Source of the DNA: Nanobdellota archaeon
GTDB lineage: Archaea; Nanobdellota; Nanobdellia; SCGC-AAA011-G17; GW2011-AR18
Length of the DNA: 46,717 nt
Direction: 5' to 3'
Assembly (NCBI GenBank): GCA_038046085.1
Contig: JBBSWW010000010.1
Location: 1 to 46,717 of the forward strand
The translations under genes were made by a program, and so were the position numbers. Position 1 is the first letter of the stretch. Each line of letters opens with the position of its first letter. Positions 1-46,717 of the stretch are shown here, one piece after another. The notes under the pieces are model-generated. The model worked only from the letters and a program-made list of their open reading frames with translations. It did not search any database and was not told where the DNA came from.

Positions 1-760
1 CATTCATTCCATAAAACTCTTTATATAAAACAGAATCCTTATCATTCAATTGTAAGCTCATTATTATCAAATACCTCAAAAATATATAGTAAGCTGAACT
101 TTATAAACCTTTCGATATTTACACCACTATAAAGTAGTATATAAAACCTAGAGGATATATTTTCTAGATTATTGTCATTTTTGATAGTTTAACTTACTTT
201 TTGTCTGTTTCTTGTACTTTTTGTACATGTTATTGACTCGCTGCTTATATACTTCTTAATCTAATATTTATAGCATGATGCTCCACTTATGCTCCAGAAT
301 TGTTAATGAGTTTTATAAAGATTTAATAGAAGATAATATTATGTACACTTTTTCGTATGAAATTTCTAGTGATTTTATTATTCTTATGATTAATAAACAT
401 GTTTCACAATCAGTCATTTACGGACATAAAATCCTACAAGTTTTAAGAATAGTGGCTACAATATGTCTACAAAGCTTAAAAATTGTAAAAAATAATGTTA
501 GTGTATATGCAATGCTAATACAAGACTTAAATATTAAAAATCATAATTGTAATGTGTACCCAATTACAAGAGTTATAAAATAAAGTGTGTACAATATACG
601 TACCATGACTTATAAATCATAAAAAAATAATATAATTATGGAGGTAAAGCTTGGGAAAAACAAAAAACTGCTGAAGAACTCTATAATGCGTTATTGAATA
701 AGTTATCTAAGATAGTAAAAGAAACAGAAAAGGAGTTAAGAAAACTTGAGGAGGAAAAAA

Positions 761-976
761 ATGGTTTATGAAGAAAAAACACCAAAAAAGAATGAAAGAG
801 TAATGTTCAGGATAGAATATGACCTAATGAATGACATAAACAAGATTTCTCAAGATTTTGAAGACACACTATCAAGAACATCAAGAATGCTACTAAGACT
901 AGGAATAAAAGAATATAACAGAAGACAAAAATTATTAGGAAAAGAAACAACAGGAGATTTGACATATAAGGATTAA
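761..976 (+). CDS. Ribbon-helix-helix (CopG-like) DNA-binding protein
   Basis: ERVMFRIE beta-ribbon followed by two helices (DLMNDINKIS...LSRTSRMLLRLGIKEY); ATG at 761 preceded by GAGGAGG Shine-Dalgarno, so preferred over the track's TTG at 746. Confidence 0.7.
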   Translation: MVYEEKTPKKNERVMFRIEYDLMNDINKISQDFEDTLSRTSRMLLRLGIKEYNRRQKLLGKETTGDLTYKD

Positions 977-978
977 TA

Positions 979-1050
979 TAAACTCAGAGTTTACATATAG
1001 AAACTAGAAGTTTATATAAACTAAAGTTAAAACGTTTAAACCTAAGTTTA
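979..1050. promoter_or_regulatory. Array of four imperfect inverted repeats AAAC-N4/5-GTT(T), candidate operator
   Basis: TAAACTCAGAGTTTA (979-993), GAAACTAGAAGTTTA (1000-1014), TAAACTAAAGTTAA (1017-1030), TAAACCTAAGTTTA (1037-1050), about 20 bp apart, upstream of TATA box TTTATATA at 1101. Confidence 0.55.
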
Positions 1051-1129
1051 TATATCGTTTTTATTTATGTAATAACCTATTTTAAGATATATCGGCAAGC
1101 TTTATATAGTATCAATATTTACGATATAT

Positions 1130-1702
1130 ATGGCAGAAAAGGTAAAAGAAAGAATAATAAAAGTATTATTAAATAATCAGGTTTTAACTAAATATAGAAT
1201 ATCTAAATTAGCTAACGCTTCTTTTGGATGGACACATGCTTTTCTTAATAATTTAGAAAAATTAAAACTGATTAAAGATACAAAAGTTGTAAATGTTGAA
1301 GGTTTAGTCAATTATTGGCTTAAAATTAGAAAAAAACCTAAATATAAAGAGTATATGATACAAGAACCTTTAAAGATTATTAAAAACCTAAAACTAGACT
1401 ATGCTATAACAACATATTTTGCTGAAAATGTCATACAAAAATATATATTTCCATCAAGACTTGATATTTACATAAAAGAAGAAGACTTAGAAAAATGGCA
1501 TAAAATATTAACAAATAAAGGATTATATGGAAAAGGAAATGTAAGATTGTTAATAGATGATTCAGGACTGTTTATGTCAAGAAAAATAGAAAGAATGAAA
1601 ATAGTATGCCTTCCTCAATTAATACTTGATTTAAAGCTTGAAGGTGGACCTTGTGAGGAAGCAGCTGAAATGTTAATGAAGAGGTTAAAAAATAATGTAT
1701 AA
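1130..1702 (+). CDS. AbiEi-like type IV antitoxin (N-terminal winged helix, DUF2186-like C-terminus)
   Basis: HTH TKYRISKLANASFGWTHAFLNNLEK; YAIT..AE..DIYI..GNV..PQLILDL..GG..EAAEML pattern; overlaps a downstream nucleotidyltransferase; TATA box 29 nt before ATG. Confidence 0.7.
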   Translation: MAEKVKERIIKVLLNNQVLTKYRISKLANASFGWTHAFLNNLEKLKLIKDTKVVNVEGLVNYWLKIRKKPKYKEYMIQEPLKIIKNLKLDYAITTYFAENVIQKYIFPSRLDIYIKEEDLEKWHKILTNKGLYGKGNVRLLIDDSGLFMSRKIERMKIVCLPQLILDLKLEGGPCEEAAEMLMKRLKNNV

Positions 1703-2543
1703 AGAATTTGAGACAAAAACATCATATAAGTATTTACAAGAAGTGATTAATGCATTAGAAGAACCAATATGCATACTAGGAGGATGGGCTGTATTCTTCC
1801 AAGTAAACGATAAATTCCAGAAAGCACAAGGAAGACCATATTTAGGAAGCAGAGACGTAGACTTAGGATTTCATATAAAGAAAGACTCAACAATAGAAGA
1901 ACTAAAAAATAGTTCACTAGCAAAATCAATAAAAATATTAGAAAACAAGCTAAAATTCAAACCATTAAGCTTCAGGTTAGTGAAAGAAATACATACAGAA
2001 AAAGATGAAGAGATAAAAGAAGGAGAAATAGTACCGATACACTTCATATTCCCAATGTATATAGATACTTTAGTAGATAATATTCCAAAAAACTTCAAAG
2101 AAGTATTCAAGTTCAGTCCAGCAGACGAACCATTGCTAAACTACGCATTCGAGAATGAAGAATACAGAGAAGAACTAAAAGAATTCAACAAAAAATTATG
2201 GCTACCGAAACCAGAATTATTACTAGCGACAAAACTAAACGCATTAAAATATAGAGACAAAGAACACAAGAAAATAAAAGACATATGCGACATATTCGCA
2301 CTAATATGGTATTCAAAAGAAACAAAGAAAACACCTAAAAAGTTAAGCAATAGAATACCAAAAAGACTATCAAATAGATTACCAAGACAAAAACTAGCAG
2401 ATAGAGTAGAAATATTCATAACTAAAAAGAAGATAAAAGAAGCATTATCAATAATAGAAAAAGAAGATTACGAAAAAGCAAGCATACAATTAAACCACAC
2501 ACCAGAAGAAATAAAAAGAGTAATAGAAACATTAAAAGAATAA
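1695..2543 (+). CDS. AbiEii-like nucleotidyltransferase toxin
   Basis: LGGWAV...SRDVDLG nucleotidyltransferase motifs; LLATKLNAL and KDICDI C-terminal motifs; 8-nt overlap with the upstream antitoxin gene. Confidence 0.7.
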   Translation: MYKEFETKTSYKYLQEVINALEEPICILGGWAVFFQVNDKFQKAQGRPYLGSRDVDLGFHIKKDSTIEELKNSSLAKSIKILENKLKFKPLSFRLVKEIHTEKDEEIKEGEIVPIHFIFPMYIDTLVDNIPKNFKEVFKFSPADEPLLNYAFENEEYREELKEFNKKLWLPKPELLLATKLNALKYRDKEHKKIKDICDIFALIWYSKETKKTPKKLSNRIPKRLSNRLPRQKLADRVEIFITKKKIKEALSIIEKEDYEKASIQLNHTPEEIKRVIETLKE

Positions 2544-2554
2544 AGAGGACTGAA

Positions 2555-2794
2555 ATGAAAGAAGAATACGAAATCAAATTCTGGAAAGACTGGTTAAAAG
2601 GAGATAACTCTAAAAGATTAAAGTTAGTTAAGAATTTATCAATAATAAGAGAAGTTAAAGAATTGAATAATTTACCTGAAGAATTTAGAGAAAGAATGTT
2701 AGTTACATCATTAAACGGGTTCTTTGAAGACTTAGAAGCAGCAGTATATACAAAAATAAGACTGGAAAACAAGAAATCTAAAAATGGTAAGTGA
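2555..2794 (+). CDS. Hypothetical protein
   Basis: 79-aa ORF with AGAGGA upstream; tightly packed in a same-strand run. Confidence 0.6.
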   Translation: MKEEYEIKFWKDWLKGDNSKRLKLVKNLSIIREVKELNNLPEEFRERMLVTSLNGFFEDLEAAVYTKIRLENKKSKNGK

Positions 2795-3071
2795 AAAACC
2801 AGTAATATCATCAAGCCATGCTATAAACTGGTATATAGGAAATTATATAATGAATCCTAATAATGCTTTAAGAGACAATGAAGAATTATTAGATGAAGCA
2901 CATAAGTGCCTGGAAAATCTAAAAATAGAATTAAAAAGTCAAAAAATGACACACAAACAATTCCTAGAACTAATTAAAGAAAGAGGAATATATGACAAGT
3001 ATTATCATTACGAGAAAAATGAACATAAATGTGAAATATGTAAAAAATTAGGAATAAGCCAGAGATATTAA
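2784..3071 (+). CDS. Hypothetical protein with C-terminal HxCxxC
   Basis: 95-aa ORF overlapping the previous gene; HKCEICKKLG near the end. Confidence 0.6.
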   Translation: MVSEKPVISSSHAINWYIGNYIMNPNNALRDNEELLDEAHKCLENLKIELKSQKMTHKQFLELIKERGIYDKYYHYEKNEHKCEICKKLGISQRY

Positions 3072-3075
3072 AAAA

Positions 3076-3510
3076 ATGGATAGTTTAGAAAAACAATTAC
3101 TAAATAAAAGCAAAGAAGAACTTATTGAAATACTTAAAAGACTAGTTAAGAATGATAAAGGCTTAGAATTATTCATTAATAATAATACAGACAATATCTA
3201 TAAATTAATAAGAAACTTAAGATATGATGATTATGATCTAAGCGATTTTGTTAAAAGAACAAGAAGAATTCATGATTTAATCATAACAAAAGACAATAAT
3301 TTACAAGAATTGCTAGAATTACTATATAAAATACTAAAAATAATGAACACGTATGACCAATCAAACTTATTAGACAATCTAGCTATCAAAATAACAAAAA
3401 GCATAAACAAAGAATTAAGAAAATTACCTAAAAATAAAGCACAAAAAATAAGAAAAGAAATAATATCAAAATTAGAATATCAAGAGTTTATAGAAGAAAT
3501 ATTAGAATAA
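3076..3510 (+). CDS. Hypothetical alpha-helical protein
   Basis: 144-aa ORF 4 nt after the previous stop; L/K/E-rich helical pattern (LLNKSKEELIEIL). Confidence 0.65.
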   Translation: MDSLEKQLLNKSKEELIEILKRLVKNDKGLELFINNNTDNIYKLIRNLRYDDYDLSDFVKRTRRIHDLIITKDNNLQELLELLYKILKIMNTYDQSNLLDNLAIKITKSINKELRKLPKNKAQKIRKEIISKLEYQEFIEEILE

Positions 3511-3519
3511 ACATAGAGG

Positions 3520-3618
3520 TGTAAGTATCTCTTAAATTATATAAAGCATACTTACATGGCAGATTTAGAGATATTTATTAAATATTTAAGCAACAGCAAT
3601 ATTTATATACCAGTTGCT
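3520..3618. promoter_or_regulatory. Two inverted-repeat pairs each bracketing a TATA-like box upstream of MNT-HEPN
   Basis: TGTAAGTAT (3520-3528) / ATACTTACA (3548-3556) around TTATATAAA; AGCAAC (3589-3594) / GTTGCT (3613-3618) around TTTATATA (3602-3609). Confidence 0.5.
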
Positions 3619-3633
3619 ATATATTTATAGCAT

Positions 3634-4158
3634 ATGCTACAAAAATATACCACATACAGGATTTTGCAAGAGTTCTTCGATAACCCATTAAAGAGTTTCC
3701 AGATGAGAGAAATATCAAGAAACACAAAAATATCACAACCATCAGTAATAAACCATCTAAAAGCATTAATAAAAGAAGAACTAATAATAAGAGAAAACAA
3801 AGGAATATACCCAACATACATAGCAAACAGAGACAACGAAAAATTCAAAATATACAAAAAAATTAATACCATATTAAGATTATACGAAACAAAACTAATA
3901 GACTACATAAACGATAATTGTTTCCCAAGAGTAATAATACTATTCGGATCAGCATCAATAGGAGAAGACACAGAAAAAAGTGATATAGACATCTACGTAG
4001 ACTCAAAAACAAAAGAACTAAAACTAGAAAAATACGAAAAAATAATGAAAAGAAAAATAAACATATTATACGAAGAAAACTTCAACAAGATAAGCGAAGA
4101 ATTAAAAAACAACCTAGTAAACGGAATAATAGTAAAAGGATATTTAAAAGCATTCTAA
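3634..4158 (+). CDS. HTH-fused minimal nucleotidyltransferase (MNT) antitoxin
   Basis: N-terminal HTH (MREISRNTKISQPSVINHLKAL); FGSASIGEDTEKSDIDIYV matches the GS-x10-DxD motif. Confidence 0.85.
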   Translation: MLQKYTTYRILQEFFDNPLKSFQMREISRNTKISQPSVINHLKALIKEELIIRENKGIYPTYIANRDNEKFKIYKKINTILRLYETKLIDYINDNCFPRVIILFGSASIGEDTEKSDIDIYVDSKTKELKLEKYEKIMKRKINILYEENFNKISEELKNNLVNGIIVKGYLKAF

Positions 4159-4160
4159 AA

Positions 4161-4586
4161 ATGGAAAAACTAATCAAAATAACACCAAACACTGAAAGAG
4201 CAAAACACATACTAAAAATAGCAGAAATGACAATAGAAAGACTAAAACTAACAGACACCAAAGAATACGTAACACTAACAACAAAAGACTATTACGACGT
4301 AATAAAAGAACTAATGACAGCAATAGCATTACTAGACGGATATAAAACAGAAGGAGAAGGAGCACACAAAATACTAATAGAATACATAGGAATAAAATAC
4401 AAAGAAATAGCAACACACGAAATAAAAACAGTAGAAGACATGAGAGAAAAAAGAAACAAAACATACTACGAAGGAATATTACTACCAGAAGACTACCTAG
4501 AAAAAAGAAGAGAAAACATAAACTCAACAATAAACAAACTAAAACAAATACTAAAAAACAAAATAGAAACAAATACTAAAAAATAA
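4161..4586 (+). CDS. HEPN-like protein, partner of MNT
   Basis: 2 nt downstream of MNT; YYDVIKELMTA...AHKILIEY...REKRNKTYYEG, helical HEPN pattern with RNxxxY instead of Rx4-6H. Confidence 0.7.
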   Translation: MEKLIKITPNTERAKHILKIAEMTIERLKLTDTKEYVTLTTKDYYDVIKELMTAIALLDGYKTEGEGAHKILIEYIGIKYKEIATHEIKTVEDMREKRNKTYYEGILLPEDYLEKRRENINSTINKLKQILKNKIETNTKK

Positions 4587-4708
4587 TAGAAGAATATTTA
4601 AACAAGCTTTAATATAATATTATAGTTTGATTCAAAAGCCAGATATTGCAGTACAAAACTGCGTTCTAAATGAATACTCGTCCACGCCCGGGGCGTAAAT
4701 ATTTTCTA

Positions 4709-5320
4709 TTATTTAATATTATTAAAAAACCTGTTACATAATCTGTAAGAACCGTAAGCAATAAAGAAAGCAGCAAAGACATCAATGCTATAATGAAGAT
4801 GCATGAACAATACAGTCAATGCTAAAATTATTGTAGAAACTAAAAAGAAAATACCTAACTTAGTCTTCCTGAACAATAAAAAACCTAAAAATGGTACAGC
4901 AGTATGGCCTGAGAAGAAAAGATCATTATTGAACAAGAGAAGGTTATAGATATAATTTGCATGGATAACAACAGCATTTTCTGGAGTCTTAAGATGTGTA
5001 AGAGTGATAAAGAAACTCCTTATAAGAATAAGAAGGCTGAACTGGCTTATGACAATATGAAATTTCTTAGTATAGAAAAATAAAGGATATAATAAAAGAA
5101 CTCCAATAACAAAAGCATAACCGTACAAGAAAATATATGAAAGGTCAAAGACTGGAATCCTATCAAGAATAATATCAGAAGCAACAGCTTCACCAGCCCT
5201 TGATACATAATTACCAGAAAAATAATCAAGAATCACAGCAATGACAAGGAAAAGGAAAGAAATCAATATCTGGAATTTATGCTCAACAAATTCTTTCTTA
5301 CATAATTGTAATCTGTTCAT
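4709..5320 (-). CDS. PAP2-superfamily membrane protein, sphingomyelin/IPC-synthase-like
   Basis: DLFFSGHT and HLHYSIDV catalytic motifs; multiple transmembrane segments. Confidence 0.8.
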   Translation of the reverse strand: MNRLQLCKKEFVEHKFQILISFLFLVIAVILDYFSGNYVSRAGEAVASDIILDRIPVFDLSYIFLYGYAFVIGVLLLYPLFFYTKKFHIVISQFSLLILIRSFFITLTHLKTPENAVVIHANYIYNLLLFNNDLFFSGHTAVPFLGFLLFRKTKLGIFFLVSTIILALTVLFMHLHYSIDVFAAFFIAYGSYRLCNRFFNNIK

Positions 5321-5354
5321 AAGCTAAAATTGATTCAATCATTTATAAATAATA

Positions 5355-5948
5355 CTATGAAGAACTTTGAGAACGCATAGACCTTCTTTTCATGAAGCCC
5401 ATTATTTGAAGAATTATAGTAACAACACCTAAAGCCACCATGACAATCTCTATAATAGTGAATTTAGTTCCAGACCTAAGGTATACCTGCATCACAAAAT
5501 GAGTGAAAGCCAGAATAAAAGCTATATAGTTAAAACGATGAATAAACTTCCAATACCTACCTAAGAGCCTCATAGAATAATCATTAGATGTCAAGAACAG
5601 AATAGATATTATAAAAGCAGCGAACAAACCTAAAGTCAGGAAAGGGAAACTAAATATCAATAAAAAGTTCCATTGCAACCCCCAAATTAATACTGATAAG
5701 AAATGAACTAATACAAAGAAAAAAGTGATGATACCAATAGATCTTCTAGGCTCAAGCAAAGGAGCAAAAACTTTAGGATTAAGAACAACTAAAGGACCAA
5801 TAATCAGACTAATACATAATAGCATGAAAGCTGCTAAACCTGAAAACTGAGTGAAGAAAGCATTCGGGCCAGTAACTGCCATAAAATAAGACAATAAAGA
5901 AACAATAGCTAAAATAATTAATGTGAATAAGCTACTAGTCTTTTGCAT
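5355..5948 (-). CDS. Ferric reductase-like heme-binding membrane protein (MsrQ/YedZ-like)
   Basis: RRSIG..VHF, LTSN..LLGRYWKFIHRFNY..THF motifs; about six transmembrane helices. Confidence 0.8.
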   Translation of the reverse strand: MQKTSSLFTLIILAIVSLLSYFMAVTGPNAFFTQFSGLAAFMLLCISLIIGPLVVLNPKVFAPLLEPRRSIGIITFFFVLVHFLSVLIWGLQWNFLLIFSFPFLTLGLFAAFIISILFLTSNDYSMRLLGRYWKFIHRFNYIAFILAFTHFVMQVYLRSGTKFTIIEIVMVALGVVTIILQIMGFMKRRSMRSQSSS

Positions 5949-5967
5949 ACTAAAAAATCAATATAAG

Positions 5968-6558
5968 TTATTTAAAAATGTTATGTATATCATTTTCTTC
6001 AAAAATATAATCAATAGCATTGCGATTAAATGGAACATCAAGTCTTAAACGGTTATGAGTCAAAATACCTGCCAAAACACCAGCAGCCAATCCAATAACA
6101 ACACTATTAGTACCTAAAGTTGTAAATGAACCAACAACTAATACTGATGCTAAAGGACCATTTTTAGGGAAATAATTTTGATTCCTAACCCTAAACAAAA
6201 AATCTGCCTTCAATGAATCCCTATCACCATCCAAATCTCCAGCAGGAAACTCACCAGTAGAGATTACTAATTTTTTATTCTCTCTTATAGTCCAGCAATC
6301 AACAAAATATTCACTGGTACTAGCTTTTTTAGTTCTAGTAAAAGCATTACTATAGGTATTGTTCCAATATTCTCTCCTGTTAAGAAATTGGTTGTTAAAA
6401 ATATTATTAGTCCAATAAAAATGTCTTTCTGCTTCTCCAAGCATAAAATCAGTAGTTAAAGGATTAAAATTGTATGTATAACCTGAACTAATTGCAAGAT
6501 CTTCCAGGGTATTTGGATCACTATTATCTAAAGCATCATAAAAAAATTTCTTATCCAT
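5968..6558 (-). CDS. Hypothetical protein with C-terminal hydrophobic hairpin
   Basis: 196-aa ORF; G/A/V-rich hydrophobic stretch near the C-terminus; no recognisable motif. Confidence 0.65.
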   Translation of the reverse strand: MDKKFFYDALDNSDPNTLEDLAISSGYTYNFNPLTTDFMLGEAERHFYWTNNIFNNQFLNRREYWNNTYSNAFTRTKKASTSEYFVDCWTIRENKKLVISTGEFPAGDLDGDRDSLKADFLFRVRNQNYFPKNGPLASVLVVGSFTTLGTNSVVIGLAAGVLAGILTHNRLRLDVPFNRNAIDYIFEENDIHNIFK

Positions 6559-6588
6559 AAAAATATGACTATGAGAAAATTTAAAAGC

Positions 6589-7245
6589 TTATTTTATCAA
6601 GACTTTAATAACTTCAGGAAGATCTGCTTTCTCAAATTCACTAATATCCTTCTTATTATTAACAGGCTTCCAGAAACCAAGATGCTTAAACATCCTAAAA
6701 TTAATCTTAGGGAAAACATCATATTCAATGCTACCTTTATCTGGAAGATGTTTTAAGATATCAGATCTAATAAAAAAATACCATCCGCAATTAACCCAGT
6801 CATTAAGAACAGGTTTTTCAACAAATTTACCATAACCATCAACTTCTTTTATTAATCCAAAAGGGAGCATAGGATGAGCAACACAGACAGAATTTTCACT
6901 TAAGTTTTCTAAATCTTTAATATTAATATCAGTAATATCATCACAATTCAGTACTATAACTTTATCTGAACTAGACATTAGTAAAGCTTTCTTAATACCA
7001 CCAGCAGTACCTAAAGGTTCATTTTCAATACAGAATTTAATATTATTATCAGGATAATTAGAGTTAACAAAATCAATAATTTCTTGATAACGATGACCAA
7101 CTGAAATAATAATATTATCAACTTTATCTTTAAAATAATCAATCTGATAAAATAAAACAGGTTTACCTCTTACAGGAACCATAGGCTTAGGCAAGATATC
7201 TTCCATACGAGTACTTTTACCACCTGCTAAGATAACTACATCCAT
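6589..7245 (-). CDS. Sugar-phosphate nucleotidyltransferase (NTP_transferase; mannose-1-P guanylyltransferase-like)
   Basis: VILAGGKSTRM..PKPMVPV, EPLGTAGG, FVEKP motifs. Confidence 0.9.
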   Translation of the reverse strand: MDVVILAGGKSTRMEDILPKPMVPVRGKPVLFYQIDYFKDKVDNIIISVGHRYQEIIDFVNSNYPDNNIKFCIENEPLGTAGGIKKALLMSSSDKVIVLNCDDITDINIKDLENLSENSVCVAHPMLPFGLIKEVDGYGKFVEKPVLNDWVNCGWYFFIRSDILKHLPDKGSIEYDVFPKINFRMFKHLGFWKPVNNKKDISEFEKADLPEVIKVLIK

Positions 7246-7326
7246 AAACTTAATAGAAAAAGTTGTTATATAAAGATTTCCTTGATTAAACCAATATTTT
7301 AAAAATGTTACCTTATTAGCAATATA

Positions 7327-8445
7327 ATGGCAAGTGTAAATATATTACAATATGGTTGTACAGCAAATTATGATAATGGAAACATAATAGCAGGATTATT
7401 AATAGAGAATAATCATAGTATAGTAAACAATACAGAAGAAGCAGATGTAGTAATAGTAAATAGTTGTACAGTAAAAGGAAAAACAGCAGATAAGATCCAC
7501 CATAAAATCAGAGAATTAATAGAAGATGGGAAAAAATTAGTTGTTACAGGATGTATGCCATCTGCTGATAATAAATTATTAAAAGAGATAGCACCAAAAG
7601 CTGCATTAATTAGTACACAGAATATAACTGAAATAAACAATGTAATAAATAAATTATTAGAAGGGGAGAATTTAATATTAACAAATAAGAGAAAAGAGAT
7701 AAAACTAGGATTACCGAAATTAAATCCCGATAATAAGATAGCATCTATTCAGATCTCTGAAGGATGCACATCTAATTGCGGATTTTGTTCAACTAAGTTA
7801 GCAAAAGGAAACCTATTTTCATATCCAAAAGAAAAAATAATAGAAGAAGTAAAAAAATATGTAAATCAAGGATATAAAAGAATAAATTTGACTAGTACAG
7901 ATAATGGATGTTATGGAATAGACTTAGGATATAACTTAGTTGATTTATTAAAAGATGTAATAGAAATAGATGGAGATTTTAATGTAAGAGTTGGAATGTC
8001 AAACCCAGAACATGTTAAAAGATATTACAAAGAACTAGCTGAACTTTATAATAATGAAAAGATAATGAAATTCATCCATATACCAGTACAAGCTGGAAGT
8101 GATAAAGTATTACAAGAGATGAACAGAAAATATACAGTAAAAGAGTATAAAGAAATAGTAAATGAATTCAGAAAACAGATACCAGGAATAACAATAGCAA
8201 CTGATATCATAGTAGGATACCCAAGCGAGAGTGAAGAAGATTTCAAAGAAACTATTGAATTAGTAAAAGAAATAAAATTTGAAGTAATGAATATTAGTAA
8301 ATTTGCATCAAGGCCAAGAACAAAAGCAAGCAAAATGAAACAGCTAACAAGTGAGACAATAAAAGAGAGAAGTGTAGAAATAACAAAAGTATATCTAGAA
8401 ACAAAAGAAAACAAAGAAGATTTTATTGAAATGGAGATGATATGA
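7327..8445 (+). CDS. mtaB: Radical SAM tRNA methylthiotransferase (archaeal MtaB/CDKAL1-like), no TRAM domain
   Basis: YGCTAN, VNSCTVK, VTGCMP (UPF0004 cysteines); ISEGCTSNCGFC CxxxCxxC; RVGMSNP, HIPVQAGSD, TDIIVGYP. Confidence 0.85.
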   Translation: MASVNILQYGCTANYDNGNIIAGLLIENNHSIVNNTEEADVVIVNSCTVKGKTADKIHHKIRELIEDGKKLVVTGCMPSADNKLLKEIAPKAALISTQNITEINNVINKLLEGENLILTNKRKEIKLGLPKLNPDNKIASIQISEGCTSNCGFCSTKLAKGNLFSYPKEKIIEEVKKYVNQGYKRINLTSTDNGCYGIDLGYNLVDLLKDVIEIDGDFNVRVGMSNPEHVKRYYKELAELYNNEKIMKFIHIPVQAGSDKVLQEMNRKYTVKEYKEIVNEFRKQIPGITIATDIIVGYPSESEEDFKETIELVKEIKFEVMNISKFASRPRTKASKMKQLTSETIKERSVEITKVYLETKENKEDFIEMEMI

Positions 8446-8828
8446 TACAAGTAAATTTCGAACAAGTTGTAAATGCACATATTCCTAATATAAAAATAGA
8501 AGAAGTAGGCTATATAGGCAGAAGAGTATATGTGATGTTAAGAATGCCAGATGATGTAATGCATTTTTACACATGTTTTGAACAAAAAGGTGCTCATGGA
8601 GATGTTGAACAAGAGAATATTGATGAAGATTGGATAAAAAGAATGTGGGAAAGATCAGGACTAGATACAAGACTCGAAGATTTAGAAAGATTAGATAATG
8701 GAAGAATATCAATAGCAAATGTAGCAAGAAGAATAAAACGTGGCGTAGGAAAAACACATTATATGACACGTTACAGTGTTAAACATAGAGAAGAGTATAC
8801 AACTGTAACTATAGAATCAAAAGATTAG
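8442..8828 (+). CDS. Hypothetical protein
   Basis: ATGA overlap with the methylthiotransferase stop; codon pattern matches other + strand genes. Confidence 0.65.
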   Translation: MIQVNFEQVVNAHIPNIKIEEVGYIGRRVYVMLRMPDDVMHFYTCFEQKGAHGDVEQENIDEDWIKRMWERSGLDTRLEDLERLDNGRISIANVARRIKRGVGKTHYMTRYSVKHREEYTTVTIESKD

Positions 8829-9397
8829 AATCTTAAAACATAACCGTAAGGTGATTCAGAATTACCAGAAACAATAACTTTCTTATTTCTTAAAGGATAA
8901 GCATGATATAAACTTAAAACTTTAGAAGCTTTCTTAATAGAATTAAGATCATAACCAGAAACAACTAATACAGATGTTCTTTCATTATTGAATAACTGTA
9001 AAAGACCTTCACCTGATCTAAGACCTAATGAACAATCCTTAGACTGAGTGTAATAAGATATCAGTGAGTTAGTACAAGAGTCACCAATCAAGATAAGATT
9101 ATGTTCACCCTGAGGAATATCTGAAACAGTAACAATCTTAGGTTCAAATGTATCAGAAAGTTTTATACTGTTAATAATATTATTAGCTGCATCAAATTCA
9201 GCAATAGTATAACTATTAGGAAGAACAATATATAATGAATTATAATTATTATTCTTGATAAAAGGATAAGGATAATTAGCTAAAGTAATCTTATCACCTG
9301 TGTAAACAACATTACCAGTATAGAAACTACCAAAAGTAGATATAAAAACAAGAGCTAAAACTAAAAACACCCCAAAAAGAATATGCCTATCTTCCAT
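8825..9397 (-). CDS. Small secreted or membrane-anchored protein with S-layer C-terminal-like domain
   Basis: N-terminal hydrophobic segment then TGNVV; NLILIGDSCTNSL..GEGLLQLF..VLVVSGY..IKKASKVL resembles the S_layer_C pattern. Confidence 0.65.
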   Translation of the reverse strand: MEDRHILFGVFLVLALVFISTFGSFYTGNVVYTGDKITLANYPYPFIKNNNYNSLYIVLPNSYTIAEFDAANNIINSIKLSDTFEPKIVTVSDIPQGEHNLILIGDSCTNSLISYYTQSKDCSLGLRSGEGLLQLFNNERTSVLVVSGYDLNSIKKASKVLSLYHAYPLRNKKVIVSGNSESPYGYVLRF

Positions 9398-9535
9398 AAT
9401 ATCTATATCAGGATGAAATTGTTATATAAATGTTACGTTCCTGTTGAAAAAGTCTTTTAGTGAATCTGAATATTATCTTGAAACCAATTGAATATTATCA
9501 AAAGTTTAATTAATCTATAATAATGAGTTTATTTA

Positions 9536-10939
9536 ATGATATTGAATCTTTTTAAAAAAGCAGGTATAATACCCCAGATTCTTATTAGTATTAAAAAAAT
9601 TGGTTATTTCCCTGAAAAAGATGAAGAGAAACTTATATGGGTATCTACAAAATATAATGAACTATTCTTTGATGATTTCCACCCAAGTAGTTATAGCATT
9701 TTAGTCATTACATTAACTAAATATTTTAGTACACTTTATATTAAAAATGAAGAACAAAAAGAAAGATGTACAGCAATACTAAAAAATATAAATAATATCA
9801 AAGAGATATTGCCTGTTATGTTTCACCAAATACAAATTGATCAAGTTGAATTAAATATTCATGAATTAAACAATACCCTAAGACAACTATCTATCTTATT
9901 AGAAGAAGAACACATTTTTGAAGAAAATAATTACAAAACCGATAAAAAAATTGCATTACAAGTTATCAATGAACTTCCTGAAGTAATAAAAAAAGATTTA
10001 AAAGAGATTATTAAAACAAAAAGTTTAGGTAAATTATATACATTAATAACTGCTAACTTAAGAACTAAAGTTCCAAAGTATAAAACATTAGAAAACCTAA
10101 ATTTAGATTATTTATGCATAGTGCTAGAATTCATTTTAGAACATTTTTCTCATATATTTCAAGATAGAGAATCTTTACATAGTGTTCTGAGAGTTTCCAT
10201 AACAAGCGAATTAGTTATGATAATAGCAAATTTTAGATGTACATTAATTATACCAAGATTTACAATATGGTTATCATCACCAACAACTGATGAAGTTCTA
10301 AGACATGCATTAGCTGAATCTTTAATTGAACTTGGTTCAAGAAAAGAAATAATCCCAATATTAAGACAGTACAACCAGAGTTATAGAATAGCAGATATAT
10401 TATCATCTTTATCAACAGAAACTAGAGATCAAAGATTATATTCGGGAGTTGATGATGAAAAATTCTGGGATCAAAAAAGAAATATTGTGAGGAAAGACTT
10501 TAATAAAACAGGATCAGAAACAATATTGCTTGGAGGAAAACTAGCTGGAAAAGTAATAATCAGAGTAGTAAGTGAAAGAGCACTTCTTACATGGAAAAAA
10601 GCATTAGAATCAGAGATATGGAAAAAAGAAGGTTTTGATTATATACCAATAGAACCAATATTAACAAAAAATGGAAAGTTAAGAGCATATAAAACAGTAT
10701 ATGGCGAATACAGAGTCTATACTAAAGTATTAGGTCCGAACTTGGTAAGCTTTCTAACAAATCCAGAAAACCGAAAATATTCTAAAGAACTATATATTCT
10801 AAGAGGAAAAATAATAAGAGCACTTGAAGAAATAGAAATAAGCCACGGACATGATCATGAATTCAATTTCTGCATATCAAAAGAAGATGATGAGATAAAA
10901 CTCTATATGATAGACTTTGATCAATCAATAAGCAAATAA
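9536..10939 (+). CDS. Helical protein with C-terminal atypical protein-kinase-like domain
   Basis: HGHDHEFNF followed by LYMIDFD resembles the HGDxHxxN catalytic loop and DFG; HEAT-like segment DEVLRHALAESLIELG. Confidence 0.6.
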   Translation: MILNLFKKAGIIPQILISIKKIGYFPEKDEEKLIWVSTKYNELFFDDFHPSSYSILVITLTKYFSTLYIKNEEQKERCTAILKNINNIKEILPVMFHQIQIDQVELNIHELNNTLRQLSILLEEEHIFEENNYKTDKKIALQVINELPEVIKKDLKEIIKTKSLGKLYTLITANLRTKVPKYKTLENLNLDYLCIVLEFILEHFSHIFQDRESLHSVLRVSITSELVMIIANFRCTLIIPRFTIWLSSPTTDEVLRHALAESLIELGSRKEIIPILRQYNQSYRIADILSSLSTETRDQRLYSGVDDEKFWDQKRNIVRKDFNKTGSETILLGGKLAGKVIIRVVSERALLTWKKALESEIWKKEGFDYIPIEPILTKNGKLRAYKTVYGEYRVYTKVLGPNLVSFLTNPENRKYSKELYILRGKIIRALEEIEISHGHDHEFNFCISKEDDEIKLYMIDFDQSISK

Positions 10940-10981
10940 TTAAATCATATATAAAAAAAAGTAAATTAAAAAAGAAAATAT

Positions 10982-11821
10982 TTATTGTGCTGTTCCGTTA
11001 GAATCCTTAAACTTCTTATGAGAAGGTTCGAAATCTTTCCAAGCAAGGTCAAACATATTCTCCAAAGCACCTGCAAAGAAAGGGGTATTAACCCAGACAC
11101 CTACATCATAAGTTGGATGGACATCATCATCATGCATCAACATGAATAATAAATCCTTACCATCAACAACACAGAAACGTGCATTCATATTGCCTGAATC
11201 CTTAACTTCTGCAACATTCTTAAGTTCCTTAATATGATTAGCTGCATCCTTAGATAATGGAGCTGCAATCCTGATGTTAACACCTTTCTTGTTAAGTTTC
11301 TGGAACAAAGGCTTCAAAGCTTCTGCTTTCCTGATGAAACCTTTAGAAGTTGTGCAGATAGTAACAGATTTTTCAGCATTCTTAACCATACTCTCTAACT
11401 GAGTGTACAGGTTATGCTTTCCTCTGATAGCACCTGAAAGATCTGTAGCATCAACAAATTCAATACCTTGCTTATGTAAAGTATCTAATTCCTTAAGAAC
11501 TTCAGAATTGTTAAGTTCTTTTAACTTAGTAATGTTATCATCAGCTTCTTCCTGAATCAGTTTCTTAACTCTTTCAACAACTTCAGTAGGTTCAACTGCT
11601 ATATACTTGATAGGCTTACCTAATTTCATAACAACAAAACCTTTCTTCTCTAAAGTTTCAAGAACATCATAAGCTCTAGATCTCGGAACATGTCCAATAT
11701 TAGATAATTCACCTGCAGTTGAGACTCCTCTGGATAATAATGCAGTCCAAATTCTTACTTCATATAAATTTAAATTAAAGTATCTCCTTAACTTGCTTAA
11801 AAGCTCTTCTTTGACAATCAT
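10982..11821 (-). CDS. TrmB-family transcriptional regulator
   Basis: LNLYEVRIWTALL..TAGELSNIGHVPRSRAYDVLETLEKKGFV HTH and C-terminal effector domain; ATG 11821 follows GGGAGG. Confidence 0.9.
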   Translation of the reverse strand: MIVKEELLSKLRRYFNLNLYEVRIWTALLSRGVSTAGELSNIGHVPRSRAYDVLETLEKKGFVVMKLGKPIKYIAVEPTEVVERVKKLIQEEADDNITKLKELNNSEVLKELDTLHKQGIEFVDATDLSGAIRGKHNLYTQLESMVKNAEKSVTICTTSKGFIRKAEALKPLFQKLNKKGVNIRIAAPLSKDAANHIKELKNVAEVKDSGNMNARFCVVDGKDLLFMLMHDDDVHPTYDVGVWVNTPFFAGALENMFDLAWKDFEPSHKKFKDSNGTAQ

Positions 11822-11948
11822 CAAAAACCCTCCCAGGTTCACCCTCTTTTTTTAATCACAGGTGTTTTATACATTCAATAGTGATAAAACTAATATTTAA
11901 ATGTTGTTGTAAAAAAAATCACTAGAGACTAGGTTATTGGTGACAAGA

Positions 11949-13742
11949 TTATTTATTTCTTCCTCTTTGTGCATCATAAGTTATCTTTATTTCATCAATA
12001 AAATTGATATCTGAAACTTTTTTGTCTATACGTAATGAAATAATTCTTGGAAATCTGAGAGAAAACCCTGAAGAGGAATCATTACTAGCTTGAATTTCTT
12101 CAAAAGCAACTTCAATAATAACTTGTGGCTTAACATTTACTGTTTTTCCTTCTGTTGAAATAATTAAAGGTTTCAATAAATTAGTAATTTCTTCAAAAGT
12201 TGTACCTTCCTCTTCTTTTTCCTTTAATCCGCTGCCAACTTTACCAATCTCCAAAAGATTTCCACTACTATCTTGACAGGCAACAGTAAAAGAAGTAAAC
12301 CAACCAGTTCTTTTACCTTCACCATGATCTGCTTTAACAATAACTAGATCCAAAGTATCTAAAATAGGTTTAATCTTAACACCATAACCAACTCTTGAAC
12401 CTGGTTTATACTCTCCAGATAAATTCTTAGCCATAATACCTTCATTGCCTAAAGATAAAGATTCTTCATAGAATTTCTTAGCTGTATCAATATCATCAGT
12501 GACTACTTGCTTAGCTGGCTGAATCTTTTCAGGGATATTAGGAACAATCTTTTCAATCATATTACGTCTTCTAACAAAAGGAGCACTAATCAAAGATTCA
12601 TTATTCAAAGAGATAATATCAAAAACATTAACCATAACAGGAACTTCCTTGACTAATTTCTCAATATCATATTTTCTCTTAATCCTTTGAGAGATATTCT
12701 GGAAAGACAACCATTTATGAGAAACAGGATCAATACCAATAATCTCAGCATCTAAAATAAAATTATCACCTTTAACAGTTTTTTTTATTAAATCAACAAC
12801 ATCAGGAAATTGTTTAGTAACGTTCTCTAATCTTCTAGTGTATAATAATATTTTACCATTATTGTTATGAATTTGTAACCTAAAACCATCATATTTGTAT
12901 TCTAAAGCTAAAGGTTTGCCTACTGTTTCAAAAGCTTCCTCAACTGACTTAACTTTCTGATAAAGCATTACATTTATAGGTTTACCAGCTTTTAGAGTGA
13001 TCTTTTCTAAAGCATTTATACCCTGTTCCTTAATTATTTTAAAAACTTCAGCAAAATCATTAGTTAAATCATAACCATGCTGCACTTTATCAACAAACAA
13101 ATCATATTCTTTACGATTATTATCAGGTAATTTGAATTCATTATTAGATTGTTCATAAGATAATCTTAGTTTATCAGAAAAGAAACACCAAACTATTGCA
13201 TCTCTTAAAGTACTATCTGCAGCACCAGTACGCATCTGTTCTAGAATTAGTCTAACAATAAACTTAGCTTCTAAAGGAGTAGCTGAAGTAAGTAATTCAC
13301 TGATTAACCCAACTTTTTTATTAACAGTACCATCACCTTCCAAATCAGCTAAATCTCTAATATTATTATAAACTAAATCAACAGTAAGCCTTACATTTTG
13401 TAAAGTAACTTGTTTCTTATTTTTAATAAGTTCAAAAGCAACTTCACCAAGATCACCTAATTTAGAGAATAAGTTAACAACAGTTTCTTTAGAATTACCA
13501 GTAGAAGTCTCTAGAGCTTTCATGACAATCTTATCTGAAACACCAATCTTTCTTTCATCCCAAGCTGGAAATACTTTGCCTCTTATTAGGTTAATAAAAA
13601 GTTCAGGATCATTCTCTTTAACAATATCCTTAAGAAGTTTAGTGATGATAAAAGTTTTTTCCAACCTTTTAGAGGTTTTTTCAAGCTCCTCAAAATATTC
13701 AGCAAGCTTTAGATAATCCATTAAAGAAATTGATTCTGTCAT
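11949..13742 (-). CDS. lig: ATP-dependent DNA ligase
   Basis: EYKYDGFRLQIH, LDAEI, EGIMAK, LDLVIV, SLRFPR motifs; true start may be ATG 13721 (MDYLKL). Confidence 0.97.
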   Translation of the reverse strand: MTESISLMDYLKLAEYFEELEKTSKRLEKTFIITKLLKDIVKENDPELFINLIRGKVFPAWDERKIGVSDKIVMKALETSTGNSKETVVNLFSKLGDLGEVAFELIKNKKQVTLQNVRLTVDLVYNNIRDLADLEGDGTVNKKVGLISELLTSATPLEAKFIVRLILEQMRTGAADSTLRDAIVWCFFSDKLRLSYEQSNNEFKLPDNNRKEYDLFVDKVQHGYDLTNDFAEVFKIIKEQGINALEKITLKAGKPINVMLYQKVKSVEEAFETVGKPLALEYKYDGFRLQIHNNNGKILLYTRRLENVTKQFPDVVDLIKKTVKGDNFILDAEIIGIDPVSHKWLSFQNISQRIKRKYDIEKLVKEVPVMVNVFDIISLNNESLISAPFVRRRNMIEKIVPNIPEKIQPAKQVVTDDIDTAKKFYEESLSLGNEGIMAKNLSGEYKPGSRVGYGVKIKPILDTLDLVIVKADHGEGKRTGWFTSFTVACQDSSGNLLEIGKVGSGLKEKEEEGTTFEEITNLLKPLIISTEGKTVNVKPQVIIEVAFEEIQASNDSSSGFSLRFPRIISLRIDKKVSDINFIDEIKITYDAQRGRNK

Positions 13743-13946
13743 AGGATAAAAAGATTGCGGTAATCAAAGGAAAATAATATAAATAAGTAAAAAAATAATA
13801 ATTTAGGAGAAAAATTCTGACTATTTTCAAGAAATTCTATCATAGAGGGACAATTAGTACTAAAATAATCATAACTAACAAGAAGTATATTATTAAGGAA
13901 AATTATATTTATAAATAGAAACCTGTAGTATTATAATATAAATTTA

Positions 13947-14092
13947 AGTTCAATTCATTAATGTTTTATTGGCGTAAAACATTTGGGCAATTGAAATGAA
14001 CTCTTTTTGGGCATGGTTAGTTAGACCAATATTAAATCCATTCAAACTTTGGCGAGTTAAAATGAATTCTAAGAGTAGATAGTGTGAACTAT
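13947..14092 (+). ncRNA. Candidate structured RNA or long 5' leader upstream of ftsZ
   Basis: Nested stems 13949-55/13989-95 and 13960-68/13975-83 (loop TTGGCG); 14000-05/14071-76; TGGT/ACCA hairpin; 14045-48/14055-58 (loop TTGGCG); ATAGT-GTGA-ACTAT GNRA hairpin; TATA-like boxes near 13908 and 13931. Confidence 0.45.
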
Positions 14093-14170
14093 ATTAAATA
14101 CTTTATGGTAGTCGAGCACATACTACTAAAATAGTACAAGGAAAAAAGAGGAGAATCGGGGGAGAAAAAA

Positions 14171-15268
14171 ATGGAGTTTATTATACAAAGCGCATTGGAA
14201 AGTGCACAAAACAACATAAATGAAGACTTAAATATAGGGCATGCTAATATCAAGGTATTTGGTTGTGGTGGTGGCGGAAGCAACATGACAACATGGTTAT
14301 ACAAGAAAGGAGTAAAAGGAGCTGAAATTATTGCTGCTAATACTGATAAACAACACTTAGATATGATGAGTGCTGACAAAAAAATCCTAATCGGAAGAGA
14401 TCTTACAAGAGGACTTGGAGCAGGCGGATATGCTAATGTTGGTATGGAAGCTGCTAAAGAACAATTAGCAGAAATCAAAGATTCATTAAAGAATGCTGAT
14501 ATGGTATTCATCTGCGCTGGAATGGGTGGAGGAACAGGAACAGGTTCAGCACCAGTAGTGGCACAAGCTGCAAGAGATACTGGAGCAATAGTAATTGGAA
14601 CAGTAACAACACCTTTCACAATTGAGAGAGCAAGAGTAGACAAAGCAGAATTCGGATTACAACAATTAAGAAATGTATCAGATACTGTAATTGTAATTGA
14701 CAACAACAGGTTAGTACAGATTGCTGGAAATTTACCAGTACAACAAGCATTCGCAGTAGCAAACGAGTTAGTTGCAACAATGATAAAAGGAATAGTAGAG
14801 ATCATTGCAGTACCTAGCCTAGTAAACTTGGACTACGCAGATGTAAAAGCTATCATGACAAATGGTGGAGTATCTGTAGTTGGAGTTGGAGAGTCTGATG
14901 GTGAGAGAAGAGTTGAAGAAGCAACAAAAAGAGCTTTGACAAATCCTTTATTAGATGTATCATACAAGGGAGCAACAGGAGCATTAATCCATGTAACTGG
15001 CGGACCTGATATGACATTAGATGAAGTAAACAGATGCGGTGAGTTAGTAACTGAATCATTAGATGCTGACGCAAACTGTATCTGGGGTGCAAGAGTAGAG
15101 GATGCAATGAAAGGAAAAGTAAGAGTCATGACCATCATCACTGGAGTACAAAGCCCATATGTTCTAGGAAAAGGAGCATCACCACAGAATGCTAGCCAGA
15201 GAATGGAAAAGTCCAGAACAATGAGCAGAGAACTAGGAATAGATGTAGTACACGGAAAGTATTACTAA
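14171..15268 (+). CDS. ftsZ: Cell division protein FtsZ (archaeal FtsZ2-type)
   Basis: GCGGGGSN, NTDKQHL, GMGGGTGTG tubulin signature, DNNRL, NLDYAD; GGGGGAG upstream. Confidence 0.97.
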   Translation: MEFIIQSALESAQNNINEDLNIGHANIKVFGCGGGGSNMTTWLYKKGVKGAEIIAANTDKQHLDMMSADKKILIGRDLTRGLGAGGYANVGMEAAKEQLAEIKDSLKNADMVFICAGMGGGTGTGSAPVVAQAARDTGAIVIGTVTTPFTIERARVDKAEFGLQQLRNVSDTVIVIDNNRLVQIAGNLPVQQAFAVANELVATMIKGIVEIIAVPSLVNLDYADVKAIMTNGGVSVVGVGESDGERRVEEATKRALTNPLLDVSYKGATGALIHVTGGPDMTLDEVNRCGELVTESLDADANCIWGARVEDAMKGKVRVMTIITGVQSPYVLGKGASPQNASQRMEKSRTMSRELGIDVVHGKYY

Positions 15269-15276
15269 CTTCATGC

Positions 15277-15380
15277 TTTTAGGGCAAATGTGTAGAATTC
15301 TTCTACCCCCTCAAACGCCCTAAAAAACCCTATAATGGCTGGGACGAAACAAAATAGTTCCAGCCTTTATTTATTTTTTT
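15277..15380 (+). terminator. Two stem-loops and T-tract downstream of ftsZ
   Basis: TTTTAGGGC/GCCCTAAAA (15277-85/15317-25) enclosing GTAGAA-TTC-TTCTAC; GGCTGGGAC/GTTCCAGCC (15337-45/15357-65) followed by TTTATTTATTTTTTT. Confidence 0.6.
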
Positions 15381-16662
15381 ATTGAATATAAACTAATTTT
15401 TGACTTCTACCTTCTCCTTCTATTTTAAATTTTCCAGGATAGATATCAGATATTGCTTTTAAGTGCGAATTATCATATAATTTTTTTATTAAATGTCTTA
15501 CTGTGCTTCCTTCAAAATCCCTAGCTCTTACATTAATTAATTGTTCTTCACTCAAATCTAACATCTCTTCTAAATACCACTTTATTGCTTCTTTACTTTT
15601 TTCTATAGCATCTTTTCTTTTCCAAAATTCTTTAGGAAGTCTATAAAACTCCCATGGTTTGAATTGAGAATAAGCATCACCTAATGCCTCAACAGCACAA
15701 CCCCTATAAGATATTATCAACATTGGATTTAATGACGCTCTAATAAAATCTTCTCTAGTTACTTTAATTGCTTGTTCTGTCCTTAATCCTAAATGTTCTT
15801 CAACAAGCCATCTAGTAGCAGTCCTAGCATTATCTCTTCCTTTATCTCCAGCCCAATAAGATCTTGGAACTTTTGAAAACTCCCAATGTTTAAAACTATT
15901 AGGATAAACATCAAGAACAGCTTTTACAGGAGAATCATCATAAACAGTTCTCAGCATATGAGCTAAACCTCTTTCTTCAAAATCATAACTTGTTAAAATA
16001 TTAGCCTTATCTGCAGGCATTCCTAATTCTCTCTCAAGCAAAAATCTTGTAATAATGCGAGCATTTCTACTATTATCCTTAAAGAACCTACGAGGAAAAG
16101 TTGATAATCCCAATCTTACATCTTGATATGTTTCTATAACACTCTTTTCAAGAGCAGAATCCATATCCAATTGAAAAACAGAACTATGTTCTAAAGGATG
16201 AAATTTCATAACTAACCTTAACTGTCCAATTATCATATCAAGATTCTTACGAACATAATCAACAGTCAAGTTAGATATCAATGAAGAACTACCATTATTA
16301 ACAAGATGAGTAAGATAAAACGTTTCTTCAGCAGAAAGATGTTCAGAAAGAAAAACTAAAGCTTGATGATTATCACTACCTAATTGGCGTTCTCCATCCT
16401 CGTTATTATTGGAAGAATTCCTTAACTCTAAACGTTTAGATAAAGAATCAATAGAGATAGCATTAACTAAAGCATCCCTAACAGGAAAATATCTAGAAAT
16501 AACATCAGTAGTAATTCCATAAACTTCATGTTCTGCAACACCACCAACATTATCAACCCTATTTTTAACACGAACCCTTGAAATGTCACGAGCTCTAACA
16601 AACTTATCATCAGGAACATCAGAAAAATTTAAAATCAAATCGACAAAATCAAACCTATCCAT
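15379..16662 (-). CDS. Repeat protein with about three DUF4046-like units in the C-terminal half
   Basis: Repeated unit P..[FY]W....NA..A..WL.EE.L.L......F....L..ML...Y.......A..D.YP..FK.WEF. Confidence 0.65.
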   Translation of the reverse strand: MDRFDFVDLILNFSDVPDDKFVRARDISRVRVKNRVDNVGGVAEHEVYGITTDVISRYFPVRDALVNAISIDSLSKRLELRNSSNNNEDGERQLGSDNHQALVFLSEHLSAEETFYLTHLVNNGSSSLISNLTVDYVRKNLDMIIGQLRLVMKFHPLEHSSVFQLDMDSALEKSVIETYQDVRLGLSTFPRRFFKDNSRNARIITRFLLERELGMPADKANILTSYDFEERGLAHMLRTVYDDSPVKAVLDVYPNSFKHWEFSKVPRSYWAGDKGRDNARTATRWLVEEHLGLRTEQAIKVTREDFIRASLNPMLIISYRGCAVEALGDAYSQFKPWEFYRLPKEFWKRKDAIEKSKEAIKWYLEEMLDLSEEQLINVRARDFEGSTVRHLIKKLYDNSHLKAISDIYPGKFKIEGEGRSQKLVYIQ

Positions 16663-16697
16663 AAAAATAGATTATAAAATATATTTATAAGATTAAC

Positions 16698-17327
16698 TCA
16701 CTTCTTCTTAACAAAACTTTCATGGATCTTATCCTTAAGTTTTTCAACATGATGAGTAATATGTTTAGACATAGGGAAAGCACTCCTAGAATTGTCCATC
16801 CTATTACCCCAAGAGCCATAGAAAACAAAGTTATCAAGAGGTTCACGACCAATAGATTCTTCTTCAACTTTAGAATAGCCTAAACAAACAATAGCCTGAG
16901 GTCTTGCATCACCTGGAATACCTAAAATCCTAGATAATTCAATTTCATCAAAAGTACCAACCCAACAACTAGATAATCCTAAGTCATGAGCTTTTAATAA
17001 TAAGTTCTGAATAGCTGCAGAAACACCCTGAATAGAATAAAGAGCTTCACCACGGGAACCATAAAATTTAGTAATCTTATTCATATCAGAACATACAACA
17101 ACAAGAACAGGAGCAGAAATCATCCAATCATTATCATCACATAATTTCACTATTTGAGATCTTAAAGACTTATCAGAGATAACAATAAACTTCCAATTCT
17201 GGGAATTACCAGCAGAAGGAGCATATCTTGCAGCATTCAAACATTCAGAAACTAATTTATGATCAACATCATTAGACTTGAAAGACCTGACAGATTTCCT
17301 ACCAATAATACACTTATCTAATTCCAT
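16698..17327 (-). CDS. Nitroreductase-family protein
   Basis: RKSVRSF, APSAGNSQNWKFIV, QNLLLKAHDLGLSSCWVG. Confidence 0.92.
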   Translation of the reverse strand: MELDKCIIGRKSVRSFKSNDVDHKLVSECLNAARYAPSAGNSQNWKFIVISDKSLRSQIVKLCDDNDWMISAPVLVVVCSDMNKITKFYGSRGEALYSIQGVSAAIQNLLLKAHDLGLSSCWVGTFDEIELSRILGIPGDARPQAIVCLGYSKVEEESIGREPLDNFVFYGSWGNRMDNSRSAFPMSKHITHHVEKLKDKIHESFVKKK

Positions 17328-17400
17328 AACTATATTTTTGAATAATTTTAAATATAAATATATCGATTAATTAATAAATTGTTACCTACTATAAAGAATA

Positions 17401-18000
17401 ATGAAAAAGTGGGTACATAATATAGAATTAATAGTAGACAAATTAATACCATTCTTACTAATAATATTAACAGCAATAATAGTACTAGAACTAACAGCAC
17501 ATGAACTAGCAGAAAAATACCATACCTACATACAGATATTTGATTATTTATTGATAACAACATTCGTAATAGACTTAGGATTCAAGTATCACAGAATAAG
17601 AAACATACCACAATTCATAAAAGAGTGCTGGCTGGATATAATAGCAATATTCCCATTTTTTATAGTATTCAGGTTCTTTGAGGGATTACTAGGGATATTA
17701 GGAATAAGCGAGGCAACAGCACAAGCACAAAAAGTATTACATGTAGGAGTAGGGGTAGAGAAAGAACTAGCAGCAACTGTAAAAGAGGGATCAAGAGTAG
17801 CAGAAGAACTAAGCAGAGCAGAAAAACTAACAAAATATCTAAGAGCAGGAGCAAGAAGTTTAAGATTATTAAAATTAAAAGATAAAAAAGTAAGAAGAGG
17901 AGTTGAAAAAGAACTAACAAGCGGAGAGGAAATAATCCTAGGAACAGTATTCTATGAGAAACCAGGAATAATGAAAAAACACCTAATATTAAAAAAGTAG
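17401..18000 (+). CDS. Stand-alone voltage-sensor-like (Ion_trans S1-S4) membrane protein lacking a pore domain
   Basis: S1, S2 (FDYLLITTFVIDLGFKY), S3 (FIKECWLDIIAIFPF), S4-like LRAGARSLRLLKLK; no pore helix or TxGYG filter. Confidence 0.7.
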   Translation: MKKWVHNIELIVDKLIPFLLIILTAIIVLELTAHELAEKYHTYIQIFDYLLITTFVIDLGFKYHRIRNIPQFIKECWLDIIAIFPFFIVFRFFEGLLGILGISEATAQAQKVLHVGVGVEKELAATVKEGSRVAEELSRAEKLTKYLRAGARSLRLLKLKDKKVRRGVEKELTSGEEIILGTVFYEKPGIMKKHLILKK

Positions 18001-18032
18001 ATTTTATAAACAAAAAATAAGGTATAAATAAC

Positions 18033-19352
18033 ATGAAAGAAGGAGAGAGAACAGAAATAAAGACAAAAGATGGAAATAAAACAGGAATAATATTGCCATC
18101 AACAGAAAAAGATACAATAATACTAAAACTAGATTCAGGATATAACATAGGAATAGACAAGAAAAATATAATAAGTTCTAAAACAATAGATAAAGAAAGT
18201 AAAACTTCTAAAAAATGGGAGAAGATGTTAGATGAAGAAAAGAAAACAGCACATAAAGAAGAAAATAATAAAAATCTGAAAACAATATTGATATTACATA
18301 CTGGAGGAACAATTGCTTCTCGTGTAAGCTATAAGACAGGAGCAGTAGCACCAAATTTCAGCCCAGAAGAATTACTACAGATTTTCCCAGAATTAAAAAA
18401 TCTTGTAAATATAAAATCAAAACTAGCAGGAATAATGTTCTCAGAAGACATGAGATTTGCACATTATAACAGATTAGCAAAAGAGATAGAGAAAGAGATC
18501 AATAATGTAGATGGAATAATAATAACACATGGAACAGATACATTAGCAATAACAAGTGCAGCATTAGCTTTTGCATTAGAAAATCTGAACAAACCAGTAA
18601 TATTAGTAGGAGCACAAAGATCAAGCGACAGACCAAGCAGTGATGCAGCATTAAACTTAATATGTGCAGCACAATTCATAGCAAAAACAGAATACAATGA
18701 GGTAGCGATATGCATGCATGGAAAATCAAGTGATGAAAATTGTTATATATTACCAGCAACAAAAACAAGAAAAATGCATAGTTCAAGAAGAGATGCATTC
18801 AAGGCAATAAATTCAAAACCAATAGCAGAAGTAACAAAAACAGGAAATGTAAAATTCTTAGAACATTATAATAAAAAAGAACATTCAGAAAAATTAAAAT
18901 TAAAATTATACAATGAAAAACTAAAGATAGGAATCTTAAGAGCACATCCAAACATGTTTGCAGATGAAATAAAGAACTATAGCAAATTTGATGGATTAAT
19001 AATAGAAGGATATGGAATAGCAGGAAATTTCCCAATAAATGTAGTAGACAAAGAGACAAAAGAGCATGACATAATATTAAAAGAATTAACAAAATTAAGC
19101 AAAAAAATACCAGTAGTAGCAACAACACAGTGCATATTCGGAAATGTAAACATGAATGTATATGATACTGGAAGAAAACAACAAGAAGCAGGAATACTAG
19201 GAAACTTACTAGATATGACAACAGAGACAGCATTCATAAAACTAGCATGGTTGTTAAGTAATTATAAAGACAAAGAAACAAGAGAACTAATCTCTAAGAA
19301 TTTACATGGAGAGATAAATCACAGAATAGAGTATCAGGAAGAATTTATTTAA
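18033..19352 (+). CDS. gatD: Glutamyl-tRNA(Gln) amidotransferase subunit D
   Basis: LKLDSGYNIG N-domain; TGGTIASR, HGTDT, GAQRSSDRPSSD, KMHSSRRDAF. Confidence 0.96.
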   Translation: MKEGERTEIKTKDGNKTGIILPSTEKDTIILKLDSGYNIGIDKKNIISSKTIDKESKTSKKWEKMLDEEKKTAHKEENNKNLKTILILHTGGTIASRVSYKTGAVAPNFSPEELLQIFPELKNLVNIKSKLAGIMFSEDMRFAHYNRLAKEIEKEINNVDGIIITHGTDTLAITSAALAFALENLNKPVILVGAQRSSDRPSSDAALNLICAAQFIAKTEYNEVAICMHGKSSDENCYILPATKTRKMHSSRRDAFKAINSKPIAEVTKTGNVKFLEHYNKKEHSEKLKLKLYNEKLKIGILRAHPNMFADEIKNYSKFDGLIIEGYGIAGNFPINVVDKETKEHDIILKELTKLSKKIPVVATTQCIFGNVNMNVYDTGRKQQEAGILGNLLDMTTETAFIKLAWLLSNYKDKETRELISKNLHGEINHRIEYQEEFI

Positions 19353-19397
19353 AAAATTATACGAAAATTATATAAAGTTTAGAGATTATAAAGATAT

Positions 19398-19529
19398 ATG
19401 ACAAAAACCATAACTAAACAACAAAGGAAAGTTAAGCATAAAGAAGAGGATATAGACTATGATTTTATAAGACAAATTGAAAATAGTTTGGAAGACTTAA
19501 AAAAAGGAAGAATTAGGAGAATTGTTTAA
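19398..19529 (+). CDS. Unlisted 43-aa microprotein (MTKTITKQQRKVKHKEEDIDYDFIRQIENSLEDLKKGRIRRIV), antitoxin-like C-terminus
   Basis: Open frame ATG 19398 to TAA 19529; TTATATAAA about 30 nt upstream; SLEDLKKGRI tail resembles small archaeal antitoxin-like proteins. Confidence 0.65.
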   Translation: MTKTITKQQRKVKHKEEDIDYDFIRQIENSLEDLKKGRIRRIV

Positions 19530-20073
19530 AGTCTTCTTTATTAAATAACACACATTTATCGCAAGATATTAACAGATGATTTGATAGAGAAAATCTAGAA
19601 TTTCTTATCTTATCAGTAAAATAGTACAAAATTATCTTCATTCCATAATCATTTCTAATTTTTTCTAATACTGGAACAAAATCTGTGTCACATGAAATTA
19701 GCATTATTAGATCTGCTTTTTTATTCAATGAAATATCCATAAGATCTATAGTAATTAGCGTGTCAACACCTTTTTGGTAATATTTATTATCTATCTTTTG
19801 TAACCTCCCCTCTCTAATTATTACTGAATTATTTTTCAATTTTGAAATAAATGAATCGTAGCCTTTCTTCCTATTAGTCTCTTCAGTATTTGGATTATAG
19901 CTTTGATATGGTGGAGCTGTATAATAAAATATTTTCTCACAGTTAATTTTTTCCTTTTTACATAAATATTCAGAAAATTTTTTAATATTTAATCTAATAT
20001 ATTTTCCATTACCAAAGTATTTACATAAAAGCGATAGATAGGCACCGTCTATAATTACATATGCATTTTTCAT
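19513..20073 (-). CDS. NYN-domain (PIN-like, LabA/DUF88) ribonuclease
   Basis: IIDGAYL, YYTAPP, QKGVDTLITIDL, ISCDTDFVP. Confidence 0.9.
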   Translation of the reverse strand: MKNAYVIIDGAYLSLLCKYFGNGKYIRLNIKKFSEYLCKKEKINCEKIFYYTAPPYQSYNPNTEETNRKKGYDSFISKLKNNSVIIREGRLQKIDNKYYQKGVDTLITIDLMDISLNKKADLIMLISCDTDFVPVLEKIRNDYGMKIILYYFTDKIRNSRFSLSNHLLISCDKCVLFNKEDFKQFS

Positions 20074-20188
20074 ACTTTAAGATAACTTTTATAATTAAAA
20101 CGTCTTATGTAACTTTTAATGAAAAGCTTACAATTTTTATACAGAAAGTTTTATAAATTCTAAGATATGATCAATTATAACATTTTCC

Positions 20189-20221
20189 CTAGTGTTCCTA
20201 TCTAATAAATAGGGACGCTAG
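20189..20221 (+). other. 13-bp hairpin with two G-U pairs; candidate small RNA
   Basis: CTAGTGTTCCTAT-CTAATAA-ATAGGGACGCTAG; pairs fully only as + strand RNA; TTTTATAAA near 20149. Confidence 0.5.
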
Positions 20222-20282
20222 ATGATTATTCTCATAATTATTTTACTAAGATTTATAAATTAAACAACAACTAGAATTCTTA

Positions 20283-21164
20283 ATGATAAGCATAGTAATA
20301 ACAGCATACAAAGAGCCTAAAACAATAGGAAAAGCAATAGAGGCATTCAAGAATCAAAAAATAAAAGAGAAACATGAGATAATAGTGGCAGCACCAGATG
20401 AAGAGACAATACAAGAAGCAAGAAAACATAAAGTAAAGATAATAAAAGATGAAAACAAAGGAAAACCATCAGCATTAAATCTAGTATTTGAGAAAACAAG
20501 AAAATCAGACATATTAATATTAACAGATGGAGATGTCTATGTATCTGAGAATTCTATAAATGAATTAGTAAAACAATTCAGAGATGAAAAAATAGGAGCA
20601 GCAACAGGAAGACCAATATCATTAAACGATAAAAATACCATGCTAGGATACTGGAGTCATCTCTTAACAGACATAGGAGCACATGAGACGAGAAGCAATC
20701 TAGTCAAAGAAGGAAAATTCATAGTATGTTCAGGATATCTAATGGCAATAAGAAATAAAATAGTAGATGTAATACCACCAGATTGTTTAAGCGATGATGC
20801 AGTAATATCAAATCTAATATATGCAAAAGGACACAAGATAACATACAGTCCAGAAGCAAAAGTATATGTAAAATATCCAGATAATTTTAAAGATTGGATG
20901 AAACAGAAAAGAAGAAGTGCAGGAGGGTATTTACAGATAAAAAAATATGCATACAGAAGCGATGGAATGAGAAGTTTCACAAAAGAGAGTGCTGGAATAT
21001 TAAGAGCATTAAGATATCCAAATAACATAAAAGAATTCTATTGGACAATAATATTAGTAATAGCAAGACTATATCTATGGTTAATAATATTCATAGACTT
21101 CAAAATATTAAGAAGAAAACTATTCAAAGATACAGGATGGGAAAGAATAGAGAGCACTAAATAA
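20283..21164 (+). CDS. Glycosyltransferase family 2
   Basis: ISIVITAYKE, GKPSALN, TDGD, SDD, KQKRR (QxxRW-like). Confidence 0.9.
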   Translation: MISIVITAYKEPKTIGKAIEAFKNQKIKEKHEIIVAAPDEETIQEARKHKVKIIKDENKGKPSALNLVFEKTRKSDILILTDGDVYVSENSINELVKQFRDEKIGAATGRPISLNDKNTMLGYWSHLLTDIGAHETRSNLVKEGKFIVCSGYLMAIRNKIVDVIPPDCLSDDAVISNLIYAKGHKITYSPEAKVYVKYPDNFKDWMKQKRRSAGGYLQIKKYAYRSDGMRSFTKESAGILRALRYPNNIKEFYWTIILVIARLYLWLIIFIDFKILRRKLFKDTGWERIESTK

Positions 21165-21200
21165 TTAACTTTATAAGCCATAATAAAACCTAGATTTTAG

Positions 21201-22676
21201 ATGAATAAAGAGAAAATAAAATCCTGGATGAAAGAAAAACATAATTCATTATTTCTATTAATATTATTATTTGCACTTGGAATAAGATTATTATATTTAA
21301 ATGCGAATGCTGCTGTATGGTGGGATGAAGCAAGTTACTTATCAACAGCAAAACATTGGTTTTTTAATGTAAATTATGTACCAAATCCGCAGAATGCAGT
21401 ATTTTTCCCATTGTTATTAGGAATATTCCTTAAGATAGGATTAAATGAATTATTAGTAAAATTCCTAATAGTAGTAATACCTTCAGCAGGAATTGTTGCA
21501 GTAACTTACTTATTAGGAAAAGAGATGTACGATGAAAGCATAGGATTAATAGCAAGCTTCATAATGAGTGTATTCTGGGTTAGTGTATTCTGGACAACAA
21601 GATTCCAACCTGACTTTTTAGCATTATTCTTCCAGATACTAAGCATATATTATTTCTGGATATGGTACAAACATAAGAAAAATATGAATTTATATTTAGC
21701 AGGATTATTCTTAGGACTGGCATTCATAACAAGAACACAGAGCATATTATTAGCAGGAATATACATAATATTCTTATTAATAACAGAGAACATAACAAAG
21801 ATAATAAAAAATAAACATCTATGGATAACAGGAATAATAAGTTTTCTAACAGTATTGCCTTACTTAATATACAATCAGATAAATTATAAGAATGTATTAG
21901 CATTCAGTTCAGGATATAACAGCCAAATAGTCAGCAATACACCATTCGGATGGCATATACTAAATTTTTTAAAAACATATACAGGATTTGATGCGATAAG
22001 CTGGGTATATTTCATATTATTCATAGTAGGAATAGTAACATTATTAGACCTAATATTAGGATTTGACCAGATAAGAAAAAGTGATAATATAAAAATAAAA
22101 GCAGATCTGATGAATGTAATAATAATGTTAGCAGTACTAGCATTTTTCATATTCTATATAAGAGTAGCAGAGGACAGGTGGATAATACTAACAGCAGCAC
22201 CAATGTTCTATTTCATAGGAAAAGGAATCTATTACATATTAGGATTTTTCAAGAACATGAAAATAAGCATCAAAGTCTTCATAATATTAATAATATTAAT
22301 CTTAGGAGCATATTCACAATTAACAACAGCAGACACATTTATACAACAGAAAAAAGACTCATACTTACAGGTAAAACAGGCATCAATATGGCTAAAAGAG
22401 AACACAAATACAAATGATAAGATCGTAAGCAACTCTGCACCGCAAATGACATATTATACAGAAAGAGAAATACTAGATTGGGGAGAGAATGAGACAGTAT
22501 TCAATGAAATATGGGATAAAGAAAAACCAAAATATTATGTAATATCAGGATTTGAGAGACATAGTGACTGGGTCTATGCATATCCACAAAATCACCAAGA
22601 TATATTAGTACCAGTAAAAAGCTATACAATAGATGGAAAACAGCCAATACTAGTTATTTTTGAAGCAAAACATTAA
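21201..22676 (+). CDS. GT-C fold membrane glycosyltransferase (PMT_2/ArnT-like)
   Basis: First-loop WWDEASY, many transmembrane helices, EDRW loop, soluble C-terminal domain. Confidence 0.85.
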   Translation: MNKEKIKSWMKEKHNSLFLLILLFALGIRLLYLNANAAVWWDEASYLSTAKHWFFNVNYVPNPQNAVFFPLLLGIFLKIGLNELLVKFLIVVIPSAGIVAVTYLLGKEMYDESIGLIASFIMSVFWVSVFWTTRFQPDFLALFFQILSIYYFWIWYKHKKNMNLYLAGLFLGLAFITRTQSILLAGIYIIFLLITENITKIIKNKHLWITGIISFLTVLPYLIYNQINYKNVLAFSSGYNSQIVSNTPFGWHILNFLKTYTGFDAISWVYFILFIVGIVTLLDLILGFDQIRKSDNIKIKADLMNVIIMLAVLAFFIFYIRVAEDRWIILTAAPMFYFIGKGIYYILGFFKNMKISIKVFIILIILILGAYSQLTTADTFIQQKKDSYLQVKQASIWLKENTNTNDKIVSNSAPQMTYYTEREILDWGENETVFNEIWDKEKPKYYVISGFERHSDWVYAYPQNHQDILVPVKSYTIDGKQPILVIFEAKH

Positions 22677-23841
22677 TACTAGAATTAAGCATCTTAGAAC
22701 AATTACTTCTAGAAAACCTATCAGTTGATTTAACAATCTTAGACTTATTCTTAACTTTAAAACCAGAATTCAAAATAAGTTCAATCTTAGAGGCAAAATC
22801 TTTAAGATCATAAGGCTTAGCTAACAAACCATTAACATTATTTATAATAATCTCAGAAGGACCTGCTCCATCATCCCATGCAACAACAGGACAACCACAA
22901 GCCATAGCCTCAACTGGAACAATACCGAAATCTTCCTTAACAGAGGGATAAGCAAAAACTTCAGCAAGATTATTCAAAGCAACAAGATCATCATCAGGAA
23001 TGAAACCTAAAAATTTAATATTATTCTCAACTTTTAATTTCTTTGCAATATTAATTAATTCTAATCTATAAAAATCATCAATCTTGCCAGAGAATACAAT
23101 AAGAAAATCCTTATCCTTGAAATATTCCAAAGATTCAACTAATAATTCATAACGTTTATCAGGAATCAACCTGCCATGAGAGATAATAAACTTTTTATTA
23201 ATATTATATTTCTTAAGAACATATTCGCATGATCTCTTAGACAATGGCTTGAAAATACTGTTTATAGTAGGATAACAGACAACAGGCTTAATATTGTAAA
23301 TCTGTTCAGCCCTATTCTTAGTATAAACACTATTGACGAAAACAGCATCAGCATTCTTAACACATTTAATATCATCAGGACGCATCAATCTTCCCAGAAA
23401 AATACCAGAGACAAGAGCAATAGTCCTACCAATATCAAAACCACCAACATACTTCATCCTTTTATCATCCATGTAAAGAAAGTTAGGAGGGTGATGGAGG
23501 TATATAATGTAAGGGATATTATAATTCTTTTTCATGTAGTAACACAACCTAGAACAAAGATAACTATGACTAATAAACAAAGATGAATCCTTATATTTGT
23601 TCAATGAAGCTCTATTAAGAAAAGTCCACATAATCTTCAAGAAACCAAACTTAAGAAATTTACGAGAGTGTTCATTGACTTCAATACCAGGAAACATCTT
23701 CTCTGAAATAGACTTATCAAAAGATGCAAAAGATAGAGAGACATCGAAACTTTTCTTTAAAGATTCAGCCTGAAAACCCATCACTCTCTCAAGACCACCA
23801 AAACCGTGAAGAAAATCATAGATAATAACAACTTTTTTCAT
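22654..23841 (-). CDS. Glycosyltransferase family 4
   Basis: GGLERV, GRLIPDKRY, EDFGIVPVEAMACGCPVV. Confidence 0.92.
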   Translation of the reverse strand: MKKVVIIYDFLHGFGGLERVMGFQAESLKKSFDVSLSFASFDKSISEKMFPGIEVNEHSRKFLKFGFLKIMWTFLNRASLNKYKDSSLFISHSYLCSRLCYYMKKNYNIPYIIYLHHPPNFLYMDDKRMKYVGGFDIGRTIALVSGIFLGRLMRPDDIKCVKNADAVFVNSVYTKNRAEQIYNIKPVVCYPTINSIFKPLSKRSCEYVLKKYNINKKFIISHGRLIPDKRYELLVESLEYFKDKDFLIVFSGKIDDFYRLELINIAKKLKVENNIKFLGFIPDDDLVALNNLAEVFAYPSVKEDFGIVPVEAMACGCPVVAWDDGAGPSEIIINNVNGLLAKPYDLKDFASKIELILNSGFKVKNKSKIVKSTDRFSRSNCSKMLNSSINVLLQK

Positions 23842-24362
23842 TTTAACACCTTCAATTCAGCAATAACCTCAGAAGCAGGAAGAATCCAACAAAAGAACCT
23901 TTCATAAACAGCAGGAGATAAATTAATTATAGGATTCATAAAAAAATTCAAAAAAGTAAAAGACAATCTAGAGAAATTCAGTTTACTATAAACAACAAGG
24001 AATTTAGGAGTATCATAATAACATTTATCTGTGAAGAAATCAAAAGTGAAATAAGAAAAATATCTCTTATGAGTAGGATCACGATAATTAACACCACAAG
24101 AGAAATGAGGAACATGAATCCTGATAATACCATTAGGCTTAGTAATACGATGAAGTTCTCTCATAACTTTAATAAGATCATCAACATGCTCAAGAATATG
24201 AGAACAGAAAACCTCATCAAACTCATTATTCTTAAAAGGATAGGGAAACTTATTCAAAGAATGGACAACATCTACACCTTTCAATTTAAGGTCATCAAGA
24301 TTAACCCAACCTTCAGATTTAGGTTTTATATCCGGACCACATCCAATATTCAATTTTTTCAT
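23838..24362 (-). CDS. SAM-dependent methyltransferase (Methyltransf_11-like)
   Basis: LNIGCG, SHILEH, RITKPNG, DPTH; start taken at MKKLN (ATGA overlap with upstream gene). Confidence 0.85.
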   Translation of the reverse strand: MKKLNIGCGPDIKPKSEGWVNLDDLKLKGVDVVHSLNKFPYPFKNNEFDEVFCSHILEHVDDLIKVMRELHRITKPNGIIRIHVPHFSCGVNYRDPTHKRYFSYFTFDFFTDKCYYDTPKFLVVYSKLNFSRLSFTFLNFFMNPIINLSPAVYERFFCWILPASEVIAELKVLK

Positions 24363-25294
24363 CTTTGAGCCCTCATAAGCCAACCTTTTTCTGTTGATAA
24401 ATTACGATTCTTGAATTTAGAGACAACAGACCCATAAATAAAGATTATTATCCACAAGAATAGAGAAAAAGCAGCTTTAAATGAACGAGTTTTATGAATA
24501 TTTAAGATATAAAAGAACAATAAAGGAATATAAAAATTGAAAAAATTAATATGAACATTATATTTAGAGAAAACCTGATCACGAGCCTTAGCTGTCCTTG
24601 TTTTCTGTTTAAGAATATCCTTAAAAGACATAGTATAAGTAAGAGTGTGCATCCTAGGAAGCTTAGGATTATCAACTACAACAACATTATAATCATTATT
24701 CAAAATTTCTAAAGACCTTTCAAAATCATCACCTAAAGTTGTATTCTCTTTGTATAATCTTTTTCTGAAGACATTAACTAAAAAAGGAAAACCATTCTTA
24801 GAATCAACAATCCTTAAACCATTTTTAACATTAGTATATCTTTTCTTAAGGAATTCAATCCACAAAAAATTACCATAAAGGTTTCCAAGATATGCAAGAG
24901 AATTATTTTTAATACCGGTCTCGTACTCAATAGGAAAAGATTCTGCAACACCACCAACTATAGGATCATCAAACCATGAAATCATCAACTCAAAGTCTTC
25001 AGGATTATTAACTTTGAAAATCCAGTCAGCATCATGGACAATAATAATCTCAGATTTAGCTAACTTAATAATCTTATTAATAACAGCATGCTTACCTTTT
25101 CTTTCATTAAGATGAACATGCTTGACAAATTTGTACTTATCAACAATACTAGAAGTTTTATCTGTAGAACCATCATTACCTACAATGACTTCAATATTAG
25201 GAAAAGATTTTTTAAGATTTTTTAAATTATCAAGAACTTCAGCAATATGCTTTTCCTCATTATGCGCTGCAATCAAAAAAGTTACTTTTTTCAT
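24359..25294 (-). CDS. Glycosyltransferase family 2
   Basis: IAAHNEE, DGSTD, HDAD, GDD, KQKTR; C-terminal transmembrane segments. Confidence 0.9.
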   Translation of the reverse strand: MKKVTFLIAAHNEEKHIAEVLDNLKNLKKSFPNIEVIVGNDGSTDKTSSIVDKYKFVKHVHLNERKGKHAVINKIIKLAKSEIIIVHDADWIFKVNNPEDFELMISWFDDPIVGGVAESFPIEYETGIKNNSLAYLGNLYGNFLWIEFLKKRYTNVKNGLRIVDSKNGFPFLVNVFRKRLYKENTTLGDDFERSLEILNNDYNVVVVDNPKLPRMHTLTYTMSFKDILKQKTRTAKARDQVFSKYNVHINFFNFYIPLLFFYILNIHKTRSFKAAFSLFLWIIIFIYGSVVSKFKNRNLSTEKGWLMRAQR

Positions 25295-26031
25295 AGTTTA
25301 TCATAAATCTTAACAATGAACTTAAATGGGGAATATATTAATCTTAGCCTTACAATAGCCAAGAACATCTCTTTAGAGGCTTTCTTAACATTAAGACTTG
25401 AACCAGGAGAGTCACTCCAAACAGTTGGAATTTCCTTAATAGAAAAACCATTTCTCTTGAACTGATATAATAAATCAACATCAAAAGCCCAACGAGTAAT
25501 ACCTAAATGAGGAAGAACTGATTTTAATGAAGATTTCTTGAATAATTTTGCCCCACATTGAGAGTCATGGACCTCAATACCGAAAAATAACCTTACTAAA
25601 AAATTAAAAGTTCTTGAAGCAATCCTTCTAACAATAGGCTGTTGAGGACTAACTTCAGCACCATCAATCCAACGAGATGCAATAATAGAATCAAAACCGT
25701 CAATATTCTTAACAAGTTCATAATAAGCATCAGGCTTAGTAGAATCATCAGCATCAACAAAACCAATCAATTTTCCATTAGCAGATTTAAAACCTTCAAT
25801 AACTGCTCTGCCTTTACCAATAGCATCATCAAAATTAATATATCTTATTGATTTATATTTTTTAGATAATTTTTTAACAACACCAAGAGTGTTATCCTTG
25901 CAACCATTAAGAACAACAACAATCTCGTAATTTTTCTTATAAACATTATTAAAAAACAGAGAATAATCAGAGAGAGTGGAAGATATCCTTTTCTCTTCAT
26001 TATATGCTGGTATTATTATTGAGAGTTCCAT
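25291..26031 (-). CDS. Dolichyl/polyprenyl-phosphate glycosyltransferase (DPG/DPM synthase-like, GT2)
   Basis: IIIPAYNEE, GKG.AV..G, FVDAD, DSQCGAKLF, WAFDVDLL. Confidence 0.9.
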   Translation of the reverse strand: MELSIIIPAYNEEKRISSTLSDYSLFFNNVYKKNYEIVVVLNGCKDNTLGVVKKLSKKYKSIRYINFDDAIGKGRAVIEGFKSANGKLIGFVDADDSTKPDAYYELVKNIDGFDSIIASRWIDGAEVSPQQPIVRRIASRTFNFLVRLFFGIEVHDSQCGAKLFKKSSLKSVLPHLGITRWAFDVDLLYQFKRNGFSIKEIPTVWSDSPGSSLNVKKASKEMFLAIVRLRLIYSPFKFIVKIYDKL

Positions 26032-27280
26032 ATTTATTCTTATATAAAGTATAAGATAACATCAATATAAACATTATCATCATGACAATACTAAGAGAAT
26101 TAATAACCTGTTTCAAAGAATCATGAAATAATACAATAGAGACTATTTCAATTATATTAAAAAATAATAAAATAAATATAAAACTAATCCTGTTAACAGA
26201 TAGATTATATAAAGCCAAAAGATATGACAATGAAAAAAATGACATCAATAAAGCAAAATGAGCAATATAAGATGCTATCTCAAGATATTCATAACCAAAT
26301 AATAACATGACAATAAGTTTAGGAAGAACAAAATAACCAATAGTAATAGCTGCAGAAATAAGAGCAACAATCAATAATGCCTTATTAAGAATATGAACAT
26401 TAGGTTTTTTCATAGCATCCATCTCAGCAACCTTAGGGAACATAACCATAGAAATTGATAATGAGGCAAAGAAGACTATACGTCCAAGAAGAGATGCAGC
26501 AGCATAAAAACCTGATGATAGATCATTAAAATAATGCTTTACAAGAATAACGTCAAGACTGTAGAAAGCTGTAAGGGACAACATAGTAAGAAGAACAGGA
26601 AAAGAATATTTGTAAATAGACTTAATTTCAATATCTTCTGATTTTTTTGAATAACTTTTACCAAGCCAGAAAAATGAGGCAATTAATGGAATGACATAAG
26701 ATAATATTATACCAATAATAGCACCACTAAGACCAAAACCTAAAAGCACAAGGATAAAACCAAAAATTAATTTAGAAAAAGCTTCAATTACAATATTAAT
26801 ACCAAGAGGCTTGAAAGTCTGATATCCCTGGAAAAAACCTCTGTTTACTGGAAGCAATAAAACAAAAGGTATGAGTATAGATATTATGAAAAGATTGTGA
26901 GTGCTTATATTTATGAAGCTTGCAATAAATGGTGATATAATTATAAATAAAACAAGTGAAACAATACTAAGGATAAATAATTTCTTCAGAGAATAATAAA
27001 AAAGATATTTTATTTTATTTTCCTGACCATTAGCCTTGAATTTTGCAACAAATTTAGATATAGTAGTCTGGATAACATTGAAAGGAACCAATAATATATA
27101 CAATAAAGATAGAATAGCACCTAAAGCACCATAATCAGCAGGACCTAAAATACGACCCATGCCTAAGTGATAAATATAACCAGAAGCATTAGCTATCATA
27201 GTAGCTGTAAAAAGAATAATACCATCTCTAATAAGAGAATCATTCTTATCATATTTGAAAAATTTTTTAATCATATCCAT
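26000..27280 (-). CDS. Wzx/MATE-type oligosaccharide flippase
   Basis: RILGPADYG, LDVILVKHYF..GFYAAAS..VMFPKV; about 12 transmembrane helices. Confidence 0.9.
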   Translation of the reverse strand: MDMIKKFFKYDKNDSLIRDGIILFTATMIANASGYIYHLGMGRILGPADYGALGAILSLLYILLVPFNVIQTTISKFVAKFKANGQENKIKYLFYYSLKKLFILSIVSLVLFIIISPFIASFINISTHNLFIISILIPFVLLLPVNRGFFQGYQTFKPLGINIVIEAFSKLIFGFILVLLGFGLSGAIIGIILSYVIPLIASFFWLGKSYSKKSEDIEIKSIYKYSFPVLLTMLSLTAFYSLDVILVKHYFNDLSSGFYAAASLLGRIVFFASLSISMVMFPKVAEMDAMKKPNVHILNKALLIVALISAAITIGYFVLPKLIVMLLFGYEYLEIASYIAHFALLMSFFSLSYLLALYNLSVNRISFIFILLFFNIIEIVSIVLFHDSLKQVINSLSIVMMIMFILMLSYTLYKNKYGTLNNNTSI

Positions 27281-28278
27281 ATCAAACTCGAGATTATAAG
27301 TTCCATAACAATGAAAGAGTAAACAATCTGATTTTCTGTAAATCTTCCAGTCCTAGTAAAAAGATGAGTCAAAGAGTAAACATTCTTTCCATGAAGAGAC
27401 ATTATCTTACCATTCTTATAATAACCATAATTGTTAGCATGCAATCTAGCCCTAGACTTCAATATCAATTCAAGAATAAAAGGGATACTACATATAATAG
27501 CAGCTCTCTCAAGATTACCAACAATAGCAATAACAGCAATAACAGCACCAAGCAAGTATGTCAACGAATCACCAGGAAGAATCTTAGCTGGAGACTTAGT
27601 ATAGATAAAAAATGCTAGAAGAGAACAGAAAGTCAACAAAGCAATCAATGCAGCAACATAAGACTGATTAACGTAAGCGTAAAGACCAAGCATACCAGTG
27701 TAAACAATACCCATACCAGTCTCTAATCCATTAAAACCTGCAAGCATATTTACCATGTTAGAAGATCCCACAAAACCAAGAGGCACAAGAATCAGAGCAT
27801 AGAAAATGCCAAAATCAACAACACCAATAAAAGGGAGACCCATATCTGTAGTACCAATCTTAATAACCATAAGGGGAACAGCAGCTATAAGAGTGAGCAA
27901 GGGTTTTTGCCATTGTTTCAAACCAACAGAACCATCATGAGATTTATCAATAACAAGATCATCAAGAAAACCAATAATAGTAACTGTAAGTATAGAGAGA
28001 GCTGCACTAAATAATACAACGAGATTATAGTTATTCAAGACCAGACCAATAGTTGTAAATCCAGAAAAAAAAGTCCTTACGAACAAGAATAACATCAATC
28101 CTGCCATGATACCAAACAACACCACTAAACCACCAGAGATAGGAACTAAAGGCTTAGACTCCTTATTCTGATCCTTGACAACAAGACCAATCTTCTTTAA
28201 ATAACGAATAAGCCATGGTGTGATAAATAATACTACAAAGAAGCTGAATAACCCATATAAAAATACAAAATATTTCAT
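27271..28278 (-). CDS. UDP-GlcNAc:dolichyl-phosphate GlcNAc-1-P transferase (AglH/GPT, Glycos_transf_4)
   Basis: DQNK..VP.SGG, IGFLDD, NMVNMLAGFNGLE, PAKILPGDS. Confidence 0.9.
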   Translation of the reverse strand: MKYFVFLYGLFSFFVVLFITPWLIRYLKKIGLVVKDQNKESKPLVPISGGLVVLFGIMAGLMLFLFVRTFFSGFTTIGLVLNNYNLVVLFSAALSILTVTIIGFLDDLVIDKSHDGSVGLKQWQKPLLTLIAAVPLMVIKIGTTDMGLPFIGVVDFGIFYALILVPLGFVGSSNMVNMLAGFNGLETGMGIVYTGMLGLYAYVNQSYVAALIALLTFCSLLAFFIYTKSPAKILPGDSLTYLLGAVIAVIAIVGNLERAAIICSIPFILELILKSRARLHANNYGYYKNGKIMSLHGKNVYSLTHLFTRTGRFTENQIVYSFIVMELIISSLIWI

Positions 28279-28350
28279 AAGAATAGGGCTGGATTTAAGA
28301 TTAAAAAGCTTTCTAAATAAGATTATAAATATATTGCTATTAATGAGTAC

Positions 28351-28659
28351 ATGACAAATGATAAATCTCTTGATGAAATGACAGATAAAGATCTTGGATT
28401 ATTAATGGATGATATTAGTGAAACACTAGAAAGAGCAAGAAAAATTATTGAAAACGTTGAAAATAGAATTGATGAAACAACAAGACATGTTAGAGAAGTA
28501 AATGAGCAAGCTGAAAGATATAGGACTGATAGACTAGAAATTTTTATGGCAGAACTTGAATCCAGAAATATCGAAACTCCTCAATTCATCCGATACCTAA
28601 TGATAGCACACTATAAAGATTTTCGTGCAACAGCAAATAGAGATTATAAACTGAATTAA
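28351..28659 (+). CDS. Hypothetical protein with coiled coil; paralog of next ORF
   Basis: TATA box about 28 nt upstream; shares DLG, TDRL..F..EL..R and N.DY..N with 28661-28864. Confidence 0.7.
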   Translation: MTNDKSLDEMTDKDLGLLMDDISETLERARKIIENVENRIDETTRHVREVNEQAERYRTDRLEIFMAELESRNIETPQFIRYLMIAHYKDFRATANRDYKLN

Positions 28660-28660
28660 A

Positions 28661-28864
28661 ATGGAAAATAGAGAAGACATAACATTAGAGGATCTAGGAA
28701 TTGCAGAATGTGAAACTCTTTTCCCAGAATATACAGATAGATTATTATTCTTTGAGAGAGAACTAAACAAAAGGCAAGATTATACAGATATAATAAAATT
28801 TGGAATGTGCCTATATTATTCAGAGTGGGATAAACTTTATTCTAATACAGATTATCAAAATTAA
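28661..28864 (+). CDS. Hypothetical protein; paralog of previous ORF
   Basis: Starts 1 nt after the previous stop; shared motifs as above. Confidence 0.65.
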   Translation: MENREDITLEDLGIAECETLFPEYTDRLLFFERELNKRQDYTDIIKFGMCLYYSEWDKLYSNTDYQN

Positions 28865-28906
28865 AAAATAAAAAGTCTTATAATAAAGAATTCCAGCAAT
28901 AAACTC

Positions 28907-30919
28907 ATGAAGGAATACCAAAAAAATATAATAGCAGTAATAATCATTGTAATTGTAGGACTATTAATTTTCAGAGAGATGTTTACAAATGAAGGATTCC
29001 TAATAAAATCAGACAATCCAGTACATATGATAGAAGCTAAATATCTGGCTGATGAGATAATACCTGAACATAAATGGATCAATGGATGGTATCCCTATGA
29101 ATATGCAGGACAACCAATACAGGTCTATACATACCAACTTGGAATATGGCTAGTAGTATTAATATATTATCTTGGAATAAATATTTTTTTAGCTTACAAA
29201 ATAGCTTTTTTCATAGCAGCTTTATTACCTGCAATAGCATTATATTTTATATTAAGAAAAAGATATGGAATAATCCCTGCATTAATAACAGGAACATTTT
29301 TTTTATTCCAAAGAGACTATACGAAATTATATTTAGCAGGAATGTGGAGCCAGGCAATAGGAATAGCATTATTAATCATAACAATATATTTATTAGATAA
29401 ATATTCAGATAAAATCAACTTAAAAAGAAGCCTTACTTTAGGAATAATATTTGCATTAATAATATTAGCACACCCTTTTGTTACAATAACAGCAATATAC
29501 TTAATAGGAACAGCAGCAATAATAAATGCTTTAAAAACAAAAAATTATACAAACATAAAATATTATTTATTAATAGGTATAACAGGAATAATACTTACAT
29601 TATTTTATTTATATCCTTACTTTGAAACTTCCGGGTGGTATTTAACAGAATACGGGTGGGGACTAGGTGATAACATTATTGATATATTATACACATTAAC
29701 AGGTATGTTCCTAGGACTAAAACCTCACACAATAGTATTTACACCAATAATAAATGGACAATATACAACTGCAATCACAGAATTAGTAAAAAGCATATAC
29801 CAAAATCTTCCAGTATTATTAATAGACTTGTTTTTCATAATAGGACTAGTCTACTACAGAAAAGAAAAAAACAAAGAGGAAAAAAAATTATTATATTTAG
29901 TCTTAATATTCATAATAATAAGTCTTATACTAGGAACAGGATTCTGGTACTTATTTGATTTCGGAAGGAAAATACCATTATTCGGTGCAGCACTAAGCTA
30001 CAGATTTGTATATTACGCAAAAACAGGATTATTCATAATAGCAGCATATGGATTGTATAAAACAATAAATAACCACAAAGAAAAAATAAGAAAAATAAGC
30101 TATCTAATATTAGGAATTATAATAATAGGACTTATATTAGGCAGCTATAAAGCGCCAGAAAGTTATACAGAAACATCAGGAACAACAGCACTGTATGAAG
30201 AGACAATTACAATGTGGAAATACCTTGAACATAATACTGACAAGAATGCCAGAATACTAAACCAAAATACCTATGGAAATATACAAGAACCATCAATCAC
30301 ATACGATGCCATGCTCTCACCAATGGCAAACTATTATAATGGACTGAATTATATAGGGAGCTGGTACACAACAGTATATCCATTAGAAAACAAATTCAAT
30401 ACAGAAGACAATAAAATATTCGGAATAAAAATAGAAGAAATAACAGAAGAAGAATTGAAAAAAAACCTTGAAATATATAATGCAAAATATATCATAACAT
30501 TAAATAATGAATGGGATAATAAACTTAAAAATTTTAAAACATTAAAAGAGATATACAGAAGCGAAAATTATGCAGTATATGACTATGAAACATATAAACC
30601 AGAATGGATAATATCTAAAAATAAAATAGATTATACTATAAATAATTTTAATGACCAAGATATAAAAATAAAAATAAATAATTTACACCAGCAAAATAAT
30701 ATTGTAATAAAAATAGCAGAACATCCTTACTGGAAAGCATACATAAATGAAAAAGAAATTGAAGTAAACAGTGATGAGAATAAACTTATTAAAATAGAAA
30801 TACCTGAAGGAGAATATGAATTAGATATAAAATATCAACCTAGAAAAATAAAATATGTATTACTAAGTTTTATAGGGCTGATATCATTAATAATATTAAA
30901 TAGATATAGAAGCATATAA
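28907..30919 (+). CDS. GT-C fold membrane protein (PTPS-related/YfhO-like)
   Basis: SDNPVH...GWYPYEYAGQP..Y loop, many transmembrane helices, C-terminal HPYWKAYIN beta domain. Confidence 0.8.
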   Translation: MKEYQKNIIAVIIIVIVGLLIFREMFTNEGFLIKSDNPVHMIEAKYLADEIIPEHKWINGWYPYEYAGQPIQVYTYQLGIWLVVLIYYLGINIFLAYKIAFFIAALLPAIALYFILRKRYGIIPALITGTFFLFQRDYTKLYLAGMWSQAIGIALLIITIYLLDKYSDKINLKRSLTLGIIFALIILAHPFVTITAIYLIGTAAIINALKTKNYTNIKYYLLIGITGIILTLFYLYPYFETSGWYLTEYGWGLGDNIIDILYTLTGMFLGLKPHTIVFTPIINGQYTTAITELVKSIYQNLPVLLIDLFFIIGLVYYRKEKNKEEKKLLYLVLIFIIISLILGTGFWYLFDFGRKIPLFGAALSYRFVYYAKTGLFIIAAYGLYKTINNHKEKIRKISYLILGIIIIGLILGSYKAPESYTETSGTTALYEETITMWKYLEHNTDKNARILNQNTYGNIQEPSITYDAMLSPMANYYNGLNYIGSWYTTVYPLENKFNTEDNKIFGIKIEEITEEELKKNLEIYNAKYIITLNNEWDNKLKNFKTLKEIYRSENYAVYDYETYKPEWIISKNKIDYTINNFNDQDIKIKINNLHQQNNIVIKIAEHPYWKAYINEKEIEVNSDENKLIKIEIPEGEYELDIKYQPRKIKYVLLSFIGLISLIILNRYRSI

Positions 30920-30968
30920 AATATTTATACACCAAAAGCATTATAAATTATCCAACTTATCCTAAGAT

Positions 30969-32360
30969 ATGAAAGTAGCACTAGTACTACCACCACATTC
31001 TTTTGAAGAAAGGTATAATAAAGCAATAGCAAAAGCAGCAGGGACATTTCCGCCACTAGGAATACTATACATAGGAGCAGTACTAGAAAAAGCAGGACAT
31101 AAAGTAATAGTCTTAGATGGATCAATGAAAGATATTTTTGAGATAAATGAAGCAATATACAAATTTGAACCAGATATAATAGCAGTAAATGTAATGACAT
31201 TCTTATGGGACAAAGTTAAAACATGGACAATGGACATGAAAGCAAAATATCCAAAAGTCTTCATAGCAGCAGGAGGACACCATGTCACACAGATAAAAGA
31301 AAAAGCACTAATAGAATGCGACTCTATAGATGCAATATTATTAGGAGAGGCAGAGTTTGCAATGGATAATCTGGCAAATGCACTAGAAAAAGGAAAAGAA
31401 TTAGCAGGAATGACAGGTATAATAACAAGGAACAAAGATGGAAAAATAATATCAGGGCCACCGGCACCAAGACTAGAAAATTTAGATGAGATACCATTTC
31501 CAGCAAGACATTTACTAAACATACATGATTATGTGCCAGCACTAGAACAATACAGAAGATTACCAGTAACAAACATGATAACAACAAGAGGATGCCCATA
31601 TAAATGCATATTCTGCTCATCAGGAAACACAAAAGCATATTACAGATCACCACAGAATGTATTAGAAGAGATAAAAGTCCTAGTAAACAAATATGGAATA
31701 AAAGATATAACATTCTGGGATGATACATTTACATTAAACAAAAAAAGAGTATTAGAACTAATGGAATTAATAAAAAAGGAAAAATTAGACCTTATATGGT
31801 GCTGCAATTCAAGAGTAAACACACTAGACAGAGAATTATTAAAAGAGATGTCAGAAGCAGGGTGCTGGAAAATATTCTTTGGAGTAGAATCAATGAACCA
31901 AAAACAACTAAATACATTAAAAAAAGGGGTATTAGCCCCACAGATACATGCAGCAATAAAAGGATGCAAAGAATTTGGAATAGAAAGCGAATGTTCATTC
32001 ATATTTGGAATACCTGGAGAGACATATCAAGAGGGATTACAGACAATAGAAGAAATAAAAAAATTAGATCCTGATTATGCAAAATTCTTCCCAATGACAC
32101 CATTACCAGGAACAGAATTTGATAGTATAGCAGCAAGCACAGGAACAATAGTAGACAATGACTTAAGCAAAAGAACAGAAAACCAGATGGTATATGTACC
32201 AAATACAATGAAAGCAGAGGAACTACAATCATTATTAAAAATAGCATATAAAAAATTCTATTTTAGACCAACATATGTTGCAAAAAGAGTGCTGAAACTG
32301 CGTTCTATTGAAGATATAAAGAAAGCATGGAAAGGTGTAAGAGCAGTAGCCTCAATCTGA
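30969..32360 (+). CDS. Cobalamin-binding radical SAM protein
   Basis: PPLGILYIGA, GGHHVT, GEAE, TTRGCPYKCIFC, FGVES, FIFGIPGET. Confidence 0.92.
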   Translation: MKVALVLPPHSFEERYNKAIAKAAGTFPPLGILYIGAVLEKAGHKVIVLDGSMKDIFEINEAIYKFEPDIIAVNVMTFLWDKVKTWTMDMKAKYPKVFIAAGGHHVTQIKEKALIECDSIDAILLGEAEFAMDNLANALEKGKELAGMTGIITRNKDGKIISGPPAPRLENLDEIPFPARHLLNIHDYVPALEQYRRLPVTNMITTRGCPYKCIFCSSGNTKAYYRSPQNVLEEIKVLVNKYGIKDITFWDDTFTLNKKRVLELMELIKKEKLDLIWCCNSRVNTLDRELLKEMSEAGCWKIFFGVESMNQKQLNTLKKGVLAPQIHAAIKGCKEFGIESECSFIFGIPGETYQEGLQTIEEIKKLDPDYAKFFPMTPLPGTEFDSIAASTGTIVDNDLSKRTENQMVYVPNTMKAEELQSLLKIAYKKFYFRPTYVAKRVLKLRSIEDIKKAWKGVRAVASI

Positions 32361-32403
32361 TTCAGTTAACTATAAAAACCTCATAAAATTAACAATTAAA
32401 ACC

Positions 32404-33441
32404 ATGGATTATGCAAAATTAATGACAAAAGTAGCCAAAACAAGAATGGCAAGAGATTTAGGATTTAAAGAGCAGCCACTGCCATGGAAATTATTAGTAG
32501 AGATAACAAAAGTATGCAATAACAAATGTTTAAACTGCAGCATATGGAGCACGCCAAACAAACAATTCATGACATTACAAAATTATGAACAATTATTCAA
32601 AGACAACAAAAATTTAATGTGGCTAAGCATAACAGGAGGAGAGCCATTTACAAGAATGGATATAGATGATATAGTAAAACTAGCAGTAAAACATTGCCCT
32701 GATCTAAGATACTTAAGCATACCAACAAATGGATTCTGGACAGAACAGATAGTAAAAAAGACAAAAGAATTAATTGCAACAGGATTAGATGTACATATAA
32801 CAATAAGCCTAGACGGGCCAAAAGATGTACATAACCTAATAAGAGGAACAAAAGATGGTTATGAAAGAGCAGTAAAAACATTCAATGCATTAAAAGAGAT
32901 AGGAGTAGATGTAAGATATCAGGCAACAGTACACAAAGAAAACTTCCCAATATTCAAAAAATTCTATGAAGATTATAAAAAAGATATAGGAGTACTAACA
33001 TTTACACAAACAAGTGAAACATATTATAGCAATGATGAAAAAGTAAAACCCTTAGAAGGAGAAGAAGTAGCCTCATTATTTGATTATTTAGGAGATAATT
33101 TTGAATTAAGAAAAAAACATGATATATTCGAAAAAATGCACCTAAGAATAGCATCAAAATATTTAAGAAAAAAAGACATGATGCTACCATGCACAGCAGG
33201 ATTCAGTTCAATGTACATATCAACAGAAGGAGAGGTATATCCGTGCTTCTCAATGAAGTCATGGGGAAATTTAAAAGAAAAAAATTTTAATGAAATATGG
33301 AATAATGAAACAGCAAAAGAGGAAAGAGCAAAAATCAAGAAAAAACAATGCCCAAAATGCTGGATCAATTGCTTTAGTTTCCAAGACATGATAACATACC
33401 CAGAAAAAGCAATAGCAAAAGCATTTGTAGGAAAGAACTAA
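32404..33441 (+). CDS. Radical SAM protein with SPASM/twitch domain
   Basis: CNNKCLNC, TGGEPF, PTNG, ISLDG..HN..RG; C-terminal CTAG..GEVYPC..CPKCWINC. Confidence 0.92.
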   Translation: MDYAKLMTKVAKTRMARDLGFKEQPLPWKLLVEITKVCNNKCLNCSIWSTPNKQFMTLQNYEQLFKDNKNLMWLSITGGEPFTRMDIDDIVKLAVKHCPDLRYLSIPTNGFWTEQIVKKTKELIATGLDVHITISLDGPKDVHNLIRGTKDGYERAVKTFNALKEIGVDVRYQATVHKENFPIFKKFYEDYKKDIGVLTFTQTSETYYSNDEKVKPLEGEEVASLFDYLGDNFELRKKHDIFEKMHLRIASKYLRKKDMMLPCTAGFSSMYISTEGEVYPCFSMKSWGNLKEKNFNEIWNNETAKEERAKIKKKQCPKCWINCFSFQDMITYPEKAIAKAFVGKN

Positions 33442-34137
33442 TTATTTTTCAGCCATGACTATTAAATCTAGACCAATAGGAATGATCATCTTATTCTCAA
33501 AAGCAATAAACCATTTATCCAATAAATAATTTAATAATCTATTATTAAGACCATCAGTAGAGACAGGAACTTTTCCTGTAATTTTAGTAAGCATCAATAT
33601 TGGAATACCTAAAACATCCCAGTTCTTAAAAAACTTAATATTAAAACCAACAGAAATAATCTTAGAACCTAAATCTTTCCTACTATATCTACGATAATGT
33701 CCAACAGACTTATCAAAATTAGAATACAAAGAAGGATAGGCTGATGTTAATAATATCATACGACCTTTAGGTTTAAGCATTGAATAAATATCCCTCAATA
33801 ACTTAACATCATCATCAATATGTTCAATAAAACCACTAATAATAATATTATCAAACTTGCCAACAATCTTTTTAGAAGGAAAATAATCATTAAAAAACTT
33901 AATATTAACATTTTCTTTTTTTGCTTTAATTTTAGCAATATCATGATATTTCTTAGAAGCATCAATATAAGTAACATCCATACCTAACTTAGCTAATTTA
34001 ATAGGAAAAGAACCAGTGCCAGCACCAATATCCAATACAGAACCTTTCTTAACTAATTTAATTAAAATGCGATCTTTATTCTTATGCCAGAAATCATCTT
34101 CCTGAAGCTTCCATAAATAATCTTGATCATTAATCAT
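33442..34137 (-). CDS. Class I SAM-dependent methyltransferase
   Basis: VLDIGAGTG, IEHIDDD, LKPKG, FDKSVGHYRRY. Confidence 0.9.
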   Translation of the reverse strand: MINDQDYLWKLQEDDFWHKNKDRILIKLVKKGSVLDIGAGTGSFPIKLAKLGMDVTYIDASKKYHDIAKIKAKKENVNIKFFNDYFPSKKIVGKFDNIIISGFIEHIDDDVKLLRDIYSMLKPKGRMILLTSAYPSLYSNFDKSVGHYRRYSRKDLGSKIISVGFNIKFFKNWDVLGIPILMLTKITGKVPVSTDGLNNRLLNYLLDKWFIAFENKMIIPIGLDLIVMAEK

Positions 34138-34760
34138 CTAAACCTTCCTAAAATAACAGCACCTTTGCCATCAGCATAAAAAGGTTTTATAGAACCTAAA
34201 TGAGTGTAACCAGCTTTTTTATTTATATGGATCATAGGATTATCTTCAACGCATGTTGAGAAAATAGGCCTATTAAAACTTCTATTGATAAAATAATTCA
34301 AACGTTTGGCAATTCCTTTTCTTCTATGTTCTGGAGAGACAACTGTCACATACTTTATCAAAGCTTCATCAAGAGAGATAAGAGTACCAGCAAGATACAC
34401 CCTATCTGAGAATTCAATAACAGGATCAGTATTATCAGACTTTAGAGAGGGAGATCTATCTTCATAATCTGTCTTTAAATAAGAGTTCATCTTATCACGA
34501 TCACAACTTAAAAAAGCTTCCAAAAGATCATATTGATCTTCACCAAGATGACCAACAATACTAAAACCAAGAACTTTACCATCATCCATATAAGCAAAAG
34601 TCCTTAATGACCTAGTATTATCTATATAACTATCAATTATAGATTCACGAGTAAGAGGATCTGCCATCTCAATAGAATCAACATACAACTTACGGACTTG
34701 ATCTCTTACAGCAGGATGTATAAGATGATCAGTGATATCTGTAATATTCCTATCAGCCAT
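34134..34760 (-). CDS. GNAT-family acetyltransferase
   Basis: VVSPEHRRKGIAKRL acetyl-CoA motif; NKKAGY; start taken at MADRN. Confidence 0.75.
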   Translation of the reverse strand: MADRNITDITDHLIHPAVRDQVRKLYVDSIEMADPLTRESIIDSYIDNTRSLRTFAYMDDGKVLGFSIVGHLGEDQYDLLEAFLSCDRDKMNSYLKTDYEDRSPSLKSDNTDPVIEFSDRVYLAGTLISLDEALIKYVTVVSPEHRRKGIAKRLNYFINRSFNRPIFSTCVEDNPMIHINKKAGYTHLGSIKPFYADGKGAVILGRFR

Positions 34761-34850
34761 GAAATATGGATAAAGAAACAAGTTTTTAAAGATTTACTTA
34801 TTTTAAATTTTATATTCAACAACAAAAAAAGATATGTAAAACTTATTGAT

Positions 34851-35618
34851 TTATATTTTTCCTTGAAGTAAATTTTCTAAACTAACTCCAATTTTTTTCG
34901 CGACTAATTGTGGCTTCACCACTTCCCCGACAAGACAACCAACGTGGAAGACAAGATTGCAGTCGCCAAAAGCGCCAGACCTATTGCTGTCGCCAACACT
35001 ACTGACGCACACAAAATGCAACCCTTTGCTTGAAGGTAATACTATTCCCATTGTATTTTTTTCAAATTTATAACCTGTTCTTTCTTCAACATCAGTTATG
35101 TAATCTTTTGCTAATTGAACGTCTCCTTCTGCTGCACTTTCTTCCCAAAACTGTCTTCTTAGACTTGCTAAATCGTAAGGGTTATTTCTTAAAGCATTTG
35201 CTTGCTCAGGTGTTAATACAAATCCCATGCTTTCAGAATATTGATCTCTACTAATAGATAAATTTCTATTTTTTAATTCAGTATTCGGATTTAGTTTGTA
35301 AATTAATGGATTTTCTGAAGAAAATTTTACTGCATCACTGTCAGGGTCTGGAATTACTGCTGTGCTTGTATCTACATAAAAACTTCTATGCTTTTCAGCA
35401 TCTGCTGTTTCTACTCTTCCTAGACGAGTTTCCATGAATCTTTTAGGAGATATTGGAAGTCTTGTATGATCAGTCCTTATAGAAGCTCCGTATTCTCTTC
35501 CAGTTATTAATCTATACATTTGAACATGATTTGGACCTTCAAATGTTCTGAAAACTTTTACATCATAAGGCTTTGATGCTTCAGGCGTAAAACTTACTGT
35601 TAATCTTGATTGTGACAT
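34851..35618 (-). CDS. Probable DGR target protein with C-terminal variable region (CLec-like)
   Basis: C-terminal CVSSVGDSNRSGAFGDCNLVFHVGCLVG fits the RS.A.G..NL....GRLVG pattern of archaeal DGR targets and is encoded by a GC-rich run of NNY codons. Confidence 0.7.
   Translation of the reverse strand: MSQSRLTVSFTPEASKPYDVKVFRTFEGPNHVQMYRLITGREYGASIRTDHTRLPISPKRFMETRLGRVETADAEKHRSFYVDTSTAVIPDPDSDAVKFSSENPLIYKLNPNTELKNRNLSISRDQYSESMGFVLTPEQANALRNNPYDLASLRRQFWEESAAEGDVQLAKDYITDVEERTGYKFEKNTMGIVLPSSKGLHFVCVSSVGDSNRSGAFGDCNLVFHVGCLVGEVVKPQLVAKKIGVSLENLLQGKI
34910..35025 (-). repeat. DGR variable-region-like segment with adjacent GAA-loop hairpin
   Basis: 26 of 27 consecutive codons end in C/T and none in A; 66 of 130 bases in 34901-35030 are G/C by hand count; GTGGT-GAA-GCCAC hairpin at 34922-34910. 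Confidence 0.65.
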
Positions 35619-35675
35619 GTTACTTCAAAAATATATAATAAATTGAAGTTTATAAAACTTTCGATACTTTTACTA

Positions 35676-36323
35676 TTACAGAGTAGTAGATAAACTTAAA
35701 TTCTTCACAGCAACCAAAACATTCGTCAAAACATTAGCCTTAACATCATTAATTATCTTAAAACCATTATTTTCCATCAAAGAACTAATCTTATTATTAC
35801 TAAATAAATGAATATTAACAGGTTTACTTAATTTAAGTTTACCATAAGGAATGAAATACAGACCAGATAGGTGATATAATTTGTAAAGTATACCAAAGAA
35901 ATTATTCCTAGGATAGACCAATACAATAATACCATTTTTCTTCAATGATTTAGAGAAACAACTAATAGCTTTAGAAGGATTTTTAGTAAATTCAAGAGCA
36001 CCAGCACACAATATCTTATTAAATTGTTTATCAAATGAAATATTTTCTATATCACCAATAAAACCATTCAAGCCCTTAGAATTATAAACAGAGATAGCAG
36101 TCTGAGAAGAATCTATACCAATAACAGAAGCACCTTTAGATCTTGAGTATAAAGAATAAAAACCAGTACCACAACCAGCATCTAAAATAACATCATTCTT
36201 CTTAGGATTCAAGAATTCTAAAACCAGTTTACGTTCCTTATTAACATGCTTTCCAAGAAATCCAGAAGACCTGGAACTATCATAATCTGAAGAAACATCC
36301 TGAAAATTCTTTTTATTAACCAT
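35676..36323 (-). CDS. Class I SAM-dependent methyltransferase
   Basis: ILDAGCGTG, GIDSS, GALEF, LKKNG. Confidence 0.9.
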   Translation of the reverse strand: MVNKKNFQDVSSDYDSSRSSGFLGKHVNKERKLVLEFLNPKKNDVILDAGCGTGFYSLYSRSKGASVIGIDSSQTAISVYNSKGLNGFIGDIENISFDKQFNKILCAGALEFTKNPSKAISCFSKSLKKNGIIVLVYPRNNFFGILYKLYHLSGLYFIPYGKLKLSKPVNIHLFSNNKISSLMENNGFKIINDVKANVLTNVLVAVKNLSLSTTL

Positions 36324-36381
36324 GATAATACAAGATATATGATTTAGAAACTTTTATATTGTTTGTTTTTTGCAGAAAAAT

Positions 36382-37131
36382 ATGCCTCAAAAGCTAAAAT
36401 ATTCAATAGTAATACCTGCATATAATGAAGAGAGAGTAATAGGAAGCACAATAGACAAAACAGTAGAATTCTTCAGGAAACAGAAAGGAACATTCGAGAT
36501 AATAATAGCAAATGACGGAAGCAAGGATGAGACATCAAAAATAGTATTAGAAAAGATAAAAAAGTACAAAGAACTTAGACTTTATAGCAATGAAGTAAAC
36601 CAGGGAAGGGGAGCAGTATTATCAAATGCTTTTAGAAATGCTAAAGGAGAGATATTAGTGTATATAGATGCTGATCTTGCTATTGATATTAATTTATTCC
36701 CAAGACTGATAAATGCAATAGAAGAAAAAAATGTAGATATAGCAATAGGATCAAAACATCTCAAAGAATCAGAAGTAGAATATCCAAAAATAAGAAGATT
36801 ATTCAGCAAAGCATATTTCATGTGTGCAAAACTATTACTAGGAACAAGCGTAAAAGATTATCAATGTGGATTCAAAGCATTCAAAAGAGATGTATTATTA
36901 AAGATATTACCATATGTACACAGCAAAGGATGGACATGGGACACAGAAACAATAGTAAAATCAATATGGGCAGGATACAAAGTAGCTGAATTACCAGCAA
37001 AAGTAGTAAATGTATATGGAAGAGAGAGTAAAGTAAATTTATTAAAAGATGTGAAGACAATGGGAAAAGGACTGTTAAGATTAAGAAGAGAGAAAAAAGA
37101 GTTCTTGAAGAACTTTTATTCCAAAACATAA
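36382..37131 (+). CDS. Dolichyl/polyprenyl-phosphate glycosyltransferase (GT2)
   Basis: SIVIPAYNEE, NDGSKD, IDADL, DYQCGFKAF, WTWDTE; ATG 36382 lies about 30 nt after a TATA box. Confidence 0.9.
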   Translation: MPQKLKYSIVIPAYNEERVIGSTIDKTVEFFRKQKGTFEIIIANDGSKDETSKIVLEKIKKYKELRLYSNEVNQGRGAVLSNAFRNAKGEILVYIDADLAIDINLFPRLINAIEEKNVDIAIGSKHLKESEVEYPKIRRLFSKAYFMCAKLLLGTSVKDYQCGFKAFKRDVLLKILPYVHSKGWTWDTETIVKSIWAGYKVAELPAKVVNVYGRESKVNLLKDVKTMGKGLLRLRREKKEFLKNFYSKT

Positions 37132-38615
37132 AAACAAGTTTCTTCTTTAGTAAATTTCTCTTTCAAACCACAATCCTTTAACTGATTACAATACTGCTTA
37201 TCTGAAAGAACTTCAGTAGTATTAAAATAAACTAAATTATTCTTGAAAGATTCACAATCATTTCTATATAATGAAGTATATGCATCATCCATTTTTTTAA
37301 TATAAGAATAAGGCTTTTCCTGAGGATACCATCCAGATATAGAATTAATATTCTTAGTAGCAGCAAATGAGTAGAAAGCCTTAGGGAAAGGACCTTTACT
37401 AGCATTAACAAATATAATGAACCTATTATCAACACTATCAAGATAAGAAATAAATTCTTTATCAGAAACTTTATCTGGAACAACAAATAAAGGAGTATGA
37501 ATAATATTAGCAACAATACTCAATAATGATACTAAAACAAGAGAGTAAAAAATTAATTTCTTCTTATTAACAGTGAAATTACTGATATTAACTTTTAGCA
37601 AAAAGAATATTGCATAAAACAAGATGAAATGAACAATAGGATCAGGATATATCTGATCAAAAATAGGGAAAAATGGTGTAACCCTTAAAAAGAAAAGCAA
37701 AGAGAAAATAAATACAGGCAGGAAAAAAATAATATCTTTCCTTGAAGGGTTATTATTCTTGTAATAGAAATAAAATAATACTAAAAAAATAAATGGAACA
37801 ATAATAATAGAAATATTAGTGAACAAACTATTCACTCCAAAATACCAGATCCATTCACCCTGCTTTAATTCAGGAATAGAACTATCACTAAAAATACCAA
37901 GAACAAAAGGAACAAGCCAGAAAGCTGATAATGCCAATCCAATAATTCCAGCGATCACAGTCTTAAATGCCTCTTTAATATTATCTCTTGAAAATAAAAA
38001 ACCAGCCCATGAGATAGCAGCAAGAACACCAATACTTTGATAAGTGATTATAATAAAAGCATAAACAATAGATAAAATATAGAACTTCCAGTCAATCTTC
38101 CTATCAATATAGAAATAAAAAGTGAAAAATAATACAATGAAGAAAACCCAAGACAATAATTCATGAGGTCTACCAAGACGAATAAAATTACCAATAGCTG
38201 ATGCATTAGCAAAAAATAATACAAAGAAAGCAATCCTCTTAGTTATAGATAAGTCAGCCAATCTACCGAACTTATACAAGAATAAAAAACCTAAAACAAA
38301 TATAGATATTATAGAAATATATGTCGCTATCTTAACATCATTAAATAAAAGATATAATGGATATGTAAAAAAATACCAGCCAGGAGGGGAATAAGTAAAA
38401 GTGTTAAAACCATTATACCAATAAGAACAGAGATTATGGAAACCGCAGACTTTAAGGAAATGAAGCTGAGCCATATAAGCACTAAGATCATTATGGAAAT
38501 CTAAAGGGAAATAGAATAATAATTTAGATTTGTCAATAAACCAGTAAAAAAAATTAATGAAAAGTATGAGAATAGGTATTATAAACCATTTATCAGGAAT
38601 TGACTTATTTTCCAT
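37116..38615 (-). CDS. GT-C fold membrane protein (PTPS-related-like)
   Basis: NDLSAY...WYNGF..YSPPG loop, GRPHE, many transmembrane helices. Confidence 0.75.
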   Translation of the reverse strand: MENKSIPDKWFIIPILILFINFFYWFIDKSKLLFYFPLDFHNDLSAYMAQLHFLKVCGFHNLCSYWYNGFNTFTYSPPGWYFFTYPLYLLFNDVKIATYISIISIFVLGFLFLYKFGRLADLSITKRIAFFVLFFANASAIGNFIRLGRPHELLSWVFFIVLFFTFYFYIDRKIDWKFYILSIVYAFIIITYQSIGVLAAISWAGFLFSRDNIKEAFKTVIAGIIGLALSAFWLVPFVLGIFSDSSIPELKQGEWIWYFGVNSLFTNISIIIVPFIFLVLFYFYYKNNNPSRKDIIFFLPVFIFSLLFFLRVTPFFPIFDQIYPDPIVHFILFYAIFFLLKVNISNFTVNKKKLIFYSLVLVSLLSIVANIIHTPLFVVPDKVSDKEFISYLDSVDNRFIIFVNASKGPFPKAFYSFAATKNINSISGWYPQEKPYSYIKKMDDAYTSLYRNDCESFKNNLVYFNTTEVLSDKQYCNQLKDCGLKEKFTKEETCFYVLE

Positions 38616-38645
38616 AATATCATTGTTAATGTATAGTTATTAAAT

Positions 38646-39005
38646 TTATTTATTCCTATAACCAAACTTTTTATTATATTTATCGTGATCAACTAAGTCT
38701 AAAATAAAACATACAATCTTTATATTATTCCCGTCAATAGTATAAAGCATACGATAAAAACCAATTAATTCAACCCTCCAGAGGTTATCAACACTATATT
38801 CTTTAGGAATGATTATTTTCTTAATCTGATTACCGTAAAATGGATTTAATTTAATAAAGTCTATTTTAGTTTTTATAGATTTTAATAATTGCATCTCATC
38901 ACTATTATTTTTACCATCTATTTTTTGCTTATTAACAACTTCATTTAACTTATTATAAATTTCTAGAGCTTCACCAATAAATGTTATTTCAACTAATCTA
39001 TCCAT
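38646..39005 (-). CDS. RelE/ParE-like toxin
   Basis: IKLNPFYG..I, NLWRVEL..YRMLYTI, ILDLVDHDKYNKKFGY. Confidence 0.65.
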   Translation of the reverse strand: MDRLVEITFIGEALEIYNKLNEVVNKQKIDGKNNSDEMQLLKSIKTKIDFIKLNPFYGNQIKKIIIPKEYSVDNLWRVELIGFYRMLYTIDGNNIKIVCFILDLVDHDKYNKKFGYRNK

Positions 39006-39079
39006 TTATACATATGATAAACGAATTTTAAAAAACCTATCTAAGAAAAAGCTGAAAATCTTACAAGATTTATAGAATA

Positions 39080-39358
39080 TTATACAGTTAAACCCTGCTT
39101 TTGCAATCTCTCAAGTTCTTCAGTAGGAGTATAAACCCATAAAACACCTTTAGTACCAATCAATATTTTTCCGCTATTTTGAAGATAATCAAGGACTTGA
39201 AGCAATGTTTTATGCATTATTTTTTTAGGAAGCTTTCTTTTAATTTGAGCAATAGTTAGTAAATCTTTATCCCTTTCAAGAACTTTTTCAACCATCATTA
39301 TAGTCTTCAAAGTAGGAGAATGATCCTTGCTTTGTTTTTTTACTTGAATTTGAGACAT
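39080..39358 (-). CDS. Winged-helix protein, putative cognate antitoxin or regulator
   Basis: PTLKTIMMVE..TIAQIKRKLPKKIMHKTLLQVLDYLQNSGKI; palindrome TTGATATA/TATATCAA (39360-39379) immediately upstream of ATG 39358. Confidence 0.65.
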   Translation of the reverse strand: MSQIQVKKQSKDHSPTLKTIMMVEKVLERDKDLLTIAQIKRKLPKKIMHKTLLQVLDYLQNSGKILIGTKGVLWVYTPTEELERLQKQGLTV

Positions 39359-39450
39359 TTTGATATAAATATATATCAATTAGGTATAAACTTATATATA
39401 AAATTATTGTTTAATAAGATTTAAAATAGAGACTAACACCCTATAAGATT

Positions 39451-40266
39451 ATGAAAAGCCTATTATTAACATTTGATCTAGAAGAATTTGTATGTCCTGC
39501 AGAGAGAAAATTAGAAATACCAAAAGAAAGATTATTTGAGGTAAGCAGAGAAGGATTAAAAAATATAATAAAGATATTAGAAAATAATAACATCAGAGCT
39601 ACATTCTTCACAACATACGAATTTGCAAATAAGAATAAAGATTTGATAAGAACATTAGTGAAAAAAGGAAATGAGATCTCAATGCATGGATATGAGCATA
39701 ATACATCATTAAATAAGATGAAAAGTGAAGATGTAATAAAAGAATTAAGAAAAGCGAAAATGGGAATAGAAAAAATAACAGGAAAAAAAGTGAATGGATT
39801 CAGGTCACCACAGATGAAAATATTAAATGAAAAAATATTAAACAATATTGGAATAAAATATGACAGTTCATTACACCCAACATTCATACCAGGAAATTTC
39901 CAGATGTTCAAGACAAGAAGTATACATAAAAGAGGGAATGTAATAGAGATACCAGTATCAGTAACACCAATACTAAGACTTCCTTTTTCATGGGTATGGT
40001 TCAGGAATGCAGGATTATTATATACAAAAATATGCACAAAATTAAACTTAATAGATAAAGATTATGTAAATATATATTTCCATCCATGGGACTTCTATAA
40101 TACAAACACGAGAGAGTTCAAAGGGGTATTATATATCAGTTTAAGGAATGCTGGAGAAAAAACAATAGAACAATTAGATAGGTATGTAATATGGTGTAAA
40201 AAGAACAATCTTGAGGTAACAACAATTTCTGAATATTTGAGCAAAAAAGCACTCATTAAGCCTTAA
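39451..40266 (+). CDS. Polysaccharide deacetylase (CE4/NodB, DUF3473-like)
   Basis: LTFDLEE, ATFF, HGYEH, GFRSP, YDSS, YFHPWDF. Confidence 0.92.
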   Translation: MKSLLLTFDLEEFVCPAERKLEIPKERLFEVSREGLKNIIKILENNNIRATFFTTYEFANKNKDLIRTLVKKGNEISMHGYEHNTSLNKMKSEDVIKELRKAKMGIEKITGKKVNGFRSPQMKILNEKILNNIGIKYDSSLHPTFIPGNFQMFKTRSIHKRGNVIEIPVSVTPILRLPFSWVWFRNAGLLYTKICTKLNLIDKDYVNIYFHPWDFYNTNTREFKGVLYISLRNAGEKTIEQLDRYVIWCKKNNLEVTTISEYLSKKALIKP

Positions 40267-40374
40267 AATGGCATTTTATGTACACTATTTATAAAGCTTA
40301 GTATATAAAATTTATATCATCACACCGTAGTTTCCGATGGAAAGTATATAAAGGAAATACCTCAAAATAAGGCT

Positions 40375-40584
40375 ATGTTAATAGAGGTGAAGGTAAAAAT
40401 AGGCAAAGAGAACAAGATAATTAGTATAGAAAACAATACATATACAGTAATGATAAAAGCAAAACCTGTTGATGGAGAGGCAAATAAAGAGCTATTAAAA
40501 TTCCTAAAAAAACAGCTAGGAAAAGAACTTATAATAAAAAGAGGATATACAAGCAGGAATAAAATATTAGAGATTATTTCCTGA
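40375..40584 (+). CDS. DUF167/UPF0235 family protein
   Basis: IKAKPVDGEANKELLKFL, IKRGYTSRNK. Confidence 0.9.
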   Translation: MLIEVKVKIGKENKIISIENNTYTVMIKAKPVDGEANKELLKFLKKQLGKELIIKRGYTSRNKILEIIS

Positions 40585-41299
40585 AAGACTTTTTCTCTTT
40601 AAATAACTTGAATAATTCAAGACCAAAATTCTTAGTATCCCTAAAAGGGTGAACTTTACTTTTCCTACCAACATCAACAACCTTAGCAGGAAGTTCCTTG
40701 ATCCTAAAACCAAGCCATGATGCCTTGACTAAAAATTCAGTATCCCAAGACCATGACTTAGACTTAACCAAAGGCAAAACACTTGATAAAACTTTTTTAT
40801 TAAAAGCCTTGAAACCACACTGATAATCCTTAATATCAACACCTAAAACAATACGAGCTGTGAAAGCATAACAATGACTAAAAACAGATCTTAAAAAAGA
40901 GTATTCAACTTCTGAATTTTTTAAATGCTTAGAAGCAATGACAATATCAAAACCATCATCAATAGATTTAATCATCTCATTAAATAAGTTAATATCAATA
41001 GCAAGATCAGCATCAATGAAAGCAACAATCCTTCCTTTAGCTAGCGGAAGAGAACCTGATAAAACAGAACCTTTACCCTGATTCTTATCATTAGAGAATA
41101 ACTTTAATTCTTTAAACTTCTTCATCTTAGACCTTACAATATCAGAAGTGTTATCTGAAGAACCATCATCAGCAACAATAATCTCAAAAGGTTTCTTCAA
41201 AGATCTAAAAAAACTATGAACTCTATCAATACTGGAAGAGATTATCATAGATTCATTATAAGCTGGAAGAACTATAGAATATATAATATCTTTAGGCAT
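40574..41299 (-). CDS. Dolichyl/polyprenyl-phosphate glycosyltransferase (GT2), paralog of 36382-37131
   Basis: SIVLPAYNE, DDGSSD, IDADLAIDINLF, SKHLK.SEVEY, DYQCGFKAF, WSWDTE. Confidence 0.9.
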   Translation of the reverse strand: MPKDIIYSIVLPAYNESMIISSSIDRVHSFFRSLKKPFEIIVADDGSSDNTSDIVRSKMKKFKELKLFSNDKNQGKGSVLSGSLPLAKGRIVAFIDADLAIDINLFNEMIKSIDDGFDIVIASKHLKNSEVEYSFLRSVFSHCYAFTARIVLGVDIKDYQCGFKAFNKKVLSSVLPLVKSKSWSWDTEFLVKASWLGFRIKELPAKVVDVGRKSKVHPFRDTKNFGLELFKLFKEKKSFRK

Positions 41300-41375
41300 A
41301 GAACAACAATCATCAGAGTATTATTAAAAGTTTCTAAAAGATATATTTAAAAATATAAAACAGGATGCAAAACAT

Positions 41376-42536
41376 ATGGCATTTAAAAGATTTCTAAAAG
41401 ATAATTGGATCTTAATAATTATATTAGTATTAGCACTAACATTGAGAGTCTATAACTTAGAAAATAAAGAATATGGAACAGATGAGAATTTCAGCATAGA
41501 ATACGGAAAAGATGCAGTAAATGGGAATTTAATGGGAGTTATAGCAAAAGATGTACATCCACCATTATATTATATAATCACAGGATATTTACTAAGATTA
41601 TATGATTCTATATATTTCTTAAGAATACTAAGTTTATTGATAGGACTGCTTGGAATATTATTAACATATAAAATAACAAAAGATATTACAAAAGATAAAA
41701 ATTTAGGATTATTAACAGCATTCTTATTAAGCATAAACCCAATGCATATAATATATTCAGTACAGTTAAGAGCATACATCTTATTATCATTAATATATCT
41801 AGCATGCATATGGATATTATACCAATACATATTCAATAAAAAAAGTAAAATAATCTATCTGCTAATACCATTATATCTACTATCATTCTATATGCATTTC
41901 TATACAATATTTATGATAGGAACACATGTAATACTTGTAGGATATTTTAAATTAAGAGATAAAATAAAAATAAAAGATTATGTCAAAACATTAATAATAT
42001 CATCAATAGGAATGCTATTGTATTTACCTATATTCATAAGACAATTCAAATTCACAATAATAGATGAAGGAAATTTTGCATTAACAAGACTAAGATTAAC
42101 AGAGATACCTTATCCGTTCTATAAATTCGCTGTAATGATAAATTATTCAACAGTAAAAGAACAATTACTAATATTATTAGTATTAGCAATCATATTAACA
42201 TCATTAATGCTTTATGGAATGTACAGATTATATAAATATAATAATAGAGAATTCTATTTCATAATAATAACATTCTTTGGGATAATACTATTACCATTAA
42301 TACTAAATCCATTAATAGAATACCTAAGCAAAGGAAGAACAACATTATATTATTTCAGATATTTCACTTACATAATACCAATTTATGTATTCTTAATAGC
42401 AAATGGACTGAATATAAAGAACAAGATAATAAAATATACATTAATAGGAATTATAATAATCGGATGGATGATAGCACTAAATTATTATTATAATATCATG
42501 ACAACATATGGGTGGAGCAGATTAATAGCAGTATAA
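41376..42536 (+). CDS. GT-C fold membrane glycosyltransferase (PMT_2-like)
   Basis: TDENFS...DVHPPLYY, YSVQLRAY, FRYF; many transmembrane helices. Confidence 0.88.
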   Translation: MAFKRFLKDNWILIIILVLALTLRVYNLENKEYGTDENFSIEYGKDAVNGNLMGVIAKDVHPPLYYIITGYLLRLYDSIYFLRILSLLIGLLGILLTYKITKDITKDKNLGLLTAFLLSINPMHIIYSVQLRAYILLSLIYLACIWILYQYIFNKKSKIIYLLIPLYLLSFYMHFYTIFMIGTHVILVGYFKLRDKIKIKDYVKTLIISSIGMLLYLPIFIRQFKFTIIDEGNFALTRLRLTEIPYPFYKFAVMINYSTVKEQLLILLVLAIILTSLMLYGMYRLYKYNNREFYFIIITFFGIILLPLILNPLIEYLSKGRTTLYYFRYFTYIIPIYVFLIANGLNIKNKIIKYTLIGIIIIGWMIALNYYYNIMTTYGWSRLIAV

Positions 42537-42544
42537 TTATTTAA

Positions 42545-43012
42545 TTAACTAAACCAAGATTCTTTATAAAAAGTTGTTTTTACATTTCCTTCATCATCTA
42601 AAACTTCTATCTTTTCAGGCCATTCAAAATTATGAAGTTCTGTCTTCCTTGATGTTAAAAATTCTACTTCTCTGTCATACATGAATCTATCAAATTTTTT
42701 TCTCATCTCATCACAATGGCCAAAACCACAACCACTATGATTCTTCTTTTTAGGTTTATATTCAGGTATTTTTCTTCCCTTCTCTACTGGAGACCTAATA
42801 TCAATATAAGCCCTTATTCTAGTTCCTAATTCATAATTAAATTCCAAACCACATCTTAAACTTTTAACATGAGGATCATCAGCTTCCACTTCTAAAAGCT
42901 TAGCAATAGGATATTCTCCCTCGTGAGCGCTTTCAGTTGTAATAACTATAGGTTTAAGATCATTAATATTAACTACTCTTGCTTCAATAGTCTTATAGAA
43001 ATCATCACCCAT
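42545..43012 (-). CDS. Hypothetical protein
   Basis: Open frame from MGDDF; HSGCGFGHCD segment; no family recognised. Confidence 0.65.
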   Translation of the reverse strand: MGDDFYKTIEARVVNINDLKPIVITTESAHEGEYPIAKLLEVEADDPHVKSLRCGLEFNYELGTRIRAYIDIRSPVEKGRKIPEYKPKKKNHSGCGFGHCDEMRKKFDRFMYDREVEFLTSRKTELHNFEWPEKIEVLDDEGNVKTTFYKESWFS

Positions 43013-43066
43013 GAAAGAATTTATGAAAACAGATATATAAAGATTATTGTAGTAAACATTCAATAA

Positions 43067-43765
43067 TTATTTCTTTATACCAGAAACTAAAAGACCGGTA
43101 GAGATATTAGGGTAATTCTTTCCAGCGGGTATTAAAAAATAAAAAATATTCCTCAAAGGCCAAATAGTAGAAAAATGTTCAGACTTAGGCAAAATCGGAG
43201 GGATATAATAACCTGTTACTTTGATATCTTTAAGATAAGGAGATAACATCTGTATCAATTCATCTTTAGTATATTCATAATAATGCTTATCAATAATCTT
43301 ATGACCGAAAAACCTACCTCTCAATTCCTTACGGTTAGGAGTAGTTAAAAATAACTTACCATTTGTTTTCAAGACTCTTATCAATTCTTTAATACCTTTA
43401 GAAGCAATATCCGCAGGAACATGTTCAATAACATCCCAACAGACAACTTTATCAAAAGAATTATTTTTATATTTCAACTTAGTGATATCACCAACTTCAA
43501 ACTTAGCATTCTTGATATTCAATTTATCGAAAATCAACCTAGCAAATTTTAAAGGATAATCCTGATTATCAACACCAATAATATTCTTAACATGAGGAGC
43601 AATTAAAGATGTCAGTTTACCATCACCACAACCAACATCCAAAACAACATCAGACTTAGAGAAATTATTAAGAGAAGACTTGACTGGATATTCGTAAACT
43701 TTTTTAAAAAAACCATCCCAAGCCCAGTGATATGGATAAATATATTCGTTAACTTTTTCTTCCAT
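43067..43765 (-). CDS. Class I SAM-dependent methyltransferase
   Basis: VLDVGCGDG, DVIEHV, RVLKTNG, TTPN, HYYEY. Confidence 0.9.
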   Translation of the reverse strand: MEEKVNEYIYPYHWAWDGFFKKVYEYPVKSSLNNFSKSDVVLDVGCGDGKLTSLIAPHVKNIIGVDNQDYPLKFARLIFDKLNIKNAKFEVGDITKLKYKNNSFDKVVCWDVIEHVPADIASKGIKELIRVLKTNGKLFLTTPNRKELRGRFFGHKIIDKHYYEYTKDELIQMLSPYLKDIKVTGYYIPPILPKSEHFSTIWPLRNIFYFLIPAGKNYPNISTGLLVSGIKK

Positions 43766-43818
43766 AAAAAACAGCAATAAAAGTATATTATAAGCATTTC
43801 TATGAGTAAAATAAAATA

Positions 43819-44118
43819 TTAATTTAATAGCTTCATATCATCTTCTAAATCTTTTATAGAATAATCTGAGTTATAACCATTATCTACTAGATATTTTTGC
43901 ATCTCCCAAATTGTGACATTAGCCTTTTTTGCAGCCTCACTTAAAGTTAATTTTCCTTTTAAGTAGTCATCTTTAACTCTTTGCTTTATGTAATCTGAAA
44001 ATCCTATATTAATCAACTTTCTTAACATTGTAGATCTATCTAACGATTCTTCTTTGCTTAATTTGTCAACTATTTTTAAAAATTCATCATCCAACCTTAT
44101 ACCTATTGCTTCACCCAT
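43819..44118 (-). CDS. RHH + UPF0175 antitoxin-like protein
   Basis: IGIRLDDE..DRSTMLRKLI; YLKGKLTLSEAAKKANVTIWEM; overlaps the PIN gene. Confidence 0.85.
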   Translation of the reverse strand: MGEAIGIRLDDEFLKIVDKLSKEESLDRSTMLRKLINIGFSDYIKQRVKDDYLKGKLTLSEAAKKANVTIWEMQKYLVDNGYNSDYSIKDLEDDMKLLN

Positions 44119-44620
44119 ATTTCTCACCATCCAATAATACTTTATCAATAACTGAGCTACTAAACCAACCTATCTCTCTCATTTTATTTATACAATTTTC
44201 AAATTTATTTTTATCAATTTTTTTTGATTGTCTTAATTTTAATAAAACAGCTAAAGAACCTATAATTCTAGCATTAACTAAATCTTTTTTTTTCCTTAGG
44301 TTAAAATCGTCGGATATTAGTAAATCACATTTTTCTTGCTTATATAATATTAAAGCTTCTGCCTCTCCACCATAAATATTAAATTCATTTACCATTTTTG
44401 TTACTTCCTTATCCTTAATTTCTTTTACTTTAATTTTTTTGTTTTTTATCAGATTCTCTATAATGATAACTTCATCACTTCCTTTATTTTTACCAGCAGT
44501 TACTACCTCTTCGAATACCATTTTAGGGATTAATACTACTTTGAAAAAGTTGCAACTTGTTTCTAATAATGTAATCTTAGCTAAATTTATTAAAACCATT
44601 GAATCTTTTACAACCTTCAT
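44111..44620 (-). CDS. PIN-domain protein (DUF3368/VapC-like toxin)
   Basis: VVKDSMVLINLAK, IPKMVFEEV, GEAEAL..LLISDD, IGSLAVLL. Confidence 0.88.
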   Translation of the reverse strand: MKVVKDSMVLINLAKITLLETSCNFFKVVLIPKMVFEEVVTAGKNKGSDEVIIIENLIKNKKIKVKEIKDKEVTKMVNEFNIYGGEAEALILYKQEKCDLLISDDFNLRKKKDLVNARIIGSLAVLLKLRQSKKIDKNKFENCINKMREIGWFSSSVIDKVLLDGEKYG

Positions 44621-44627
44621 GTTATAT

Positions 44628-44639
44628 ATTGTGCACAAT
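44628..44639. promoter_or_regulatory. Perfect palindrome ATTGTGCACAAT, likely autoregulatory operator of the PIN/UPF0175 pair
   Basis: Lies between the TATA box (TTTATAAA, 44644-44651) and ATG 44620. Confidence 0.6.
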
Positions 44640-44697
44640 GTTATTTATAAACCTTTCTCTTATAGATTTATATATCATTCAATGTCTTATTTGATAT

Positions 44698-45861
44698 ATG
44701 AAAATACTAATAGTAAGCTATTATCCACTAGGGTTTGGTGGTGCTGAAGTAAGCATGAAGATACTAGCCTCTGGACTGAAAAAACTAGGACATGAAGTAA
44801 TATTTGCATCAACAGGACAGTATGAAGGATTCAAGACATACAAATTAAAAAATTATAAGAGAATACCATTCTTTTTCATAAGAGACAGATTAATCAGCAA
44901 AGAATTATGTGATATCATAAAGAAAGAAAAAATAAGTGTAATACATTCAAATGGATTCTATACATCATTAGCAGTGTTAAAAGCTGGAAAAAAAACAGAG
45001 ATAAAATCAGCAGTACATTTTAGAGATTATGCACTAGCATGCGTGAAAAGCACATGTTTAGATAGTGATAATAAAGAACATGAAAAAGATACATATAGAC
45101 ATCTATTTGTTGAATACTCCCCAATAAGATGGATATGGGAATTCTATAAATGGAATTATATAAAAAGAAGCTGGAAAAAAATAAAACAATTTGATCTAGT
45201 AATATCAAACAGCAATCCAGTAAAAGAAAAACTAAAATCATTAGGAATAGAATCAACATATTTAGCTAATCCAGTTGATTTAGATGAGAGAACAAAGACA
45301 AGTTTTAAAGAACTAAGAGAGGAATATAAGATAAAAGAATTTACAATATTATATGCAGGAACATTAGAAGAACATAAAGGAATATATAACTTATTAGTAA
45401 CTTTAAAAGATTTTTTGATAAAAAATAAAGTAAGACTGATAATCGCAGGAAAAGGATCAACATATTTCAAGATATTGAAGTTCATACTAGAAAATACAAT
45501 AATAAATGCTAAAATGATAGGAATGAAACAGCATGAAGAGATAATGAGATTGTACAAGTTATCTGATTTAATAGTTGTGCCATCAATATGGAAAGAACCA
45601 TTGCCAAGAACAATACTAGAAGCAATGCAGAATTCTAAACCAGTACTAGCAACAAATGTTGGAGGAAATATAGATTTAATTACTGATGGATATAATGGAT
45701 ATTTGATAAAAGATAATGAGTGGGAACAAAGAATAAAAGAGTTAATGAAAAATAAGAGTTTAAGAGAGAGAATGGGAAGAAACGGAAGAAAAACATTAGA
45801 AGAAAAACATGATCTCAAGAAGATAAGCAAGGAATTAGAAGGAATGTATAAAAAGATATAA
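44698..45861 (+). CDS. Glycosyltransferase family 4
   Basis: GGAEVS, HFRDY, GTLEEHKG, PSIWKEPLPRTILEAM..PVLATNVGG. Confidence 0.92.
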   Translation: MKILIVSYYPLGFGGAEVSMKILASGLKKLGHEVIFASTGQYEGFKTYKLKNYKRIPFFFIRDRLISKELCDIIKKEKISVIHSNGFYTSLAVLKAGKKTEIKSAVHFRDYALACVKSTCLDSDNKEHEKDTYRHLFVEYSPIRWIWEFYKWNYIKRSWKKIKQFDLVISNSNPVKEKLKSLGIESTYLANPVDLDERTKTSFKELREEYKIKEFTILYAGTLEEHKGIYNLLVTLKDFLIKNKVRLIIAGKGSTYFKILKFILENTIINAKMIGMKQHEEIMRLYKLSDLIVVPSIWKEPLPRTILEAMQNSKPVLATNVGGNIDLITDGYNGYLIKDNEWEQRIKELMKNKSLRERMGRNGRKTLEEKHDLKKISKELEGMYKKI

Positions 45862-45898
45862 TTAACTAGCCTTATATATTAATAAATTTTTCACTAAA

Positions 45899-46327
45899 AT
45901 GCTTAAATTAATAAAGAAAAACCATAGAAAAGCTAAAAATTTCCTCTCAGCATATATTGCTTCATTATTAGTGTCTTTTATTATAGGAGTTTATTTTACT
46001 ATTTTGTTAAATTCGCCAGAAAAACCTGATTGGAATAAAAACCCATTTACATGGATAATTTTAACAACCATTCTAATATTAATTTTAATATTTTATTATA
46101 TATTTGGTATGAAAAATGCTTTTGATTTTAGAGACAAGCAAAATTTTTATGATAATTATTTTATGAGTATAGCTATTTCAGTATTTACCACTTTACTTAT
46201 TTCTTATAATTATTTTTTCAAGATAGCCTATAATGCAGTATACGTTTTACTTGCTGTAGTAATTTTTTACTTCCCTTTAAATTATTTATATATTAAACTT
46301 AGACCTAAGGACAAATTAATTAAATAG
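45899..46327 (+). CDS. Hypothetical four-TM membrane protein
   Basis: Four hydrophobic segments; fills the gap between GT4 and thrS. Confidence 0.65.
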   Translation: MLKLIKKNHRKAKNFLSAYIASLLVSFIIGVYFTILLNSPEKPDWNKNPFTWIILTTILILILIFYYIFGMKNAFDFRDKQNFYDNYFMSIAISVFTTLLISYNYFFKIAYNAVYVLLAVVIFYFPLNYLYIKLRPKDKLIK

Positions 46328-46717
46328 TTTTTTCATCAATTTCTTTCTTAACTTTCTTTATGAAATCAGATCTGCTTAAGTTAATGATATTATTATCACG
46401 AGTCCTAATTGCTAAATCTGATGATTGCATTTCTTTGTCCCCAATTGTGATTAAATAATTTATTTTCATTAATTGATGATCACGAACTTTTCTACCAATA
46501 CTTTCAGCTCTTGCATCAACTTCAACACGGATACCAGAATGTAAAAGTTCATCTTTCAAGTTATTAGCATAATCTTCATGCCTATCTGCTATTGTCATAA
46601 TAACAACCTGAACAGGAGATAACCATACAGGGAACTTACCAGCATATTTCTCAATTAATAACCCAATAATCCTCTCAATAGCACCAACAGATGACCTATG
46701 TATAACAACAACTTTTT
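46320..46717 (-). CDS. thrS: Threonyl-tRNA synthetase, 3' part (runs off the window)
   Basis: Reading from the window end: VIHRSSVGAIERIIGLLIEKYAGKFPVWLSPVQV, then anticodon domain ESIGRKVR..IGDKE..IRTR. Confidence 0.95.
   Translation of the reverse strand, partial: KVVVIHRSSVGAIERIIGLLIEKYAGKFPVWLSPVQVVIMTIADRHEDYANNLKDELLHSGIRVEVDARAESIGRKVRDHQLMKINYLITIGDKEMQSSDLAIRTRDNNIINLSRSDFIKKVKKEIDEKTI

Follow-up and report, generated by a model that had tools for sequence, protein, structure and literature searches.

Upstream of ftsZ, the archaeal genome analyzed here carries a structured element that, as comparison with relatives supports, is non-coding, previously undescribed, linked to ftsZ and marked by repeated identical loops. 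In this respect the original prediction was borne out by the comparison of sequences. The prediction had also considered a simple leader, but the two convergent promoter-like sites that frame the element rather suggest a sense/antisense pair. The predicted extent was too short, as the element including these two sites spans about 13897 to about 14127. We tentatively propose that the element is a conserved ftsZ regulatory module in which a sense and an antisense RNA may interact through their loops, a reading that we consider plausible but somewhat short of an even chance.

The intergenic region upstream of ftsZ

Within the window, i.e., the whole stretch of 46,717 nucleotides that was analyzed, the element is located in a gap (13743-14170) between a DNA ligase gene on the minus strand on one side and ftsZ on the plus strand on the other. 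According to crude gene calls, this gap of 428 bp is the largest in the window, the runner-up comprising 307 bp, so that the exceptional rank claimed for it stands.

Both hairpins with a TTGGCG loop, two copies of TTTGGGCA and the small hairpins that had been listed for the region were all found in place. Hairpin 1 (13947-14002; this and the following structures are given without strand) consists of an outer stem formed by AGTTCAATTCA (13947-13957) and TGAAATGAACT (13992-14002), which are 91% complementary in the repeat search, and an inner stem with 9-nt arms of 100% complementarity in the same search (AATGTTTTA, 13960-13968, and TAAAACATT, 13975-13983), closing the TTGGCG loop (13969-13974). 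The first copy of the direct repeat TTTGGGCA, also recovered by repeat search, lies within the 3' internal loop of this hairpin (13982-13989) and the second in a single-stranded linker (14006-14013), a position at which a motif is kept in relatives. It is followed by a small TGGT/ACCA hairpin (14014-14028), whose TTAGTTA loop is kept in relatives as well, and by hairpin 3 (14040-14067; the second hairpin of the original prediction). The latter reads ATTCA-AACT-TTGGCG-AGTT-AAAA-TGAAT, with AACT/AGTT as inner stem, the TTGGCG loop at 14049-14054 and ATTCA/TGAAT as outer stem. A further hairpin, ATAGT-GTGA-ACTAT (14079-14092), is included in an inverted repeat read by eye (14075-14126), in which GTAGATAGTGTG (14075-14086) and CACATACTAC (14117-14126) flank the promoter-like site P2 described below. 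Ahead of the ftsZ start codon (ATG, 14171-14173, plus strand), two Shine-Dalgarno-like runs occur on the same strand, GAGGAG (14148-14153) and GGGGGAG (14158-14164), and a G-rich run in front of the ATG is kept in relatives. A second ftsZ paralogue (45% identity) elsewhere in the genome has an ordinary promoter and lacks the array.

Conservation of the array and its association with ftsZ

The comparison with upstream regions of relatives that had been proposed along with the prediction revealed conservation. The intergenic DNA was matched upstream of ftsZ at 70-93% identity in eight other genomes, and the element is positioned upstream of ftsZ in 9/9 related loci. As the ligase gene is adjacent in only 4/9 of these conserved loci, the element goes with ftsZ and not with the ligase gene. 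Among 97 non-redundant ftsZ upstream regions from Woesearchaeota, at least two sense-strand TGGCG/TGGGC motifs are present in 63 and at least three in 43, and none of the 97 carries at least two on the opposite strand. The motif totals by strand amount to 130 TGGCG versus a single CGCCA, and 56 TGGGC versus 0 GCCCA. The row of hairpins with a common loop is retained across an entire order of very small DPANN archaea. An independent scan of 240 genomes of the order for TTGGCG-N8-38-TTGGCG gave matches in 167; 30 of the matching loci were fetched, and 15 of these 30 are followed, at a distance of about 80-235 nt, by an ftsZ homologue in the same orientation.

The motif is present in 2 to 6 copies per locus, sited in loops and in unpaired linkers, and hairpin number differs between lineages. 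Within a locus the motif is uniform and its form depends on the lineage (TTGGCG, TTGGGCA, CTGGTAA/TTGGTA or YGGACA). The organisms carrying the array are known solely as metagenome-assembled genomes. In the window's own genome of 801,723 bp, TTGGCG occurs 60 times on both strands together, and no further copies of the motif in a hairpin loop were found elsewhere in this genome. The decisive support for the element being more than chance is comparative, residing in conservation and covariation in relatives.

Covarying stems and constant loops

Covariation, which had been named as a check on the predicted element, was found: the stems covary and the loops remain constant, both in a test in which the 3' flanks were swapped between loci and in a model-based alignment. 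The mean uninterrupted stem measures 5.8 bp, compared to 3.50 ± 0.11 bp after swapping (maximum 3.83 in 200 swaps), and stems of at least 5 bp are formed by 63% of the motif instances, compared to 22% after the swap. The 37% of instances with stems below 5 bp include both TTTGGGCA copies of the window. In the model alignment, 89.4% of the cells are paired versus 61.9 ± 1.5 upon shuffling (0/500 shuffles reach the observed value), sliding the partners lowers pairing to 35-52%, and changes on both sides occur in 31/32 pairs. Helices 1-3, which belong to hairpin 1, are 87.5-96.9% paired in this alignment with 18/19 pairs changing on both sides, and helix 4, the TGGT/ACCA hairpin, is 87.5% paired with both-sided changes in 4/4 pairs. 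For hairpin 3, pairing reaches 88.9% in the inner and 71% in the outer helix; the outer ATTCA/TGAAT stem of this hairpin is broken in the closest relative (L002). Applied to a simple MAFFT alignment comprising 17 sequences, RNAalifold predicted no pairs because the loops are misaligned there, and the flank-swap test and the model-based alignment were used instead.

Among 117 hairpins with stems of at least 5 bp, 83 have 6-nt loops, 78 of which are the exact hexaloop UUGGCG. The identical TTGGCG loop of the original prediction is accordingly the commonest form across the wider group, whereas close relatives of the window mostly have TTGGGCA(A) at this place. As U is the base preceding UGG in 173/186 instances, the loops follow a YUNR pattern, to which the CGGACA of some lineages does not conform. 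Another 13 of the 117 hairpins have GGGC loops of 4 nt, and many loops of close relatives can close in this way. Such loops are small for kissing, which counts against a kissing reading.

Convergent promoter-like sites

Promoter-like sites were scored with a model derived from 130 sites of the window's own genome, which depends on crude gene calls and a single genome. P1 (13899-13916, plus strand) consists of an A-rich BRE and a TATA element (TTTATA, 13908-13913) directed toward ftsZ. It scores 10.2 in the window, where the best minus-strand site of the zone scores lower, and it is kept in relatives. Across 61 array-bearing loci, the best plus-strand site of the P1 zone averages 9.17 compared to 4.23 on the minus strand and is the higher one in 52/61. 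From the spacing to P1, the sense start is predicted at about 13938-13941.

P2 (14092-14109, minus strand) reads ACCATAAAGTATTTAATA on the minus strand and is directed back into the array. Its score in the window is merely 4.6. Over the same 61 loci, the zone between the array end and the ATG reaches a mean of 10.84 on the minus and 4.46 on the plus strand, with the minus strand higher in 57/61; sites scoring above 6 are present on the minus strand in 54/61 loci and on the plus strand in only 14/61. An earlier version of the promoter model agrees with this convergent arrangement. A start-site-like word, TTCTAA (14067-14072), which reads TTAGAA on the minus strand, places the predicted antisense start at about 14069-14070. 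Words similar to YTAGAA are found 27-31 nt past the first T of the minus-strand TATA in 44 of the 56 loci in which P2 scores at least 6, 42 of them at 28-30 nt. The P2 consensus recurs in the window at 43033-43053, 24 nt upstream of a minus-strand ATG, where it probably occupies the ordinary position of a leftward promoter for another gene. The arms around the P2 TATA show a modest excess of complementarity in 75 loci (5.83 versus 5.39 ± 0.12 when swapped; maximum 5.66 in 100 swaps).

In a typical gene of this genome the TATA element is located 25-34 nt ahead of the ATG, which corresponds to a leaderless pattern. Unlike most genes here, which look leaderless, ftsZ is preceded by a Shine-Dalgarno-like run and lacks a plus-strand promoter close by. 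The parts follow each other in the order P1, 2-6 hairpins with UUGG loops, backward P2, Shine-Dalgarno sequence and ftsZ. In the single metatranscriptome run that was found, which contained 8% of the sampled words, the contigs reach only 14519-14741, which is within the ftsZ coding region. A scan for sigma-70 promoters and intrinsic terminators returned 5 sites with 4.7 expected, these models being uninformative for an archaeon.

Folding of the two strands

The region had been expected to fold better than shuffled controls; on the plus strand, 13947-14092 does not do so convincingly (z -0.84; 43/200 shuffles fold as well), and on the minus strand it does (z -3.33; 1/200 as good). The predicted antisense RNA (14070 to 13925) folds with -26.2 kcal/mol (z -3.50; 0/200 shuffles as good), and the fold of the whole sense leader (z -0.62) is no better than that of shuffles. 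Across loci, fold z-scores also favor the minus strand, with -3.07 compared to -1.40 on the plus strand, and with 50/63 loci counted for the minus and 17/63 for the plus strand. Isolated mismatches in strict stems, 3 G.T versus 18 A.C, point in the same direction, many of them falling at one homologous position. This wobble signal is contradicted by the model-fitted alignment, in which 25 G.U face 13 A.C, and the energy of single hairpins is lower on the plus strand in 128/185 instances. The strand tests thus conflict: mismatches and z-scores favor the minus strand, while single-hairpin energies and the model-fitted wobble count disagree.

Candidate identities of the element

In line with the prediction of a novel element, a covariance-model scan of the window from 13400 to 14500 and of six related loci identified no Rfam family matching it. 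The sole match in the window region up to E = 10 was a 15.7-bit hit to snoR116 outside the element, and a scan of the six related loci over their whole length yielded no array match up to E = 1. ARAGORN detected no tRNA in the window. A divergent SRP RNA or RNase P RNA was rejected, as RF01857 and RF00373 match nowhere in the genome and the hairpin number of the array varies, unlike in those RNAs. No plus-strand open reading frame of at least 30 aa is present in 13743-14170 and no co-directional ribbon-helix-helix gene precedes ftsZ; within the conserved portion of the gap, a TTG-start frame of 31 aa on the minus strand is the only one of at least 30 aa. A small protein gene was rejected, since no open reading frame is conserved and relatives differ by indels whose lengths are not divisible by three.

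Archaeal replication origins lie next to orc1/cdc6 and have an AT-rich unwinding element that is surrounded by ORB repeats in inverted orientation. An origin was rejected for the present region in view of the single motif orientation, the neighboring ligase and ftsZ genes and the fixed orientation and distance to ftsZ. A possible trans target upstream of tfe (contig C36), where GCCCAA and CGCCAA are found between TATA and ATG, was dropped as a coincidence: what recurs in 30 related loci is limited to a TT(A/G)CCCAAA word and excludes the CGCCA part. Mimicry of anticodon loops or of 16S rRNA and a T-loop-like 5' end were also dismissed, either because the motif varies by lineage, unlike these partners, or because the pairing pattern failed.

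Discussion

In the sense/antisense reading, transcription of ftsZ from P1 (TATA at 13908-13913) would yield a leader that, at about 230 nt, is unusually long and the 5' half of which would fold into a row of hairpins with UUGGCG or UUGGGCA loops of the YUNR (U-turn) type. P2 (14092-14109), located inside the leader DNA, would fire on the opposite strand from about 14069-14070 and yield an antisense RNA of some 130-180 nt that would span exactly the hairpin array, with CGCCAA or UUGCCCAA in its loops. The two RNAs may then kiss loop to loop at several hairpins simultaneously, and kissing together with collision of the convergent polymerases could lower or time the output of ftsZ mRNA or FtsZ protein. 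We infer the existence and ends of both RNAs, their pairing and the effect on ftsZ from sequence-level evidence, namely the conserved array, the covarying stems, the constant loops, the strict motif orientation and the two convergent promoter-like sites with fixed spacing. As in the CopA/CopT and Inc RNA systems, a putative opposite-strand promoter would read across the stem-loops, although the site in the window is weak (4.6), and the loops, mostly of 6 nt and thus within the 5-8 nt typical of one partner, carry YUNR, apart from the 4-nt GGGC loops and the CGGACA lineages.

On its own, a cis-antisense pair leaves unexplained that the same sequence occurs in every loop and that motif copies are also located in unpaired linkers, a pattern to which a common trans ligand is a better fit. 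The array could serve as a binding platform for a trans-acting factor, in the simplest case an RNA-binding protein reading UUGGCG/UUGGGCA in loops and linkers, which, on the ftsZ leader or on a separate small RNA, would set ftsZ translation, stability or read-through. We regard this as possible, if rather doubtful. The short motif, repeated 2-6 times per locus in loops and linkers alike, agrees with such a factor, as do its lineage-specific yet locus-uniform form, which co-evolution with one ligand would give, and the run of at least five T past the last hairpin in 16/63 loci, a possible attenuator. However, no candidate protein emerged, and a search for PF02599 (CsrA) in the window's own genome (81.7% complete) was negative. 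Moreover, the well-formed backward P2 with its fixed spacing would be left unexplained, and since the rest of the genome has no copy of the motif in a hairpin, it offers no regulon. It is unlikely, in our view, that the minus-strand RNA alone matters, as an independent small RNA, divergently transcribed by P2 from the ftsZ side, whose CGCCAA/UUGCCCAA loops would address a target other than the ftsZ leader, the overlap with the latter being incidental. In favor of it, no promoter of the region is as well defined as P2, the minus strand has the better fold z-scores across loci and in the window, strict-stem mismatches (18 versus 3) favor minus-strand wobble, and a run of at least four A, a U run on the minus strand, is located ahead of the first hairpin in 44/63 loci. 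Yet the element strictly retains its orientation and position with respect to ftsZ, also in loci with a different gene on the other side, which argues for a link to ftsZ, and P1, equally conserved, points into the array. In addition, no complementary motif-bearing target was seen elsewhere in the genome, the tfe coincidence is not conserved, and the wobble evidence is contradicted by the model-fitted alignment.

That the motifs are DNA operator sites of a transcription factor acting on the ftsZ promoter region, with the hairpins as incidental palindromes, appears very unlikely. Short motifs are repeated between promoter-like sites, TTGGGCAA is nearly palindromic, a covarying inverted repeat surrounds the P2 TATA, and sites composed of a T-run, GGCG and an A-run look like known protein sites and may resemble the eukaryotic E2F site. 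However, stems differ within a locus and between lineages with complementarity kept, which a DNA-binding protein does not need, all copies share one orientation, their spacing varies (14, 24 and 42 nt in the window), and the array is located downstream of both predicted start sites. The idea that an array of such loops in the ftsZ leader counts free uncharged tRNA 3' ends, by which cell division would be coupled to the supply of amino acids, is extremely improbable. The lineage variants on the ftsZ strand read UGGN (UGGC, UGGG, UGGU, UGGA), the complement of the tRNA 3' end NCCA, and the UGGN bulge of bacterial T-box leaders pairs in this manner with uncharged tRNA; the antisense RNA, with loops reading NCCA, would be a built-in decoy. 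The CGGACA variants and the lack of a specifier-like element speak against it. If true, such a coupling would make sense for a DPANN cell that depends on its host.

To our knowledge, the control of archaeal cell division is poorly understood and in DPANN essentially unknown, and no description of the array module was found in full-text searches of the literature or in Rfam. Being conserved and defined by its sequence, the module upstream of ftsZ provides a concrete starting point for the study of archaeal division control. It is easily recognized by its fixed order of parts, from P1 through ftsZ, and is directly testable in metatranscriptomes and in vitro. If the sense/antisense reading is true, an order of ultra-small archaea would time or limit FtsZ with the loop chemistry that plasmids use to count copies, and would do so through multiple loops simultaneously. 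RNA design would then clearly have converged between domains of life.

Comparison with known systems

CsrA binds repeated GGA motifs, and CsrB/RsmZ sponge RNAs and CsrA-bound leaders resemble the array in having many short G-rich motif copies in loops and linkers; the motif here, however, is UUGGCG/UUGGGCA and not GGA, and the element is single-copy and belongs to one gene. The cdrS-ftsZ2 operon of Halobacteria is a dedicated regulatory element directly upstream of an archaeal ftsZ, but the gap in the present locus contains no protein-coding gene. UUGGCG, the hexaloop of the array, is a known kissing-loop motif of antisense control in plasmids; a 5'-rUUGGCG-3' loop motif has reportedly been described for the ColIb-P9 Inc RNA, to judge from the title of a study by Asano et al. 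from 1998.

In a plant virus, UUGGCG loops kiss a CGCCAA-type loop, as demonstrated by disruptive and compensatory mutants (PMC4820102). This long-distance interaction of tombusvirids, in which 5'-UUGGCG-3', the same loop sequence as in the array, pairs with a YGCCA-type apical loop, links both ends of a single viral RNA to drive translation, and it is not a sense/antisense pair and has no array. The likeness suggests a loop that is good at kissing and not common descent. In Escherichia coli, the cis-antisense RNA StfZ originates just upstream of ftsZ and has been proposed to set the FtsZ level (PMC9628754). The antisense RNA proposed here would likewise come from the region just upstream of ftsZ, but StfZ is bacterial and of unrelated sequence, and the archaeal module has two convergent promoter-like sites framing a hairpin array. 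We know of no repeated identical loops in StfZ.

YUNR loops speed up kissing between antisense and target RNAs, and the CopT hairpin has one (PMC4485353, PMC10798244). ColIb-P9 Inc RNA/repZ and R1 CopA/CopT share three features with our proposal: the antisense RNA originates from a promoter within the leader of the gene under control, complementary stem-loops kiss, and the recognition loop is of the YUNR type. The locus presented here differs in that it is chromosomal and archaeal, precedes a cell-division gene and has archaeal promoter-like sites. It shares no sequence homology with the plasmid systems and has no Rfam match, and it carries 2 to 6 motif copies, some of them unpaired, where the plasmid systems have one or two recognition loops.

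A conserved hairpin array precedes ftsZ

In the window, the ATP-dependent DNA ligase gene (11949–13742, − strand) and ftsZ (14171–15268, + strand) are separated by 428 bp (13743–14170), by crude gene calls the largest gap of the window, ahead of a runner-up of 307 bp. The gap is thus as exceptional as the original prediction had held, and the features named in it were all located: two hairpins with TTGGCG loops (13969–13974 and 14049–14054), two copies of TTTGGGCA (13982–13989 and 14006–14013), a TGGT/ACCA hairpin (14014–14028) and an ATAGT-GTGA-ACTAT hairpin (14079–14092). A protein-coding gene in the gap was ruled out, no conserved ORF being found. Rfam families and models of tRNA, SRP RNA and RNase P RNA did not match the region, and the literature search returned no description, in agreement with the proposal of an undescribed element. 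The archaeal SRP RNA and RNase P RNA models had zero matches anywhere in the assembly (40 contigs, 81.7% complete); these genes may sit in the missing part or be too divergent. Adjoining ftsZ, a 427-aa ORF (15379–16662, − strand) contains several repeats of a ~70-residue module with recurring ...F(K/S)xWEF... words.

When 61 related genomes were searched at the DNA level, the stretch was recovered in eight others at 70–93% identity; weaker short matches fell on the AT-rich left side of the gap. The related loci belong to the Woesearchaeota/Nanoarchaeia. In 9/9 loci the conserved part is followed directly by ftsZ, but the ligase gene is its neighbor in only 4/9; by this setting it belongs to ftsZ. 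In an independent scan, a TTGGCG pair spaced 8–38 nt apart matched 167 of 240 genomes of the order. Thirty of these loci were fetched: 15 had an ftsZ homologue ~80–235 nt downstream on the same strand, one was inside a distant paralogue, and 14 were without ftsZ within the available flanks. No hairpin-loop copies of the motif were found elsewhere in the window's own genome. Its second FtsZ paralogue (contig C39, 16506–17627; 45% identity) has no array, is preceded by an FKBP-type isomerase-like ORF and has an ordinary close promoter with a TATA box ~29 nt before the ATG.

The nine loci were pooled with 80 ftsZ loci from species-representative genomes and 15 from the pattern scan; removal of four regions shorter than 250 nt and three near-duplicates left 97 non-redundant upstream regions. 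Between −320 and −60 relative to the ftsZ ATG, at least two copies of TGGCG/TGGGC occurred on the ftsZ strand in 63 regions and at least three in 43, compared to 0/97 on the other strand in both cases. In total, 130 TGGCG and 56 TGGGC were counted on the ftsZ strand, against one CGCCA and no GCCCA, so TTGGCG is the common form. Close relatives of the window mostly have TTGGGCA(A); the window itself has both. TGGT arrays occurred in 11 further regions, YGGACA arrays in three, and 20 had none or were unclear. Among the latter, the ftsZ loci L045, L048, L055, L069, L078, L084 and L092 (also L047 and L068) carry instead a strongly conserved GTATACCAGTATAC, located just upstream of a TATA box ~60–110 nt before the ATG. 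The Woesearchaeota ftsZ orthologues bearing it are a subset with ~72% identity, their proteins begin with MGM or MAM, and the element may represent a different control of the same gene.

Stem sequences vary while pairing is maintained

Across 185 motif instances the uninterrupted stem averaged 5.8 bp, compared to 3.50 ± 0.11 when 3′ flanks were exchanged between loci (maximum mean over 200 exchanges, 3.83 bp), a control that preserves the T-rich/A-rich composition of the flanks. Stems of at least 5 bp were formed by 63% of the instances versus 22% after exchange, and the loops of these 117 hairpins read exactly UUGGCG in 78 and GGGC closed by U-A pairs in 13. A covariance model, built from the window and its nearest relative on a structure that we drew ourselves, gave 23 matches in 59 loci, every one on the ftsZ strand at the expected position. 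In the resulting alignment, which leans towards structure as it was fitted to the model, 89.4% of the cells were paired, compared to 61.9 ± 1.5 after shuffling (0/500 reached the observed value) and 35–52% with partners slid, and 31 of 32 pairs showed changes on both sides. The flank-swap test is free of this bias. Stem sequences thus change while pairing is kept, and the comparison across loci strongly indicates that the array hairpins are real.

Indications of which strand's fold is under selection point both ways. Mismatches in strict stems were A.C in 18 cases and G.T in three, A.C being wobble pairs on the − strand, with many of the A.C at one homologous position; a looser scan also leaned to the − strand (51 G.T versus 79 A.C observed, 285 versus 207 shuffled). 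The model-fitted alignment had 25 G.U versus 13 A.C. Single-hairpin energies were lower on the + strand in 128/185 instances, and mean fold z-scores favored the − strand (−3.07 versus −1.40). The originally predicted stretch alone (13947–14092) folded better than shuffles on the − strand (z −3.33) but not on the + strand (z −0.84). The window's predicted antisense RNA (14070 to 13925) forms three hairpins (−26.2 kcal/mol, z −3.50, equaled by 0/200 shuffles). The whole sense leader was not better folded than shuffles (z −0.62). A sense/antisense pair would predict folding of both strands; the mixed strand signals are themselves not evidence for it. The outer-stem 3′ arm of hairpin 1 (GAACTC, 13998–14003) can pair with the beginning of the ftsZ frame (GGAGTT, 14173–14178), as it does in the energy fold of the full leader; as an alternative structure, this pairing could connect the array with the initiation of translation.

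Two promoter-like sites face each other across the array

In tandem genes of the window's genome, TTTA[TA]A peaks 25–34 nt ahead of the ATG (88/165 matches in these two bins), so most mRNAs look leaderless; an example of such a promoter lies at 43011–43053. With a Shine-Dalgarno-like run (14148–14164) and, usually, no forward promoter nearby, ftsZ appears to be an exception.

A promoter model from 130 sites of this genome, with an A-rich BRE 5′ of the TATA box, was scanned on 61 array-bearing regions, the median of the training windows being 7.7. In the zone of P1, the site 5′ of the array (20–80 nt before the first motif), the mean best score was 9.17 on the + and 4.23 on the − strand (+ higher in 52/61). 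In the zone of P2, between the array end and 18 nt before the ATG, it was 4.46 and 10.84 (− higher in 57/61), and sites scoring above 6 occurred on the − strand in 54/61 loci and on the + strand in only 14/61. A stricter, earlier model gave the same picture. Counted downstream from the first T of the P2 TATA, a YTAGAA-like word begins at 27–31 nt in 44/56 loci, in 42 of them at 28–30 nt, which matches the expected archaeal spacing from TATA box to start site; by eye, ATAGAA lies at equal distance from many P1 sites. The P2 consensus also occurs at 43033–43053, where, read on the − strand, it precedes the ATG of a − strand gene by 24 nt; this supports the leftward direction of P2. The window's own P1 is strong (10.2; 13899–13916) and its P2 weak (4.6; 14092–14109). 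Terminator-like runs were weakly informative: at least four A (U on the − strand) precede the first hairpin in 44/63 loci, and at least five T follow the last in 16/63. An inverted repeat flanking the P2 TATA covaries (arm complementarity 5.83 versus 5.39 ± 0.12 with arms swapped between loci).

By eye, a conserved AAAATATA(T/G)TTT word lies ~20–45 nt upstream of P1 in the ftsZ loci L067, L075, L037 and L038, in some loci within the palindrome CTGCAAA-N6-TTTGCAG, and could be an operator for P1. At the transcription factor E gene (tfe) of many relatives (L137–L143, L148, L153, L154, L158, L162), a conserved word AAAAnTTTTCTTATTATTnnnGTGTAGTrAA occurs 40–60 nt upstream of the tfe TATA box. It has ATTATTGnnGTGTAGT in common with the ftsZ sequence immediately right of P2, which may reflect a shared regulator site or a shared promoter element.

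Sense/antisense control as a candidate mechanism

The original observation is confirmed and extended by these comparisons: a conserved module of ~230 bp, consisting of P1, the UUGG-loop hairpin array, the backward P2, a Shine-Dalgarno site and ftsZ, is well supported at the sequence level and widespread in Woesearchaeota. In the simplest reading, suggested by the Shine-Dalgarno-like run and the usual lack of a near forward promoter, P1 would drive ftsZ transcription and give a ~230-nt leader holding the array, and P2 would yield an antisense RNA across it. The one RNA run found had coverage limited to part of the ftsZ coding region. Varying stems with constant loops suggest that what is recognized is a folded single strand, and so RNA, and speak against double-stranded DNA sites. 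Control of ftsZ by such a sense/antisense pair remains a tentative proposal, to which we give somewhat less than an even chance. Pure antisense pairing would need neither identical loops nor the motif copies in unpaired linkers, and therefore a ligand acting in trans by binding the motif copies stays alive as a rival, although CsrA was not found in the window's own genome (81.7% complete).

No earlier description of the module was found in Rfam or the full-text literature search; it stands outside every known family. The target of the ColIb-P9 Inc RNA reportedly has a 5′-rUUGGCG-3′ loop, as named in a 1998 title by Asano and colleagues (cited in PMC10724649), identical to the commonest array loop. 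As U precedes UGG in 173/186 instances, the array loops read YUNR. U-turns formed by YUNR loops hasten the initial encounter of an antisense RNA with its target, and in plasmid R1 such a loop is present on the CopT hairpin (PMC4485353, PMC10798244). In a plant virus, disruptive and compensatory mutants indicate that 5′-UUGGCG-3′ loops base-pair with an apical loop of complementary sequence (PMC4820102). The StfZ RNA of E. coli is described as an antisense RNA to ftsZ mRNA (PMC9628754), as is proposed for the archaeal array. The system that the ftsZ module would work most like is the antisense copy control of plasmids.

What the first reader, a model, noticed from the sequence alone, without database searches (positions are those of the whole stretch)
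34851..35618. Orphan DGR-type target gene inside the glycosylation locus
Seen: the gene body has many A-ending codons, but its 3' part reads TGC GTC AGT AGT GTT GGC GAC AGC AAT AGG TCT GGC GCT TTT GGC GAC TGC AAT CTT GTC TTC CAC GTT GGT TGT CTT GTC GGG. 26 of the first 27 codons end in C/T (13 in C), and local GC is about 50% in a very AT-rich window. Known: DGR template repeats are rich in AAC/AAT codons, adenine-specific mutagenesis turns them into NNY codons, and DGRs are common in DPANN. Inference: this is a variable region diversified in trans by a remote RT/TR cassette, or the remains of one. No RT, Avd or TR is visible in these 46 kb. A hypervariable ligand-binding protein among surface-glycan genes is an unusual context.
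Basis: partly seen in the sequence, partly recalled or inferred. Interest (0 to 1): 0.8.

Follow-up and report, generated by a model that had tools for sequence, protein, structure and literature searches.

The report
Stand-alone DGR variable-protein gene, frozen allele
This small archaeal gene encodes a lectin-fold binding protein whose tip was once rewritten by a mutagenic reverse-transcriptase system, but its template copy is nowhere to be found and the tip now looks frozen.

Summary
In window 34926-35009 (-), 26 of 27 codons end in C/T and GC is 0.54, against 0.33 in the rest of the gene.

The gene (34851-35618, -) belongs to an unannotated family of DGR variable proteins.
- Its model (pLDDT 92.7) matches the nanoarchaeal DGR protein AvpA at Z 16.
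- A profile of 44 relatives aligns to a true DGR target on contig C34 of the same genome, whose TR/VR pair differs at 20 sites, all TR adenines.
- Against its 86.5%-identical ortholog, the variable region has dN/dS 8.7, versus 0.52 elsewhere.

No cognate template repeat was found in this 82%-complete assembly, in four related genomes, or in the metagenome and viral collections. The genome's two DGR cassettes have non-matching templates, and both reverse-transcriptase genes are out of frame at poly-G tracts. The variable-region allele is identical in four runs from three studies.

Best reading: an orphaned, currently static DGR target on a mobile single-gene cassette. This is a new member of a kind already described in Nanoarchaeota. 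The most novel side observation is a poly-G or (GA)n tract at one conserved spot in 8 of the 32 distinct DGR RT sites examined.

The parts
34851..35618 (-). Variable-protein gene, 255 aa, AvpA-like C-type-lectin fold; no Pfam, NCBIfam or PHROGs family
   Evidence: ORF. 0 families. The family has 75 representatives at E<=1e-3. AlphaFold model pLDDT 92.7. AvpA 5ioo_A: Foldseek E 6e-4, VIA Z 16.0, rmsd 3.3 over 186 residues.
34926..35021 (-).
   Evidence: Adenine fraction 0.125. 26 of 27 codons end in C/T. High-entropy columns alternate with a conserved framework in 44 relatives. dN/dS 8.65 against the ortholog. 9 of 11 ortholog differences fall where the C32 template has A.
34910..34922 (-). Weakened post-VR hairpin GTGG(T)-GAA-GCCAC
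   Evidence: Nine variable regions, five of them proven, have a 5-6 bp GC stem with a GGA or AGA loop at this offset, and the four template repeats seen lack it. The ortholog has GTGGC-GGA-GCCAC. This copy keeps 4 bp and a changed loop.
34851..34925 (-). Conserved 3' tail of the gene, the best-conserved part at DNA level
   Evidence: 71 of 75 nt identical to the ortholog, against 664 of 768 for the whole gene. The same tail is 87% identical over 85 nt on a C34-type paralog in G080:C14.
35619..35686 (-). Cassette promoter: palindrome CTACT..AGTAG, then CGAAAG/TTTATAAA (BRE/TATA-like), then GA(A/G)G before the ATG
   Evidence: Five-way alignment A3 with mean column identity 76%. blastn matches to C34 6470-6557, window 74-141 and C28. 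Reading it as BRE/TATA is inference from recalled archaeal consensus.
34837..35686 (.). 850-bp single-gene cassette found at different loci in two genomes of one genus
   Evidence: 85% identical over 852 aligned columns to L005 7933-8782. The flanks of L005 are syntenic with this genome's contig C18, where the two flanking genes abut. In G079 the slot syntenic to this window holds 619 nt of unrelated sequence.
1..141 (-). Head (MSLQLNDKDSVLYKEFYGMN...) and promoter of another gene with the same cassette promoter, cut by the contig end
   Evidence: Window 74-141 is 94% identical to the promoter of the C34 target. Translation. The contig end shares its last 55 nt with contig C28.

Best explanation
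The gene encodes a small, soluble ligand-binding protein of the C-type-lectin fold. It belongs to the same family as the targets of this archaeon's diversity-generating retroelements. Its last 32 framework-plus-variable codons were written by adenine-specific mutagenic retrohoming from a template repeat of the ...AAY AAY... type. That step is inferred from the signature, not observed. The template and its reverse transcriptase are not next to the gene. No template matching at all non-adenine positions exists in the assembly or in the collections searched. The gene travels as an 850-bp cassette with its own promoter and a conserved 3' tail with a hairpin, and it landed in a surface-glycan locus here and at another locus in a sister genome. 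At present the allele is fixed. It is therefore an orphaned or 'parked' DGR target, kept as one frozen binding specificity. The ligand is unknown.
For: Fold: AvpA is the only significant Foldseek match (E 6e-4), with VIA Z 16.0. Next come a Thermus DGR variable protein at Z 5.8 and animal C-type lectin domains at Z 4.6-5.6.
Family: hhalign of 44 relatives against the C34 target gives probability 95%, E 3e-8, over 192 columns. That target has a TR/VR pair with 20 of 20 mismatches at TR adenines. At least 5 of 30 family loci in the order carry an adjacent adenine-biased template.
Mutagenesis signature: compared with the ortholog, the VR differs at codon positions 1/2/3 in 12/9/3 places. VR dN is 0.40 and dS 0.047, against dN 0.11 and dS 0.21 elsewhere. 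9 of 11 differences lie where the homologous C32 template has A (Fisher p 0.004).
Orphan state: an adenine-tolerant scan of the genome found only A-rich chance hits with 4 or more clashes per 60 nt. The C32 template clashes at 10 non-A positions in 57 nt, and the C34 template has a different framework and length. A 47-nt degenerate pattern found only variable regions: 3 metagenome stretches, 0 viral, and 2 of 5 related genomes, which were the genes themselves.
Stasis: contigs of 4 runs from 3 studies cover the VR with 0 differences. One further public contig carries the same allele, and two carry the ortholog's allele unchanged.
Both RT genes are out of frame at G11 and G12 tracts.
Against: The assembly is only 81.7% complete, and DGR loci break assemblies; here several contig ends fall inside such genes. 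A cognate cassette could therefore be missing. The runs were held as contigs, which drop rare variants, and depth was only 2-8. The ORF is intact, non-VR dN/dS is 0.52, and the 3' tail is the best-conserved DNA in the gene. This suggests the homing elements are still under selection. VR dS is lower than in the rest of the gene, which fits rewriting after the two lineages split, so the template was lost recently or not at all. The pattern scan required exact non-adenine matches and would miss a slightly diverged template.
Confidence: 0.6

Rival explanations
1. It is an active remote target. A cognate TR/RT cassette exists in the unassembled part of the genome or on an unbinned element and still rewrites this VR in trans, at a rate too low to show in consensus contigs.
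For: The genome is 81.7% complete. Remote targets are documented for other DGRs (Wu et al., PMC5758913, passages read). VR dS of 0.047 is below the gene's 0.21. The tail and most of the hairpin are conserved. Contig breaks lie inside cassette-type genes. Poly-G tracts could switch an RT back on.
Against: No cognate template was found in 4 genomes of the genus plus one of the family (85-93% complete), in the metagenome collection that does hold this population's contigs, or in viral contigs. The allele is identical in 3 studies. The hairpin is weakened, and a framework Arg codon reads TGT, a change at a non-adenine site.
Confidence: 0.27
2. The VR is diversified in trans by one of the two cassettes present (C32 or C34) despite imperfect template matching.
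For: The C32 template is collinear with the 3' 19 codons, and 18 of its 23 adenines differ from the VR. The targets share a promoter, suggesting co-regulation.
Against: There are 10 mismatches at non-adenine positions in 57 nt, and the sequences diverge at the 3' end where homing starts. The 5' part differs by two codons. The C34 template has another framework. True pairs in this family show 0-1 non-adenine mismatches. Both RTs are frameshifted.
Confidence: 0.05
3. It is an ordinary lectin-fold protein whose tip evolves fast under positive selection, with no retroelement involved.
For: No cognate template was found. Position-1/2 excess in the VR against the rest is only modestly significant (Fisher p 0.04).
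Against: The third codon positions are frozen as C/T and adenine is depleted to 0.125, as in the proven C34 VR at 0.115. Differences concentrate at template-adenine sites. Family members sit next to adenine-biased templates. The hairpin is shared with proven variable regions.
Confidence: 0.05

Closest known systems
AvpA, DGR variable protein of subsurface Nanoarchaeota (PDB 5IOO; Handa et al. 2016, PMC5006420, passages read)
   Same: Same overall fold (VIA Z 16.0, 186 of 209 residues aligned). A short C-terminal variable region of about 27-32 residues with about a dozen AAY-derived positions, ending in G-R-x-V-G-V. Similar size, 255 aa.
   Different: Sequence similarity is not significant (profile E 0.62 over 68 columns, 11-12% identity). 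From recall of Paul et al. 2015, and not stated in any passage I read, AvpA sits in a complete DGR. This gene has no adjacent or cognate template.
'Partial DGRs' of DUSEL4 Nanoarchaeota: target gene, VR and cis elements without an RT (Paul et al. 2015, PMC4372165, section 6 read)
   Same: A target-type gene with an adenine-mutagenesis signature at a site lacking an RT, in a genome that holds several DGRs. The authors leave open the same fossil-or-remote alternative.
   Different: Shown here in addition: the gene is a self-contained cassette at different loci in sister genomes; its allele is static across samples; the resident templates are non-cognate; the resident RTs are frameshifted at poly-G tracts.
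Non-adjacent and remote DGR targets such as Treponema (Wu et al. 2018, PMC5758913, passages read)
   Same: A target gene far from any RT. Trans action of avd/TR/RT is experimentally established according to that paper.
   Different: That class is defined by only A-to-N differences from a template elsewhere in the genome. That criterion was tested here and not met.
Mtd of Bordetella phage BPP-1, the DGR paradigm (recalled; only mentioned in passages)
   Same: C-type-lectin fold presenting AAY-encoded variable residues. A hairpin follows the VR; its role in target recognition is recalled from Guo et al. 2011, which I did not read here.
   Different: Mtd is a phage tail-fibre protein, trimeric, with the FGE subclass of the fold. 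The AvpA-type variable region has a different conformation.

Membership tests
DGR variable protein (target gene) | C-type-lectin (or Ig) fold with the variable residues at the C-terminal end | tested here: met
   pLDDT 92.7. AvpA: Foldseek E 6e-4, VIA Z 16.0. Further DGR and animal C-type lectin domains at Z 4.6-5.8.
DGR variable protein (target gene) | A VR paired with a template repeat that differs from it only at template adenines | tested here: not met
   There is no such copy in the assembly. The C32 template has 10 non-A clashes in 57 nt, and the C34 template a different framework. The pattern scans found only variable regions. The assembly is 81.7% complete, so absence is not proven.
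DGR variable protein (target gene) | A DGR-type reverse transcriptase in the genome | tested here: met
   RVT_1 on C34 and C32 with the GMPLGNLTSQ and YVDD motifs, fused to HTH_40. Both are out of frame at G11/G12.
DGR variable protein (target gene) | Adenine-mutagenesis signature: changes at codon positions 1-2 of AAY-derived codons, third position kept | tested here: met
   Differences at codon positions 1/2/3 number 12/9/3 in the VR. dN/dS is 8.65 against 0.52. 9 of 11 differences fall at C32-template adenines.
DGR variable protein (target gene) | Cis elements at the VR 3' end (GC-rich end of homology, hairpin) | tested here: inconclusive
   The hairpin is present at the family's offset but reduced to 4 bp with a GAA-containing loop, against 5-6 bp with GGA/AGA in 9 other variable regions. 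The folding z-score is not significant.
DGR variable protein (target gene) | Ongoing diversification: VR heterogeneity within or between populations | tested here: not met
   0 differences in contigs of 4 runs from 3 studies. The same allele is in L056, and the ortholog allele is unchanged in L055 and L057. These are contigs only, so rare variants are invisible.
Remote (non-adjacent) DGR target in the sense of Wu et al. 2018 | Only A-to-N differences from the template of a DGR elsewhere in the same genome | tested here: not met
   The criterion is as quoted.
Partial DGR / fossil target in the sense of Paul et al. 2015 | Target gene with VR, mutagenesis signature and cis elements at a site without an RT | tested here: met
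   The definition was read.
AvpA-like protein family | Significant sequence homology to AvpA | tested here: inconclusive
   The profile of 44 relatives hits 5ioo_A at E 0.62 over the VR region only. The relationship rests on structure.

The most novel reading that the evidence does not exclude
The gene is one node of a trans-acting, phase-variable diversification network. Variable-protein genes ride on self-contained cassettes of about 850 bp, each with its own palindrome-BRE-TATA promoter and a conserved 3' homing tail with hairpin. These cassettes move between loci and swap tails. The reverse transcriptases that rewrite them are switched on and off by slippage of a poly-G (or GA) tract placed at one conserved spot in the RT reading frame. 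On this reading the VR is not a dead fossil but a parked allele. It is rewritten only in the rare cells in which an RT is in frame and a matching template is present.
Probability: 0.22. Interest if true: 0.75.

Novelty: new member of a known kind. Interest (0 to 1): 0.45.

Why it matters
DGR surveys find targets by looking beside the RT (Roux et al. state this limit). They therefore miss stand-alone targets. In this archaeal order the unannotated family occurs in 37 of 240 genomes, and most fetched copies had no adjacent template. The pool of proteins shaped by DGRs is thus larger than cassette counts suggest, and many copies may be frozen specificities.

The case also gives a clean signature for calling such orphans without a template. 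The signature has four parts: adenine depletion, C/T third positions, a VR-restricted dN/dS far above 1 with low dS, and the family hairpin.

The poly-G tracts in the RT genes, if they truly switch, would put a hypermutation system itself under stochastic on/off control. My literature searches found nothing on this.

Tried and rejected
- Plain blastn (word 7) of the gene against the genome gave no hit on gene nt 598-693.
- The adenine-tolerant scan gave only A-rich chance windows.
- Pfam, NCBIfam and PHROGs gave 0 families.
- BLASTP against the C34 target was not significant. The relationship appeared only with the profile.
The 5-row alignment found one locus.
- I tested whether 'orphan' family members in relatives match templates beside RTs elsewhere in their genomes. 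This made 20 locus pairs over 13 gene loci. It gave 10 weak matches (60-87% identity, mixed mismatches), none on a variable region by coordinates, so no working remote pair was shown. Only RT neighbourhoods listed were fetched.
- The folding energy of the post-VR hairpin is not distinguishable from shuffles (z -0.4 to -1.2). The case for it rests on conservation.
- The script stopped on an N at the locus after L026, so later loci were not examined for hairpins.
- Parts of the stretch without contig cover in runs X9-X11 say nothing.
- Earlier findings of this scan were not open.
- The taxonomy look-up of the AR18 record failed. Its DPANN placement is recalled, not checked.
- Paul et al. 2017 (Nat Microbiol) is not held and supplements are closed. 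Either may already list this family, its orphans or the RT tracts.
- I considered a programmed ribosomal frameshift for the RT tracts. It is less likely because the offsets from the in-frame length go both ways: +1 in C34, C32 and G193, and -1 in G230 and G108 (my reading of the frames).

Full report
**Observation.** The minus-strand ORF 34851-35618 encodes 255 aa. Its codons 204-231 are the quoted string, at window 34926-35009.
- Of the first 27 codons, 26 end in C/T (13 C, 13 T). In the other 228 codons, 91 end in C/T and 116 end in A.
- The binomial P at the gene's own rate is 7e-10.
- GC is 0.536 in the stretch and 0.329 in the rest of the gene. The 100-nt GC profile peaks at 0.53.
- Adenine makes up 0.125 of the 96-nt variable region.
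- C/T endings alone are common in stop-free frames of this AT-rich genome: 545 of 267,156 windows reach 25 or more. Combined with GC of 0.45 or more, only 15 clusters remain, among them this stretch and the proven VR on contig C34.

**What the protein is.** Pfam, NCBIfam and PHROGs give nothing.
- An exhaustive HMMER search finds 75 cluster representatives at E<=1e-3, 11 of them at E<=1e-30. The word-indexed search finds 4.
- In an alignment of 44 relatives the C-terminus reads K-G-L-R-L-L-x-V-G-S-V-x-x-x-x-S-x-A-x-G-x-x-x-L-x-x-x-x-G-R-L-V-G-V-A. The x columns have entropies of 2.5-3.4 bits and are dominated by N, D, Y, S and G. The framework columns are near-invariant.
- AlphaFold2 on that alignment gives pLDDT 92.7 and pTM 0.89.
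- The only significant Foldseek match in the PDB is 5ioo_A, AvpA of Nanoarchaeota (E 6e-4, TM 0.52/0.61).
- VIA-align gives Z 16.0, rmsd 3.3 over 186 residues. Next come a Thermus DGR variable protein (Z 5.8) and animal C-type lectin domains (Z 4.6-5.6).
- By sequence the AvpA match is not significant (E 0.62).

**DGRs in the same genome.** The window is contig C10 of a 40-contig assembly of 802 kb, 81.7% complete. RVT_1 hits lie only on C34 and C32.
- C34 holds a complete cassette: a target gene (5578-6474, -), a VR at 5725-5820 and a TR at 5282-5377. The pair has 20 mismatches, all at TR adenines (16 A>G, 4 A>T), followed by the RT.
- The family profile aligns to that target with hhalign probability 95%, E 3e-8, over 192 columns. 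BLASTP alone does not see it.
- C32 holds the tail of a target gene cut by the contig end, a TR encoding ...RLNNRSNANGNNNLDNNNSRLVGI, and an RT 77% identical in DNA to the C34 cassette.
- The RT carries a C-terminal HTH_40 domain.

**No cognate template.**
- Plain blastn and an adenine-tolerant scan (60-nt windows, both strands) find no template for this VR. The best non-self windows are A-rich chance hits with 4 or more clashes.
- The C32 TR is collinear with the 3' 19 codons, but 10 of its 28 mismatches to the VR are at non-adenine sites. By the family alignment its 5' part is two codons shorter.
- The C34 TR has a different framework.
- True pairs in this family show almost only adenine mismatches: 12 of 13, 14 of 14, 10 of 10, 11 of 11 and 20 of 21.
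- A 47-nt degenerate pattern, fixed at all non-variable positions, found 3 stretches in the metagenome collection, 0 in viral contigs, and only the genes themselves in 2 of 5 related genomes, allowing up to 3 mismatches.
- All three metagenome stretches are variable regions. One is identical to this allele and two are identical to the ortholog's.

**Signature of past mutagenesis.** The one locus found in genome contigs lies in a record titled 'MAG: archaeon GW2011_AR18'. It encodes a 75%-identical ortholog with 664 of 768 nt identical.
- In the 32 VR codons the two genes differ at codon positions 1/2/3 in 12/9/3 places. In the other 223 codons the counts are 33/18/29.
- NG86 gives dN 0.403, dS 0.047 and ratio 8.65 in the VR, against dN 0.110, dS 0.212 and ratio 0.52 outside it.
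- In the 57 nt alignable to the C32 TR, 9 of 11 ortholog differences fall where that TR has A (Fisher p 0.004).
- Synonymous divergence is lower in the VR than in the rest of the gene. This fits both variable regions having been rewritten from one template after the lineages split. That step is inference.

**Stasis now.** Contigs of four public runs from three studies (2019, 2021, 2023) cover the VR with no differences. One of the four may be the source of this DNA. Contigs cannot show rare variants and depth was 2-8, so this shows a stable dominant allele, not an absence of diversification.

**Cis elements.**
- Nine variable regions of the family, including five next to proven templates, are followed 6 nt after the final GG codon by a 5-6 bp GC stem with a GGA or AGA loop, for example GCGCC-GGA-GGCGC. 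The four templates seen lack it and continue GGAATAG....
- The C34 VR and the AR18 ortholog both have the hairpin. This copy keeps GTGG...CCAC with a changed loop.
- The role of such hairpins in target recognition is recalled from work on the Bordetella phage, which I did not read here.
- The 75-nt tail after the VR is the best-conserved DNA in the gene, at 71 of 75. It recurs at 87% identity over 85 nt on a C34-type paralog in a sister genome, G080:C14.

**The gene is a cassette.** The segment 34837-35686 is 85% identical over 852 aligned columns to the AR18 locus, but the flanks are not.
- The AR18 flanks are syntenic with this genome's contig C18, where the two neighbouring genes abut.
- The slot syntenic to this window in the sister genome holds 619 nt of unrelated sequence.
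- The 68 nt upstream of the ATG form a conserved element: a palindrome, then CGAAAG-TTTATAAA, then GA(A/G)G. It is shared with the C34 target, with a gene head at window 1-141, with contig C28 and with AR18.
- The surrounding genes are a flippase-like protein, GT4, two GT2, two methyltransferases, two radical-SAM proteins, a polysaccharide deacetylase and PMT_2. The glycan context is real, but given the relocation it is probably incidental.

**How common are orphans?**
- The family occurs in 37 of 240 genomes of the order, and RVT_1 in 115 of 240.
- By my cross-reading of the two tables, 27 of the 37 family-positive genomes have an RT, against 88 of 203 without the family. Relatives are not independent.
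- Of 30 loci fetched with 1.5-kb flanks, this gene's own among them, 4 show an adenine-biased repeat by blastn and a fifth shows a template by translation. Eight loci are short of the full 1.5-kb flank, at least four of them by a contig end.
- Paul et al. 2015 described two such 'partial DGRs' in Nanoarchaeota and left open whether they are fossils or remote targets (section read).
- Wu et al. 2018 define remote targets by A-only differences from a template (passages). That criterion is not met here.

**Side finding.** Both RT genes of this genome are out of frame at a G11 tract (C34) and a G12 tract (C32), about 25 nt upstream of GMPLGNLTSQ.
- Only six G/C runs of 7 or more exist in the genome. 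The third run of 10 or more lies in frame in a signal-peptide protein on C9.
- Of 32 distinct RT sites examined, 8 carry a simple repeat at the same spot. I partly chose these sites because their RT match was split, so this is not a prevalence estimate.
- The other six are G10 in frame (G073), G6AG5 in frame (G072), G7 out of frame (G230), G9 out of frame (G108 and G193), and a (GA)n run (G126).
- Offsets from the in-frame length go in both directions. This favours slipped-strand switching over a programmed frameshift (inference).
- Two full-text searches and term look-ups in three DGR papers turned up nothing on this. Paul et al. 2017 and all supplements could not be seen.

**Verdict.** This is a DGR-type variable-protein gene without its template, most likely a parked or fossil allele (0.6) rather than an active remote target (0.27). 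In kind it is a new member of what Paul et al. 2015 called partial DGRs. Three things add interest: the cassette behaviour, the signature that allows orphans to be called without a template, and the RT poly-G tracts.

Noticed in passing
G000 contig C34 4696-4706 and C32 1038-1049; also L068, L049, L058, L059, L060, L061: A poly-G tract (G7-G12, or a (GA)n run) lies at one conserved spot in DGR RT genes, about 25 nt before the GMPLGNLTSQ motif. It is out of frame in 5 copies, including both copies of this genome, in frame in 2, and undetermined in 1. It looks like a slipped-strand on/off switch of the mutagenic RT. Nothing on it was found in two literature searches.
   Followed up: partly
window 1-141 (-); contig C28 1261-1434: The head of another gene (MSLQLNDKDSVLYKEFYGMN...) sits behind the same cassette promoter, 94% identical to the C34 target's promoter. 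It is cut by the contig end. C10's left end and C28's right end share their last 55 nt, an assembly fork inside that gene.
   Followed up: partly
L078 (G080:C14, around 55900-56600): A paralog has the body of the C34-type target but the 3' tail of this gene (87% identity over 85 nt, hairpin GTGGC-AGG-GCCAC), and no adjacent template. Tails appear to be exchanged between variable-protein subfamilies.
   Followed up: partly
L072 882-1501 (G079:C16 36537-37156): The slot syntenic to this cassette in the sister genome holds an unrelated ORF of about 165 aa, plus a GC-rich stretch of about 65 nt that looks structured. The glycan locus has a variable insertion slot.
   Followed up: no
L037 position 2261 (G009:C9) and L050 position 2263 (G012:C23): G12 and G15 tracts lie about 85 nt downstream of the RVT_1 match in two further DGR RT loci. 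This is a second recurrent tract position.
   Followed up: no
G000 contig C9 17766: An in-frame G10 tract (…KVGGGAC…) lies in a gene with an N-terminal hydrophobic signal-like segment. It is a candidate phase-variable surface protein.
   Followed up: no
L001 646-1818 (-) (C34 RT, second frame): The DGR RT is fused to a C-terminal HTH_40 domain (E 2e-18). It may bind the palindrome in the cassette promoters or the conserved tail, which is speculation.
   Followed up: no
P0005: A 137-aa database protein is 100% identical to residues 1-136 of this gene. It is presumably the same gene cut by a contig end in another assembly.
   Followed up: no
L018, L023 versus RT loci L044, L051: Weak DNA matches (64-75% identity) link regions upstream of orphan family genes to RT-bearing loci in the same genomes. 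They may be shared promoter elements like the one seen here.
   Followed up: no
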